From Podarcis cretensis (Eukaryota): a DNA stretch of 64,000 nt. The number at the start of each line of letters is the position of its first letter. The first letter of the stretch is position 1. Where the stretch lies: NCBI GenBank assembly GCA_951804945.1, contig OX638163.1, positions 47,926,001-47,990,000 on the forward strand, read 5' to 3'. Below are positions 1 through 64,000 of the stretch, one piece after another. The notes beneath the pieces are model-generated. The model saw nothing but the letters and a program-made list of their open reading frames with translations, did no database searches and was not told the DNA's origin. The position numbers and the translations under genes were made by a program.

Positions 1-517
1 GATTTGAGGATGCTTAAGAAATGAAGAGTTGGCACTTTGGTTTCTGGCCTCCCTCCTTGTTACATTATGATGGCAGTAATAAAGGTTTTCTTAATTCCTG
101 GATGAATCTAACAAAATGTGGACAATCCAGGTATGCAGAATTAGCACCCTGCAGGGCTTCAACATTGTCAGGTCAAAGTGGATACATTTACTGTAAATAT
201 GTTTTAAGCAGTAGCATATACAGGGAGGGCGTGAGGCAACAAATGACTTTGGCGAGTGATTAAAACTGTTGGAGTGAAGCAAAGTTCAAGGGTTTCATAC
301 CCCAAAGTCTCTGGGTATTTGCATAGGCCTCCATTTGGATTCTATAAAGGCATATTTGCATGAATTGCTTTGGGGGAGGCGGGTCCTGTACTGCCAATTT
401 AGCACACCTAATTTGCTTACCAGCCGATTACATTATACAGCATCATCCTGAGAGCTTGGAGAATTACTACCATTCAGAGGACAAGGCTGTCAATAACTAC
501 TAGCCCAAATGGCTGTG

Positions 518-525
518 TGTTGTTG

Positions 526-556
<31 letters not shown>

Positions 557-558
557 TG
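518..558. repeat. (TGT)n(TGC)n microsatellite
   Basis: Direct reading. Confidence 0.9.
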
Positions 559-860
559 TTTGCCTGCCCTGACGTCCCAGGGCAAGTCACAACAACTTAA
601 AATACCACATTTAAAACTTGATGAATATTGTATAGTGAAAGTGCCAAGCACTAGGGGAGTGCCAAGCACTCTAGGGGAGGATCTCCACAATTCTGGAGGC
701 AGCAGAACTATCAATAGAACTACCATTGTCTGATCTTCACATCCAAGGAGGTCTTTAGGGAAGGAGGTTGTCTTTGGGGCCAAAGCCATGTAAGGCTTTA
801 AGCACAAATGTGAGCATCTTCAGTTGGGCCTTGGCAAGCAATGCAGCTGTTTTAAAATGG

Positions 861-1116
861 AGAAGAAGAAGAAGAAGAGTTTGGATTTGATATCCCGCCT
901 TTCACTCCCTTTAAGGAGTCTCAAAGCGGCTAACATTCTCCTTTCCCTTCCTCCCCCACAACAAACACTCTGTGAGGTGAGTGGGCCTGAGAGACTTCAG
1001 AGAAGTGAGACTAGCCCAAGGTCACCCAGCAGCTGCATGTGGAGGAGCAGGGAATCGAACCCGGTTCCCCAGATTACGAGTCCACCGCTCTTAACCACTA
1101 CACCACACTGGCTCTC
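861..1116 (-). mobile_element. Squam3-type tRNA-derived SINE (young)
   Basis: On the minus strand: GAGAGCCAGTGTGGTGTAGTGGTTAAGAG head, B-box GGTTCGATTCC, (CTT)n tail. Confidence 0.8.
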
Positions 1117-1629
1117 AACTAAGCGCAAGCCAGACCAGTAACCAGGCTGCTGCATTTGGAACCTGTTGAAGTTAATGTTGGATTCAGGAGGTCAGTTGCT
1201 GGGAATCACAGGTGGAGAGAGTGCTGTTGCGTTCAGATCCTGCTGGAGGGGCCTTCCTATGATGGGCATCTGGCTGGCCACAGAGAGAAAAGGATGCTGG
1301 ACTAGTTAGGCTATGGGCAGAGGTGTATCTTGCCTCAGTTGTTGAAGGCAGTGTGCACTCTCTTTGCTGGGAATTTCAAGTGGGGAGAGCTGTTGTTGCG
1401 CTCAGGTCCTGCATTCAGGCTTCCCGTAATGAGCATCTGGTTGGCCCCTGAGAGAACACCTAATCCAGCATCCTGTTCTCTCAGGGGTCAACCAGATGCC
1501 TATTAAGGGAAGCCCGAATGCAGGATCCAGGCGCAACAACCGCTCTCCTCACTTGCAGTTCCTAGCAACCAGCATTCAGAGAGCACACTGCCTTTAACAA
1601 TGAAGGCAATTTACAGCTATTGTGTCTAG

Positions 1630-1818
1630 CATAGGAGCCAATTCCTTAGGGGTCAAGAGGTCTTTGATATAAAATATTTGATGTGGGCACCACCCTAGAC
1701 TTGATGGGCATTGCCACTCAAATGGCGTCCGTGCACCACATCATGTGATCGATTATGCAGGGCAGGGCTTACTTGGAAATCCCCCCCCCCCAATATTTTA
1801 TTCAAGATGGCACCCATG
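1630..1818. mobile_element. hAT-like MITE family; second copy at about 8996-9179
   Basis: Both copies share CATAGG(A/T)GCCAA.. start, GGCATTGCCA.TCAAATGG, ATATTTTATTCAAG.TGGCACCC end. Confidence 0.6.
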
Positions 1819-1925
1819 GTGACTAGTATCCATTCATAGCCCTGTTCTGTCTCCAGAGCACTCCTCAGACCATCAACAGAGTGCTAATGTTGCACAAAAA
1901 GAGCCCTGCTAGATCAGGCCCACTC

Positions 1926-2200
1926 TAGGGTTGCCATATTTCAAATTCCTGGCACCTGCAAAGTTGTTGCACTTTTTTTTTTAGGAATACCCCAAAATTG
2001 TTGAGTTTTGGGGGGGAAAGCCTCCCCCCAAAATAGTGATTTTAAGCTTCTGGAGCTGTTTCCACTGCTTTTTCCATCACGTTGCCATACATCTGGGTTT
2101 TCCCTGACATTTTGCTGATTCAGCCAAATTCCCCCCTACATCATTTTTACACCTGAAGACCAGGACATGTCAGGAATTTTACTGACGTATGGCAAGCCTA
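1926..2200. mobile_element. hAT-like MITE
   Basis: TAGGGTTGCCATA / TATGGCAAGCCTA ends. Confidence 0.6.
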
Positions 2201-3161
2201 CCCATAGCCTGTCTAGTCCAGGAGCCCCTTTGGCCTGATCTGCTTGCATGGCTCTTCTTGCATTCTTAGGACTTCTGCACTTCTGGCAGCTATCTAGGAT
2301 GGGCTATGGATTGGACAAAGGGAGGCCCACAGCCTGCCCCCAGGGTCCTTCCACAGAGCAGCAGGTAAAAAGGTTTTTCTGTACAAGAGCCCTGAGGGAA
2401 ATATGAATGTTATCAGGCTGTCATTCCTCTGGAGAGGCCATGTGGGAGGAGGGGCATTGTTCAAGCACAGAATGCATGGGGGGGGGGAGCACCCCTATGG
2501 AGCCTGCAACTTCATTGAGGATTCACAAAGCATCACAAGCTGGCTGAGGTTTTCTGATCGCGGCTGTTTCTTCTCCCCATCATTAGCTTCATTGCTGGGG
2601 ACTGGATAAAGGGCTGTACTTTTGGCATTAAGAAGAGGCGTTTGGGGGGGAATCACTGTGATTTCATCGGCAGCGCCCTGTTGAGACAAAGCCTGCTGGA
2701 ACCACTGGGGGGGGGGGGAGGGAGAATGAAATAAAATAAACCTCCCGCTCCTGAGTCATTGTTAACTTGGAGGGCTGATTCATCCCGTAACTGGGACAAC
2801 CACCTCTTCTGCTGGGGAAAATAGAAAAGAAGAGAAAAAGGGCACCCACAGCTTCCATTGATGGCACGGAAGGAGAGACAAGCAGTCTCCAAATCTAGGA
2901 GGCATCCAACACTTTCTCAAACTGCACCTGACAGGAGCTTCATTGGGAAGTGGGCTTAACTTGGTGGGAGAAGAGGGAGCATTGGTGTCAGGCCGGGGAT
3001 ACTGGATAATGCAGGTGTTCTGGCAGAAATGAAATCAGGAGCAGAATTCACTGATTTACACTTGCTGTTCTTCTTTTCATTATAAAAGCAACTACACCTT
3101 TGTATATGTGTTTCCTTTGGACTGTGACTAAGGTCACATCCACTCTGTGCATTTAAACCAA

Positions 3162-3521
3162 GGGACGCAGGTGGCGCTGTGGGTTAAAGCCTCAGCGCCT
3201 AGGACTTGCCGATCGAAAGGTTGGCGGTTCGAATCCCTGCGGCGGGGTGCGCTCCCGCTGCTCGGTCCCAGCGCCTGCCAACCTAGCAGTTCGAAAGCAC
3301 CTCCGGGTGCAAGTAGATAAATAGGGACCGCTTACCAGTGGGAAGGTAAACGGCGTTTCCGTGTGCGGCTCTGGCTCGCCAGAGCAGCGATGTCACGCTG
3401 GCCACGTGACCCGGAAGTGTCTCCGGACAGCGCTGGCCCCTGGCCTCTTAAGTGAGATGGGCGCACAACCCCAGAGTCTGTCAAGACTGGCCCGTACGGG
3501 CAGGGGTACCTTTACCTTTAC
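3162..3521 (+). mobile_element. Sauria SINE
   Basis: GGGACGCAGGTGGCGCTGTGGGTTAAA head, GGTTCGAATCC B box, (ACCTTT)n tail. Confidence 0.92.
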
Positions 3522-5045
3522 TTTTTAATACCACTTCAAAAAGCTGTGGCTCCCCCCAAAATAATTAAGGAGCTGTCGTTTGCTTAGAGTTGTTAGGTGG
3601 CTATTCTCCCTTGTCCCCTTCCCGAGATACATTCCCACAGTGCCCTGGGGAAAGGGATTGATTGTTAAACTTATCTGGAAACTGTAGCTCTGGGAGGGTA
3701 ATAGGGTCTCCTAACAACTCACCACACCCTTAGCAAACTACAGCTCCCAGAATTCTTTGGCTGTTCAAAGTGGTATCATAGTGCTTCAGAGTAACGGTAT
3801 GAAGCTGGCTTTGGAGTAGGACAGTGTCTTATCTTCTAGCAAAGCCTGTTTATTTATTTATTTCAGTGACATAGCAGAAGTTCCTGGTGGAAGGGACGAA
3901 CAACTGGGTTGCAACCAGGCGCTGTACTTAGGAACCAGCCTGGCAAATGAGTCCTTGGTGGACTGGGAATTCTCCTTGGCTGAGATCAGGAAAGCAAGGG
4001 TAGCTTGCAAACAAGTTGTGCTGAAAGAGCCTTGGAGCATTCCCTAAATGGCAATGTCTTCTAAAGCAGCTTAGAATTTCAGGTAAAATAAGGGAGATAC
4101 AAATCTCCAGAGGTAATTATTTTTAATTTCAGCTGATTAACTGCACTCCAAAGAGCTGGCAAGAGCCAAAGCACAGACCAGCCTAGGGAAAAGCTTAAAA
4201 AGACCTAGCCATTCTGCAGATAAATGCCTCATTTCTTTGCCCTGCCAAAAGCAAAATAATAATAAAATACATTTTTCTATCTTATTTTGATGCACAGTTC
4301 AATTTATGAACATAGCTTGTAAGAGAAAGGAGCAAAATCTGGAGCTAAGACATTTTCTAACTTCAGTGCACCCCTGCACGGATTCTGGTAATTTTTCAGA
4401 GGGTTACTGCGAGTGGTTCAGCTTTGCTTATAAACTTTCAGTGTTCTTTCCAATGTTAGTCCTGCTTAGAAGAGACCTATTATAGTTAACACAGGTGGCT
4501 AACTTGGGTTCATTCATTCCAACAGGTCTACTTCAAGTAGCACTAGCATTGCATACCATAGTGTACTTACACCCAGAAGATGTATTCTAAGGGGTGGATG
4601 TGGCCCTCAACATTTCTCCCTTTGGCCCTGGGAACTGTCTCAAGGCCATGCCCTTCCCTGCCCCCATTTGTTTTTGTTTTTTTTCCATGGCTGGAATGTA
4701 CCCTTGAACACTGATCATTTCTCTTGCTTGCCTGTATATAAGAATAGAGAAGGGCATGTGAATGTGTGTATAAACAGCCCAGTACATAATTGTAAAAATT
4801 ACACACATTGCTGTGCCCATGTCTGCCTATGGCTATGCCCACCACTGTCATGGGACTCTCAGAAAGTTGCCTATAAGGGAATGTTGCCCTTGGGCAGAGT
4901 AGGGTAAATAGTATTGTTGCATGCCACACCAATCTCCAAGCAGTGCAAGATTCCATGTGTTCTGGGTGCTTACACAGGTTTGTGTTTCCTTCGTGAATGA
5001 GGCTCAGCAGAGACTGTAGTGCCTTTAGGATATATTGCTTATATA

Positions 5046-5397
5046 AAAAGGTAAAGGGACCTCTGACCATTAGGTCCAGTCGTGACCGACTCTGGGGTTG
5101 CAGCACTCATCTCGCTTTATTGGCCGAGGGAGCCGGCATACAGCTTCCGGGTCATGTGGCCAGCATGACTAAGCCGCTTCTGGCACACCAGAGCAGCGCA
5201 TGGAAACACCGTTTACCTTCCTGCCAGAGCGGTACCTATTTATCTACTTGCACTTGGACGTGCTTTTGAACTGCTAGGTTGGCAGGAGCAGGAACTGAAC
5301 AATGGGAGCTCACCCCGTCACGGGGATTCGAAACGCCGACCTTCTGATTGGCAAGTCCTAGACTCTGTGGTTTAACCCACAGCGCCACCCGCGTCCC
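5046..5397 (-). mobile_element. Sauria SINE
   Basis: Full length. 12-bp TSD ATTGCTTATATA at 5034-5045 and 5399-5410. Confidence 0.93.
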
Positions 5398-6482
5398 AAT
5401 TGCTTATATACCCCTATATATAATCTGAGTTTATGGTGGATAACAGCCCAGAAGGTCTTGCTTTTCCCATAGGCACAAGCAGGAATCAAGCATGGCTCTC
5501 CCTCTCTGGCTTCTGCCTGCTTTTAACTTCCTGCTCTCTCACACACTCAGCTCTGGCTATTGTCTTTCTCACTGCCATCCAGGTGAGGGGAGGGAGCCCA
5601 CCCACCCACACCCAAGTGTCTTCTGGCACAGAGCAGCTTCCTTTGTCAGACTAATGACCATGCTTAAGTGGTAACAATGACCGTTGTCTGACTAATTCAA
5701 CAAATGAATCCTCGGTTAGATTTTTAACCTTTGCTGGATTCAGGAACACAGGAATTACAAGGGACTCAGGCATCATGCAAGCTAACCTTCCAAACTCACA
5801 GCAATATTCTAAATGGGGACTGACTTCCTGTTATGCAGGTTGTGGGTGCAGCAAGAGGAGGAGGAAGCAAGCTAGCACCACCAGGCAACTGAACATACCA
5901 TACCATGCAGCATAGGAATCTCTTTATAGCCACCTACATCAGGTGTTTATGGGCCCTGGAACTGCACAGTAGAAGGAGGAGGCCAGTGCTCTGGATGTGG
6001 GCTTTCTGGGTGTGTCTGGTTGTCCCACTACAGAAAACAGGACACTGAGATAATGGGACCCTTGATGGGATCTCTTTTCATGACAGGAAGCAAGAGCAGG
6101 TGAGATAGACCTGAGAGCAGCATGTTCAGATGTCTTTAGACAAGATGGAAACTCCTTTGGAAATATCTTTGTGCCTTTCAAACATCTTCCAAGAAGCACC
6201 CCTGGGGAATCAGGCTCTTAGGCTAGCATTGTTTTTTAAACTTTTTTTTTTAGATTTTTGAGTAATGTACAGTGGGAAAACTTCACAGGAAGATCAGAGA
6301 ATTATGGCACAAAAATGGTAGTTAAGAGGTGAATTATTTTGCTGCAATTCTACACGCATGTACAAAATCCTTTCATGTAGGACTGTTTCTGGACTTCTTG
6401 CTTAACAGAAGAAGCTGGCATTGTCTTGATAAGCTTATGGACTTCACAATCTCAATTTTATTTCTACCACACCATTAACGGC

Positions 6483-6871
6483 TAAGGGAGCTGGGCATGT
6501 TTAGCCTGGAGAAGAGGAGGTTAAGGGGTGATATGATAGCCATGTTCAAATATATAAAAGGATGTCACATAGAGGAGGGAGAAAGGTTGTTTTCTGCTGC
6601 TCCAGAGAAGCGGACACGGAGCAATGGTTCCAAACTATAAGAAAGAAGATTCCACCTAAACATTAGGAAGAACTTCCTGACAGTAAGAGCTGTTCGACAG
6701 TGGAATTTGCTGCCAAGGAGTGTGGTGGAGTCTCCTTCTTTGGAGGTCTTTAAGCAGAGGCTTGACAACCATATGTCAGGAGTGCTCTGATGGTGTTTCC
6801 TGCTTGGCAGGGGGTTGGACTCGATGGCCCTTGTGGTCTCTTCCAACTCTATGATTCTATGATTCTATGAT
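6483..6871 (+). mobile_element. Young CR1 LINE 3' fragment
   Basis: RT C-terminal [17 protein letters not shown]-type sequence and an (ATTCTATG)n tail. Confidence 0.92.
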
Positions 6872-7110
6872 TAAGCATACTAGGCCTTTCACTCATTAGG
6901 CTAACTCTTCCCCATTCCTGTCTCTGCCTGGGATATGTGGGGGGTGTGTGTGTTTCATTATTGAGTCATACATGGGATGCATCTCTGGCTTCTGCTGAAA
7001 TATTTTCCCCTCTCCTGCTGCAGAAATAATTCTCATTTGCTTCACAAACAATAACCCCACACTGTGTTTCTTCACCATCAAAATGACAATGCACTGTCTA
7101 CTAACTTTCA

Positions 7111-8576
7111 TTTTTTAAAACAACAACAATATTTTTATTGATTTTCCATTTTTAACAATTTTATAACATCATAACACTTTTTATAAAATCTTCTGGTTTT
7201 CTTATAACACATTATTATCTCCACACATTTATAACATCTCAGTTCTATATATATCTTAACTTATTAACCAACCTTAATCACAAATAGAATCTTTCTTCTT
7301 TTAAACGTTATGGCTTTTATCTCAGTCCTGCTAGTGTCTCTATAAGTGTACAATGATTCTCAATGTATTGTATAAATTTACTCCACTGTCTCTGGAACGC
7401 TTGGTCGCTCTGGTTTTGAATTTTCCCGGTCAGCTTTGCCAGTTCCACATAGTCCATCATCTTCATCTGCCATTCTTCAACCGTTGGTAACTCCTGCTGT
7501 TTTCATTTTTGGCCTGTTAAGGTTCTAGCTGCCGTTGTGGCATATATAAACAGTTTTTGATCTACTTTTGATATTTCCACTCCTATCATTCCCAGCAAGA
7601 ACGCTTCTGTTTTTGGGGGGAAGGCGTACCTAAACATTTTTTTTTAATTCATTGTAAATACTTTCCCAAAATACTTTAACTTTATCACAGGTCCACCACA
7701 TATGATAAAAATCTCCTTCTTTAACATTACATTTCCAACAATTCTTATTTCTCATTTTTGGTAATTTAGTTGGTGTCTAGTACCATCTATACATCATTTT
7801 CATTATATTTTCTTTCAATGCCATACATGCGCTGAATTTCATTCCAACATTCCATAATTTTGACCAGTTTTCAAATTGAATATTGTGCCCAATATCTTTT
7901 GCCTATTTTATCATTACTTCCTTAACCTCTTCCTCTTTTGTATACCATTCCAAAAGTAAATCATACATTTTCGATAATATTTTTGTTTTACCTTCCAACA
8001 GATCGGTTTTTAGCTTCAATCTAAAGTCTCAGAGCCATTCTTACTTTTATCTTTTTAAAATATATCATAGAATCATAGAATCATAGAGTTGGAAGAGACC
8101 ACAAGAGCCATCAAGTCCAACCCCCTGCCAAGCAGGAAAATATCATTTATTTGATGATATTGCAACCAACCTGTTAACTTATCACTCGTTTCATCATATG
8201 GCTTCATTTTTAACTCATTATCCATTTCTGTTAGCAACTCCCCATATGTAGGCCAATTACCTTTTATGTTTAATATTTTAACTGATATTGCTTCTACTGG
8301 TGATATCCAACATGGTGTTTTCCGCTCTAATAGATCTTTGTATCTTGTCCATACCTCATAAAGTGGTTTTCTTATAGCGTAGTTCAAAAAACCTCTATGA
8401 ACTTTAACTTTGTCATACTGTAGATATGCATGCCACCCGAATCTGTTGCCACAACCTTCTAAATCCAATACATCTGTATTTTCTAATTTCATCCAATCCC
8501 TTAGCCAGGTCAGGCAGGACACTTCATAGTATATCTTTAAGTCTGGCAATAAGAATCCACCCCTTTCTTTTTTGTC
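7111..8576 (-). mobile_element. 5'-truncated L1 (ORF2 C-terminus and 3' UTR)
   Basis: Peptide PDLKIYYE...FGWHAYL is homologous to the ORF2 at 59366-60652. 17-bp TSD CTGTCT(A/G)CTAACTTTCA at 7094-7110 and 8577-8593. Confidence 0.9.
8064..8139 (-). mobile_element. Very short CR1 3' end nested in the L1
   Basis: (ATCATAGA)n tail plus sequence nearly identical to the reverse complement of the CR1 3' end at 6797-6871. Confidence 0.85.
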
Positions 8577-9415
8577 CTGTCTGCTAACTTTCAGCTGTCC
8601 ACATTACCACTACCTCCCTGACAAAATGTAAGTCACTTTAGGCAAAAAAAATGGTAGGGGGGGAAATGCCTAGTGGACAGGCATGCTCAGCTTGGACAGT
8701 CTAGAACCCTCCTTGCTTGTTTTATTTTTTTCTGCCATTCTGGTTCATGAAGTGTCACTTTGGTGCCTGTTGACCTGCCGTGTCTTTGTGTCTTGTTGCA
8801 GTCAGTGTGATCAATGCCCTCAGAACAATTGCCTTGCCATGTAACAATGGGGTGACAAAACAGCCAATTCCTGCTGCTTGCAAGAGCTCCTCTCATTTCC
8901 TAAATAGTTTATCACCTTTGCCTTTTGTGGATAAGTGTCCCCCCACCACACACACAAACCCCAAACTAAAGATTCTCAAACTGCCCATATGGGAACATAG
9001 GTGCCAACTCCTAGTAGCCGTGGTCACTCTGCCCCCCCCCCCCGTACAATATTTGAGAGGCCAGGGACCCCAAAGTGAATAGGCATTGCCATTCAAATGG
9101 GATGTGTAGACCACACCATGTGATTGATTAGCAGGGCTTACCTGCCCCCCCCCATATTTTATTCAAGTTGGCACCCCTGTATGGGAGTGTTTGGGCTGTT
9201 TATTCAAAACAGTCCTTCGGGATTCAGTTTTCTTCCAAAGCAAGGCAGTCTGTAGGGGCTCGAGTGCTTGATTTGATTTGGGAGGAGGTCTGAGGGTGGC
9301 AAGTTTAGTAGACTGGTATTTGCTGCAATCCTGAGACATATGGGGAATTTTTGACCAGGGATCCCAACCAGCTCATCCCACAGTGGACCATATTGCAGGG
9401 TTCCTATAAGCACTC

Positions 9416-9418
<3 letters not shown>

Positions 9419-9453
<35 letters not shown>
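9419..9453. repeat. (CT)n microsatellite
   Basis: Direct reading. Confidence 0.9.
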
Positions 9454-9458
<5 letters not shown>

Positions 9459-11116
9459 AGCCTGCCAGCTTTCAACTATAACAGTGAACTGCAGGGGTGG
9501 TTGCAAACCATATCGGTCTACCATTCAATACAGGGACTTTCTGCCAGTATGGATTCCATAATCTTGTACTTAGAGGTATACTCTGACTGAACATGGAGGG
9601 TCCTTTTGGCTATCATGGCATATTGGAGGAGTTTGTGAGGGTGGAATGAAAGAAAGGTATTATGGGCATGGCATGGCGGGTACGAGGGAGGGACTTGTAG
9701 ACCCCCACTTTCTCAGGGCACAGGAGAGCTGACTTATACCACTGGTGCATCTGCCTCAGTATTGGCAACATTTAAATCACTTCTCACTAGCCAAATCCAG
9801 CACTTGGGCCTCATCCACACTTCTGCTTGTACCATGTTTTCTAGGCATGAGTCCACTGTTTACCTCGGAATCATAACAAACATCAATTGAGTTTACTGTG
9901 GACTGACATTTGTTCTGATTCAACTGTAAAAAGTGGGATTTCCTGGGGAAAGTGGGGGGGGGTCAAATGAAAAGCCCATTGGACCCCTTCATAGAAAGTA
10001 AAGAACTAGTGGAACAAAACAGGGACCAAACAGTTACAAGCAAAAGCCTGGTGCTCCACTGACCTGCCTGCAGCCTGGCTGCACTTTTAAATGTTCAAAA
10101 ATCAAGAATACTTAAATAAGGTTTTGCAAAGAAGGGAAGACCCAAGTTAGAGCAGCAACTCCCATCTCTGATGCTATCTTTTGTGATTCACTCTCACCCG
10201 CAACCTCAGGTAACACCTACACACCAGGGATACATCACCACATTTTGTTGCAGGGGCCCTGCTTGCTCTGAACTAATTGCCAGAGTTCTGCCACATATTA
10301 AACCCAAAATGAATTGAAAAGTCATTAGGCTGGATATTAGTGAAAGGAAGGGGAGGCTTACGGTCCAGGGAGGATGAAACAGAAGCTAAGAATTCACAGC
10401 TAGCAGAGGCAATGTATGCATAATTCATGCTTTTATTACAAGAGACGTTAATATTTGTTCCTTTAATTTACTGAGTTCAGCCTGTTCTACTGAGTTAAGT
10501 ACAGGGCATTGTACTGAAGGTCAAGTGAGATGCTGGCATTTGATACCCTGGCATTAAAACTTCTCTTCCACTATTGTACCGAGGGTGGTTTTTTTGGAGC
10601 ATATTGACTTGTGAGAAGTACCAATTAAAGTCTGGGAAGTTAGCTTCCCCATGGCCACACCCTGATATCTGTCTCTTGCAATGACAAAGGGGGCTTCAAG
10701 GCTGACATGATAGCAAAGATTGAAAGTCCTGAGTTTAGGGAGTGGGTTGGGAAGTCTGATCCAGGCAGTGCTCAGCCTATCTTCCTATATGCATAAAAAG
10801 GTGTCATCATGCTCTGCAGTTTGTGTGGCCCCCAATAGACAGCCATGCCAACTGTAGCATGAGCAATAGCCAAATGGCCCAAGCAAATTGTTTAATGAAG
10901 GGAAGGGGAAGTGCTGTGAAGCACCTTCCCCTTTCCATTAAGCACACCTGCAGCGAAGTTTAATGCAAGGGGGAGGCCCTTCCCACAGCTGTTTAGCAAA
11001 CTGCTCTTAGAAGTGCTTCACCCTCTTTCAAAATGGGGTGGTTGGGGTGATAGACAAGGGGGTTGAGGAAGGAGGGGAGGGGTTTTGCGAGACAGGTAAG
11101 TGAGTGAGTGACTGGG

Positions 11117-11721
11117 TGCAATGGACTGGTTGGATGCAGAGGAATTGTGGGAGGCACCAGTTGAGAAACCCCCAAGGGAAGAAGGCTCAGAACCAAGGGA
11201 TTTGTAGTGGGGTGTTGGTAAGTGGTCAACAGGAGAAGAGGGAGAAGACTGGGAGGAGGAGGTGTTAGAAGCCAAAGAGGTAACAGGGTTTGGTGAGCAG
11301 GGAGAGTCTGTGGCAGAGTGAAGTCCAGAATCAGAGGCAGAAGCTGAAGCAGGAGAGCAGGAGGTCCAAAGGCAGGGATGAGTCAGGCTGGTACAGAGTC
11401 ATGGGTATCTCCCCCTCCTGCTGCAAAAAGATCCCCTCCCCACTTGTCTCCCAAAACCAGAAGAGGCATGAAAAGGGCGGAGGAGAGGTTGGCGGCATGC
11501 AGGCTTGATCTCTGATTGCTTGAAAAAGGCCCTGGAGAGGAGAGGACTTAGACAGCTGTGAGATGGAAGGGACCTTTAGCAACTGCTTCATGGGGACAAG
11601 ACCTCTTGGTGATGATTGCTGTGCTCATTAGACGCAACCCTCCTGTGTTGATTGTGGTTTTGCTAATAAAGAGTTAACTCCAACTTACAAGGTGTGATTT
11701 ACTGCTGGCTTCCTCTTGTGA
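11117..11721 (+). mobile_element. Solo LTR of the same family, nested in a second LTR-like sequence extending to about 12175
   Basis: Homologous to the reverse complement of 28462-29044. Contains AATAAAGAGTTAACTCC. Flanks CTGGG/GTGGG. Confidence 0.65.
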
Positions 11722-12219
11722 GTGGGTGGGGAGTGAGGGATAAAGGGAGGGTGTTTGGTTAGGTGTGGGAGAAGGGCAAAGGGATAAACATGATTGATGA
11801 GCAGAGCAAGCAGGGGTGGTGGCCCCTAGTACAAAAAAATATTGTTATGAGTTGTGAGTTGCAAGCAGAGTTGCATTTGGGATAGCAGTTGTGGGATAAT
11901 GTGAGCTAGAGAAAATAGTTGCTGTCTGTAAAACACAGCAAGCTGAAGGGAGGCCAAGCCATGGCTAGTGTGTTTTTGCATACATTGGCTGCTGTGTTTA
12001 TGTGAGAAGCAAGACCCTCTTGGGGTGTGAATGTTGTGAATTCCACCATCATAGGCTCTGGTTGTTTATACATGTATCGGTAAATCATATATAATAAAGA
12101 CACAATCTCTGCTGTGCCTCATTTCCAAAGGAAACATGAACCCCTTATAGGTGCATGGACCCTTGGAATCTCACACTACTCAGAGATTGGTGTGGCAGAT
12201 AGCAATGTACAATTTTGTT

Positions 12220-12440
12220 GAGTGTGGTGTAGTGGTGAGTGTCCGACTAGGACCTGGGAAACCAGGGTTTGAATCCCCACACAGTCATGAAGCTCACGAG
12301 GTGACCTCTCTGCCTAACCTACCTCACAGGGTTGTTGTGGGGATTAAATGAGAAGCGGGAGAACCACGTGCACCACCTTGAGCTCCTTGGAGGGAAATTA
12401 TGCTGGGATATAAACACAATGAATGAATAAATAATAAATA
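12220..12440 (+). mobile_element. Older MIR/Squam3-like SINE
   Basis: GTGTGGTGTAGTGG head, GGTTTGAATCC B box, CTCACAGGGTTGTTGTG core, AATA tail. Confidence 0.7.
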
Positions 12441-14664
12441 ATATACCACAAGGTGAAGAATTGCTGTTCAGAAAGATGAATTTCATAAGGTTCGAATGTA
12501 GATTGTGCACTATGCATGTGAACTTAGTCGACACGTGCATTTTCTATATTTCTTAAAATGCACTCTTTGTGAATTTTCTTAGTGCAGAATAGGTGATGGG
12601 AAGTGCTTTGTTGTTGTTTTTACAAAGAAAAAACCCCCTCAGCAATCACCACCTTGAGTCTTAATTCTCGTTCCATCTTTCACATGGACTGCAAGCAATA
12701 CAGAAGGCGACAGGAACAAACTGTGTGGGAGATCACGAACATTCAGCATCCCGGTACCTGGTATGTGAAGAGAGCGAGCTGTCACCCACATAAAATGCTC
12801 TGAAAGCTATTTAGCATGCTGGATTTTGAACATGGGAAACACTGCTGTGTGGGTTTCTCCCCCCCCCCCCATTAATGGGAAATGTTTCCATTCCTGTTTT
12901 GTCTTCAAAAAGCTCTTTCATTTATCTGCTCCCCCTCCCGTCTTTTTACTCTCTTTCTCCAGTAAACGTGGCTGTTTCACTTTCACAGCCCTCACAAGAA
13001 TATATCTGGCAGGTCTGAACAGCAGCTCTGTAATTGAGCCTTAATAAACCCTCATCAATGTATTTCAGTTCCCTTGGAGTTTTTACTACTTCAATAGATC
13101 CCCTTCTGCTCTGACGGCATTGTCCTGCAACTTTCAGCTGGAGCTAATAATGACTTCTCTACCTGGCTTCCTCCTTCTTAGTAAGTGTCTGGCTGTGCCA
13201 GGTTTGGGAAGAATTATTATTCTTTCCTTCCACTGCATACCTGGAAATAGGGGGGTGGGGTTAATTGTTTATAGTTGCTGCTCAGATGCTGCCATTGATT
13301 AGGGCTCTGGCTTTCTGCAGCCAGGCCACCCCTCTGGCTGTAATTATGTGTTTGCTTCTGACTGCGGACAAGTGAAACGACATTGAGAGGGTGATGGATT
13401 GGGAGAGAACTGAATGGGCATCTTTTGTGTAGCATTGTGGGCTACCTGGGCCAGTTACACATACACAGGTTGCAGCAAGTGCTTTGAAAGAAACTTCCAT
13501 GCCCATCTCTGGAAGAGCTGAGCTCTTTTTTAAACACAGCACTACAGCTGAACTCTTCCTTTTGAACACAGCAATGGCCAAAAGCAGGATGAATTAAACC
13601 ATGGCTAGAATTGTGTCACCTGTGTCTGCAACTAAAGTCTCTCTGGCTACAGTGTCCACAGCTGGAGGCAGTAATGCTTCTGAATACCAGTTGCTGGAAA
13701 CCACAGGAAAGGAGAGTGCTCTAGTGCTCTTGTCCTGTCTGGGGCCTTTCCTGAGGCCTCTGGTTGGCCACTCTGAAAACATGCTGCTGGGCTAGATGAG
13801 CCGTATGACAGAAGGAGATCCCCCCCCCCAATACCCTCTTTCACCATACCATGTATAATTTATATAGCATATAATCCAATCATGTGTCCCTCTGACCCAT
13901 CTTTAGAGGGGGGAAACCTTTTAGTTTAGGGGGGTAATGGTTGTTGTGTCTTTTAAGGAAATAACATGCAATACACCCAAAGTCTAGTTTTTCTTTCTTT
14001 TCTTGGTTTGCTTATTTTGCATGACTTCCAACACAGCTCTCTCAAATTAGACTTACAGTTGAAGTATATTAGCCAAAATTCAGTCCCCAGGACAGCATGT
14101 GTCTGGACCCCTTGCTTTTATTTATAGTTCTCCTGCTTCATGCCAAGATGTGTTTAATGGCCCTGAACAGTTCCATTTAGGGCAGTGGCCTATTTTTGGC
14201 CTTCCTTTTCAAAATTGGCTTGGGAGATCTGCCTGCCATAGGTACAATTCCAGAGGGGTGGCAGGCATGTTCAGTCTGCTACTGTAGAAACAGCAGAAGG
14301 TCTTGGAAGACCAGTGGGTTCATTTTGGTGGAAGGTTTCCTGGGCCAGATAGAGCTCTTGACATGAGTAAAACCAGAGAGGTCCTCTTCAAATTACACAT
14401 GGCTCCTCGGCTAACCTGCAGAAGTTGTGTGCTGAACATAGCTCCTCAGCCAAGGATGGAGACCCATCAGAAGCATGATAAACCTTTTGATCACTGCCTT
14501 CCTAGGACTGCAAAAAGGAGGAGGTGGGATCGTTGAGTATCAGCTGGGAGATGTAGCTTGTGGGCTGCATCCGGCTTGGTAGGATGGAATGCTCATGTGT
14601 GATCCAGCCCTGGCTCTGCTCTGATTGCTGCAAAAATGAGGGTGCCTCTGTCTTTCCTTTGCAG

Positions 14665-14932
14665 AATGCTGACCTTGAGTATGAGTTGGATGTTCTTTCA
14701 AAGATCCCGTTGCCTCTTGTCCATTGGTCCTCTCAAGCCACGGAGTCTTGCCTTCACGGTATCCCGGAAGAACTCCGCTGTGGCTTCTACAAGCTTTCAT
14801 CCACTATGGAAGGCCAAGTACCTTGGAGGCCCTGGTGCCATGAGATCCAGTTATTGCCTTGGACCTTATTTCCAATGAAAAAGGGATTAACACTGAGGGG
14901 CTCTTAAGGAGAGGGGGCAATTACTGGCATGA
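14665..14932 (+). other. Putative 5' UTR part of the ATG-containing HTR2C exon
   Basis: Strong acceptor CTCTGTCTTTCCTTTGCAG ending at 14664. No transcript evidence. Confidence 0.45.
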
Positions 14933-15320
14933 ATGATGAGTGCCACTAATGGGGCTGGGGTTCTTGTTGGCCTTACAACAGTGTCCGTCCCACTAGACTT
15001 TAGCTCACACAGTGGCCTGATGTCCGGGCCACTGAGCCACAATTTGACTCTGAATCAGACTTCACCAACGTCCGATCCTCTGAATGTCTCTGAGGGGGCA
15101 GCAGCCCCTCGGAAGTCCATCGGGGACAAGAACTGGCCTGCCCTCCTCATCCTGATCATTATCCTACTGACTATTGGAGGGAACATTCTGGTCATCATGG
15201 CAGTCTCCTTGGAGAAGAAGCTCCAAAATGCCACCAACTACTTCCTGATGTCCTTGGCAGTGGCGGACATGTTGGTGGGCATCCTTGTCATGCCAGTTTC
15301 CCTCATCACCATTCTTTACG
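14933..15320 (+). CDS. HTR2C: 5-hydroxytryptamine receptor 2C, coding exon 1 (N-terminus, TM1-TM2)
   Basis: Peptide [58 protein letters not shown] matches 5-HT2C TM1-2. In-frame TGA immediately before ATG 14933. Donor ACG|GTAAGT at 15320/15321, 388 nt, phase 1. N-glycosylation sequons NLT, NQT, NVS. Confidence 0.93.
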
Positions 15321-15549
15321 GTAAGTCACTGCCTTTGTTCAAGTTGAAGCCAGATGGACTGGGAGGACATAGCCCTTAACTGAACAGCAGGTGGGTTTTT
15401 AAAGCCTTTTCTGACTCCTCTGATTTCTGCAGGTAAAGACCTGCTCTGTGCAGGCAGCGATGGTTATTCCTCCTTCACAGAAGCCCTGACGAAGTTCTTA
15501 ACTGAAACACATTGAGCATAATAAATTAGAGCAGGAGTAGCCAATTTGG

Positions 15550-16280
15550 GTGTGTGAGGTGTTAGGGGAGGGGTAGTGCCTTTGGTGGGGGACACATTGT
15601 GCTCCTTCTGGGCTAGTTTGTCCACCTTTTGTCCCACCCTGCTCTCACCTGGGGCTCCCAGAAGCTATGAGCATGTGACAGCAGCTACACCCTAGGAAGG
15701 GCTTTGACTGCTGGCTAAACCAGTTGAGGGGAGCCAATGGGTCTCAAACCCTCTGTGAGTTAAGGAATCCCCTTGCATGCCAAGACAGGCTTGGAAGATT
15801 GAGTGGATGAGACCACTAATGGGTCCAACAATCAAGAAAGCGGTTTCTGCATGTACTGTAGAGGGAAGTGAGGGGCAGATGGGGCTCATCAACCTGGAAA
15901 GGTACCTCATCTAGGAGAAGGAGAACTCTGATCCTAAATTTCCACTGGCTTGTGGGATATCTTCAGGAGAAGAAAGGGCTCAGGAGTAAACCCTACACAA
16001 ATCCAGAGTGGAGTCCCTAAGATGATTGGATGGCACCTTGTACGCCTCCCTCTGGGAACTCCTGCAGCCAAGCTGGTGCCAAATGTATTGCTCTGCTTTT
16101 CTTTGGACCACCTCTGCGAGAGCAAGAGAGGGGTCTTGTCATCTGGACAGCCCAGGATCTTCACACACACTGTCCAGGCTTGCACCCTGGGGAGGTGACT
16201 TTGGTGCTGCTGACACAATAGTTTGACTTCACCCCTGGAGGTGCACTCCATTGTTTCTTGAGACAAATGGATGCTAACAA
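15550..16280 (+). mobile_element. Unclassified non-coding retroelement (possibly an RTE/Vingi-like non-autonomous element); partial copies at 22316-22740 and 54897-55080
   Basis: Three copies share CCTCTGGTGGGGGAC.C, CTCTCACCTGGGGCTCC.AGAAG.TGTCAGCATG. The first two also share AAACTCTG.TCCTAAA..TCCACTG. Confidence 0.6.
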
Positions 16281-17099
16281 GCCAATGTGGTTCCCTTAAA
16301 GTGATGTTGGAGTACATCCTTGACCATTGTCCTTTTTGCTGGGGATAATGGGAGTTGCAGTACAGCAGCATCTCAAGGGCTAAGGGGGAGTCACTCCTTC
16401 ATTTCTTCTCTAGGTGGGCTGCAGGAGGTGTGAATTACATGCGACACTGGGCTGCAGGTAAAAGTTGCTCCTCAGTGTGGAAGCTCCCTGCAGCTAGGAA
16501 GCCAGCCCATCAAAGAGAAAGCCTTTAACTAGTTATTTTACTTGGAAGGAAAGGTAGTTTGGGCTGGTTTTCTTAACCTAGGTGACATTCCTGAATGTGA
16601 TCACTGCTGGATCAGGCCAATGCCCCATCTAGTCCAGCATCCTTTTCTCACAGTAGCCAACCAGAAGCCCATGAGCATGACTTGAGTGCAACAGCACTCT
16701 CCCACTTTGCTTTCTTTAGCATTTCTGCTGATTGGTGCTGCCCTCTAGCATTCCTCAGAATTACAGCAGACTTTTGATGTCACTGCTGTGGTCTTAGAAT
16801 GCCTGTCCCTCAGGGGGGCAGGCAATAGCTTCCTGGCAGAATACACTGCTTTATGTGTGTCTGGTCCCTGATTCAATTCCCACCCAGCACTCCCAGCATA
16901 AAGGCTGTTCAACAGCAGAACCATAGAAAGTTCCCCGCCTTTTCTGGGCACAGCTCTACAGGTTCTCAAGTAAAGTGGACATTACTGGAGGAGATGGGCC
17001 AAGGGTTTGGTTAAATATAAGGAAGCTTTGTATCTGTGTGTTGATGCCTTCGGGTAGTTCAGTTGGCCCTGGTCACAGGGTTGGCATTAAGATAGGCAT

Positions 17100-17914
17100 G
17101 GAAATACAACCGGAAATGGAATGTGAATATACAGAACTGGACGTGAGCTAAAGGATATATAATAAGAAAATAATTATGGAATATTATCCCAGTATGTGAT
17201 CACAGTGGAGAGATTTTAAAATGGACATGGAGGGAAGAATTTACTATCATTCATTGTGGAGTTACAGTGGTGGGAATTAATGGAGGTAAAGTTAATATTA
17301 AAGGGAAAATATGGTTGACATTTACCAATACTAACAACAATTTGGGAACCCGTCTTGGACTTTTAATGGGAAAAAGAAATGAATGATTCTAAAACACCTT
17401 GACTTAAAAGAAATATTGCTTAATAGAAAGTGGAGAAGATGGGTGTTAGCATGGACTGAATGTCTTACATAATCCTTTTTTGTTTAATATAACTAGCAAA
17501 TGGAAAATTGGAAGGACTTTTTGGTAGCTTTCTCTAATGTTTCTTTTGTCTTTTTATTTTCTTTCTCTTCTCTTCTCTCTTCTCTCATTCCCTTTCATTC
17601 TTTTTTGTTTGTTTGTTTGTTTGTTTTCTTTCTCTGAAGTCCATGTCTGTGGGCTTTATTAAGGTCCAGAGTATATATTCATGGGGATGGTAAAAGGTTG
17701 ATGAAGGACCCTGGGTAAGAGATACGGAAATGTCGGTCTCCAAGTGAGAGCTGGGAGGAGTTACTATCTTCTGTAGGTGGGGAGGGCTAAGAATTACTTT
17801 TAAGAGAGGATTCTGTATCCTACTTGCATTTTTTGTAGCAGCTATTTTATTGTATTATGAAGACTTCAATAAAAAAAACCTCATCATTCACAAAGGATGA
17901 TGAGGGTTCTATTC
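17100..17914 (+). mobile_element. Degenerate L1 3' end
   Basis: L1-like A-rich body, T-rich 3' UTR and AATAAAAAAAA. 11-bp TSD AAGATAGGCAT at 17089-17099 and 17915-17925. Confidence 0.6.
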
Positions 17915-18307
17915 AAGATAGGCATCCCTGAGCACTTGCCAAAGCCCACAGTGTCGTCCAAGGAGACCACCATCAACCCCCCCCCAAGCCTCCTTGCTGT
18001 GCCATCACTGCCTGTTCACGTGCCCTCTTCTAAGCAAGCAAGCAAGCAGGAACATGGGTGAGGAGAGAGCAGCAGCCTTCACTTATTTTGCACTCTCCTG
18101 CCCAATTCTGCAGATTCATCTCAGGAAACAGGCCATGGGGTGCCAGCAGGGAGGAGATGGGCTCACTGAGGAGGGCCTCCTACTGAGGGCATTGTGTTTA
18201 GGAGCTCTCTACAACCTAGGGTCAAGTGGGTGCTAGAGGTTCCTAGGGAAGGCAGGCAATATTGAGTCAGAGAGAGCATGCAACTTGGACAGCTCCCAGA
18301 GAAAGTG

Positions 18308-18328
18308 CCCAGGACCTTGGACAGCTCC
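18308..18328 (+). promoter_or_regulatory. RE1/NRSE (REST)-like site, with a second half-site at 18278-18296
   Basis: CCCAGGACCTTGGACAGCTCC versus consensus TTCAGCACCnnGGACAGCnCC, with correct spacing. Confidence 0.5.
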
Positions 18329-19294
18329 AAGGAGCCCTGCTCAGGCTATTGTAGCCAACCAAAGCCTTGGGTGGGCTGGATGGAAGAGTTGGCTGGCCCT
18401 GGCCTTGATTCATTGCTTTTGCCTTCTTTAAGAGCTCAGAAGATTGACACATCTTCTGAGCCAGAGCATGGTGGTAGGGCTGTGTTCTCCAGGGTCTGAG
18501 TACAATTATGGTGGTCATCTCTCTGAGGAAATAGCTGAACCTCATCTGAATCTCCCTGCTGTGCTGTGCAAAGTTCCTGGACCATGGGTCACAACACCAG
18601 CACAGTCCAGTTAATGAGCCTGTTCTGCTCTGGCCATGAACTCTCGCACTCCAGGACTCATCATGAAATTCTTTCCCTCCTTAGCTAACTTCATTTGGCA
18701 GGGTGCCACATGGAGCAATCTCACTCTGATCTGCACACTGCCAAGCTCTTGGTGGAATGCAGCCTCCCAACCCCTTTTGGCCAGCATCCAAAGCACCACA
18801 CAAACTTGGTTCCCACTCACCCTGCAGAACACTGAGCATGCATTTCTATAAGCACTACATCCCACCCCACACACCCACCAATGCACCCTGGTGCTGTGCT
18901 TTGAAATTTGGGGAGGTGGTGAGGTTTAAAAAGTCAACTTTTGACATGGTCTGGACATTTACTGTTCCAATGAAATAAGTCCTCCACCCCCCACCCCAAA
19001 AACCCCAGGCTACCGCTTTGCAAGGGGTGGGAGATGTACTTGCCTACTGTGGCTCTTAGGATCCCAGCAGCTGCTGGAACAACCCACGCTTCTCCCTAGG
19101 GAGAGCACAGCAGGCTTAAGGAGCCTAGATACTGCTTTATGATCCCTATTGTTCCCAAGAATGCCACCCCAAGAAGGAAGACCGACGCTCCTGCCCACAT
19201 GAGGACTATAAAACCCACAGCTCCAAAGCATGAACCACATACAGAAAATTACACAGATGTGCCCCCCCCAATCTTTATCCAGGGCAAAACTATA

Positions 19295-19656
19295 AAGGTA
19301 AAGGTACCCCTGCCCGTATGGGCCAGTCGTGTCCGACTCTAGGGTTGTGCACCCATCTCACTTAAGAGCCCGGGGGCCAGCACTGTCCGGAGACACTTCC
19401 AGGTCATGTGGCCAGCGTGACGAAGCTGCTCTGGTAAACCAGCATCAGCGCAGCACACGGAAACGCCGTTTACCTTCCTGCTATAAAGCGGTACCTATTT
19501 ATCTACTTGCACCCGGGGGTGCTTTCGAACTGCTAGGTGGGCAGGAGCTGGGACCGAACGATGGGAGCTCACCCCGCCGCGGGGATTCGAACCGCCGACC
19601 ATGCGATCGGCAAGTCCTAGGCACTGAGGTTTTACCCACAGCGCCACCCGTGTCCC
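19295..19656 (-). mobile_element. Sauria SINE
   Basis: Full length. 13-bp TSD GGGCAAAA(C/A)TATA at 19282-19294 and 19658-19670. Confidence 0.93.
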
Positions 19657-20272
19657 GGGGCAAAAATATAATTCACCCTTAAAAGAAAAAACAACTTTTG
19701 GAACCTTTGGAGTGTTCTGCAGGCATAGGTCTTATATGCAATGAAAGAATATGGGCCTGTGCCATTGCTGATGCTGCTCACAAACCCAACTGCTGTTCCC
19801 TCAATATTAACTTTCCCCTTGCCGCCCCATGCATCTACTAAGCTCACTTTCCTCATTCCCAGTGCCATTTCCTCATTCAAATACAGAATTGTGACATGGC
19901 ACCATAGATTCTCCAAGGAGGGAGGAGACTCATTGGAGGTCACAGGCTTTGTCTTAGGTGCAGGGGTGGGGCGCCTCCAGCATGCAGGCTTAACAGGCCT
20001 CCTCCTTTGGCCCGCAAGGCCATTTCCCTAAGGCTGTACTCACCTGCCCTCCACCTGACATCATATGTCACACAGCTAATCCCTGCAGAAAGCAGGGCTG
20101 AAATTTTCATCCGTCAGCTGTTGTGTGGAGAGTTCAGTCCTGCTTTCAGTGCAAGCCCCCTCCTAATCATATGCTTAGTGGCTATCTGGACATCCACTGC
20201 AGCAAGGGAAAACACTTCGCACATGCTCAAGAGTGTCACTTTCATTTTGCATGTTCAAAATGAGACAGGCAA

Positions 20273-20990
20273 TTGTTTATTTATTTCATAAAATTTATAT
20301 ACCACTTATTAAAAAAACCAACATCCTCAAAATGCTTTACAAAAACAACAAAAATCATTAGTAAAAGCAATTAAAATGTTCAGTAAATTAAAACTAGGAA
20401 TAAACTAAAGACACATTAGTATTCTAGATATCTATGTAGGCTCGTCTAAACAAAAATGTGCCAAAAAGAGTACAGTGAAGGTTTCTTCCTGATGTTAATA
20501 GACAGGGAGTTCCAAAGTGTAGGTGCTGTCACACTAAGAGATCAATTTCTTACAGATGTGAAATGGATATTATGTGACACCTGCAGTGGTGCCAATTCCA
20601 CTAAGTGAAGCAGCCAATTGGGCACATGCAGGGATAAGGAGATCTCATAGGTGAACTGGTCCCAAGTTGTTAACGGCTGCATATGCTAATAGAAGCATCT
20701 GGAATGGGGCCCAGTAGCAAAGCAGCAACCAGTGCAGATATCTGAGCACAGGTATTAACAGGGCCTTCCTCCTGTCAATTATCGTGCTGCAGCTTTCTGC
20801 ACTAACTGCAGCTATGAGGGAAGCCCCACATAGAGGGTACTGCAGTAATCCAGTCTTAAAGGAACCAGCACAGGAACTATGGTGGATAAACTTTCCCAGT
20901 CCAGTATGGTGGCCTGGGACAAACCCATTAGAAGTGGAGACCTGTAAAACAACAGCAGCAGTAATAAATCCTAAGCAAGCCCTTTGATAC
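20273..20990 (-). mobile_element. Degenerate L2 LINE 3' region
   Basis: Minus-strand IPVLRYLHWLLLCYWAPFQMLLLAY resembles the L2 RT C-terminus; (TTTA)n tail. Confidence 0.55.
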
Positions 20991-22186
20991 CTGTAAATCA
21001 GTCTCTCTCTGAACCAAAATGCATTTGGTCCAACATCTGCTCTAAAGGAAATTGCCACCCGACCTCCCACTTTGAATAACAGCCTCTTAATTCCAACGGA
21101 AGCATTAGGAGGCCCCTTAATGCCCATTGTGCCTTGAAGTATTCATGCACCTGGGCTTGTGTGGCTGGCTGCTGGCGCGTCTCCGTTTGTGTGGAAGAAT
21201 GAACATTGGAAATTGCGTCTCTGAGTTGCTTCTCTAGCTAAAAGGGTCTCAAGTCACAGGTGATTAAAAAGGCTTTTCTCTGCTTTGAAGCCCTGGAGAA
21301 CGATTATGAACCTGGATAAATACTGGGGTGCAAAAGACTCGTGAGTGTGGCTCTTTCAAGTCTCTCTATCTGGCCCCTAGATCTCTCTGCAGGCTGCATA
21401 CACTCGGTCCAGCCTTGCACCTTCCTTGAGTGGTTTTGCCTGACTGGGATGTGTCTTTGAGCTTTGATCATGCCTCTTGCTCCCCTGGGCAGAGGATAGA
21501 AAGATGTCTGTGCAGAAGCTAGCCTATTGTAGAAGTGTAAAATTTGCATTCATTCATCCAGCCACTTTGGCCTCTGGCCCTGCCCACCACTGGCCTGCAG
21601 CCTCTGATGGCTGCTGAGAAGGGAACATGGCCATCAGGCTGAAAACGTTTCCCCAGGTTCCAGAGACTAAACTTGGGGCCTTCTGCATGCAAAATGGATG
21701 CTCTGCCACAGAGCTTTAGCAGTCAGGGTGAACCCTTGTCCAACAGTTGCACATTACAAGGATTTTGGCCCCTGAAACTTTTCCTGGGAAGCAGCTTGTC
21801 TTTCAGAGCTGAATCTCACCTTTCAAAAGCTGCTGTTCATTTTATCAAATGCCCCCTGCACACGTATTTTCTTCACCGTTTCCCCACATGTCCTCCTCAC
21901 CACCACCCCCCCGCCTCCGGCACTTTTCTCTCTCTATCAAATCAGTATATAAAAACCAGTAGACATCATTTCACATAGAAACCCCTCACACCCTGTGAGC
22001 AGGCTTTTGAAGGTGAAGGCCATGGTATTTCTGTTGGGAACAGCTGGAGGAAATGTTCAGAGCTGAAACAAAATGAAAGACTCCTGCTGGAATCTTTGGG
22101 TCATGCTGCTAGGCTTTGAAACAGGAGGGTGCTGAAAGAAATGGGGTGGGGATTGCAGTGGCCTCATTTCTCCAAACTGCCCCCTT

Positions 22187-22220
22187 CTCCTCCTCCTCCT
22201 CCTCCTCCTCCTCCTCCTCC
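22187..22220. repeat. (CCT)n microsatellite
   Basis: Direct reading. Confidence 0.9.
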
Positions 22221-22922
22221 AGCACAAGCCCTCAAGCAGCAATGCTGATGAAGGAGAATGACCATAGCATTTCAGCTCTCTGTGTTGTGACATTTTAAAT
22301 GCTGCCATATTGTGTATGGGGTGTTAGGAGAGAGGTAGTTCCTCTGGTGGGGGACACATCATGCTCCTCCTGGGGGAGTTTGTCACCTTTGGTCCCCCCC
22401 ACAGCTCTCAGCTGGGGCTCCCAGAAGGTGTCAGCATGAGACAGCGGCCACACCCTGGAAAATGGCTTTTAGTGACTGGGTAAACCAGGTATGGGGAGCT
22501 GATGAGTCTCAGACCCTGCTGAGCTAGGAACTTCCCCTGCATGCAAGACAGGCTCCAGCAGATGGAGTGAATGATACCTATAGTGGGCCCAATAGTCAAG
22601 AAAGCAGTTTCTGCATGTGCTGTAGAGGGAAGTGAGGGGCAGATGGGGCTCGTCTACCTGGGAAGAAGGAAAACTCTGGTCCTAAACCTCCACTGCCTTG
22701 TGGGATATCTTTGGGAGAAGAAAAGGCTAAGAGACTCCAGCCTGAAACCCTGGGGCCCACTACCAGTCAGTGTAGATGACACTGTGCTGGAGCCTGGATG
22801 AAGTGACAGCTGTGTATGCACCATTCACAGTTGCCCATGGCCCTGAACCTCTGAAGTTAGAATCCAGAAGAGGCAACCTGCTGAACCAGTCAAACCAGTT
22901 CCTTTGGTCTTAGCCGCTCAGC

Positions 22923-23113
22923 TAAGAGCTGTTCGACAGTGGAATTTGCTGCCAAGGAGTGTGGTGGAGTCTCCTTCTTTGGAGGTCTTTAAGCAGAGGC
23001 TTGACAACCATATGTCAGGAGTGCTCTGATGGTGTTTCCTGCTTGGCAGGGGGTTGGACTCGATGGCCCTTGTGGTCTCTTCCAACTCTATGATTCTATG
23101 ATTCTATGATTCT
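22923..23113 (+). mobile_element. Young CR1 LINE 3' fragment
   Basis: Appears identical to 6684-6871; (ATTCTATG)n tail. Confidence 0.92.
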
Positions 23114-23502
23114 AAGTACCCGCCATCAGCATCTTAAAGATGTTGTTCTTCTGCCATAGGGACAAATGAGTGGGCCTTTTCACACCTCACCTGGCTGGAT
23201 GCCACATTGTCTTAAGATGGAGAGCCATAGGCCAAAGGAGTCAGGGTACATGTAGGTTTTGGCTATTGGAATTGGATACATAGAGGCTTGCCATTCTCTG
23301 TGCTGGACCCAAAAAGCTATGACCTGGGGATATCCCTGGGAACCTAATGAGGGAGACAAGATCTGTTCTATGTCAGTTCTATGAGACACTCCATCCTAAG
23401 CTTAGCTTGTAGATAGGTATAAATAAAATAATATGCCCTAAAGACACCACAGTCTCCATAATCTTCATTCCTGGGAAATCATCAAATCCTTGGTAAGAGA
23501 TT

Positions 23503-23503
<1 letters not shown>

Positions 23504-23537
<34 letters not shown>
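23504..23537. repeat. (GT)n microsatellite
   Basis: Direct reading. Confidence 0.9.
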
Positions 23538-23539
<2 letters not shown>

Positions 23540-24151
23540 CCCTCTCAAAGTGCCTTCTATGCAATATCTAAGTGCAAATAAATCTGCAAAACTCACATCA
23601 AATAAAAGTAAACATCTTACAAAATCATCATACTGCACCCAAAAAAATGTAAAGCCAAATAACTGGCTGGAATAATAAAAGAGTAAATTGAACCAGCAAA
23701 GATCGTTCAGTAAAGCTACCTAAGATTTGAAAAACATTACAGGCAGTTAAAACCTTATAGGACTGCAGCATCTTTTACAAGAAAGCCATCTGAAAGAGAA
23801 TAGGAAAAAGAATATTAAAAACAGCCTCTTCCTTTCAACTCTATGTGCTAGCTTTTGTTAAGATTAAATTCTTCCAGTGTCTGTCAGGGTCCAAGCCAGC
23901 CTCCAGCTTGGTATCCTTCAGATGTTTCTGGTCCTCTGCCCCACATCATCCCTGGCCATTTCCTGTGCTGGCTGGGGCCAAATGGGACTTGTAGTCAGGA
24001 ACCTCTGGAGGGCAGCATGTTGAGGAAGACTCACTGACACCGACTGGCAGTGACTCTCCAGAATTCCAGAGCCATGTCTTTTCCAGCTATATCTGGGGAA
24101 ACCAGGGATTGAGCATGGAACCTTCTGCATGCAAAACAGGTGCTCTACCAC

Positions 24152-24792
24152 TAGGGAATGAGGGGAAAGTTCAGTTCAATTCACATTTAAAGACTAACTT
24201 TGAAAATTTGCATTTTCCAAATGCAAAGCAAAACACAACTATCCTTTGAAAGCCACACTTTTGCCTCCAGTTTGTCTCCAGTCAAACAATGTGTACAAAA
24301 ATGCATATACAAGAACAAAGTGGGCATATAAATGCATGTGTTAGTAAAAATAGCATGCAATGATGCATTATAACTAGGGGAAATTGCTTTGGAAAAATGT
24401 GTTTACAGTGGTACCTCGGGTTAAGAACTTAATTCATTCTGGAGGTCCATTCTTAACCTGAAACTGTTCTTAACCTGAGGTACCACTTTAGCTAATGGGG
24501 CCTGCCATGCCACCACTGCGTGATTTCCGTTCTCATCCTGAAGCAAAGTTCTTAACCTGAGGTACTATTTCTGGGTTAACGGAGTCTGTAACCTGAAGCG
24601 TCTGTAACCTGAGGTACCACTGTATTAGGCGGATTGCATATAAAAATGTGTATGACAGAAATTTGCCCCTAAATGCTAATGGGTATTCATGATGAGTTAA
24701 AAACAAAAGAATGCAATCTGATGCAGAAATATGGAGAAGAAAAGTTGGAAAAAACAGAAAGTAGCAGAAACTTATGTATTCACCCATCCCTA
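24152..24792. mobile_element. Non-autonomous hAT-like element
   Basis: Ends TAGGGAATG...CATCCCTA. 8-bp TSD (T/G)CTACCAC at 24144-24151 and 24793-24800. Related copies at about 30050-30612 and 42865-43270. Confidence 0.7.
24406..24622. mobile_element. Tc1/mariner-type MITE
   Basis: TIR CAGTGGTACCTC / GAGGTACCACTG flanked by TA on both sides. Confidence 0.88.
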
Positions 24793-25660
24793 GCTACCAC
24801 TGTCCCCTCACTTTGACAGCCCCAATCATCAGCTAACCTGGGTAGGAATTATGGAAGTTGGGGTCCAACAACAGCAATGTCTCGGGACCTAAGCTTGAAG
24901 AACATTAACTATGCTCAGTATGCTTAGTGATCAATCATACAAGCAACAGCTAGCACTGACTATATGAAAGTGATGTGTCTCCTAGGATAGCTGTGAATGG
25001 CTTGAGATCCTAATTGCAAAAGTGGTACACTGATTGCTGGACTTTGGAGAGAAGTCCAGGATCCCTTGGGCTAGGGAGGTCTCAGGTGACCAACTAGAGA
25101 GCAGCTGATGATGTGGCAGTGGCAAACTAGCCAGCCTTAGCACCAGAGTTGGCCTGGGCATGGCAATGCTCACTTGGACTAGCTCTGGTTGGCACAACAT
25201 CCTCCCTCCCTTCCTTTAAAAAAGATTGTAGCCAGAGGCTGGGTACATACATGGTTGCAGATGCTGGTTTCGTTATTCTTACTTTAATAACTTATTAGCC
25301 TTTTCTACAATGGGATTGGGCTTATTCCCCAATAAATGTGCTTAGCATCTGAAGCAAACCTGGTTTTCTTCCTTTAGTCATGATGGTGCTATGATTTGTA
25401 TGAGATTAAAATGCAAAAGTGCACATACCTTTCTTTTAAAAATCTGGATTGGCAAGCTGTTTTTCTTTTCTTTTTTCTTGACCCTTTTGCTGTGACGTAC
25501 CTGGAATGTAGAAGTAGGGACAGGCTGGATGAAAGGAGAGATATGCCAATTGTGTGCTTCAGAAATGAAGTAATGCATATTCCACACCCTCTGTAGGGCC
25601 ATTAAAGTCCAGGGTCTAAAATTACTTTGCTACAAAACTATTAATAAGCAAGAATGCTTA

Positions 25661-25663
25661 ACA

Positions 25664-25716
<53 letters not shown>
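25661..25716. repeat. (CA)n(GA)n compound microsatellite
   Basis: Direct reading. Confidence 0.9.
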
Positions 25717-25720
<4 letters not shown>

Positions 25721-27124
25721 CCCCCTCCCTGACCTAAAAGCGTGCATCTCTGAATATATTCCTTTATGCAAGGGGGTGGGGGGCTTGCTTCCCCACTTGA
25801 AAACCATTATCCTGGAGAACGTATTTTGCTCCTAGTGATGCTCCACTTTGCACAAGGAAGTCTAGTTCTCTTCTGTTGAGTCTAATGAAGTCAATTAAGC
25901 ATTTTTCGTATCAAGCATTTGCTCGGACACCCTGTTCTTCTCAAAAGCATCTCCCTCCCCTTTTCTAATATGTTAACATAAATTGTGTCAGTCAGTGCCA
26001 TGAGCCCATTACATCAGCAGCCCAAGTCAATTAAGTCACTGCCCTACGCAACGTTTATCAGTTAACCTTCTCTTCTTCTTCTTCTTTTTTCCCCTTCTTC
26101 TTTTTTTTTTTTTGGTAATGTCTTGCACTAAGGGACAACTTGTATTTGACATCCTTTAATGTTTTCTGTAGCACGCAATTCCTGAAGGACTAATTAAATA
26201 AGTATGTTAATTAATAGATGGCGAGGTACAGAGAGCAGCAGATAAAAGCTAACTGTTGGCTTACATGGTTGGAGTCACGTTTGACAATTGTATTAGGAAC
26301 TGAACCATTGGCAAGAACTGAACAGGGAATCTCTTGAGCGGGTTGTGGATTCAGCACTCTTGTTAGGGAGGGGCATCCTTGCCAAAGTCAGCCTTTCACC
26401 ATTTTCACGTGTTACAGAGGGCAAACCCAGGTTGCCAACCATCAGTCAATCCTCATTCCCCTGAGGAGCATTCAGGTGTTTGGCATATTCAGCTGCTACA
26501 ATTTTAAGCAGCTTAAGGCAGGCAGTGATAAATATTAGGTGCAAAGAGGCACTTAAGCAGGAGTGAGAAGACCTGTGTTTTCCACACAGATGTTCTTGGA
26601 CTCCAACTCCCAACAGTCCCACCCAGCATGACCAGTAGTCAGGGGTGATGGGATTTGCATGCTGGTAGGTGGTTCCCCGTTTTCAACACATGGGGAATGT
26701 GCAGACATCCAGGTTTGTTTGTTTTTTATTTGACAGAAGTGGGTGCAGCCAAGTGGGTTTTACAGCTCTGCTTCAACCTTGATTCACTTCTTGGTGTGTC
26801 ATGTATTTCCTACCTGGAATGGAATAGTCTTCGTCTTCAATTCCACCAATATCCACACAGAGCTGTGTCCAGAGTTAGTTGTACAGTTAGGCAGAGTGGG
26901 CTGATTGGTAAGGAAGGGAGCACAGATGGATTCATCCCCTTCCCACCATTCCTCCTGAGACTTTTGGTTGTTCCCCTCTGTTGGAGGACAGAGCTCTGTG
27001 TCCTGTACCCTCCAAGCAAGCCTTCCATGACCAGTGTCAAATTACAATTCAGCTGCCAGTTCAGTTGGTTTCAGTAAACTGAATGGGGAAACACCCATCA
27101 GTTGCCTTAGGCAGCAAAATTTTT

Positions 27125-27364
27125 TTAATTCATTACTCGTTTATTGCATTTCTATCTCACCTTTTTCTCAAAGGAGCTCAAGGTGGCGCACATGGTTCTC
27201 CTCTTCTTCAATTAATCCCTACAACAGCCCTGTGAGGTAGGTTAGGCTGAGGGCAGTGATTGGCCCAGGGTCACCCAGTGAGCTTCATGGCCGAGTGGGG
27301 ATTTGAACCCTAGTCTCCCAGTCCTTAGTTTGACACTCTAACCACTACACCACACCGGCTCTCT
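27125..27364 (-). mobile_element. MIR/Squam3-like SINE
   Basis: Ends CTCTAACCACTACACCACACCGGCTCTC; contains core CCCTGTGAGGTAGG. Confidence 0.75.
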
Positions 27365-27750
27365 ATGAAATTTCCCAGGTTTGGCTGCATCCAGTAATTT
27401 GAGGAATGAGGAACACCTGTGTCCGCCCCCGATTTTGTTGGACTGCAACTCCCATCAGCTCTAGCCAAGATGGCCTACCGTTAGGGATGATGAGAATTGT
27501 AGTCCTACACCATATCATGCCTCTTTGGATGCTGCTTTTGCTTAATTAGGGAAAAAAAGTTAAAAGGGAGATTGTTTTGCCTTAAATTGATTTTTTAAAG
27601 GGGGAAATGCAACTATATTAACTGTCCCTTAAGGACGAATTTTATGATATTACAACGCAGTACAAACGTGTTAATAATGTTTACCCTCAGGCCTCTTGAA
27701 ATTGAAATCAATGACTCAGTGAGTGTCAAACACAACTGAGTTAAAGCTTG

Positions 27751-27797
<47 letters not shown>

Positions 27798-28461
27798 AAT
27801 AAATCAAGAGGGAGAACAATCTGGTTCACAAAGTACACTGAGCCACGGCTTATTAATCTGTGATTTGTTTGATCATCCAAACCTTCCGCAGCTGCTTAAC
27901 TGTGGCTTATTTAGTGCCAACAAACCACAATGTGAAGCCTAGCTTGTTCATGGCTTACAAACCATGGGTGGCTTTAACTATGGGGTGGTATTACTTGTGA
28001 GCACAGTGGCCTTCCTTAGCCATTAGGCCACCCCACCCCAGTGGCTGACAAAGATGCAAAGGCACAAGGCAAGAGCATCTGGAAAACAAAGCAAACTTTG
28101 CAGAAATGGTGGGGGTTGGGACAACTCATGGTTTGTTAAACAAACTATAGACTGAACAAACCATGGCTTACTATTCAGTGACTTGAAGTCAAACATCAGT
28201 GTGGTACAATTGGCCATGTATTTAAAACCCAGCCTTCCCCAGCCTTATACCCACCAGATGCTTTAGACACCAGCAATCATCATTCCTTACCCTTGGTCAT
28301 GCTGGCTGGATGTGAAGCACTGGCTGGTAGGAAAGCAAGTGCTTTATCTTAGAGCATCCTTTTCCAAACTGGGGGACTCTGAACTAACATCATCCCTACT
28401 AAAACTGGCTTGGGCTGACAGGAGTAAGAGTCCAACAAACATCTAGAGGCCAGCAGGCTGC

Positions 28462-29044
28462 TGTCACAGGAGTGTGCTAATCAGTAATCACACAGTTCAA
28501 AGTTGGAGTTAACTAATTATTAGCAAAACATGATCTCCACAGACTTGGTTGAGTAGCAGGCCCAATGAACAGAGCAGCTCATCCCCAGTAGCCTTACTCC
28601 TTGAAAATCAGTTGCTGAGACTGAAAGTCCCCACCTCCTCACAGCCATCTAAGTCCGCTCCTTTCCAGGGCTTTTCCCAAGCAATCGGAGACAGTGGCTG
28701 TGTGTAGCCAACCTCTCCTCTGCCCTTTTCATGCCTTTTCTGGTTCTGGGAAACCAGGGGGGAGGGGAGCTTGTTGCAGCAGGAGGGTGAGGAACCATTG
28801 TCTCTTCACCAGCCTGACTCATCTCTGCCTCTCAACCTTCCTCCTACCCTACTTCAGCTTCTTCCTCTGCCACAGACTCTCCCAGCTTACTAAACCCTGT
28901 TGCCTCTTCAGCTTCCAACACCTCCTCCTCCCAGGCTTCTCACTGTTGTCCCACCACCACTCCTCAGGCTCTGAGCCTTTCTTCCCTTGGTGGTTCCCCA
29001 ACTGGTGCCTCCCACCATTTCTCTGGGCCAACCAGTCCACAACA
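28462..29044 (-). mobile_element. Solo LTR
   Basis: TG...CA termini, 5-bp flanks GCTGC/TCTGC, homologous along its length to 11117-11721. Confidence 0.7.
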
Positions 29045-29139
29045 TCTGCTTTGGTTAAAAAAAAGGAAAGCACACCCTCTGGTGGCCTGGGGTGATTTGT
29101 GGTGTGGTCATTACAGCAGAAAGACTCAAAGATGGGTCT

Positions 29140-29610
29140 CATAAGCACAGAGGAAGCTGCCTCATACTACCTCAGAGCATTGGCCCATCTGGCTCAGTAC
29201 TGCCTAGCAGTGTTTCTCAAACTTGGGTCTCCAGTTGTTGTTGGACTACAACTCCCATTATCCATAGCTAGTGGGACAAGTGGTCATGGGTGATGGGGAC
29301 AACAGCTGGGGGCCCAAGTTTGAGAAACAATACGCAGTGGCTCTCCAGAGTTTCAGGCAGGCAGTATTTCCCGGTCCAACCTGGGGATGCCATCAAGGAT
29401 TAAATCTGGGACTTTCCACATGCAAAGTAGATGTTCTACCACGGAACACCTCCCCTAAACAGTGGTTTCTGATTTTGCTTCAGGGGCAAGGTATGGTAGC
29501 TCTTCAGAGTGTCTGGCAGGTGACACTCCCATCGTTACCTGGAGATGCCAGGGATCGAACCTGGGATCTTCTGCATGCAAAGCAGATGCTCTACCACTGA
29601 GCTACAGCCT
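29140..29610 (-). mobile_element. tRNA-derived SINE fragments with a CR1-like tail, interrupted by a hAT MITE; related copies at about 21660-21720, 24030-24151, 41880-42005 and 42725-42770
   Basis: GGGATCGAACCTGGGATCTTCTGCATGCAAAGCAGATGCTCTACCACTGAGCTA is the reverse complement of a tRNA-like head. Confidence 0.65.
29208..29331. mobile_element. hAT-type MITE
   Basis: Terminal inverted repeat TGTTTCTCAAACTTGGG / CCCAAGTTTGAGAAACA. Confidence 0.65.
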
Positions 29611-30247
29611 CTACCCAGAGGACCTAGAAGTGTTGGTGAAGAGCTATGGTCCATTTTCACACTTACTTGCCATTTGCCTGTGTTTGCTCCTGTTGCACTT
29701 CATCTCCATCAAGGCACTTCCAACCCCTCATTTTCTCTTCAGTGACAGATGCAAGGCTTCAAAGCTCCAGATTTCGACTTCCAAGTGTTTTGCCGACAAT
29801 CGGCATGACACACAGCTTGTGTTTTTTCCTTGTTGCTTGCTTTTTGTGGCTTCCTCAGCTGTGATACCCATTTGCCTCTTTGGATTTTGACTTTCCAATA
29901 GGCACCGTAGTTCATGCTTTCTGCTGGATTTATTGCAGCCAAGGAAGGAGTGAGGGGCATGAGTGAAATGCAGCTATGATTTGTAGCAGTTGGGTTTTAA
30001 AATACTGGAAAGCAAAATAGCGTGTTAATTTGAGTATGCCTAACTCATGTTTCCCCAAAGTATGAAACACAGCTGTCCTTCGAAACTTGCACCTCTCAAA
30101 ATTTTGCAATGCAGTTCTCTAGCCAAAAAAATAAAGTGTACAGAAATGCATATATTGGGAGTATTCTGCATTAAAAATGCATATATTGCTGAAAATAATG
30201 TACAAAAGTATTTTGTATCAGTAAAACATCTTGCAAAAATGTTCATA

Positions 30248-30490
30248 CAGTGCTACCTCAATTTTTGAGCATCTCAGAAGCCAAACATTTTGGTTTTTAA
30301 CCACCAAAAACCTAGAAGTAAATGCTTCCGTTTTCGAACACACCTCGGAAGTTGAATGGCTTCCACTGCATCTCCGCCCCCATTTTCTCCATTGACTTTA
30401 CTGACCACCCTTTGCTCCTCGGTTGTCGAACGTTTCAGAAGTTGAATGGTCTTCTAGAATGGATTACGTTTGACAACTGAGGTACCACTG
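30248..30490. mobile_element. Tc1/mariner-type MITE
   Basis: TA-CAGTGCTACCTC...GAGGTACCACTG-TA. Confidence 0.85.
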
Positions 30491-30612
30491 TATCAGGCAA
30501 AATTGCATGGACAAACTGTACCTGTCAGGAGTAATGCATCCTAAAAGGCTGCTGATTTTTGTGAGGCCTTTTTCTAACAGCAACAACTAAATATCACAAC
30601 TGATGCAGAAAT

Positions 30613-30709
30613 TTTATGGCCACATGACCCTGATTTCATCTGATCTCAGAAACTAAGCAGGGTCAGGCCTGAAGGGTACTTGGTTGGGAGGCCACTTGGG
30701 ACTACAGGT
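30613..30709 (+). pseudogene. 5S rRNA-derived pseudogene or SINE3-like head
   Basis: TATGGCCACATGACCCTGA-TTTCATCTGATCTCAGAAACTAAGCAGGGTCAGGCCTG..GTACTTGGTTGGGAG aligns to vertebrate 5S rRNA with a deletion of about 10 nt. Confidence 0.8.
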
Positions 30710-30710
30710 T

Positions 30711-30950
30711 CAGTGGTACCTCGGTTTTCAAATGTAATCCATTCCGGAAGACCATTTGAGTTCTGAAACATTCAAAAGCCAAAACCTCAATAGCCGACAG
30801 CTAGCATTCAGGATCTTGCACCCAGCGGAAGCCGCGTGGCATGTTCGACTTCCAAAAAGTGTTAGAAAACAAGCATTTATATCTGGGTTTATGGCTTTCA
30901 AAAACCAAAACGTTTGACTTCCGAGATGTTCAAAAACCGAGGTACCACTG
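30711..30950. mobile_element. Tc1/mariner-type MITE, inverted relative of 30248-30490
   Basis: CAGTGGTACCTCGGTTTT / AAAACCGAGGTACCACTG-TA. Confidence 0.85.
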
Positions 30951-31769
30951 TAAAGTCTCCAACTGCCCCCAAAATGCTGGGACTGTCATGAAAACCCTTA
31001 AGCCACCAAGGTATCTTATTTTGTCACACAGAGTCCCAACTTCCCATCTTTGTTGAGGTACGTTAACTGGAAATGGCTTCATATTAGGGGAAGCGTGAGT
31101 TGGTGACTGAGGCGGCCTCCTCCTCCTCCTCCTCTTCCTCGTCCTCCTCCTCCTTTGTCATCGCTCTTGGGAGTTGGAGAAGGAGGGGTGGGGAAAGAGG
31201 AAACAGTCTTGCACCAGGTCCTCCTAGGGAGGGAGCCAGGCAGGCTGTCCAGCTGGTGGTGGAGCAGCAGCAGGGAAAGGAAGAAGAAGGGAGAGCAAGG
31301 CAAGAGGGATGCCCATGCCTCCATCCCTGCCACAGGAGGCTGGGGCTCTCCTGCCTGGCAGGCCCCCAGCCACTCACCCAGCTGGCCATGCTGAATAAAA
31401 ATGAGAAGGAGAAAGTGAGCCAGGTCAGGCCTGAAGAGAAGGCAGCAGCTGGAGGAGACCCTAGGAAGGAGTGGGCTCTTGGGGGGGGATGTGCAATGGA
31501 GATGGGTGTTGCTGGTGGGGTGCAGGCAAGCCTGTGGGGGGCTGGAGTTTGAGGGGTGGGGGCACGGATGTTGTGGTGGTTGAGGGTGGGTGCTGGAATT
31601 AGCTGGGCTCTGGTTGTTTGCAAAATGAAAAACTTTAATAAAAATATTAACATGCCCCCCCCAAAAAGCCTCTCCCCCCCCCCCCAGCAGTGATAGTGAT
31701 GTGGAATAGAATGTCCCTGTTTTCAACAGAGGAATTTCGGAGGGTATGGTACAGGGTAATGTAGCCTTT

Positions 31770-32023
31770 AGAAGACAATGAGGTGTGTATTGGCTTGACT
31801 GTTGGGCTAAGTTCTGGGAACCAGGGTTCGAATCCACACTCTGCCATGAAACTCGCTTAGGTGATCTTGGGCCATTCACTGCCTCTCAGTCTAACCTTCC
31901 TCACAGGGTTGTTGTGACCAGAAAATGGAGAGGAAGAGGAACTATGGAAGCCAATTTGAGCTCCATAGAAGGAAAAAGGAGGGAATGAATGAATGAATGA
32001 ATGAATGAATGAATGAATGAATG
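31770..32023 (+). mobile_element. MIR/Squam3-like SINE with (GAAT)n tail
   Basis: GGTTCGAATCC B box, CTCACAGGGTTGTTGTG core, (GAAT)n at 31983-32023. Confidence 0.7.
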
Positions 32024-33607
32024 AAATGTTCAGAGCTGAGCTTAAGAATGAGAAAGAAGAAGAAAAGCTGAAACTGACAAATCTGCTCCATCCCTAATGC
32101 CCAGGCAGGCTGCCAACTGCTGACCCTGGCTGATAGATCACAACTCTGCCATGTCTGTCTGATGAGTGGATTCCTCCTTCTGAGCACAGGGAGCTGCTCT
32201 TCCGCCCATCAGCCTCCCCGTGGAGCCACTTGCTTCTTAAGCACAATCACACTCTTGTGGTTTTGGCTTGAAAAGCAAGTTCTGTTTGGATTTGGGTTTT
32301 TAAACAGCAGCATTGCTCATGTTCTGAATAACACAAAACGAAAATAATTATCTCCAAAGTATTTAGTCAGTATGTTAAAAAGAATGAATTGTGTGTGTTG
32401 TGTTAACTGCCATATGTTTGTCAAAATGCTAATTAAAATGTGTGTGCTTCCTGGGCTATTTTTACTCCTGCATCCCAACCTTGCTCGGCAATCTGCCATA
32501 ATGAGGGACTAACAGGCAGTTGAAAATTTCAAGCTCCTGTTTTTGAACAGAGCTTTAAAAAATATTTCATTTATTAATTTCATTTCTGTCCCCTGCCCCT
32601 CCTCCCCAAGGAGCCCAGGGTAGCAAGCAAACACACAATTTAAGAACAAAAAGAAAACAAATAAATTCTAAAACAAATTAAAGCTTTCTAAAAACAATCA
32701 GAATTAAAATGTCTAAAAGCAGTTTCCGTTTAAAATATTCGAAAAGCTATCACAGTGTCCTTCATCCACCAAATGCCTGATTATACAGGAATGTTTTCAA
32801 ATTCCTCCTGAAAGTTACTAATGGCAGGGATCTTACTCGGGAGGGCATTCCACAATGGGGGAGCCACCACTGAAAAGGGCCTGCCATGTGTCAGCGCCGG
32901 TCAGGCAGCCCTGGTGGCAGCAGCAGCAAGGCCTCATCTGGTGATTATAGGGTCCAAAATAGTTGATACTGGAGAAGGCCCTATGAGTGGGAGTGATGAC
33001 TAGGCAGAGGATTCCCCCCCCCCCCCCGACACACATATTTGATATCTGCATCCTTCCACAAAGGGGGCCTTCACCCTGTGCTGGCCTCCCCAAACAATAC
33101 ATCAAACTCAGAGCAACTGGGATCAGATAGGTTTAGGCCTTCCAGCCCACATGGTCACTTTCACGTGGAGCTGCCCTTGGCTTCAGTTACAACGCAGGTG
33201 GAATGCTTCACTACAATGACATACTTTCCTGCACCTAGAAAATTAGCACATGAGGGATTGATGCGGAATCATGATCTCATAGTGTTGGAGAGGACATCCA
33301 AGGTCGTTTAGGGTTGTTGCTCTCCCAAATCTGGAAAGTTGCTGCCAATCAGTGTATACAGTGCTGAGTAAAATAGACCAGTGGTCTGACTTGATATAAA
33401 GCAGCATATTCCTATGAGAAGGTGAGGGTGATATTTATTTTTTTCCCCTTTATTTTTTATCTTGCCCCTTCTCCATGGGGCTCTGGGTGTCATATTTCGC
33501 TCTCATCCACCCACCCATTATATCTTCATAGCAATTCTGTGAGGTGGGTCAGGCCGACCAAGGGATGGTTGATCTAAATTAACCCAGTGAGCTTTAAGGG
33601 TGAGCAG

Positions 33608-34090
33608 CAATTAGAGATTGGCAAATAAAGTTATTTGAATTTGTAGAACTTGGAAAAATGACACAAAAAATTAGAAACCAAAAAAATACAAAGTTTATTA
33701 ACGACTGGAATAAATTTATGATCTACATTGAAGGGAATTATAAGAACCTAAAAACTACAGCAGGACTGATATAGATCTTACGATGTGCAAAATATTATAA
33801 TTATCAACTGCAGGAGAAATAAATTATTCATATTAAGAAGCCTGATACCGGGAGGGATGGAAGTCAATAGAGGTGCAGAAGAATGATTGAAATATTTAAA
33901 GATATAAAGATATAAATGAGAAGACAAAGAAACGTAACGGAAATTGATATTATTTACATGTTATGTTTAGATATTTATTTAATTTTCTTTTTGTGTTTTT
34001 GTGTTTTTTGCAACTGTTGTAACTGGTGATCTGTTGTGTTTTTTTTCCGGTGATTCAAGTGAAAATTAATAAAAAGAAATAAAAAAAGGG
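33608..34090 (+). mobile_element. L1 3' end inserted in a MIR/Squam3-like SINE
   Basis: WQIKLFEFVELGKMT-like ORF2 terminus and poly(A). TSD GGGTGAGCAG at 33598-33607 and 34091-34100. Confidence 0.75.
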
Positions 34091-34989
34091 GGGTGAGCAG
34101 GGATTTGTTTGCACACAGGATATTGTAGAGCTTGCAAAGTGTCCTGAAAACCCTCTTAGGAGGAAAGGTTAAAATATTTGGGGCTCTGTGATTTAGTGGG
34201 GGGTGAAGGTGAGGGTGAGGGGGAAGTCACTAAGAGGGTACCTGTAGAAGTGTACAAGATTATCCATGATGTCAAAAAAGGTGAATATGGAGTTTTTCTC
34301 CCTGTCACATAACCTTGGAACCTGAGCTGGAAGCTGCCCATTAGAAGATCCAGGGCTGGTAAAAGAAAGTACATATTTAGGAAGCACAGAGTTAAACTAT
34401 GGAATTTGCTACCACAAAATGGCCACCAATTTGCACAGCTTTTAAAAGGGAACTAGACAAATTGCATTTTATTTGTTTATTCATAACAATATTTGTATAC
34501 CACTATACCCCTTAAAATTATTAAAGCAGTTTATAGCAGTTATAAAAGTATAAAGAGCATAAAAGCATGCAGTAAAAGCTTTAAAAGTTCAAAACAAAAA
34601 ACTCATAATTTCCTGCATAGGCCTGGTGGAATAGAACAGTTTTCAGCAGGCATTTAAATGTTGGGACAAAAGGATAAATTCATGCAGGACAAGGCTATCA
34701 GTAATGGCTAGTTGTGGTGGCTTATTACCTCCGATATCAGAGACTTGAAGCTTTTCTGACCACAAAGATATCTCACTGGCAGGGAAAATGTGACCAGCTA
34801 ATTCCTTTGCTAGTTGTGAGTTTGTTAAAGTCTCAGGAGCCCAGGCACAAACCAAAGATGGCAACTCTTTTTGTGGAACTTCAAAAGACACTTAAAACTT
34901 TGATTTCCTCATTGCATTTTCATTTCCCTTCAAAGGGATGTTTGGGCCACGGAGTTCATGCCAGAGTAGAACACACCCTCCTCTACCCA

Positions 34990-35142
34990 TCTGATTATCC
35001 TCACAAAAGCCCTGTGTGGTCGGTCAGGCTGAGAGATAATGGCTGAGCGGATGCTGCCTACGAGCTTCATGGTTGAGTGGGGATTTGAACCCCATTTCCC
35101 TTGATTTTAGCCCCACACTCTTAACTGCTATGCTGTGCTGGC
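34990..35142 (-). mobile_element. MIR/Squam3-like SINE fragment
   Basis: GAGCTTCATGG..GAGTGGGGATTTGAACCC. Confidence 0.6.
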
Positions 35143-35444
35143 CACACTTGTCTTTGTTCACATCCTCTGTCTCTGCCTGGCGAACAGATCTTGAAAACTC
35201 ATGTGCCACTCACAGCCGCTGAGATTGATTCAACCAACAACCTCCTCCTTGCTTCTGCTCTCTGCCTTGCCAAGGCAGAAGGAAAAGTGCCAGCTGTCAA
35301 AATAGGAAGACAAGGCCTCCCAACGAGCTATTTGTAATGCCTTTTTAAGGTTGCAAAGAAAGCCGACATCGATCGCAAATAAGATCACTGCTTAGCTGCA
35401 TGGTTCGCAGCAATGCAGTATTTTCTTTTATGAAAAGAAAAACA

Positions 35445-35575
35445 GGTGGCCACATGACCCGGAAGGCTGTCCGTGGACAAATGCTGGCTCTCCCGGCCTG
35501 AAAAGTGTGATGAGTGCCACAACCCCATAGTTGCCTTTGACTGAACTTAACCATTCAGGGGTCTTTTACCTTTTT
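35445..35575 (+). mobile_element. Sauria SINE 3' fragment
   Basis: GGCCACATGACCCGGAAG...AACCCC...TTTTACCTTT. Confidence 0.7.
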
Positions 35576-37074
35576 TTCTTATTTCTTTTACACTTCCAGT
35601 ATATAACTTGTGATCAGCTTAAGTGCAACATCACCTTTGGCCAGATATGCCCCCGTGACCACTTTGTTCTGCAGAACTGGTTCCATTGTAGGTGCTGCAC
35701 GATACCCATTCAGCGCTTGTAAGCAATCAATCTTGTAGTGTGGCAGCACCTGCGCTTTTGAACTCCCTTCCTAGTGACATCAGGCAGGTGACTTAACTGT
35801 ACTCTTTCTGGTGCCTGCTAGAAAATTTTTTTTTTTCAGTAAGCCTACCCAAATATGCAGAATGTTGTGTTTGTTTGTTTTTTAAAAAAACCAATTTGAG
35901 TTTATCACTGACTCTTATTTTTCTCAAACATTTTAAATAGTTGTTTTTAACAGCTTACAGCTTTTATTGATAATTTTATTGTTTTATTCATTTTGCAAAC
36001 CACTTGGAAAGTTTTTTGTAAAAACAACAATAGCAATCAAGCAGGATATAAATTCTATGAAATAAATGAATAAAACCTCTCCACAGTTAGCAAGCATTGG
36101 GATAGCAATGTGCACAGCTCATTTCAATGGAGCAGTAGAAGCTGGCTCATTTGGATGAATGGGGCAGTACCTCACCAACCTCAGCCTGCTCTCAGTCAGC
36201 CCCCACCTGTCTGCTTTCTCACCTGTATCCAGCCTAAAGGAGGGCACTGCCTGCCAGCATCCTCCTCCTTGGTCTCAGTGTTGCCTCATGTAGTATTCAG
36301 CAGGGAGGAGAGAGGAGGCAAAGCTAGACTCAGCTGGTTCTGCCTGTCATTGGCTCTAGTGCTGCCAGGTGCTGGGCTCCATGCTTACCAACCACAGTGC
36401 TGGATCATGCCCCTGATAATCTGAATCAGGCTGCCTTGCAAAAGAGCTTGCTGATAAGATCTTGCCACTTCCAAAGGTGTCTGTTTAAAACCCTTGTTTT
36501 AATTGATTCATTAATTGATAACAAAACCCTTTTTGGAAATAACACCCCTCTCTTAAAAGACCACTTTGCTTTTTAATAAGAAGTGACTCTTGTCCAAGGA
36601 GGCAGTAGCAGTGTTTTCAATTTAGCTACAGTCAGGGAGCTGAAATAGGAGTTCAAAGGAATTTCCCCACGATAAGAGAAATGTAGTTGGTAATGACCTT
36701 CCTCAGTAATTAAATGCCAGGGTGACATAACGGAAGTGGTGTCCGCTGTCCTGTTTCTTGGGATGAAGAACACTGATGAGGTGGGTCAGGGGGGTCCTGT
36801 TAGCCAGAGTGATGGAGAAATTTGTGTCTGTCTTCAGTGTGGTGCAGGGAGCAGAGTGTTGGGGCGGAGAAGACAATTTTAAAACATTGTTCAGCCACAA
36901 CAAGGACTAAGTGATTGTGAGCTACATCAGGCCTGGGGGAAAATGTGGTCCTCCAGTCCTTGGTATCTGGCCAGGACCCCTCTCCCCAGTCATACTTCTC
37001 ACTGTCTCTGCTTTCCACCCCAGTTGCATTTGCCTGACAGCAATCTGTCCTTGAACTCTGATCATGCTTGCCTA

Positions 37075-37275
37075 GTGACCTCAGTGGTGCAGAGTGCCTT
37101 CCATCAGCTTTGGATAGACCTGTGTCTCTATCTGGACAGGGACAGCCTAACTACTATTGTCTATGCTCTGGTAACCTCTAGGTTAGATTCCTGCAACACA
37201 TTATATATTGGGCTGCCTCTGAAGATGGTTCAGAAACTTCAGCTAGTGCAGAATTCGGCAGCCAGATTGCTGTCC
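37075..37275 (+). mobile_element. L2 LINE RT fragment
   Basis: ALVTSRLDSCNTLYIGLPLKMVQKLQLVQNSAARLL is a diagnostic L2 peptide. Confidence 0.85.
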
Positions 37276-40200
37276 TCTGTCTGCTGCCAGAGGCCCATGG
37301 AGGTGGTTGGTGAGGTTCAGCATGGAGATTATTGTTAATAGCAGGCATGAAGGAGGCAGGTAGGATTTTCAGAACCTGGGAGAGCTCCAAGAGAGCTGAC
37401 GCATTGCTCCAACAAGAGTAAGAATGTAGACCTAATGTGCCTAAAGTAGGCCAATAACTACTCAAATTCTACCTCTCCTTATCTAAGCTGGAAACATCTT
37501 GGAGGCAAAGCTGTGTGGCTTGAAGTCTTAAGCTTCAACGCCTCTGAGCAACTTGCCATCTCTGCCTGACTCATCTTAGTGGTCCTGTTGCATGCAGAAA
37601 TTCAAATGAGGGGTGAAGATCATTTCCTTGAGCTGTCAGGGAGAGGAGCCATGGTTCATTTTGAACAGGACATGGCTTGCTCTCTTCGGAGCGTGACTCT
37701 CTGCTGCTGTCAGGGGACCCATCAGTCCATCTCCCTGACCTTTTTCTAAAGGCAGCCTGTTGGCTTTTTAACCCCAGCAGGCAAGTGAAATGCCATTAAC
37801 TTTACAAAGGCAGAAAATTAATCCATCATCTGTAAGAGCCTCTGAAGGGTTCAGTGGAGGGCACTTTGAATGTCGGAAAGCTTGGAGGAAACTTGCTGTG
37901 CCAGTCTTCAGCAGGGGAAAGGCTTAAGGAGATACTTAATTTTCTATTGACTTAAACATTTTCATTGCTTGGGTGCTTTGACTGATGATTTTGAGCTGCC
38001 AGCAGTCAATGATTATGTCTCTTTTGTCTTTGCCCTTGTTCAGGTGGGCATCCATAGCTCATGGAATTAACATTGTGAAAGGGGCTTGAGTACAGTGGCT
38101 CTTGAAAGGTGGCTGATAATTCTGTATATGGCTGCTGGATTGGGTCAAAGACCCATCTAACCCAACATCCTGTTCTCACAGCTACCAACCAAATGCTTAT
38201 TATAATAATTCTGCAAGGGGAACGACATCCCGTCATTTCACCACTTGTGGTCCTTTATAGCTTTCTCCTGGCGAATAGAGACTGTGTGTGCATGTGTGTG
38301 CATGTGTGGAAGATCCATGTCATAAATCCCTAGTTCAGCACTCACCTCTAGCCATCGGCCAAAGTTTTCCTTTGGCTGATGAATTATCAGCCTTGCCCAC
38401 ATGACGCCTTCTTATGAGCCAAGTAAACAGGTTGAGGTTACTGGGGCTGCATTTTGAATCTTATCAAGAAAACTAGTTCCATTAAGATATACAAATAGGG
38501 AAGGCTCCCATTTAAGATATGCCAACAGTGAAGCAGGTTGTAAGCTGTGGAAATAAAATAGATACATTTGCTGTTATTATTATATTTTAAATTAATTCAG
38601 TGGGGGCAGGAGTGGAGACCTCTTAATTAAAAGTGGGAACTGTTGTGTGGAACCCAGCTGATGAAGCTCCCACGTCCCCAGATCATTTGACAATTTTTAG
38701 TGTCCTTCTTGCACCTTAGGAAAAGGGGTTTGGGGCTCAGTTTTTGTTTGGTTGTTTGTTTGTTTGTTTGTTCCATCTTTTCTGTTCCTTTCCAGTTTTC
38801 CTTACGCTATTTCTCCATTCTGCCCCCTTTGTCTCAACATCTCTGAATCAGGCTATGCGGCCTCACGTGGCCTCAGTAAATGAACTCGGCAGCGTTTGAG
38901 ATCTTGAAGAATCCTTTAAAGAAATAGGCAACATAGCTTTGAGGAGAAAACTGTGGGATGTTTACAATGTGCCTCTTTTTTTGCAGCATCCACATCATCA
39001 CATCAGTGGCATCAAAATGGCAGTCTGTAGTCCCCACCCATTTAATCCAATTTATTTATTTAAAATATAGCATTATTTCTCAAAAACAAAACCCAAAGAG
39101 GTTTACAACAACCATACAACTTGAAATATTTTTTTTTTAAAAAAAAAAAAACAATGTAAAAATAAATAAAAATAAGTGACCACCCACTAACTGGCTACCC
39201 AGTTGGATCGGGTAAAATAAGAAAGTTGTTGTTGTTGTTGTTGTCCCTATATTCACTGGAGAAATGTTGGAGGGCATGCATGCTCAGAATGTCCAAGAGG
39301 TTTTCCACTTGCCCTGTGCATTCTAGAATTGGGTCTGAGCAGTTTTCCCTTTGCCCTGTCGCTTTTCCTCAGAAAACCTGCTTTTTAGTGATAAATCGGA
39401 ACAAATGGGAATCTGCTGAAAACTCAGTTGCTGTTTGCTCTGATTCAGTGCTAAACCATGAGTTTTCCCCAGGTGGAAGCGGTGAAGCAAACAGAAGTGT
39501 AGGTAAGCCCTAAGTGCCAAGGTTTTTAAAAGTTATTTTTTCTGGTCTGGCGTTTGAGTCAACCATGTGAGCCCCCACCTGGAGTCTGAAGCTGTCCAAA
39601 CAGACAGGTTTACCACCTCTGTTGGAGCAAGGTCAAGAGACATTTCTTAAAAGCATATTAGAGTGATTGCCACCCGGAGCACATTGATGTCAGCACATGA
39701 AAGCTAAAGAGGAGCCGTGTTTTCAGAGACCTAAATAATGCCTGGAGAGCAACAGTCAGTGATGCCCTTGACTCTTCCTCCTGCACCCACCAGGAAGGAT
39801 TTGCTTGTTTTCAAAAATCACCAGTGACAAAGTTGCCTGATTAGACTAATTGTCCCATCTCTCTCGGCTCAGGGAAAGGAAGGTGGCATGATGAGGGCCA
39901 TTAGCAATGCACCTCATCAAGATGGGGTAATTTTGCGAGTCACTTGTCTGGGAATGGAGCAGAGACGAGAGAGCATCGCTTTTCCTTCTGTTGCCATACG
40001 CTGCTTTTCAGTGTGAGAAAGTCTTCACTTCTGATGTGGGGGTGGGTGGGCAGGGGAAGTGCAAGAAAAGTTTAAACTCCATGTAATTGCTCACTTTTCT
40101 GTAAAATCTGTGGCTGTTGAAGTGTGTGTGGATAGGGGAAGCAGATGAAGGGAAATGGAATTAGTATGAAAAATGCTTCCATCACATCACCATGGTCTGT

Positions 40201-40652
40201 GCATTCTGATGTGAATGGGCCACAAGTTCCATTTGCAGCCCCTAAACTCCTAAGAGAAATGGCCACTCTAAGGAAATTGTAATGGAATTTGGCAAACAGG
40301 GTCACGGTTGCCAGTTTGCTCAATGAAACAGAGGGTGTGTGGAGTCTTGCATGCCCTGATCTGTAGGTCACAAGTCACAGATAGGGAGCCAACGTTGTGG
40401 ACTCCATCCAGGTCACCAAGACCAATGGTCTAATATTATCAAAACAGCAGCATCCGGAGGGCTGCAGGCTCCCCATCCCTAATCTAAACAGTCATTGCCA
40501 CAATAATAGGCTCTTGAACAGCCACGAATGAAAGGACCTCACCTTGACAACAGGCAGCCCACATCATCAGCAGAGCACATAATCTGTATGTGGGAAAGCC
40601 TTGGGTTCAATCCCCAGCAGCCCTAAATTAGATCTTGTTCTTAGTTGATTAG

Positions 40653-40653
<1 letters not shown>

Positions 40654-40688
<35 letters not shown>
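40654..40688. repeat. (CAT)n microsatellite
   Basis: Direct reading. Confidence 0.9.
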
Positions 40689-42139
40689 ATAAAAATAAAA
40701 AAACCTAAGTGGGAGGTAGGGATGTCAAAGAATTCTGACAGAAACAGAAGCAGAAGATGTGGGTGTTCGCTTATTTTTTCCAAGTCTGGAATGGAAATCA
40801 ATTTAGGGAATGCAATCAGTGTTCACTGTTTTTGTTGATTTTGGTTTGCAAATGATAAACTTATTATTTATATCATGGCCCCACCCCACCTCACCCTGCC
40901 ATCACATTTGCACTGTGTTTCCTTTGCATTGAAATGAGCTGGGTGGAAGGAGATGACAATGTAATTGATTATGTCAATAGTGTAAGTTAAGTAATTTTGC
41001 TGCAATGGGCAAATGAGATAAATGACATAGTAGCATTTGGGGGTGGGAAGTTCAAACAAGCAGAAGAGTTGCAAAAGACCCACCCCACCCCTCTCTGCCT
41101 GAAACCCTGGAAAGCCAGTGCAAGTCAGAATATTGCAAGCTTCCCCAACCTGGTGCCCTCTAGATATTTTGGAGTTCCATTCCCAACCATCCCAGATAGC
41201 ACAGCCAAGATCATATAGGCATGCTGGGTGGGGTTGATGGGAACTGGAGGACCCAGGTTGGGGAAGCTGGAACAGATAGTTCAATTCCCTCCCAGCATTT
41301 TCATCTGCCCATGTAAAAAGTAGTAACCACTTCTTGCCTCACAATCAGGGCCACGACAGTGGGGAGCCCTTCCCATGCCCATCTCTTAGCCATTCTGGTT
41401 GTGAGCCCAGCAGGCAATTTAAGGGTGCAAAGGGGGTAACTGATCACCATGAGACAAATAATCTTATGCACCCTAAGAACCACCCTCAGACAAGTATGCA
41501 AGTAAAACTTCATCTCATGATGTACTAGGGTCGTCCTGGATTATTTTTTTTAGCTGAATGAATACAAATTATCTGGGAAGCAAAACAGCTGCATAACATT
41601 CTGGAAAGAAATGTAATGTTTGCTTGTGCCTCATTCAGAAGGTCATCACCTCTCAAATGGCGAATTAAGTCACAGGTTGAATTGAGCTCACTTTCATTAA
41701 GCTGCACGTGTCTTATTTATTTAAAGGTGGCTCTGAGGATGACTTGTTTCTCATCTTGGATGAGTGCCTGGCCTTCCTTAAAACTAATTAGCAACCTCTC
41801 TCTGCTTATCTAAAAGGGAGAGACTCCATGATTTGCACATCCCCTGGTAGCTGGCCTGATTTTCCTTGGGGAAAGGGTCATAGCACAGGGGGGGGGGGAA
41901 TTGCTTTGCAAATAGAAGCCTCCAGGTTCAGTCCCTGGCATCTCTAGACAGAGCTGGAACGGAGTCCTGCCTGAAGCCCTGCAGAGCCCACTACCAGTCA
42001 GGGTGGACATAAACATTGTGATGCATCACCAGCTAAACATTGTGATATGCCAATATATCACAATGTCTGAAATAAGGATTGAGCTGTGAGGAGGCAATGG
42101 CTGGCTTCACAGTTTTTCCCGCATTGTGATTTTTGTGTA

Positions 42140-42142
42140 GCG

Positions 42143-42184
<42 letters not shown>
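42140..42184. repeat. (CG)n(CA)n alternating purine-pyrimidine tract
   Basis: Direct reading. Confidence 0.9.
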
Positions 42185-42187
<3 letters not shown>

Positions 42188-43408
42188 TGATTCATGATAT
42201 ATTGCCAGGTCAAAAATTATGAAACCAATATCACAGTATGGACTTCAAACTAGATTTGGACAATATATTGATATATCACCCAGCCCTGGTGGACAGTATT
42301 GAGCTAGATCGACCAATGGTCTGACTCAGGTTAAGGCAGTTTCCTGTACTCCCATTTGAGTAGAAGGTCATAGCTCAGTCTTAGAGCAAGGGCTTTGCCT
42401 GCTCCAGGACCAATAAAATGATCCAAACACGTTCAATAACGAGGTGCAGCAGCATGGCCTGACCTGTCCCCTTGGACAGCCAGCATATTCAATATTTAAA
42501 ACACTGTGGCTGGGCATCTAGGAGTGTTCATAGCATAGCTGCATGCATGATTACATGGAAGTGGATCTCAGTGGGTTCTGTGCTGGCTGATCCTTGGGAA
42601 CCACGTTTGGGTGCCACCAGGCTATATTCCTTGCCCACCTAGACCAGACTAGGTCTCTGTGTGGCTGTCCATGGTCTCAGGTCCCTCCCCTTCCCTGCTG
42701 CCTGATACTTTAAAATTGTTCTAGCTGGGAATTGAACCAGGGGCTTACTGCATGCAGAGCCTGTGCTCTCCTTGGGGACTCCCCCACTGCAGCTTTGATT
42801 TCTTTATTTCCTTTCTCTTGGCACTTCAGCAGATTTCTCATAGCACCCGGTTTGGGAACTACAAACCTAGGGGCTCCCTAGGGGTAAGTGAATCCACCAG
42901 TTTAAGTTTCTCCCAGTTTCCCATTTTATTCCAATCTTAATTTTTCACAGTAATTTGCGGTTTCTTTTTAAAATCCCTGTGAAAATTCACCAGCAATTTT
43001 AGAGCAAATTTCTCTTCATATACATATTGTGTATGCAATTTTGACCAACGTGCCATTTTTATTTTGCAAAGCCCTCTCCCCGATTTCTGCTTGCTGTTGT
43101 ATTCTTACACACATTTTTGTATCCACAGTTTGGCTAGAGAGCTGCAGCACCAAAATTCAGAGAAGTGTGAATTTCAGATAATTGTGTTTTTGTTCCCGTA
43201 TTGGTTCAAGAAATGTGAATTAGGCCATTTTTCATCCAGATGCAAAGGGATGAATTTCTCCTGCAGTTCTCATGTGCCACCCAGTGCAATTCTGAGCCCC
43301 AACTAGGTTGTTAAGTACTAGTGTGAAACCCTTCCCCAACTAATCTGTCTTCTCTCCCCTTGCTTCTCTTCCTCTCTCTCTCTCCCACTGTCTCTTTCTG
43401 TGTTTCAG

Positions 43409-43609
43409 ATTATGCTTGGCCCTTACCTAAACAATTGTGTCCAATCTGGATTTCCTTAGATGTCCTCTTTTCTACTGCCTCTATCATGCACCTCTGTGCC
43501 ATCTCTCTTGACCGCTATGTTGCGATCCGTAACCCCATCGAGCACAGCCGGTTTAATTCTCGCACCAAGGCAATAATGAAAATTGCTGCTGTTTGGACCA
43601 TCTCTATAG
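43409..43609 (+). CDS. HTR2C: HTR2C coding exon 2 (ECL1, TM3, DRY, ICL2, TM4)
   Basis: Long pyrimidine tract then TTTCAG acceptor; donor TAG|GTAAGT. 201 nt, phase 1/1. Peptide [60 protein letters not shown]. Confidence 0.97.
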
Positions 43610-45736
43610 GTAAGTCACCCTCCCTTGTTGCCAATTATAACCTTGTAAATACTGGCGTGGTTTTCTTTTTCCAGCCTCTATTTACTTTGAAAAAACTTCC
43701 ATAAATTTCAGTTAATATGGGTTGCAATGACTGATGATAATGGACTGTTGCTGCAAACAATAAAGCTTTCTTATTAATTGGCTGGCAGAGTTTATTAAGC
43801 ATTATACTTCACCTTCCAATATCAATTATGATACCCATATGGGCAAGCCAATCAATATCTGAAGCTGGCCAAAACCCAGCCTATTGGACAAGGGTTGTGT
43901 GGACAGCATAGATACATCTGCAGCAAAGAGTTGTTGGGCATGTGCAGGTGTGTAATCTTCTGCACAAACACTTAAACATGTTACCTTTAAGATGCCAGCA
44001 ACCCCTCTGGGTTTTATTTCTAAGTGATCAGTTCCCCTGGAGCCTGAAGTAGTGCCATCCACTGAACCTCCTCAGCATTCTGCCAACTGAAATGTTGCTT
44101 GTCCTTCGTGCCTTTCACATCCTGCATCTCCCACCAAACAACTGTACATTTTGTAAGTGAGAGAGTAGCATGGAAAGTGGTAAATGTTGAGAAGGTCTTG
44201 GCCCACTTGGTGGGTGGGTTCCTAGGGATGTTAAGAAAGCAGAAATATCCATTCCAACCTGCATTCATCACCACCAGTGCTGTTTCCATTCCACTGCACT
44301 TTGGTTCCCACCAAGTACTCAGTTGTTCACCCTGCAGCCCGCTATTTGATGCAAGTGATGTGAGTTACTTAACTTGCATAACTCTTTATGAAGCTTACAT
44401 TCAATGTAAAGGAAATGACAAAACAATGTGGTGGTGACACATTAACTGCTTATTGTTTGCAGACTTAAAAACAATATGAACAAATAAAGACAAACACATG
44501 AATGGCAGCAATTTTTGCTTCCTTTCCTGTTTTTGGTGGAATTCTCTGACATCCCTAGCTCTGACCCAGGTCAGGTTTCTAGGATGGGCCCAGGACATTT
44601 TACTAGCTGAGACAGAACAGCAAATGGTGTGCCCCCCACCCAAGTCAAAGGGTTGTCTTCAATGTTAGTCCTACTCAGCGTAGAACCACTGGAACCAAAG
44701 GACATGACAAACTCAGTAAATTCAATTAGTCTACTTTGAGTAGATCTTGGGTAGAACCCAAGACTGGTAAGTGATTTTGTCACCTGAGATGCAGGGGTAT
44801 CTGACATTTGTAGAACATTAGGCATGAGTTGGTTCCTCGAAAGTCACACTGTCCAACTTCTGCAGATCAAAAACTGGGATGTCCTTCCTCCTGGATGTGC
44901 TCCCTGGTGAGTCACGTGGTCTATGCTGTGCTCCCCCCCCCAATGGTTTTTTTTTTAGGGCAAAATCTTAGTATATGCCATACCAGCCTTGCTCTTTAAA
45001 AGCCAGAGTAGTGTCACTGATGTTTTAGTCAGTGTAGATGTAACACAGATATCCAAAGGTTAGCCCTGCCAAGTTAGCATCCTTCTCCACCCCCACCCAC
45101 AATTTGATGCCATATACTCTGCTCACAAAGGAGCCAGGAATTAAGCCGGATGATGCAATAGCTTCAGCCACTGCTTAATGCAATCTTGGGTTGTGGGAAA
45201 GCTTTTCAGGGGAGGGTTGCCTGGAGCAAGTTTTTGAAGGTTGTGGACAAGATATGTGATCCTTTCCTCTGTTTCTTTTGTAGCTGATTAAAATAACAAT
45301 TTAAGTTGGTGGGTATGGAATGTTTTGGGTGGGCCGTCAGTTCAAGATGGCTGGCCATCCTCTCCCTGTACTTGTGGAGCCATCTGGTGGGCAAGTGGGC
45401 TAACCTTGTTTCTCCCAGGGCTCTATCTGTTTAGCCAGGGCTTGCAAGAATGTGTATAAATAAGGGAAATGAAATAGAAACATTAGTATATTGAGAGAAA
45501 TGTCCACTAAAATGCTGGCAACTTTTAAAATGCAAACTGATGTCTAATATCCGCTAGGAATGAAAGAAACTGACACAGGGAGAGTTGCTCATCCCTATTG
45601 TTAAATGAAATTATCATTATCCATTCCAAGCATATAAGTGGGGTTATAAAATGGGTTATAAATCTAAACTGAAATAACGTATTTTGCTGCTCCTGCTGTT
45701 GTTTTTGGCCTTCCCTTTCCGAATGGATCTCTTCAG

Positions 45737-46563
45737 GGATCTCACTGCCCATCCCAGTCATCGGCCTGCAAGACGATTCCCGGGTGTTTGTGAATGGGAG
45801 CTGCGTCCTCAATGATGAGAACTTTGTCCTCATTGGTTCCTTTGTGGCGTTCTTCATCCCGCTCATCATCATGGTGTTTGCCTACTGCCTGACCATCCAA
45901 GTGCTGCAGAAACAAGCATCTGTGTTCCTGTACGGGGAGGCGCCCAAGCAGAGGAGGAGCAGCATGAGCTGTCTGAAGAAGGAGAACAACACGGAGAACC
46001 TCTCCATGCTCCAGAACCATGAGGCCGCATCCCACTTGAACTCTCCTGTCAACAAGGAAGGGGTGCTGTTCCGGAAAGGCACCATGCAGTCCATCAACAA
46101 TGAGCGGAGGGCATCCAAGGTCCTGGGGATTGTCTTCTTTCTGTTCCTCATCATGTGGTGCCCCTTTTTCATCACCAACATCATGTCTGTGCTCTGCAAG
46201 GAAGCCTGTGATGAGGCTCTGCTGGGGGAGCTCCTGGACGTCTTCGTTTGGGTGGGCTACATCTGCTCTGGGGTCAACCCCCTGGTATACACACTCTTCA
46301 ACAAAATCTACCGCAGGGCTTTCTCTAACTACATCCGCTGCCGTTACAACAATGGCAAAAAGTCAGCGCAGCGGCACAACCAGTGTCCAAACGTCTCGAC
46401 AACAGCTTTATACGGGAAAGACCTCAATTTGAACAGTTACCGCAATGGGAATGAACTCAACAGCATGGAGATGGACGAGACGGAGGATGCTTTGGAAATG
46501 CACGTAGGAACCTCAGAGCTCTCGATAAACAACTGCAGTGGCAAGAAAACAAGTAGTGTGTAA
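45737..46563 (+). CDS. HTR2C: HTR2C coding exon 3 (TM4 end to C-terminus)
   Basis: Acceptor CTTCAG|GG restores frame (GISLPIPVIGLQDD). Contains LIGSFVAFFIP, MWCPFFITN, NPLVY and YRRAFSNY, and ends with C-terminal PDZ motif SSV. Spliced total 388+201+827=1416 nt = 471 aa plus stop. Confidence 0.97.
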
Positions 46564-49320
46564 GACTGTTCAAGGACACACCTACGCTCCGGATTTCGTT
46601 GTGGCTCAGCTACAGACAATGTATGTGTTAATCAAAGAATGATGTAAATAATGCATTCTGAACAAAGCAGTCTCTCCTTTTTTTAAATTTGAACTTTCAC
46701 ATTTGTAACTCATTGCTTTCCATCATTCCTAAAACAGAATCTGTACTTACTGTTAAAAGCAGAGGAGGCAGAGCCTCTATAGGAACAGTGGGTACCAGAC
46801 CCAAAGTGGCATTTGTTATTTTGCTTCTGAAATGTTGATTTTTCTCCCCTTGCTGCATGAACAAAAGTGCTGACTATTAATCTCAGGTGGTATTTTTTTG
46901 AGTCCTCAATGGTCCATTATGAGTAGTCACAAATCAAATAAAGGGATATGGGCTTGGATAGTTCAACGTTTCTTGTGCTGGCATTGATAGCAAACCCTGG
47001 ATAAATGCATGTTGTGCTTGGTTGTGGTGGATGAGTTGATGAAAATGACTACCTGGATGAATGACAGCTGTGGGAAAAGATGAATCCCAGGCTAAGGAAT
47101 CATTAGAAAAGGGATCAAAACAAACCTGTCAATACCACCATGCCTTTAAAGAAATCATGTTTCCACGTCTTCCTTTTATTTTTTAAAGGATCTTTGTAGA
47201 ACTGGAAATGGTGCAGAAAAAAGTAACCATAGGGATCAAAGGCCTGGGACAACTCCCCTGTGAATAAAAGCTACATTAGATTTGCAACTTTTTAATTTGA
47301 AAAAGAAGTTGAATAAAGGTGGCATGTTAGTGGTGTATATGATATTGCATGGTTTGAGAAAGTGGACAAAGGGTTTCCCCCACATCCCCCCTCTCAAAAT
47401 ACTAGAACCTAATGGGGCCATGCAATTGAAGATTCAGGAGAGATAAAAAGGAGAATTGTACCACGCGGTGCACAGTCAGAATATGGGATTTGTTTCCATA
47501 AAGTGTGACGATGGCCACCAATTTAGATTGGATTAGACACATTCTGCAACGGCTACTTGTTAGGGTGGCTGGATTTTATCTCCAGGATCAGAGATATCAG
47601 GCTTCTGAATCCCACTTCCTTAGGAACCACAGTATGAGAGGGCTTGTCTCTTCCTTGTGGGCTTCCCATAGACACCTGGTAAGCCATCGTGGGCAACTGG
47701 ATGTTGGACTAGGAAGCAGGGCTCTTCCTATGTTCCTTTGTTATGAGGAGCAGAATAAGATTTTTAAAAGCCTGCCAGTGAGAACCTGTCAACAGGGCTG
47801 GATGTTTGTGTTGCAATTTTGGTGCATGACATTTCCTAAAGAAATGTGCCTCTCTTAAGTAGGAAGGGAAGTGACCAAAGTGCTCCCTCCAAAGTGCTAT
47901 TTTGTTTGAACATTCTCTCTAGCCCTTTCCCAACATCCTAGAAGGCAATGCTTTTAAAAGTCTCATCAGGTGTGAGGAAGGGGAAGGAGAAAGAATGCAC
48001 AATTAGCTTGCTCTTCCTGTTCCCCATTGTTCTCCAAAATAGATCTTGCACCAGGAAGCAAAGATTCAGGCTGGCACCATACCTGGGATGGTGGACTTGC
48101 AGGCTGACTGTAATTCATGCATCCCCCAGAAATATGGTGGAACAGAGAGTGAGACAGACAAGATGGCAGAGAGTGAGAGAACTACATAGTCCTGCAGACT
48201 TCACTCACTTTGGTCCATGGCTCTGCCTAGTTGACTTTCTATAACCCAGCAGCCCTTCATAGGAAAAGGTTCTCCATCTTGTCCATAGGGAGATGCACAA
48301 GATCAAATATGGAGAAAAGTGGAGAAAAGTGTTAAAATATGGAGAAAAGTGGAGAAAAGTGTTAAAAAGGAAACTTGAGTTGCTGGAATGGAAGCCATTG
48401 TACTTTCACCCAACCAGTGAACTATAGTCTACCTATGGAGTGCAAATGGAAAAAGGAATTCCCACCCCTAGGTGACTTCTGTAACAAATCTGGTGCAGGA
48501 AGGAAACTGTATCCTCACCCTCTGTGACCTTCAAGAGAACCAGACCCAAGGATTGTTCCTTGTTGTAAGTCCAATGAAATTTTGGGATTCCATTGAAACT
48601 TTTGCTGATGACTCGCACCAATGGCTTGGTGCTCCTCTGTACATTAATTTTTTTCCATGTAGCTAACTTGCTTAGAATCATTTCTCCCAAAATACTGTAG
48701 GTAACCTCACCCTCTGGAGATTTCTGATGAAAGTTACTGCTTTGAATGAGTTTCCCCAACCAATTTTCTTGGGCTAGGCAGGGTTTGCAGGAACATGGAG
48801 TTCAGGTCTCTTGAAAAGATGTAGTTAGTTGATCAAAACATTATGGTGCTTGAAGCAGTCCCCCATTTTGTCCCAGTGTACTAAGAGAAACTACCTAAAG
48901 GAAAGGAGTTGCATGTAAGTGGACTGCTGTGTATAACAGACAAGGTAACATCATTCAGCAAAGCACCACAACTTATTACTCAAAGGAGACAAAGGGATAT
49001 TTTTCTTTTATTCACAAAAAGCTTTTACCAGCACAAGTACAACAGAATGACAGCTTCTTATTGTATTGGAGTGGCGTAGATTCTGAGTGTGCACATTAAA
49101 AACACATAACTTGGTAGGAGGGCAAATTTAAGTATCTAAACAACCTCCAGGTTTTTTAAAAATAGCTAGTTGCTAAATGTCATGTGCCTGCAAAGGCTTG
49201 TAGGTATGTTGATGATTTAGGGTCAGTGCGAGATTCTGAGAAGTTCAGTCTTCTGTGCCTTGGTATCTGGTGCTGTTTCTCAATGAGCAACAACCAAATA
49301 AACAGCGCAAAACATCTCTA
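46564..49320 (+). other. HTR2C 3' UTR (end uncertain)
   Basis: AT-rich sequence after the stop. AATAAA candidates near 46938, 47263, 47312, 49297 and further out near 53507. Confidence 0.35.
48306..48367. repeat. 30-bp tandem duplication AAATATGGAGAAAAGTGGAGAAAAGTGTTA
   Basis: Two exact copies. Confidence 0.85.
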
Positions 49321-50134
49321 TAGAAACATGTTTCTTTGTATAATATAGATCAGGTGTAGGGAACTTCTGTGGCACACCAGATGTTGCTGGAGCACTCCTA
49401 GGAATGTAAGAAGACATCATTATCCATTGATTATCATTATCCATTCCGTCCTGTATTCATCACATGAAGTTTGTCTTCCACTGAAAACTCCATTATTTGT
49501 CTCACACTGTCTGCTATGGCAAAGTGGTAACCTACACAATTTATGTAGTTGTCGTTACATTATGTATTACATTGGGAGGCTTTAAAAGAGGATTAGAGAA
49601 ATCCGTGTTACAGCTATGCACTACCTCCACAGTCACAGAAAGTAATGCTTACGAGTACTGGGTTGGCTGGAAGCCACAGAAGGGGAGAGTGCTGTTGTGC
49701 TCATGTTGTGCACCCTGGTTTCCCACAGGCATCTGGTGGGCCACCTTGAGAGCAGGTTACTAGGCTTGACGGGCCATTGACCTGATATTGCAGGCTGTTC
49801 ATATTCCACCCCATCAATTTCAGTACAAAGGAGGTGCATTGCAAATGAAGAGGAGTCACATAATCAATTACATATTGCTTGAGGCTGTTGAATGTAGCAG
49901 CCACAGCAAATAGTGATCACATACGCTGGGTTGATTTCTGTTCTGGACATGGGGCAAAGAAAGCAATTTCCCCTCCCATTTCTGTTTTTGTTGGAATTCT
50001 CCGATATTCCTAAGTACAACTCCAATCAACCCCAGAAAGCATGGCCAACGGCCATGGACGATGGGAGTTTTAGTTCAGCACCATCAGAAGAGCTGGAGGT
50101 TCAGCACACCTGATATAGAAGATTCACAAAATTA

Positions 50135-50286
50135 CTGTATTTTTCCATGTATAAGGCTAGGTTTTTTTCCTTTTAAAAAATGTCAAAAATTTGGGGGCAT
50201 CTAATACATGGATAGTAAAATACACAATTTTTTCTTAAATCAGAGTCCCCCAAAATTTGGGGCATCTTATAGACGGAAAAATACAG
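50135..50286. mobile_element. pogo/Tigger-like MITE
   Basis: TA-CTGTATTTTTCC...GGAAAAATACAG-TA. Confidence 0.8.
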
Positions 50287-50496
50287 TAATCATTCCTTGG
50301 CACAAAATTTAGATTACCTTGATGGCAGTCTTTAGTTGATTGCTTTATTTATACTTAGCCTCTCTCATGTAGATAATGACATTTCAGTCTAGTTCTTAAG
50401 ACCTGGTTGAAGCCCAATTTTTTTATATAAACTGAGGATTCCTTGAAGGGGAGATTTATCTAATAATCTATACAGCTCATCATATACAATGACAGT

Positions 50497-50544
<48 letters not shown>
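50497..50544. repeat. (AAC)n microsatellite
   Basis: Direct reading. Confidence 0.9.
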
Positions 50545-50545
<1 letters not shown>

Positions 50546-50760
50546 GTTATTGGTATTAACTGCCAATGCAGTTCTGTCTAAAGCACCATGTTCATTGCTA
50601 AGTGTTTGCCACCTTCTTTCAAGCTCTTCAGACTCCTCCTTGCATCTTTCTAGCAGAAGTTACCAAAGAGGCAGCATTGCTTCCTCTTGGCTGTGTTAAG
50701 AAGATTATCATTCCAGCATCACTGAAGGCAAGGTTTTTGCAGGTGAGTAGTCCTCAGTGA

Positions 50761-51103
50761 GGGATGCGGGTGGCACTGTGGGTTAAACCACAGAGCCTAG
50801 GACTTGCTGATCAGAAGGTTGGCAGTTCGAATCCCCACGACAGGGTGAGCTCCTGTTGCTCAGTCCCTGCTCCTGCCAACCTAGCAGTTCGAAAGCATGT
50901 CAAAGTGCAAGTAGATAAATAGGTGTGTGAAGGTAAACAGTGTTTCCATGCACTGCTCTGGTTCACCAGAAGCGGCTTGGTCATGCTGGCCACATGACCC
51001 AGAAGCTGTACGCCGGCTCCCTCGGCCAATAAAGCAAGATGAGCACCACAACCCCAGAGTTGGCCACAACTGGACCTAACGGTCAGGGGTCCCTTTACCC
51101 CTT
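50761..51103 (+). mobile_element. Sauria SINE
   Basis: 13-bp TSD TAGTCCTCAGTGA at 50748-50760 and 51104-51116. Confidence 0.93.
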
Positions 51104-51984
51104 TAGTCCTCAGTGAACACCACAGAGAACACTAGAGAAAGCAGTACAGTCTTAGGCTGCATGTGATTTTTGGTTAAAGACCAAACTTCAGTGCCACCTG
51201 TCGACTACGTCTTCCATGATCCCAATTTGGACATCTTTGGATACTAGAGATCGCAGGGTCAATCCCAAATGGCTTCTCTGGGGAGGACTGAAATCCTGGA
51301 TAGCTGCTGTCAGCAAGTGTGGACAGCATTGAGCTAGATGGACCAAGCATCTGACTTAGCATAAGGTGGTTTCCTGTGCTGCTCTGTAGCTAGACCAAAG
51401 ATTGCCAACAGCAGCAAACACCACAAGTTGCTCTGCCCCTTTCCCCCTGTTTTTGGTAATAGATGGTAATGAACAAAGCACTTGTCAATTGCTGGTATCT
51501 TGTTATTATTTGGAAGCTGGCTCGTTTTTCTAGTATTAATTTGTGGTGTTGCAGACATTAATCTAGGAAAAACTGCCTATCTCATTTTGGAAGCTATATC
51601 TAGGAAAATAGTTGGTTCTTAATTTGCTTGAGGGTGTGGGGAGGTTAGTAATACTTGGTTCCAGTACTCTGGGAAGTTATATGGTCTTGTTAATGTGTCA
51701 AATGGTTTGGTCAGAATAGGAACCTACCAATGAACATTACATTCAAACACTTCCCAGAGGTCTTGCCTTTTTACAGTCACCTTTATATCAATCTCCTATT
51801 CAGTTACAGACTCCTTAAAAGGGAACTTATAAGAACATAACGATGCATCTGCTGAATCAGGCCAGTACAATCTGTGTTGCGGTTCTTTAAGGTGCCGATT
51901 TAAGCTTGCATAGCAATCACTCTTCTGTATTTTATTGAAACCTGAGTTTTTTGGGGATGGCTGTAGAAGTAAAGTAACAGGCAA

Positions 51985-52029
<45 letters not shown>
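51985..52029. repeat. (ATT)n microsatellite
   Basis: Direct reading. Confidence 0.9.
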
Positions 52030-52032
<3 letters not shown>

Positions 52033-55000
52033 ACGCCCTATACCCAGAGGTCTCAGGCCGGTTTACAGAATAATATCTACTCTCTATCCACCTTCCCAGC
52101 ACTCTTATCTTGTTCCCACTCATGTAAGCATCTTTATTCAAAACTATTATAACTAGTGACAAATGGAATCTGTGATATAGACACAGGTCTCTCAACAGGC
52201 TACCCAATGAAGTGAATTTCCCAGGATGGGTTTGATCACAAAGCAATGCTATAGAGGGGTATATTAAGCCCTTCCCAAGGATCACACAATAATTAGGCAG
52301 ACATCTAATTTAAAATGCAAATATTCAATATGCATTTATGAAGTTGTACCCTGCCTCTTTGGCATTCTGAAAATATATTTATTTTCTCTGAAGGAATCCC
52401 ATCATCAGGACCTCTTACCCAGTTAGAATCTGTTCATGTTTCCTTTTTCTGCAATATGTAGTACTGATAGAACCATAGCTGTCAACTTACAGATTTGAAA
52501 ATAAGGGACCAGCAGCCAAAGTAAGGGATTTTAGGCTACCAGTTGAAATATGAAGTTAAAAGGGACCAGATAATTTTGGAGAGCAAAATTAGGGAGGGAG
52601 GGAGAGGAGCTGCTTCCTTTGAAACCCGGGAAATTTAAGGGACATGGCACAGAAGACTCTGACATGTGCCAGAGGATGTTGCTTCTGGGAAATGAATTAC
52701 TGGAATTTTTGCAATATTGATCCTGCCCACTTTCACCTTACTCTGGCAAACTGCTATGAGGTTGGTAGACTGTCAGAGTGAGAATCCTTCTGCTTTATTT
52801 TTTGTAGGAGAGAACACAATTTGAATTTCTCAAAAAGCGTTTCTCCAAATATTCTCCATGCTGAAGTCTGGAGCATGGTAGGAGTGCTGCCACTCAAATC
52901 CCCTCGGCCTTTGTGTGATGAGTTTTCTTGTCGGTTATTTTCCATCTCCCCTTGCTTCTCTTCCTTCCCTCTCTACACCATGTCTCCTTGTCTGCCTGAA
53001 CCTCCTACACCACACAGCCTCTTAAGTTCAGTCATATTTACTATCCCTTTGCTTAATACTAGTTGCAGGTATTCCACTGTCAGTTTCACCCTCAGCAGCA
53101 TGTGGAATGTTTATGAACATTCCATCACATTGCAGCATCACAGAGAAGAGCTGGAGGGGACAGGGCTCTTCCCATCTCAAAAATTACTCCAGGCTAATTT
53201 TCGTATAGTGTGAGGTTCTCCTATCAGCATGGTGGTTCTGACCAGGGTTGATGAAAGTTGGACTCCAAAACACTGGGAGAACAGCATTTGGGGAGGCTGC
53301 TATAGGAATTCGCCTGTCCTTATCTCTTATTTTCACCCCGCCATCCCCAAATCTCTCAAGAATTAACTCCTAATGGTCCTCATTGCCACATCCTCCTTCC
53401 CAGGACAGTTCAAAAAATGCAATTGAGCAAAAGTGCAGACTAACCAATTCACTAGGATAGACTGACAATCATAGAATAGCTGTGTATTGAATAAGTTCAG
53501 CTTAAAATAAATAAATGTGTCTCTATTAAAAAAAAAATTCAGTTAGCAGAAATGCAACCTTTAGCTATTAAAGGCTAAAGAAAGACCAAAAATCTTGCAA
53601 AGACACATGAAGCAGAAACCCCAACAAAGAAAAGGATATACAAATCTAACCTCTGCTTGATTCTTCTCCTCATTCTCCAACCTCCCATATGCTAATCTGT
53701 CACAAGCAATGATGAGACCTGAAAGTCTCATTCTCACCTCATTCCTTTGCAAGGTGGGCTCGTCTGTTACCCTGGTGCCCCAGTGGATGTTGCTATCACA
53801 TTCCTGCTCTGGAAAGAGTCCCAGAGCTGTGCTCCCCTATATTTCCCCCCTTTCTTAAATCAAAGCCATGCATTAGCCAGGTGGAGAAGTCAGGGAAGAA
53901 ATAGGACAGTTAACTGCTAAGGGGCTGCTTAGGTTCAATTTTTAAAAAGAACTGAAAGCGGCCCTATTTTTTCAGCACTCTCAAGGGAACTGATTTAACT
54001 AATTGGGGGTGGAGGCTGTGGTTTTCCTGATAGCATTGGACTCCAATTTCCATCAGCACCTGTGAGCATCGCTAATCATCAGGGGTTATGGGAGTAGTAC
54101 TCTAATAACATCTGAATGGCCACAGGTTCCCCACCCTTGCAGAAAGTGTTGCTCATGTGTGAAGGCACATGCTGTGTTGTTGCAAAGAGACTGCACATTC
54201 TACCTTCTCCTCGGAAGGACAGATCTAGGTTGGGTTCACTGTGGCACAGATGTAGAACAGGACTCTTTTCTGTTCAGCTGAAAAGGGGCTTCCCTGATTA
54301 GCTTTCTTGCAGAAATGTTTTTGGCACTGCCCCCGTGTTAACATGCTATCTTGCTCATTGCACAGATTATTTGAACAACAATTTCAGTGTCAAGTCTCAA
54401 GTAACTGCTGCCCCTGATAGCAGGAGCATTGGAGGTGAGAAAATGAATATTGATCTTGGCACAAAGCTCGCAGAGGCTGCAGCTCTGCAAAGATGTGCTG
54501 TGCAATGTCTCTTGGAGAGGACCTGTGTCATGAGGTGCATGTTCAGAGAACTCTTTCAGGGCTCGCACCAATGCTTAAGTCCATGCCTGTGCATGCACAT
54601 GTGTGTCTGTGCGCACACCTGCCTATCTGAGCAGCACAACAACCCTGAGATCCTCTTAAAACCACTTGGATCTGAAACACACCCATGTACAAATGTTGCT
54701 TTCCTGCTGGTTCTCTGACATGATCTACAATGACAAGACTCTTCAGTTGCATGTGCAAAGTGTGTGGAACCTTTCGCAGCCTGAGGGTCTTGTTCCCTTT
54801 CCAGGAACCATATGCCAGTGGTGGGCAGGACCAGAGGCAAAAGTGGGTGGAGCAAGAAATGTAAATCTTACCTTTGTACAGGAGGTTAGTGGTGCATGGG
54901 GTGCTAGGAGAAGGGTAGTACCTCTGGTGGGGGACTCATGGTGCTCTTTCTGGGGTAGTTCATCCCTGCACTCAGCTCTCACCTGGGGCTCCTAGAAGCT

Positions 55001-55080
55001 GTCAGCATGTCGCAGTGGTCACAATCCTGGGAAACGGCTTGGATTGGCCAAGTAGACAAGGTGAGGGCAGCCAATGCTTC

Positions 55081-55174
55081 TCAAAGCCCCAGCCCAGAAT
55101 GTGGAGGCCATGTTTTCAAGGTTTGTGGTCATAACTTCAAGCTGCTCTCATGGAAACTGACCTGACCGCTAGAG
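55081..55174 (+). repeat. Left copy of 94-bp L1 target-site duplication
   Basis: Matches 61271-61364 at 90 of 94 positions. Confidence 0.9.
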
Positions 55175-56112
55175 GGACTTCTGGGTTGGCGCCTCCGGTA
55201 ATGGCAGAATTCCTCTGATCGGGAGGAATTTGCCCCATGGGAATTGGGTCTGGCTGCCATGGCGAAGGCGGAGACCCGCAAAAAAATCACAGGTGGGAGA
55301 AGCCTGTGAGCATGGGATTCGGTGGGCACCTTTTGCGCCTCCCTTACTCACGGGGAAACCCAGTTTCGGGGGTCCAGAGCGACGTGAGGTGAGCGGCGCG
55401 GTGCTTTGAATCGACTGCTTCTTCCACGGAGCGAAGCCGCATAGCTGTTGCCAGAGAGCACTGACTTTTTTCTGTGTACAATTTGAATCTAAAGTAACTA
55501 CCCGTGAGTATAGTTGAGGCGGCAGAACTAGATTTTTAAAAGTTTAACTTGGTATCGTAACGGGGAGGTTCAATACAGGAAGTCCACCTTCCCCTTTTGT
55601 AAATAGACTGAAGCAATGAGGCTGCAAGTTGAAGTCTTGGAAAGCCTATTGTAAAAGATTGAATCTCCATCTGTAAAGAACATTAAATCCCCCACCCCTT
55701 GGAGGCAGGAGAAGAGGGGGGGGAGAGTTGTGGACTAAATACGCCTGCAGAAGAGAGCGAAGAGTGTTAAAATACCGCCGCTCGGACCCTGGAAATGGGC
55801 TGCTAGCAGGACTGACGCTTTTTGACAGCACTTAGAACGTTTATTGACAGTTAGCTACAAGAGAAATACATTGTTTCTACTGTCTCCGGTTGCTTTTAAA
55901 AAGAAGTAAAAGTAACTGAAAATTGATACCAACTTCGGATTCTTTGAACTGCGCTTAAAAGAGGACACTATTGATTAATACAAATTGAAACTGTTTTCCC
56001 CTAGTGGAAGCCTTTGAGACTGGTTGTTTTATAAGAGCTGGGCTAGGGGAATTTCCAGCTGCAAGATAAAAAACTGTGAGACTCTGGGACTGACCTTGAA
56101 TTCTTAAGTGTT

Positions 56113-57634
56113 ATGGCAAATGGAAAGGAAAAAACAGACCAGCAAACCGCAGAAAAAATATTAAGGTCTGGGAGGACTTTGCAGCAACCCAGGAGAGGTT
56201 CAACACCAGGTCTCCCTGCTTCTTCTGCGGCTACTTCTGTATCAGTTCACTCAAAATCAAGAGGAATGTCGACAGAAGAAACCTTGGCGATTGCATTAAG
56301 TAAGATAAATGATTCACTGGAACAGCTTAACAAGAAAACAGACACGATAAATGTGAAAGTGGATGCTGCAACTACTAAAATTGATTTAAATACAGAAAGT
56401 ATAAATGATCTGGGACAAAAGGTGAATATCAATACAGAAACCATCCAGAAATTGATACAGGAATCTACTTTGATACGGCAGACTGCGGAAGAAGCCAGGG
56501 TGAAAGCTGTTGCTGCTGAATGTAAAGTAATAGAACTTGAGACAGAGAGAGTCCCAGCCCTACAGAGGAAACTTGAGGAACATAAGTTGACACTTGCTAT
56601 GATTGAACTTAAAGAAAAACAGACGAATTTGAGGATCAGAGCCCTACCTGAATTTGAGAAGGAAAGTTTGACAGATTTTCTCACACAGGAATTTGCTGAC
56701 TTTTGGGACTTGGATTTTGGCCAAGAAGAGTTTAGAATTGTGAGGGCCTTTAGACTTGGAAGAGGAGGGAAAAAAGAGAAGAACAGAATAAGAGATTGCT
56801 TGATTACCCTTCGAACGAAAGAAGAGAGAGATAGAATATTGGGCTGGCACTATCAGAAGAACCTAGAAGTACAATGGTCAAGAGTGTAGCTTCATTTGGT
56901 GCATAAATACCTACAATTAGGAATTTCTCTCCTTGTGATTGAATTTCAATTGCAATGAATCTTCCTTGGTCATCTTTAAATATGAATTTCGGTGATAGGC
57001 TCTCCTTTGCATAAAGGGCCACTCCTCTTTTTTTAACTTTATCTGATGAAATAAATTCTTGGCCCAGTCTTTTATTACTCAATATCTTCCTATGTAGCCT
57101 TATCACATGTGTTTCTTGTAAGCAAATCAAGTCCAAATGTTCTTTTTTCAATAAATGAAAGACTCTCTGCCTTTTTTCCGGGGAATTCAGTCCATTCACA
57201 TTCCAGCTCAAAACCTGCAAGAGTGGAAATTTTTAAAGACGTCCCGAAATACCTTTTGGATCTAAGGTCTAACTATAGAGATCTGGTAGCCCTGCTGAGA
57301 AGGAACAAAATTATCTTTAGGTGGGAGTTTCCCCAAGGTCTATCTTTCAGCTTCAAAGGAAGGAAAATAAAAATAAGATCAGTAGAAGATAAAGTTTTTG
57401 GATAAATACGAAGAAGATCTGCAGAAAGGACTTGGAAAAGAGTCAGAAGTAACGGATAGAAGATCACCAGATAGAGGAATAGAGCAAAGAGCATTGGATA
57501 GAGGATCACCAAATAAGGGAATATTGGATATATCAACATTATCCTTTGGACTGGATTGCCCAGTGAACGTGCCACCACTACCACCAACAGAAGAAGAGCA
57601 AGCATTGGGTGCAGTTGGAGGAATATCAGCGTAA
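56113..57634 (+). pseudogene. L1 ORF1 (coiled coil and RRM/CTD), disrupted
   Basis: Heptad-rich N-half, then NLRIRALPE, RAFRLG, IFKDVP and FRWEFPQGL motifs. Interrupted by the inverted insert 56887-57217 and a frameshift near 57395. Confidence 0.88.
56887..57217 (-). pseudogene. Inverted, displaced N-terminal endonuclease segment of the same L1 ORF2
   Basis: Minus-strand peptide QVLSWNVNGLNSPEKR...LICLQETH...GIYAPNE (APE motifs). The same segment is missing at the ORF2 start (57657/57658). Confidence 0.92.
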
Positions 57635-57638
57635 ATAC

Positions 57639-60600
57639 ATGATGGCATTGCAGGTTTCAAGAAGCTACATGATACTTTGATGGACTATATGGACTATAAT
57701 ATGATTTTAATGGGAGACATGAATGGAGTGGTGTCTACAAATATGGACAAGGCACAGAGACAGGTAGTCACCAAAGATTGTAGACTACCTAAAACTTTCT
57801 TTGACATGACTGATAATATGGATTTAGTTGACATTTGGAGAGTGAAGAACCCAATGGGAAGAGAGGGAACTTTCTTCTCTGAGGCAAAAATGACATGGAC
57901 AAGAATTGATCAAATTTGGGTAACTAGGGGATTGGTTCCGAAGATCAGCAAAGTGGAGATCTGCCTCAAAACTTGTTCTGACCATAATGCTGTGAAGATG
58001 GAAATGAAATTGATGCCAACTAGCTCCTTTAGATGGAGGATGAATGATACATTGTTTAGGAATTAAGAGGTGACCAAGAAGGCCCAAAAAACTCTAAGAG
58101 ACTATTTTGAAATAAATATGAATACTACAGTGGAAAAAAGAGTAATTTGGAACGCAAGCAAAGCAGTTATGAGGGGATTCCTAATACAACAGAATGCAAT
58201 TAAGAAGAGAACTCAGAATGAAAAAAAGGATAAAATCCTGGGAAAAATAGAGGAAGGAGAGAAGAAACAGAGCAAAACCAAAGTCACAGGAGATTCTGAA
58301 AGAGATAAAGTTATACCAAGTACAATATACAAAGCTGATGAATCAGGAAATAGAATGGAAGATTAAACAGATGAGGCAAAAGACATTTGAATCGGCAAAT
58401 AAGTGTGGAAAATTATTAGCCTGGCAAATGAAAAAAAGACAAAAACTAAATACTATTACGAATTTGGAAGTGGAAGGAAAGAATATACAGAACCCAGTGG
58501 AGATCAGGAAGTGTTTTCAGAGATATTTTAAACAACTTTATACACAGGAGAAGCAGAAAGAAATGGACGTTGATCGATTTTTGAAAATAAATGGACTACA
58601 CAAAATCTCCCAGGAAAAACAGCTAATGTTGAATTACAAAATAATGGATCAGGAGGTGGAAGGGGCTATCCAGAACATGCAATTAGGTAAATCTCCAGGA
58701 CCAGATGGTTTGACTTCAAGATATTACAGATCTTTGAAAGAATGGCTAATACAACCATTGAAGGAAGTCTGCAATGAAATATTGGAAGGGAGAAAGGCAC
58801 CAGAGTCGTGGAAGGAAGCTTAAATTACACTTATACCAAAAACAGAGACTGAAAAGACACAGCTTAAGAATTACCGCCCCATATCGCTGCTTAATGTGGA
58901 TTACAAAATTTTCGCAGATATTTTGGCTAAAATATTTAAAAAGGTGTTAGTAGAAGAAATTCATAAAGAGGAAGCGGGCTTTCTCCCGGGCAGACACTTG
59001 TCTGACAACACGAGGAATATAATTAATATCCTAGAAAAATTACAAGTGAATATCAATATCAAGGCAGTTTTGATATTTGTAGACGCAGAGAAAGCCTTTG
59101 ACAACATTTCTTAGAGTTTCATGAAGAAGAATCTACAGGGAATTGGGGTAGGCCAAGGTTTTGAAAATGGTATAGGTGCAATTTACTCACAACAAAAGGC
59201 AAAACTAATTGTGAACAATGTGGTGACAGAAGAGTTTAAGATTGAGAAAGGGACACGACAAGGTTGCCCAATCTCTCCATTGCTCTTTATATCGGTCCTT
59301 GAGGTTTTGTTAAATATGATTAGAAAGGACCAAGAGAAAAGTTTCAGGAAGAGACAGGATTAACATTGGTTAAGAAAGTGAAATATTTAGGGGTTAATAT
59401 GACAGCCAAAAATGTGAATTTATTTAAGGAAAATTATGAAAAATGTTGGACTGAAGTGAAAAAGGATTTAGAAATATCATTGTTAGGCCGAATTGCTGTG
59501 ATAAAAATGAATGTGCTGCCAAGGATGTTGTTTTTGTTTCAAACATTGCAAATTTTGGATAAGATGGATTGTTTCAAGAAGTGGCAGAAAGATATTTCCA
59601 GATTTGTTTGGCAGGGCAAGAAACCTCGAATAAAATTTAAGATATTAACTGATGCTAAAGAAAGAGGTGGATTTGCCCTGCCAGACCTTAAACTATATTA
59701 TGAATCAGCTGCTCTTTGCTGGCTGAGAGAATGGCTGCTTCTTGAAAACACTGATGTGTTGGACTTAGAAGGTTCTAATAATGTATTTGGTTGGCATGCA
59801 TATTTGTGGTATGATAAGGTAAAAGCACACAAGGCGTTTAAAAATCATATTGTTAGGAAAGCATTGTTTAATGTTTGGATAAGATATAAGGATTTGTTAG
59901 AAAAGAAAACCCCAAGATGGTTGTCACCAATGGAAGCGAAGGCACAGAAAAAACTCAATATGGAGGCCAAATGGCCGAAATATTGGGAAATTTTGGAACA
60001 AGATGGAGACAGACTAAAATTGCAGAGTTTTGAAAAATTGAAAAATAAAGTGCGAGATTGGCTTCATTATTATCAAATAATGGAGGCATATAATTCGGAC
60101 AAAAAAGTTGGCTTCCAGGTGGAAAAATCAATATTGGAAACAGAATTGTTGGATCCAAAAACTAAGCATTTGTCAAGAATGTATAACTTGTTGCTGAAAT
60201 GGAACACTCAAGATGAAATGGTGAAATCAGTTATGATTAAATGGGCACAAGATGCTGGACATAACATAATGATGGCTGACTGGGAACAGTTATGGACCAC
60301 AGGTATGAAATTTACGGCATGTAATGCCCTAAGAGAAAATTTAATGAAAATGATTTACAGGTGGTACATGACAGCAGTCAAGCTTGCAAAAATTTACCAT
60401 TTGCCCGATAATAAATGTTGGAAATGTAATGAGATTGAAGGTACATTCTTTCACCTTTGGTGGACATGCCCAAGGATTAAGACATTCTGGGAGATGATTT
60501 ATAATGAAATGAAAAAGGTATTTAAATATACCTTCCTGAAGAAACCAGAGGCCTTTCTCCTGGGCATGGTCGGCCAATTGGTGCCAAAGAAAGATAGAAC

Positions 60601-60823
60601 ATTTTTCATGTATGCAACAACAGCAGCAAGAATACTCATCGCAAAATCTTAGAAGACACAAGATTTACCCACCCGGGAAGAATGGCAGATGAAGTTGATA
60701 GACTACATGGAATTGGCGGAAATGACTGGCAGAATCCGAGACCAGGGAGAAGAGTCGGTGGAAGAAGACTGGAAAAAGTTTAAAGATTATTTACGGAATT
60801 ACTGTAAAATTAATGAATGTTAG
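57639..60823 (+). pseudogene. L1 ORF2 (APE endonuclease, reverse transcriptase, CCHC), with stops, frameshifts and deletions
   Basis: Motifs MGDMN, SDHNAV, GKSPGPDG, DAEKAFD, GTRQGCPISPLLF, YLGV and CWKC...HLWWTC. Premature stops end at 58066, 58823, 59114 and 60652. Confidence 0.93.
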
Positions 60824-61140
60824 GAAAATGTTGGAATGAAGTTATATGGCTTTAGTAGAAATGTTATAAGGAATTAAGGATAAATAGATTAATAGAGTAT
60901 TAAAGGAAAAATAAGGTTAGAATGTGTTAAGATAACTATAAGATTAAAAATAGAGGAAGATGGAAAGGAATTGCTGAAAAAATTAATAGAAGTGGAATAC
61001 AAAAAGGGAGGTGTGAGGAGGTCGCGGAAACAAGTAAATGAAAGATAAGTTATTGAAAGTATTTGATGTGTTTTAAATTGTGTTTGTTTTGTTTTGTTAG
61101 TTTAATGTTAGTGTTTTGTTAGTGTAATGTAGTGGTTTTT

Positions 61141-61205
61141 TTGTATTGTATTGTATTGTATTGTATTGTATTGTGTTGTATTGTGTTGTATTGTGTTGTA
61201 TTGTA
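61141..61205. repeat. (TTGTA/TTGTG)n pentamer repeat in the L1 3' UTR
   Basis: Direct reading. Confidence 0.85.
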
Positions 61206-61270
61206 TGTTTTTTTTCCCTGTAGTGTCTAAATTGTTGGAAAAGGTAATAAATATTATTTTAAAAAAAAAA

Positions 61271-61364
61271 TCAAAGCCCCAGCCCAGAACGTGGAGGCCA
61301 TGTTTTCAAGGTTTGTGGTCATAACTTCGAGCTGCATTCATGGAAACTGACCTGACCGCTAGAG
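61271..61364 (+). repeat. Right copy of 94-bp L1 target-site duplication
   Basis: Starts directly after the poly(A); matches 55081-55174. Confidence 0.9.
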
Positions 61365-62084
61365 CAACAGAGCATCCCTGACTCACAGCCACACCCATGA
61401 GCAGTAGAACCGATGCTCTTCCTGATGCAACCCCCTCCACGCCACAGCTCAGAATGCTCAGCCACTGATGAACTCGGTGAAACAGCACAAGGATAAAAGT
61501 GTGGCTGTTTTTAGCTCTTCCCTTTCTCTTCCAACAAAAGAAGAGGCCAAAGACCTTTATGGAAGCCAGCTGGGATTTCCCCTCTATGGATATGCAGCTT
61601 TGTACCATTAAACATTAAACACTGGAAAGAACCTTTCAGTACTCTTGAAAGCTGAACCACTCCTTGCTGTGCTGAAGCCTGTCCCACCAGACTATTCCAA
61701 AATGTTGTCACTAATGGAAAAAGCAACTGGGGTTGGGATGCAAGCCCTTTAGAAAAAGTAGGGGGGGGAATGGAATCACTTGTTCCTTTCCCCCAAAGCT
61801 AGAAGAATTGGATTGGACTTTTTTTGGGGGGGGGGGGGGATAAGTTGCTCTATCTTGAACTATTTGTCCCATCAAGCACAAGATTACTGTATCCATGTCA
61901 GCCTTCCAGAATTTCGTGCCCTCCAGTTCCCATTAGCCTCGGCCATATCACCAAGGGTCAGGGAAGATGGAAGTTTCAGTCCAGAAATATCTGCAGGGCA
62001 TTTCATTAGTTGCCCCAGTCTAGATTCTTCTGCCTTTTAAAACAGGAGGTACCAAAAGAACCATTTTTTAAAAAATGGCGGGTG

Positions 62085-62650
62085 TCTGATCAAGGCAGAA
62101 TAGAATGGTAATATAACTTCTCTTGAGTTGGACAGTATAGTTCTGTTGATGCAGCTGAGAATCGCATTACCTTTTTTTGCTGCTGCATCACACTGTTGAC
62201 TCATGTTAAGCTTGTGGTCTACTAAGACCTTCAGACCCTTTTATTATATACTTCTGTCAAGCCAGGTGTCCCCCACACTCTATTTGTGTATCTGTCTGGT
62301 TTTTCCTTACATTTGTTCCTATTGAAATTCATTTTGTTATTTTTGGCACAGTTCTCCAGTCTATTAAGATCATCTGGAACCCTGATTCAATCTTCTGATG
62401 TTTTAGTTACTCCTCCCAATTTGGCGTCATCTGTAAATAGAGTATCCCCTCTATTCCTTCATCCAAAAACGCCAGGCCCAGGACAGACCCCATGGCATCC
62501 ACATCACAAGAATGTCATGGAGAACTTTGCTGAAAGCCTTGCTGAAACCAAGATATGCGACATCTGCAGCATTCCTCTGATCCACCAAGTTCTGCCAAAA
62601 GAAGAAAGCTTAGTCTTGCATGACGTGTTTTTGAGAAACCCATGCTGTTT
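62085..62650 (-). mobile_element. Old CR1 RT fragment
   Basis: GCTGCTGCATCACACTGTTGACTCAT and TCCCAATTTGGCGTCATCTG are reverse complements of CR1 RT regions. Confidence 0.65.
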
Positions 62651-62769
62651 AATTATCCATTCTAGGACCTTTCAAGCTGTGTTCTCTTGGTCCTGATTGT
62701 GGAGATCACAGATCACACAATCTTGATTGCACAGAAATATATACACACACAAACACACAGAGAGAGAGC

Positions 62770-62809
<40 letters not shown>

Positions 62810-63967
62810 GTGTTGTTTTCAGTGAACTGGGAGCATTTCCCAGTACCAGGAAAAATATGTAAGGTGGCCACACCTCACTCTTCTCTTTATTGCAGGAAAA
62901 CAGCAGCTCTTAGAACACCAGGGATTCTTATTGTTTGGTATTCAAACAGCTCACTTACCAATCCTAGCTCGGACTTTGGCTAAAAACATTAATAGGGGAG
63001 GGGGAGCAGCAAGACTAGCTCTTTTCATAGAACTAGCATAGGATACCTGCACATTTTGCTTCATAACTTTCTTTCTAGGAAGGCTAGAAACTTTCTTTTT
63101 AAAAATGTAAGTTCAGAGTCTGGGGCCCTGCCTGGAGTTGTCAATGAAGGCTTTCACAAGCATGGGCACCATGTTGGCAAGCCCTGTTCTAGGAAACCAT
63201 ATGTGACATTTAAAATGTGTCTCGTGGAAGATTTCTCATGAAGGAATATGGTCTTTGGGCTGAGAAAGGTCCCCCACCCTTGATATGGCCACAAATCAGT
63301 AACAATGCACCAGCAATGCATTGTGGGGGTCCTAGATTTAATCCCCAGCATTTCCAGTCAGAAGAATAAGATAGCAGGTATTAGAAAAGCCCATTCTTTT
63401 CTGTCAATGTGGTCAGCATAGACCACAATGGTCTGATCTGGCATCTATGCCAACATCCATCTATGCTCTGTGTACCTCCCCATTACTCTTGGAACTACAC
63501 TGCCCCTTTCCCAAATTCCCAAGATGCAAAGGAATTGAGGCGGCAGCATGCTGCAGTGGCTGCAGCCCTGGCAAGAGAGAGATCCATGATTGTTAGTTCC
63601 TTGCTCAAGCCATGAAGTTCCTCTTGGCTTTGTAGTGGTTCTCTCTCAAAGGGTGAGCCACCATCTCAGCTGCTCACTGCCTACCAAGTTGTGGACTACC
63701 ACCATCACCTGACTCCTGAACACGAGGCAGGACACAGGAAGGTTTCAGCAGGGACAGTGTAGAAGAGACATTTATTGCCCTAATCTATAAGCCAAGGGTT
63801 CACAAACTGTGGTTTGTGGGCCGCCAGTCCCTGCGTTTCATTCAAGGTAGTCTACGGCGTGGCTTGGGCTGTGTGGTTGAAGATGAGATGACGCATCCAT
63901 CACATTAAATATCCATATTGATTTTAACTGAATTTTATTTGTATTTCTTCTGTCGTGTTTTATCATA

Positions 63968-64000
63968 CAGCAGTACCTCGGGATGCGAACGGGATCCATT
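63968..64000. mobile_element. Start of a Tc1/mariner MITE (runs off the window)
   Basis: TA-CAGCAGTACCTCGGG. Confidence 0.55.

Follow-up and report, generated by a model that had tools for sequence, protein, structure and literature searches.

An L1 copy of Podarcis cretensis carrying an inverted ORF2 segment relocated into ORF1

We found that one L1 copy in the Podarcis cretensis genome carries its segments in a rearranged order. Comparison with family copies gives the family order as A-B-C-D, whereas the rearranged L1 reads A, inverted C, B, D: segment C (336 bp) has been displaced ~440 bases upstream with its orientation flipped, and the element is otherwise full-length. Every main breakpoint (x, y1 and y2) has been used twice, with overlaps of 8, 10–11 and 14 nt. 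We propose, at a probability of about 0.45, that three staggered breaks were likely made by ORF2p around integration and that the pieces were rejoined in the wrong order. The element lies in a window of 64,000 nt, the whole stretch of DNA analysed, which contains no Ns. Feature positions are reported in Table 1.

Table 1. Features of the rearranged L1 and its flanks, numbered from the first base of the window.
Feature	Position	Strand	Description
94-bp target-site duplication, 5' copy	55081..55174	+	96% identical to 61271–61364
Whole rearranged L1	55175..61270	+	bounded by copies of the 94-bp target-site duplication at either side
Segment A	55175..56886	+	intact L1 5' end: 5' UTR and first 258 ORF1 codons
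Breakpoint x overlap, copy 1 (CAAGAGTG)	56879..56886	+	final 2 nt shared with the insert as microhomology
Segment C	56885..57220	-	N-terminal half of the endonuclease domain of ORF2, inverted; 336 bp including microhomologies
Fourth junction	56890..56893	-	23-bp deletion inside segment C at GAAG, 4-nt microhomology
Segment B	57218..57658	+	ORF1 3' part, spacer and ORF2 start; L031 1699–2147 at 96%
Breakpoint x overlap, copy 2 (CAAGAGTG)	57218..57225	+	initial 3 nt are microhomology with the insert
Breakpoint y1 overlap, 10–11 nt	57648..57658	+	repeated at insert start
Donor junction and breakpoint y2 overlap, 14 nt	57656..57669	+	14 nt holds if the 23-bp deletion is separate
Segment D	57656..61270	+	remaining ORF2 (broken; RT domain), 3' UTR, short poly(A)
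94-bp target-site duplication, 3' copy	61271..61364	+	partner of 55081–55174

Architecture, coding state and uniqueness

The element displays the layout of an L1, comprising a 5' UTR, ORF1, ORF2, 3' UTR, poly(A) and a target-site duplication (TSD) of variable length, with LTRs absent, and its ORF2 carries an AP-type endonuclease at the N-terminus as well as a reverse transcriptase; from this architecture and characteristic motifs, it is classed as a putative L1-clade non-LTR retrotransposon. Segment A aligns to positions 1–1706 of the sister copy L031 at 96% identity, and segment C, of which 56887–57217 is free of ambiguity, corresponds to L031 2134–2491 less an internal 23-bp deletion. On the minus strand, 56888–57217 translates as QVLSWNVNGL...IYAPNEA and matches Exo_endo_phos (Pfam PF03372, E=5e-10), confirming the sequence-only reading that the missing endonuclease piece lies inverted upstream. 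The jump it described from the ORF2 start at 57639 to KKLH is also real, and family copies elsewhere hold segment C in sense between the two.

The same reading held that the piece was cut from ORF2 and inverted in ORF1 of the same element, which is borne out by variants matching the L031 lineage. Two rare derived variants are common to segment C and L031, the copy also followed by A, B and most of D, while the mismatch of C (1.9%) is a three-way tie between L036, L031 and L037. As these variants tie C to L031, like the other three segments, a source for C in a different L1 subfamily was ruled out.

ORF1, so labelled from position alone (a Pfam search gave no match), has its ATG at 56113 in an open frame of 56080–56889 that ends at a new stop within the insert; its length in L047 and L042 is 394–395 aa. 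The frame is preserved across the insertion site, in line with the earlier claim that ORF1 reads correctly once the insert is removed, but a separate 5-bp deletion near 57389–57394 (segment B) causes a frameshift, and ORF1 therefore does not read correctly through to its end. From its start, ORF2 loses its frame past the donor junction and runs into stops. The element has additional ORF2 stops and deletions, with private deletions in segment D of ~195 bp (59333–59336), ~17 bp (near 59474) and 2 bp (near 58268), and its RT domain is recognisable at 58824–59111 (Pfam PF00078 RVT_1, E=2e-12). The sequence-only reading had the rearrangement destroy both ORFs at once, but owing to the other inactivating lesions the relocation is not established as the cause of the element's death.

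The comparison drew on 97 of 213 5'-intact matches (contigs C1–C7) plus 39 loci, with one duplicate (L112, of L039) removed to give 135 fetched copies; the counts describe this set and are not genome totals. Of these, 31/135 are colinear through all three breakpoints, 78/135 read through breakpoint x with a single copy of CAAGAGTG, and none (0/135) has the rearranged order. All four junctions occur once each as an L1 junction in the 1.5-Gb assembly. The three main junctions each have one match with up to 2 mismatches allowed, and the fourth has one exact genome match, plus three one-mismatch matches that are not L1. Spread of the rearranged form as an L1 subfamily or non-autonomous derivative is ruled out by these single-copy junctions, which settles whether the arrangement is unique or propagated: the rearranged L1 is one dead copy, a one-off scar.

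Breakpoints, target-site duplication and endonuclease sites

The 8-bp duplication CAAGAGTG described earlier was confirmed at both positions. Microhomology had been proposed at every breakpoint; some is present at each (2–4 nt), but the retained insert ends TTGCAGGTTT and GAAGCTACA are duplications, that is, overlaps. The true microhomology sits at the overlap tips and consists of TG (2 nt), CAA (3 nt), TTC/TT (2–3 nt) and GAAG (4 nt), the last at a fourth junction that arises from the internal 23-bp deletion in segment C. At the main junctions the would-be 3' tips pair as TG/CA, CAA/TTG and TTC/GAA, and the chance of 2–3 nt of microhomology at all three is p ~0.001, assuming equal base frequencies. 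The source of segment C was removed at 57656–57658, with no source copy retained. The ends of this donor deletion coincide with the insert ends within 11–14 nt, and 14 bases of family sequence are missing from both the insert and donor sites. No extra bases, and hence no polyadenylated reverse-transcribed insert, were found at any of the junctions.

The 94-bp TSD, a feature absent from the sequence-only reading, is the longest among 92 called family TSDs, 90 of which are 9–20 bp (one entry, L082, duplicates L081 and was kept in this count), so the overlaps of 8–14 nt are at or just under the family range. The 94-mer is not a dispersed repeat, its genome matches being the two TSD copies only. 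Given this duplication, integration of the rearranged L1 was evidently atypical; long TSDs have been speculated to arise from distant second nicks or persistent intermediates (PMC5223499).

Of 23 run sets sampled for junction support, none contained as much as half of the words tried (best 0.44). Six sets (X1, X2, X15, X16, X18 and X19) were aligned to the locus; they consist of contigs, in which rare variants get dropped. Among the pieces listed, the joints are those of the colinear family order. A 56-nt contig of X1 equals 55145–55200 exactly (30+26 nt, under the 31-nt bridging rule), a weak hint suggesting that the L1 insertion is present in X1. Contigs of X15 and X18 match up to 55174 and then diverge from L1, which hints, again weakly, at an empty site in both.

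We scored the breakpoints post hoc with a target-site matrix built from 82 family TSDs (L082 left out), in a first test version with shifts of -1 to +2 and a second with the shift window set by microhomology ambiguity. In the second version, x and y2 score in the top 1–4% of L1 positions. Endonuclease-like fits were obtained for x (p=0.013–0.037) and y2 (p=0.028–0.032), while that of y1 is not significant (p=0.12–0.45); two of the three breakpoints thus fall individually at p<0.04, with a combined, post hoc Fisher p of 0.006–0.009. The first version was strong at x alone and moderate at y1, with y2 only in the top 10%. As a control, 4/51 ordinary private-deletion breakpoints reached p<=0.05; the positions of these came from BLAST and are approximate, and the shift window differed slightly. 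The top-scoring nick at y2 would abolish the TTC microhomology, so the endonuclease-site and microhomology supports partly exclude each other.

Explanations of the rearrangement

In the three-break reading, the DNA of the L1 copy would have suffered three breaks inside a stretch of 800 bases. These were likely staggered, leaving 3' overhangs of 8–14 bases that would have been filled in to give the overlaps. The L1 ORF2p endonuclease is the probable maker of the breaks, during or soon after the copy's own atypical integration, and the pieces were likely rejoined out of order where 2–3 bases paired at the tips of the overhangs. Within C, the 23-bp deletion would be a separate microhomology deletion, like others in the rearranged L1. 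Physical excision of C would explain the coincidence of insert ends with donor deletion ends. This reading is supported by the breakpoint reuse, the tip pairing, the TSD-sized overlaps, the endonuclease-like fits at x and y2 and the atypical TSD. It is also consistent with reported breaks made by ORF2p, which give TSD-like duplications of 14–16 bp between reciprocal breakpoints and multi-way exchanges, where nuclease or radiation breaks rarely show such duplications (10.1101/2024.12.14.628481). It is weakened by resting on a single event (n=1) whose timing we infer, by the post hoc endonuclease test with its non-significant y1, and by the lack of a poly(A) or reverse-transcribed insert, usual in published ORF2p exchanges. 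Further, a near-simultaneous triple break in 800 bp needs an assumed local source of enzyme, and the 14-nt overlap is conditional on the 23-bp deletion being separate. That ORF2p cut its own fresh DNA copy at several endonuclease sites during stalled integration, with sub-kilobase religation of the pieces ('self-chromoplexy'), is rather unlikely.

An event at the level of reverse transcription during integration, as a twin-priming or template-switch variant, is possible, if unlikely. Here, the top-strand 3' end bearing A would prime on L1 RNA at y2 and copy C, the first-strand cDNA would skip C, with short strand-displacement overshoots giving the 11- and 14-nt overlaps, and both cDNA ends would anneal via 3 nt. 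In its inverted C-B-D part the element is similar to 'twin priming and 3' switching', for which three cases are described, and inversion junctions in the same source carry short internal duplications with a median of 22 bp (10.1101/2024.08.27.596794). The 2–3 nt microhomology is compatible with priming, the 5'-inverted copy L067 suggests that twin priming operates in this L1 family, and the TSD is atypical. However, every case described there lacks its 5' end and has the inversion abutting genomic flank, whereas in the rearranged L1 a sense, full-length A precedes the inversion and overlaps B by 8 nt; the first-strand cDNA would thus have been finished before C was primed, and yet C was skipped. 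Moreover, 5'-inverted and full-length inserts are described as normally having 10–20 bp TSDs (PMC2912911, PMC4245944), and endonuclease-like sites at x and y2 are not predicted. Classical twin priming is ruled out by the intact sense 5' end. The sequence-only reading had set the element apart from twin priming, correctly in that the model does not give a sense, intact A, but too cleanly given the likeness of inverted C-B-D to 3' switching.

Improbable, in our view, is a two-step event after insertion, in which an inverted copy of C was patched in at x and the original arm was lost later. A break or stalled fork at x would be followed by templated insertion of the polymerase-theta or FoSTeS/MMBIR type, and the resulting 350-bp inverted repeat would form a hairpin whose original arm is skipped in replication. 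Post-insertion repair has a high prior because deletions and templated inserts are common in the family (private deletions, 27 of 76; templated inserts with microhomology deletions in L044 and L046), and the rearranged L1 itself has several private deletions. An 'inverted linked gain' is a described class of structural variant (PMC3439969), and hairpin pairing would couple the ends of the deletion to those of the insert. Against this, two rare events are required, the predicted stem extends 11 and 14 nt beyond the ends of the donor deletion, such that the polymerase would have to land within duplex, and the 94-bp TSD and endonuclease-like sites become coincidences. The sequence-only reading had favoured template switching or microhomology-mediated repair; the microhomology is there, but the generic form of either leaves the 11–14 nt coincidence of ends unexplained.

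Very improbable are clustered breaks of other origin, such as Spo11 double cuts in meiosis, that struck after insertion, with the fragment flipped and re-ligated. They would explain physical excision and breakpoint reuse with no need for ORF2p on site. Spo11 double cuts have 2-nt 5' overhangs, which would not yield overlaps of 8–14 nt. The 94-bp TSD would also be unexplained, and short TSD-like duplications between breakpoints are reported to be rarely left by other break sources (10.1101/2024.12.14.628481).

An assembly artefact is hardly credible: each junction is single in the assembly and no contig among the pieces listed bridges one (which carries no weight either way), but the assembly has 51 contigs for 1.5 Gb, the window is gapless, and the four base-precise junctions with overlaps and microhomology, joining pieces that all bear rare variants of one lineage, are unlike repeat collapse. 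That C came from another L1 copy or RNA, with an independent donor deletion, is just as implausible: the 1.9% tie would allow it, but the variants common to C and L031 and the coincidence of deletion and insert ends within 11–14 nt speak against it.

Related systems and significance

Under the three-break reading, the nearest described systems are the exchanges, inversions and chromoplexy induced by ORF2p (10.1101/2024.12.14.628481), which, as reported, are likewise balanced multi-break exchanges with short duplications between reciprocal breakpoints and 0–3 nt of microhomology; those exchanges have endonuclease-like sites at some breakpoints, for which x and y2 are candidates here. The rearranged L1 differs in that its breaks lie within 800 bp and inside L1, and in being a fossil from the germline of a non-mammal, for which ORF2p is only the presumed cause. 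As no junction has a polyadenylated insert, we do not class it as a member, only as working alike. Twin priming with 5' or 3' switching, as described in 10.1101/2024.08.27.596794, has in common an inverted piece, a non-inverted upstream piece and a 3' part, together with short overlaps and junction microhomology (2 and 3 nt here). Unlike those inserts, which are described as 5'-deleted with the inversion at the flank, the rearranged L1 is full-length, with 1.7 kb of sense 5' sequence and a 94-bp TSD.

Complex small structural variants (PMC3439969) are described with a small inverted copy near its source, microhomology and adjacent micro-deletions, as here. In contrast to these accounts, the rearranged L1 reuses all breakpoints, with overlaps, and unlike FoSTeS/MMBIR or polymerase-theta templated insertion as described, the source of C was removed almost exactly, leaving the exchange nearly balanced. 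Inversion plus deletion within a single L1 is also reported for 3.7% of polymorphic human L1 per person (xTea, PMC8219666); that class is defined by alignment orientation, and its account does not describe a relocated internal segment in a full-length copy. No account of precisely this arrangement, in which a full-length copy has a sense 5' part followed by an internal piece both relocated and inverted, turned up in the literature searched, which covered few subscription journals, and the unclassified inserts of 10.1101/2024.08.27.596794 (81/3,598) may include it.

The rearranged L1, one inactive copy with no demonstrated effect on its host, is of modest interest as a neat mechanistic scar. 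What makes it useful is that it preserves a clean record of how L1 integration intermediates can be resolved, a step termed poorly defined in the literature consulted. If the reading of three staggered cuts holds across more events, it would mean that ORF2p attacks the DNA it has made, and L1 could then be named as the cause of rearrangements that show TSD-like overlaps but lack poly(A); any assembly built from long reads can be searched for this signature. Self-chromoplexy, if true, would give full-length L1 a means of inactivating itself. Its testable signature would combine a long TSD with breakpoints that are reused and overlap by TSD-sized stretches, endonuclease-like sites, and junctions free of added poly(A).

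Segment order of the window L1

The window L1 is full-length, ends in a short poly(A) and lies between direct repeats; it carries endonuclease and reverse-transcriptase domains. The window comes from a 1.5 Gb assembly of 51 contigs (contig C19, 47926001–47990000), whose host is tentatively a squamate, judged from a SINE. An 8-mer occurs twice within the element, and the minus strand between the two copies (segment C) codes for the N-terminal half of the endonuclease in ORF2, bearing out the sequence-only reading of an inverted endonuclease segment and 8-bp duplication in ORF1. Among the 135 other L1 copies fetched from the same assembly, breakpoint x (A/B, in ORF1) was read straight through in 78, y1 (B/C) in 41 and y2 (C/D) in 39, with all three crossed in a single alignment in 31; in the remainder the region was absent or other indels were present. 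The segment order of the window L1 was carried by none of the 135. The 24-mers of the three main junctions had one match apiece genome-wide with up to two mismatches allowed, and the fourth junction, a 23-bp deletion inside C, was likewise single, counted as an L1 junction. To the question of whether the arrangement is unique or propagated, the answer is unique: the rearrangement in this dead element is real and unpropagated, and its geometry is informative, with n = 1. Complex internal L1 rearrangements are already known in kind; the exact arrangement is apparently new, no published description having been found in a limited search of article text.

Features of the window L1 and of related copies (L031, closest sister copy; other L-numbers, further fetched copies)
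Feature	Position	Frame	Detail
Window L1	55175–61270	window, + strand
8-mer copies	56879–56886; 57218–57225	window
TSD copies	55081–55174; 61271–61364	window	four differences, two of CpG type and the others a doublet; apart from 55100, 5' copy agrees with contigs of X15 and X18
Segment A	1–1706	L031	5' UTR and ORF1 start
Inverted C	2134–2491	L031	second in window order
Segment B	1699–2147	L031	ORF1 3' part to ORF2 start
Segment D	2478 onward	L031	rest of ORF2 and 3' end
Exceptional segment	58660–59330	window	highest private divergence (1.64%); sole segment with top sharer other than L031; possibly gene conversion in window copy or L031
Older L1 ORF2 fragment	7439–8570	window, minus strand	5'-truncated; 66–68% identity to L031
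L044 scar	~3790–3827	L1-sense	~640-bp deletion and 38-bp inverted insert, template at breakpoint
L046 insert	~3660–3740	L1-sense	templated, iterative and tandem; endonuclease region
L046 insert	~7759–7889	L1-sense	L1 3' end, antisense, in 3' UTR
L051, L133 insert	~3968–4333; ~3514–3877	L1-sense	365 bp, SINE-like, identical site 16–30 nt upstream of y2; shared descent or hot spot
L067	~2315–2574	L1-sense	5'-inverted, large internal deletion; twin priming within the family would fit
L074 TSD	~657–698; 3195–3236	L1-sense	42 bp, second longest; heads SINE-like sequence, 12-nt partial repeat before
L081, L082	2.28 Mb; 2.44 Mb	contig C2	155 kb apart; element, TSD and nested inserts identical; segmental duplication or assembly duplicate
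L092	~3428–5676	L1-sense	full-length copy hosting antisense ORF1-only derivative
ORF1-only joint	~1956 to 5698/5704	L031	common point
ORF1-only examples	L073:699–3170; L083:699–3187	L1-sense

Origin of segment C and damage to the element

L031 was the top sharer of the window L1's non-CpG variants in every segment but one (table). Two rare variants within C are common to both copies, C diverges from L031 by 1.9% with neighbouring segments no less diverged, and the y2 base shown by the donor junction is common to L031 only (1/34 copies). An origin of C in a different L1 subfamily, named in the sequence-only reading as grounds for refutation, is not borne out.

ORF1, held by the sequence-only reading to run correctly once the insert is removed, is even then broken before its end. 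With deletions of ~195, 17, 5 and 2 bp, the window L1 is dead several times over. Scars abound in the family as well: private deletions number 27 among 76, and L044 and L046 carry templated inserts (table), the L044 scar being, we take it, polymerase-theta-like. Together these lesions give post-insertion repair a real prior.

Junction geometry and candidate mechanisms

Every breakpoint was used twice, with overlaps of 8 nt at x, 10–11 nt at y1 and 14 nt at y2, the last conditional on the GAAG-flanked deletion within C being a separate event; 14 bases are missing at both sites. The microhomology claimed for every breakpoint is present but short, at 2, 3 and 2–3 nt for the main junctions (p ~0.001) and 4 nt for the deletion inside C, the overlaps being a separate feature, and no junction of the window L1 has extra bases. 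If the overlaps are 3' overhangs, every junction is two overhang tips annealed.

We favour, at a probability of about 0.45, three staggered breaks in the L1 DNA whose pieces were religated out of order, the overlap tips pairing through 2–3 nt of microhomology; ORF2p may have made the breaks around an abnormal integration, a cause and timing that we infer. What chiefly calls for explanation is that the insert and the donor deletion share their ends; this single event would account for it, and also for the overlaps and for the microhomology at their tips. According to 10.1101/2024.12.14.628481, breaks made by ORF2p typically show such geometry and breaks of other origin seldom do; the cases there usually carry polyadenylated inserts, unlike the junctions of the window L1.

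The target-site duplication (TSD) is 94 bp and confined to its own locus. Both ends were present in 104 of the 120 rows surveyed, and a TSD was called in 92: 90 measure 9–20 bp, and the other two are 42 bp and 94 bp long, the latter that of the window L1. The length of this TSD suggests slow or abnormal integration, in which terms the accessible text of PMC5223499 speculatively discusses long TSDs, and ORF2p would then be at the site. A post hoc test with a target-site matrix from 82 family TSDs scored x at p = 0.013–0.037, y2 at 0.028–0.032 and y1 at 0.12–0.45 (combined 0.006–0.009), y2 being weaker in an earlier form of the test; ordinary private-deletion breakpoints had no such bias (4/51 at p ≤ 0.05, median 0.48). 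The best-scoring y2 nick would abolish the microhomology there. Public contig sets gave no sign for or against the internal junctions. They faintly suggest that set X1 carries the insertion and that X15 and X18 lack it, a difference that would let the timing of the rearrangement be tested.

A variant of twin priming with switching at integration accounts well for the inverted C-B-D order but leaves the sense, full-length A unexplained, and we consider it unlikely. A post-insertion route, in which C was first copied in inverted orientation and the original arm was later lost through a hairpin, requires two events and is rather improbable. The small remainder is divided among breaks of another origin, an assembly error and a different donor element for C. 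The rearrangement operates as a chromoplexy in miniature would, and in part as twin priming with 3' switching, yet it lacks one defining feature of each, so we file it under neither.

An ORF1-only derivative family

Among the matches listed (L070–L166), 82 of 97 5'-intact copies on contigs C1–C7 are ORF1-only derivatives of ~2.2–2.5 kb, joined at a common point (table), with their own TSDs and several subtypes. They are a propagated "half-L1" family. The available text of PMC5753468 describes HAL1 for mammals only, and our literature search found no reptile report of a HAL1-like family; the derivatives may merit separate study.
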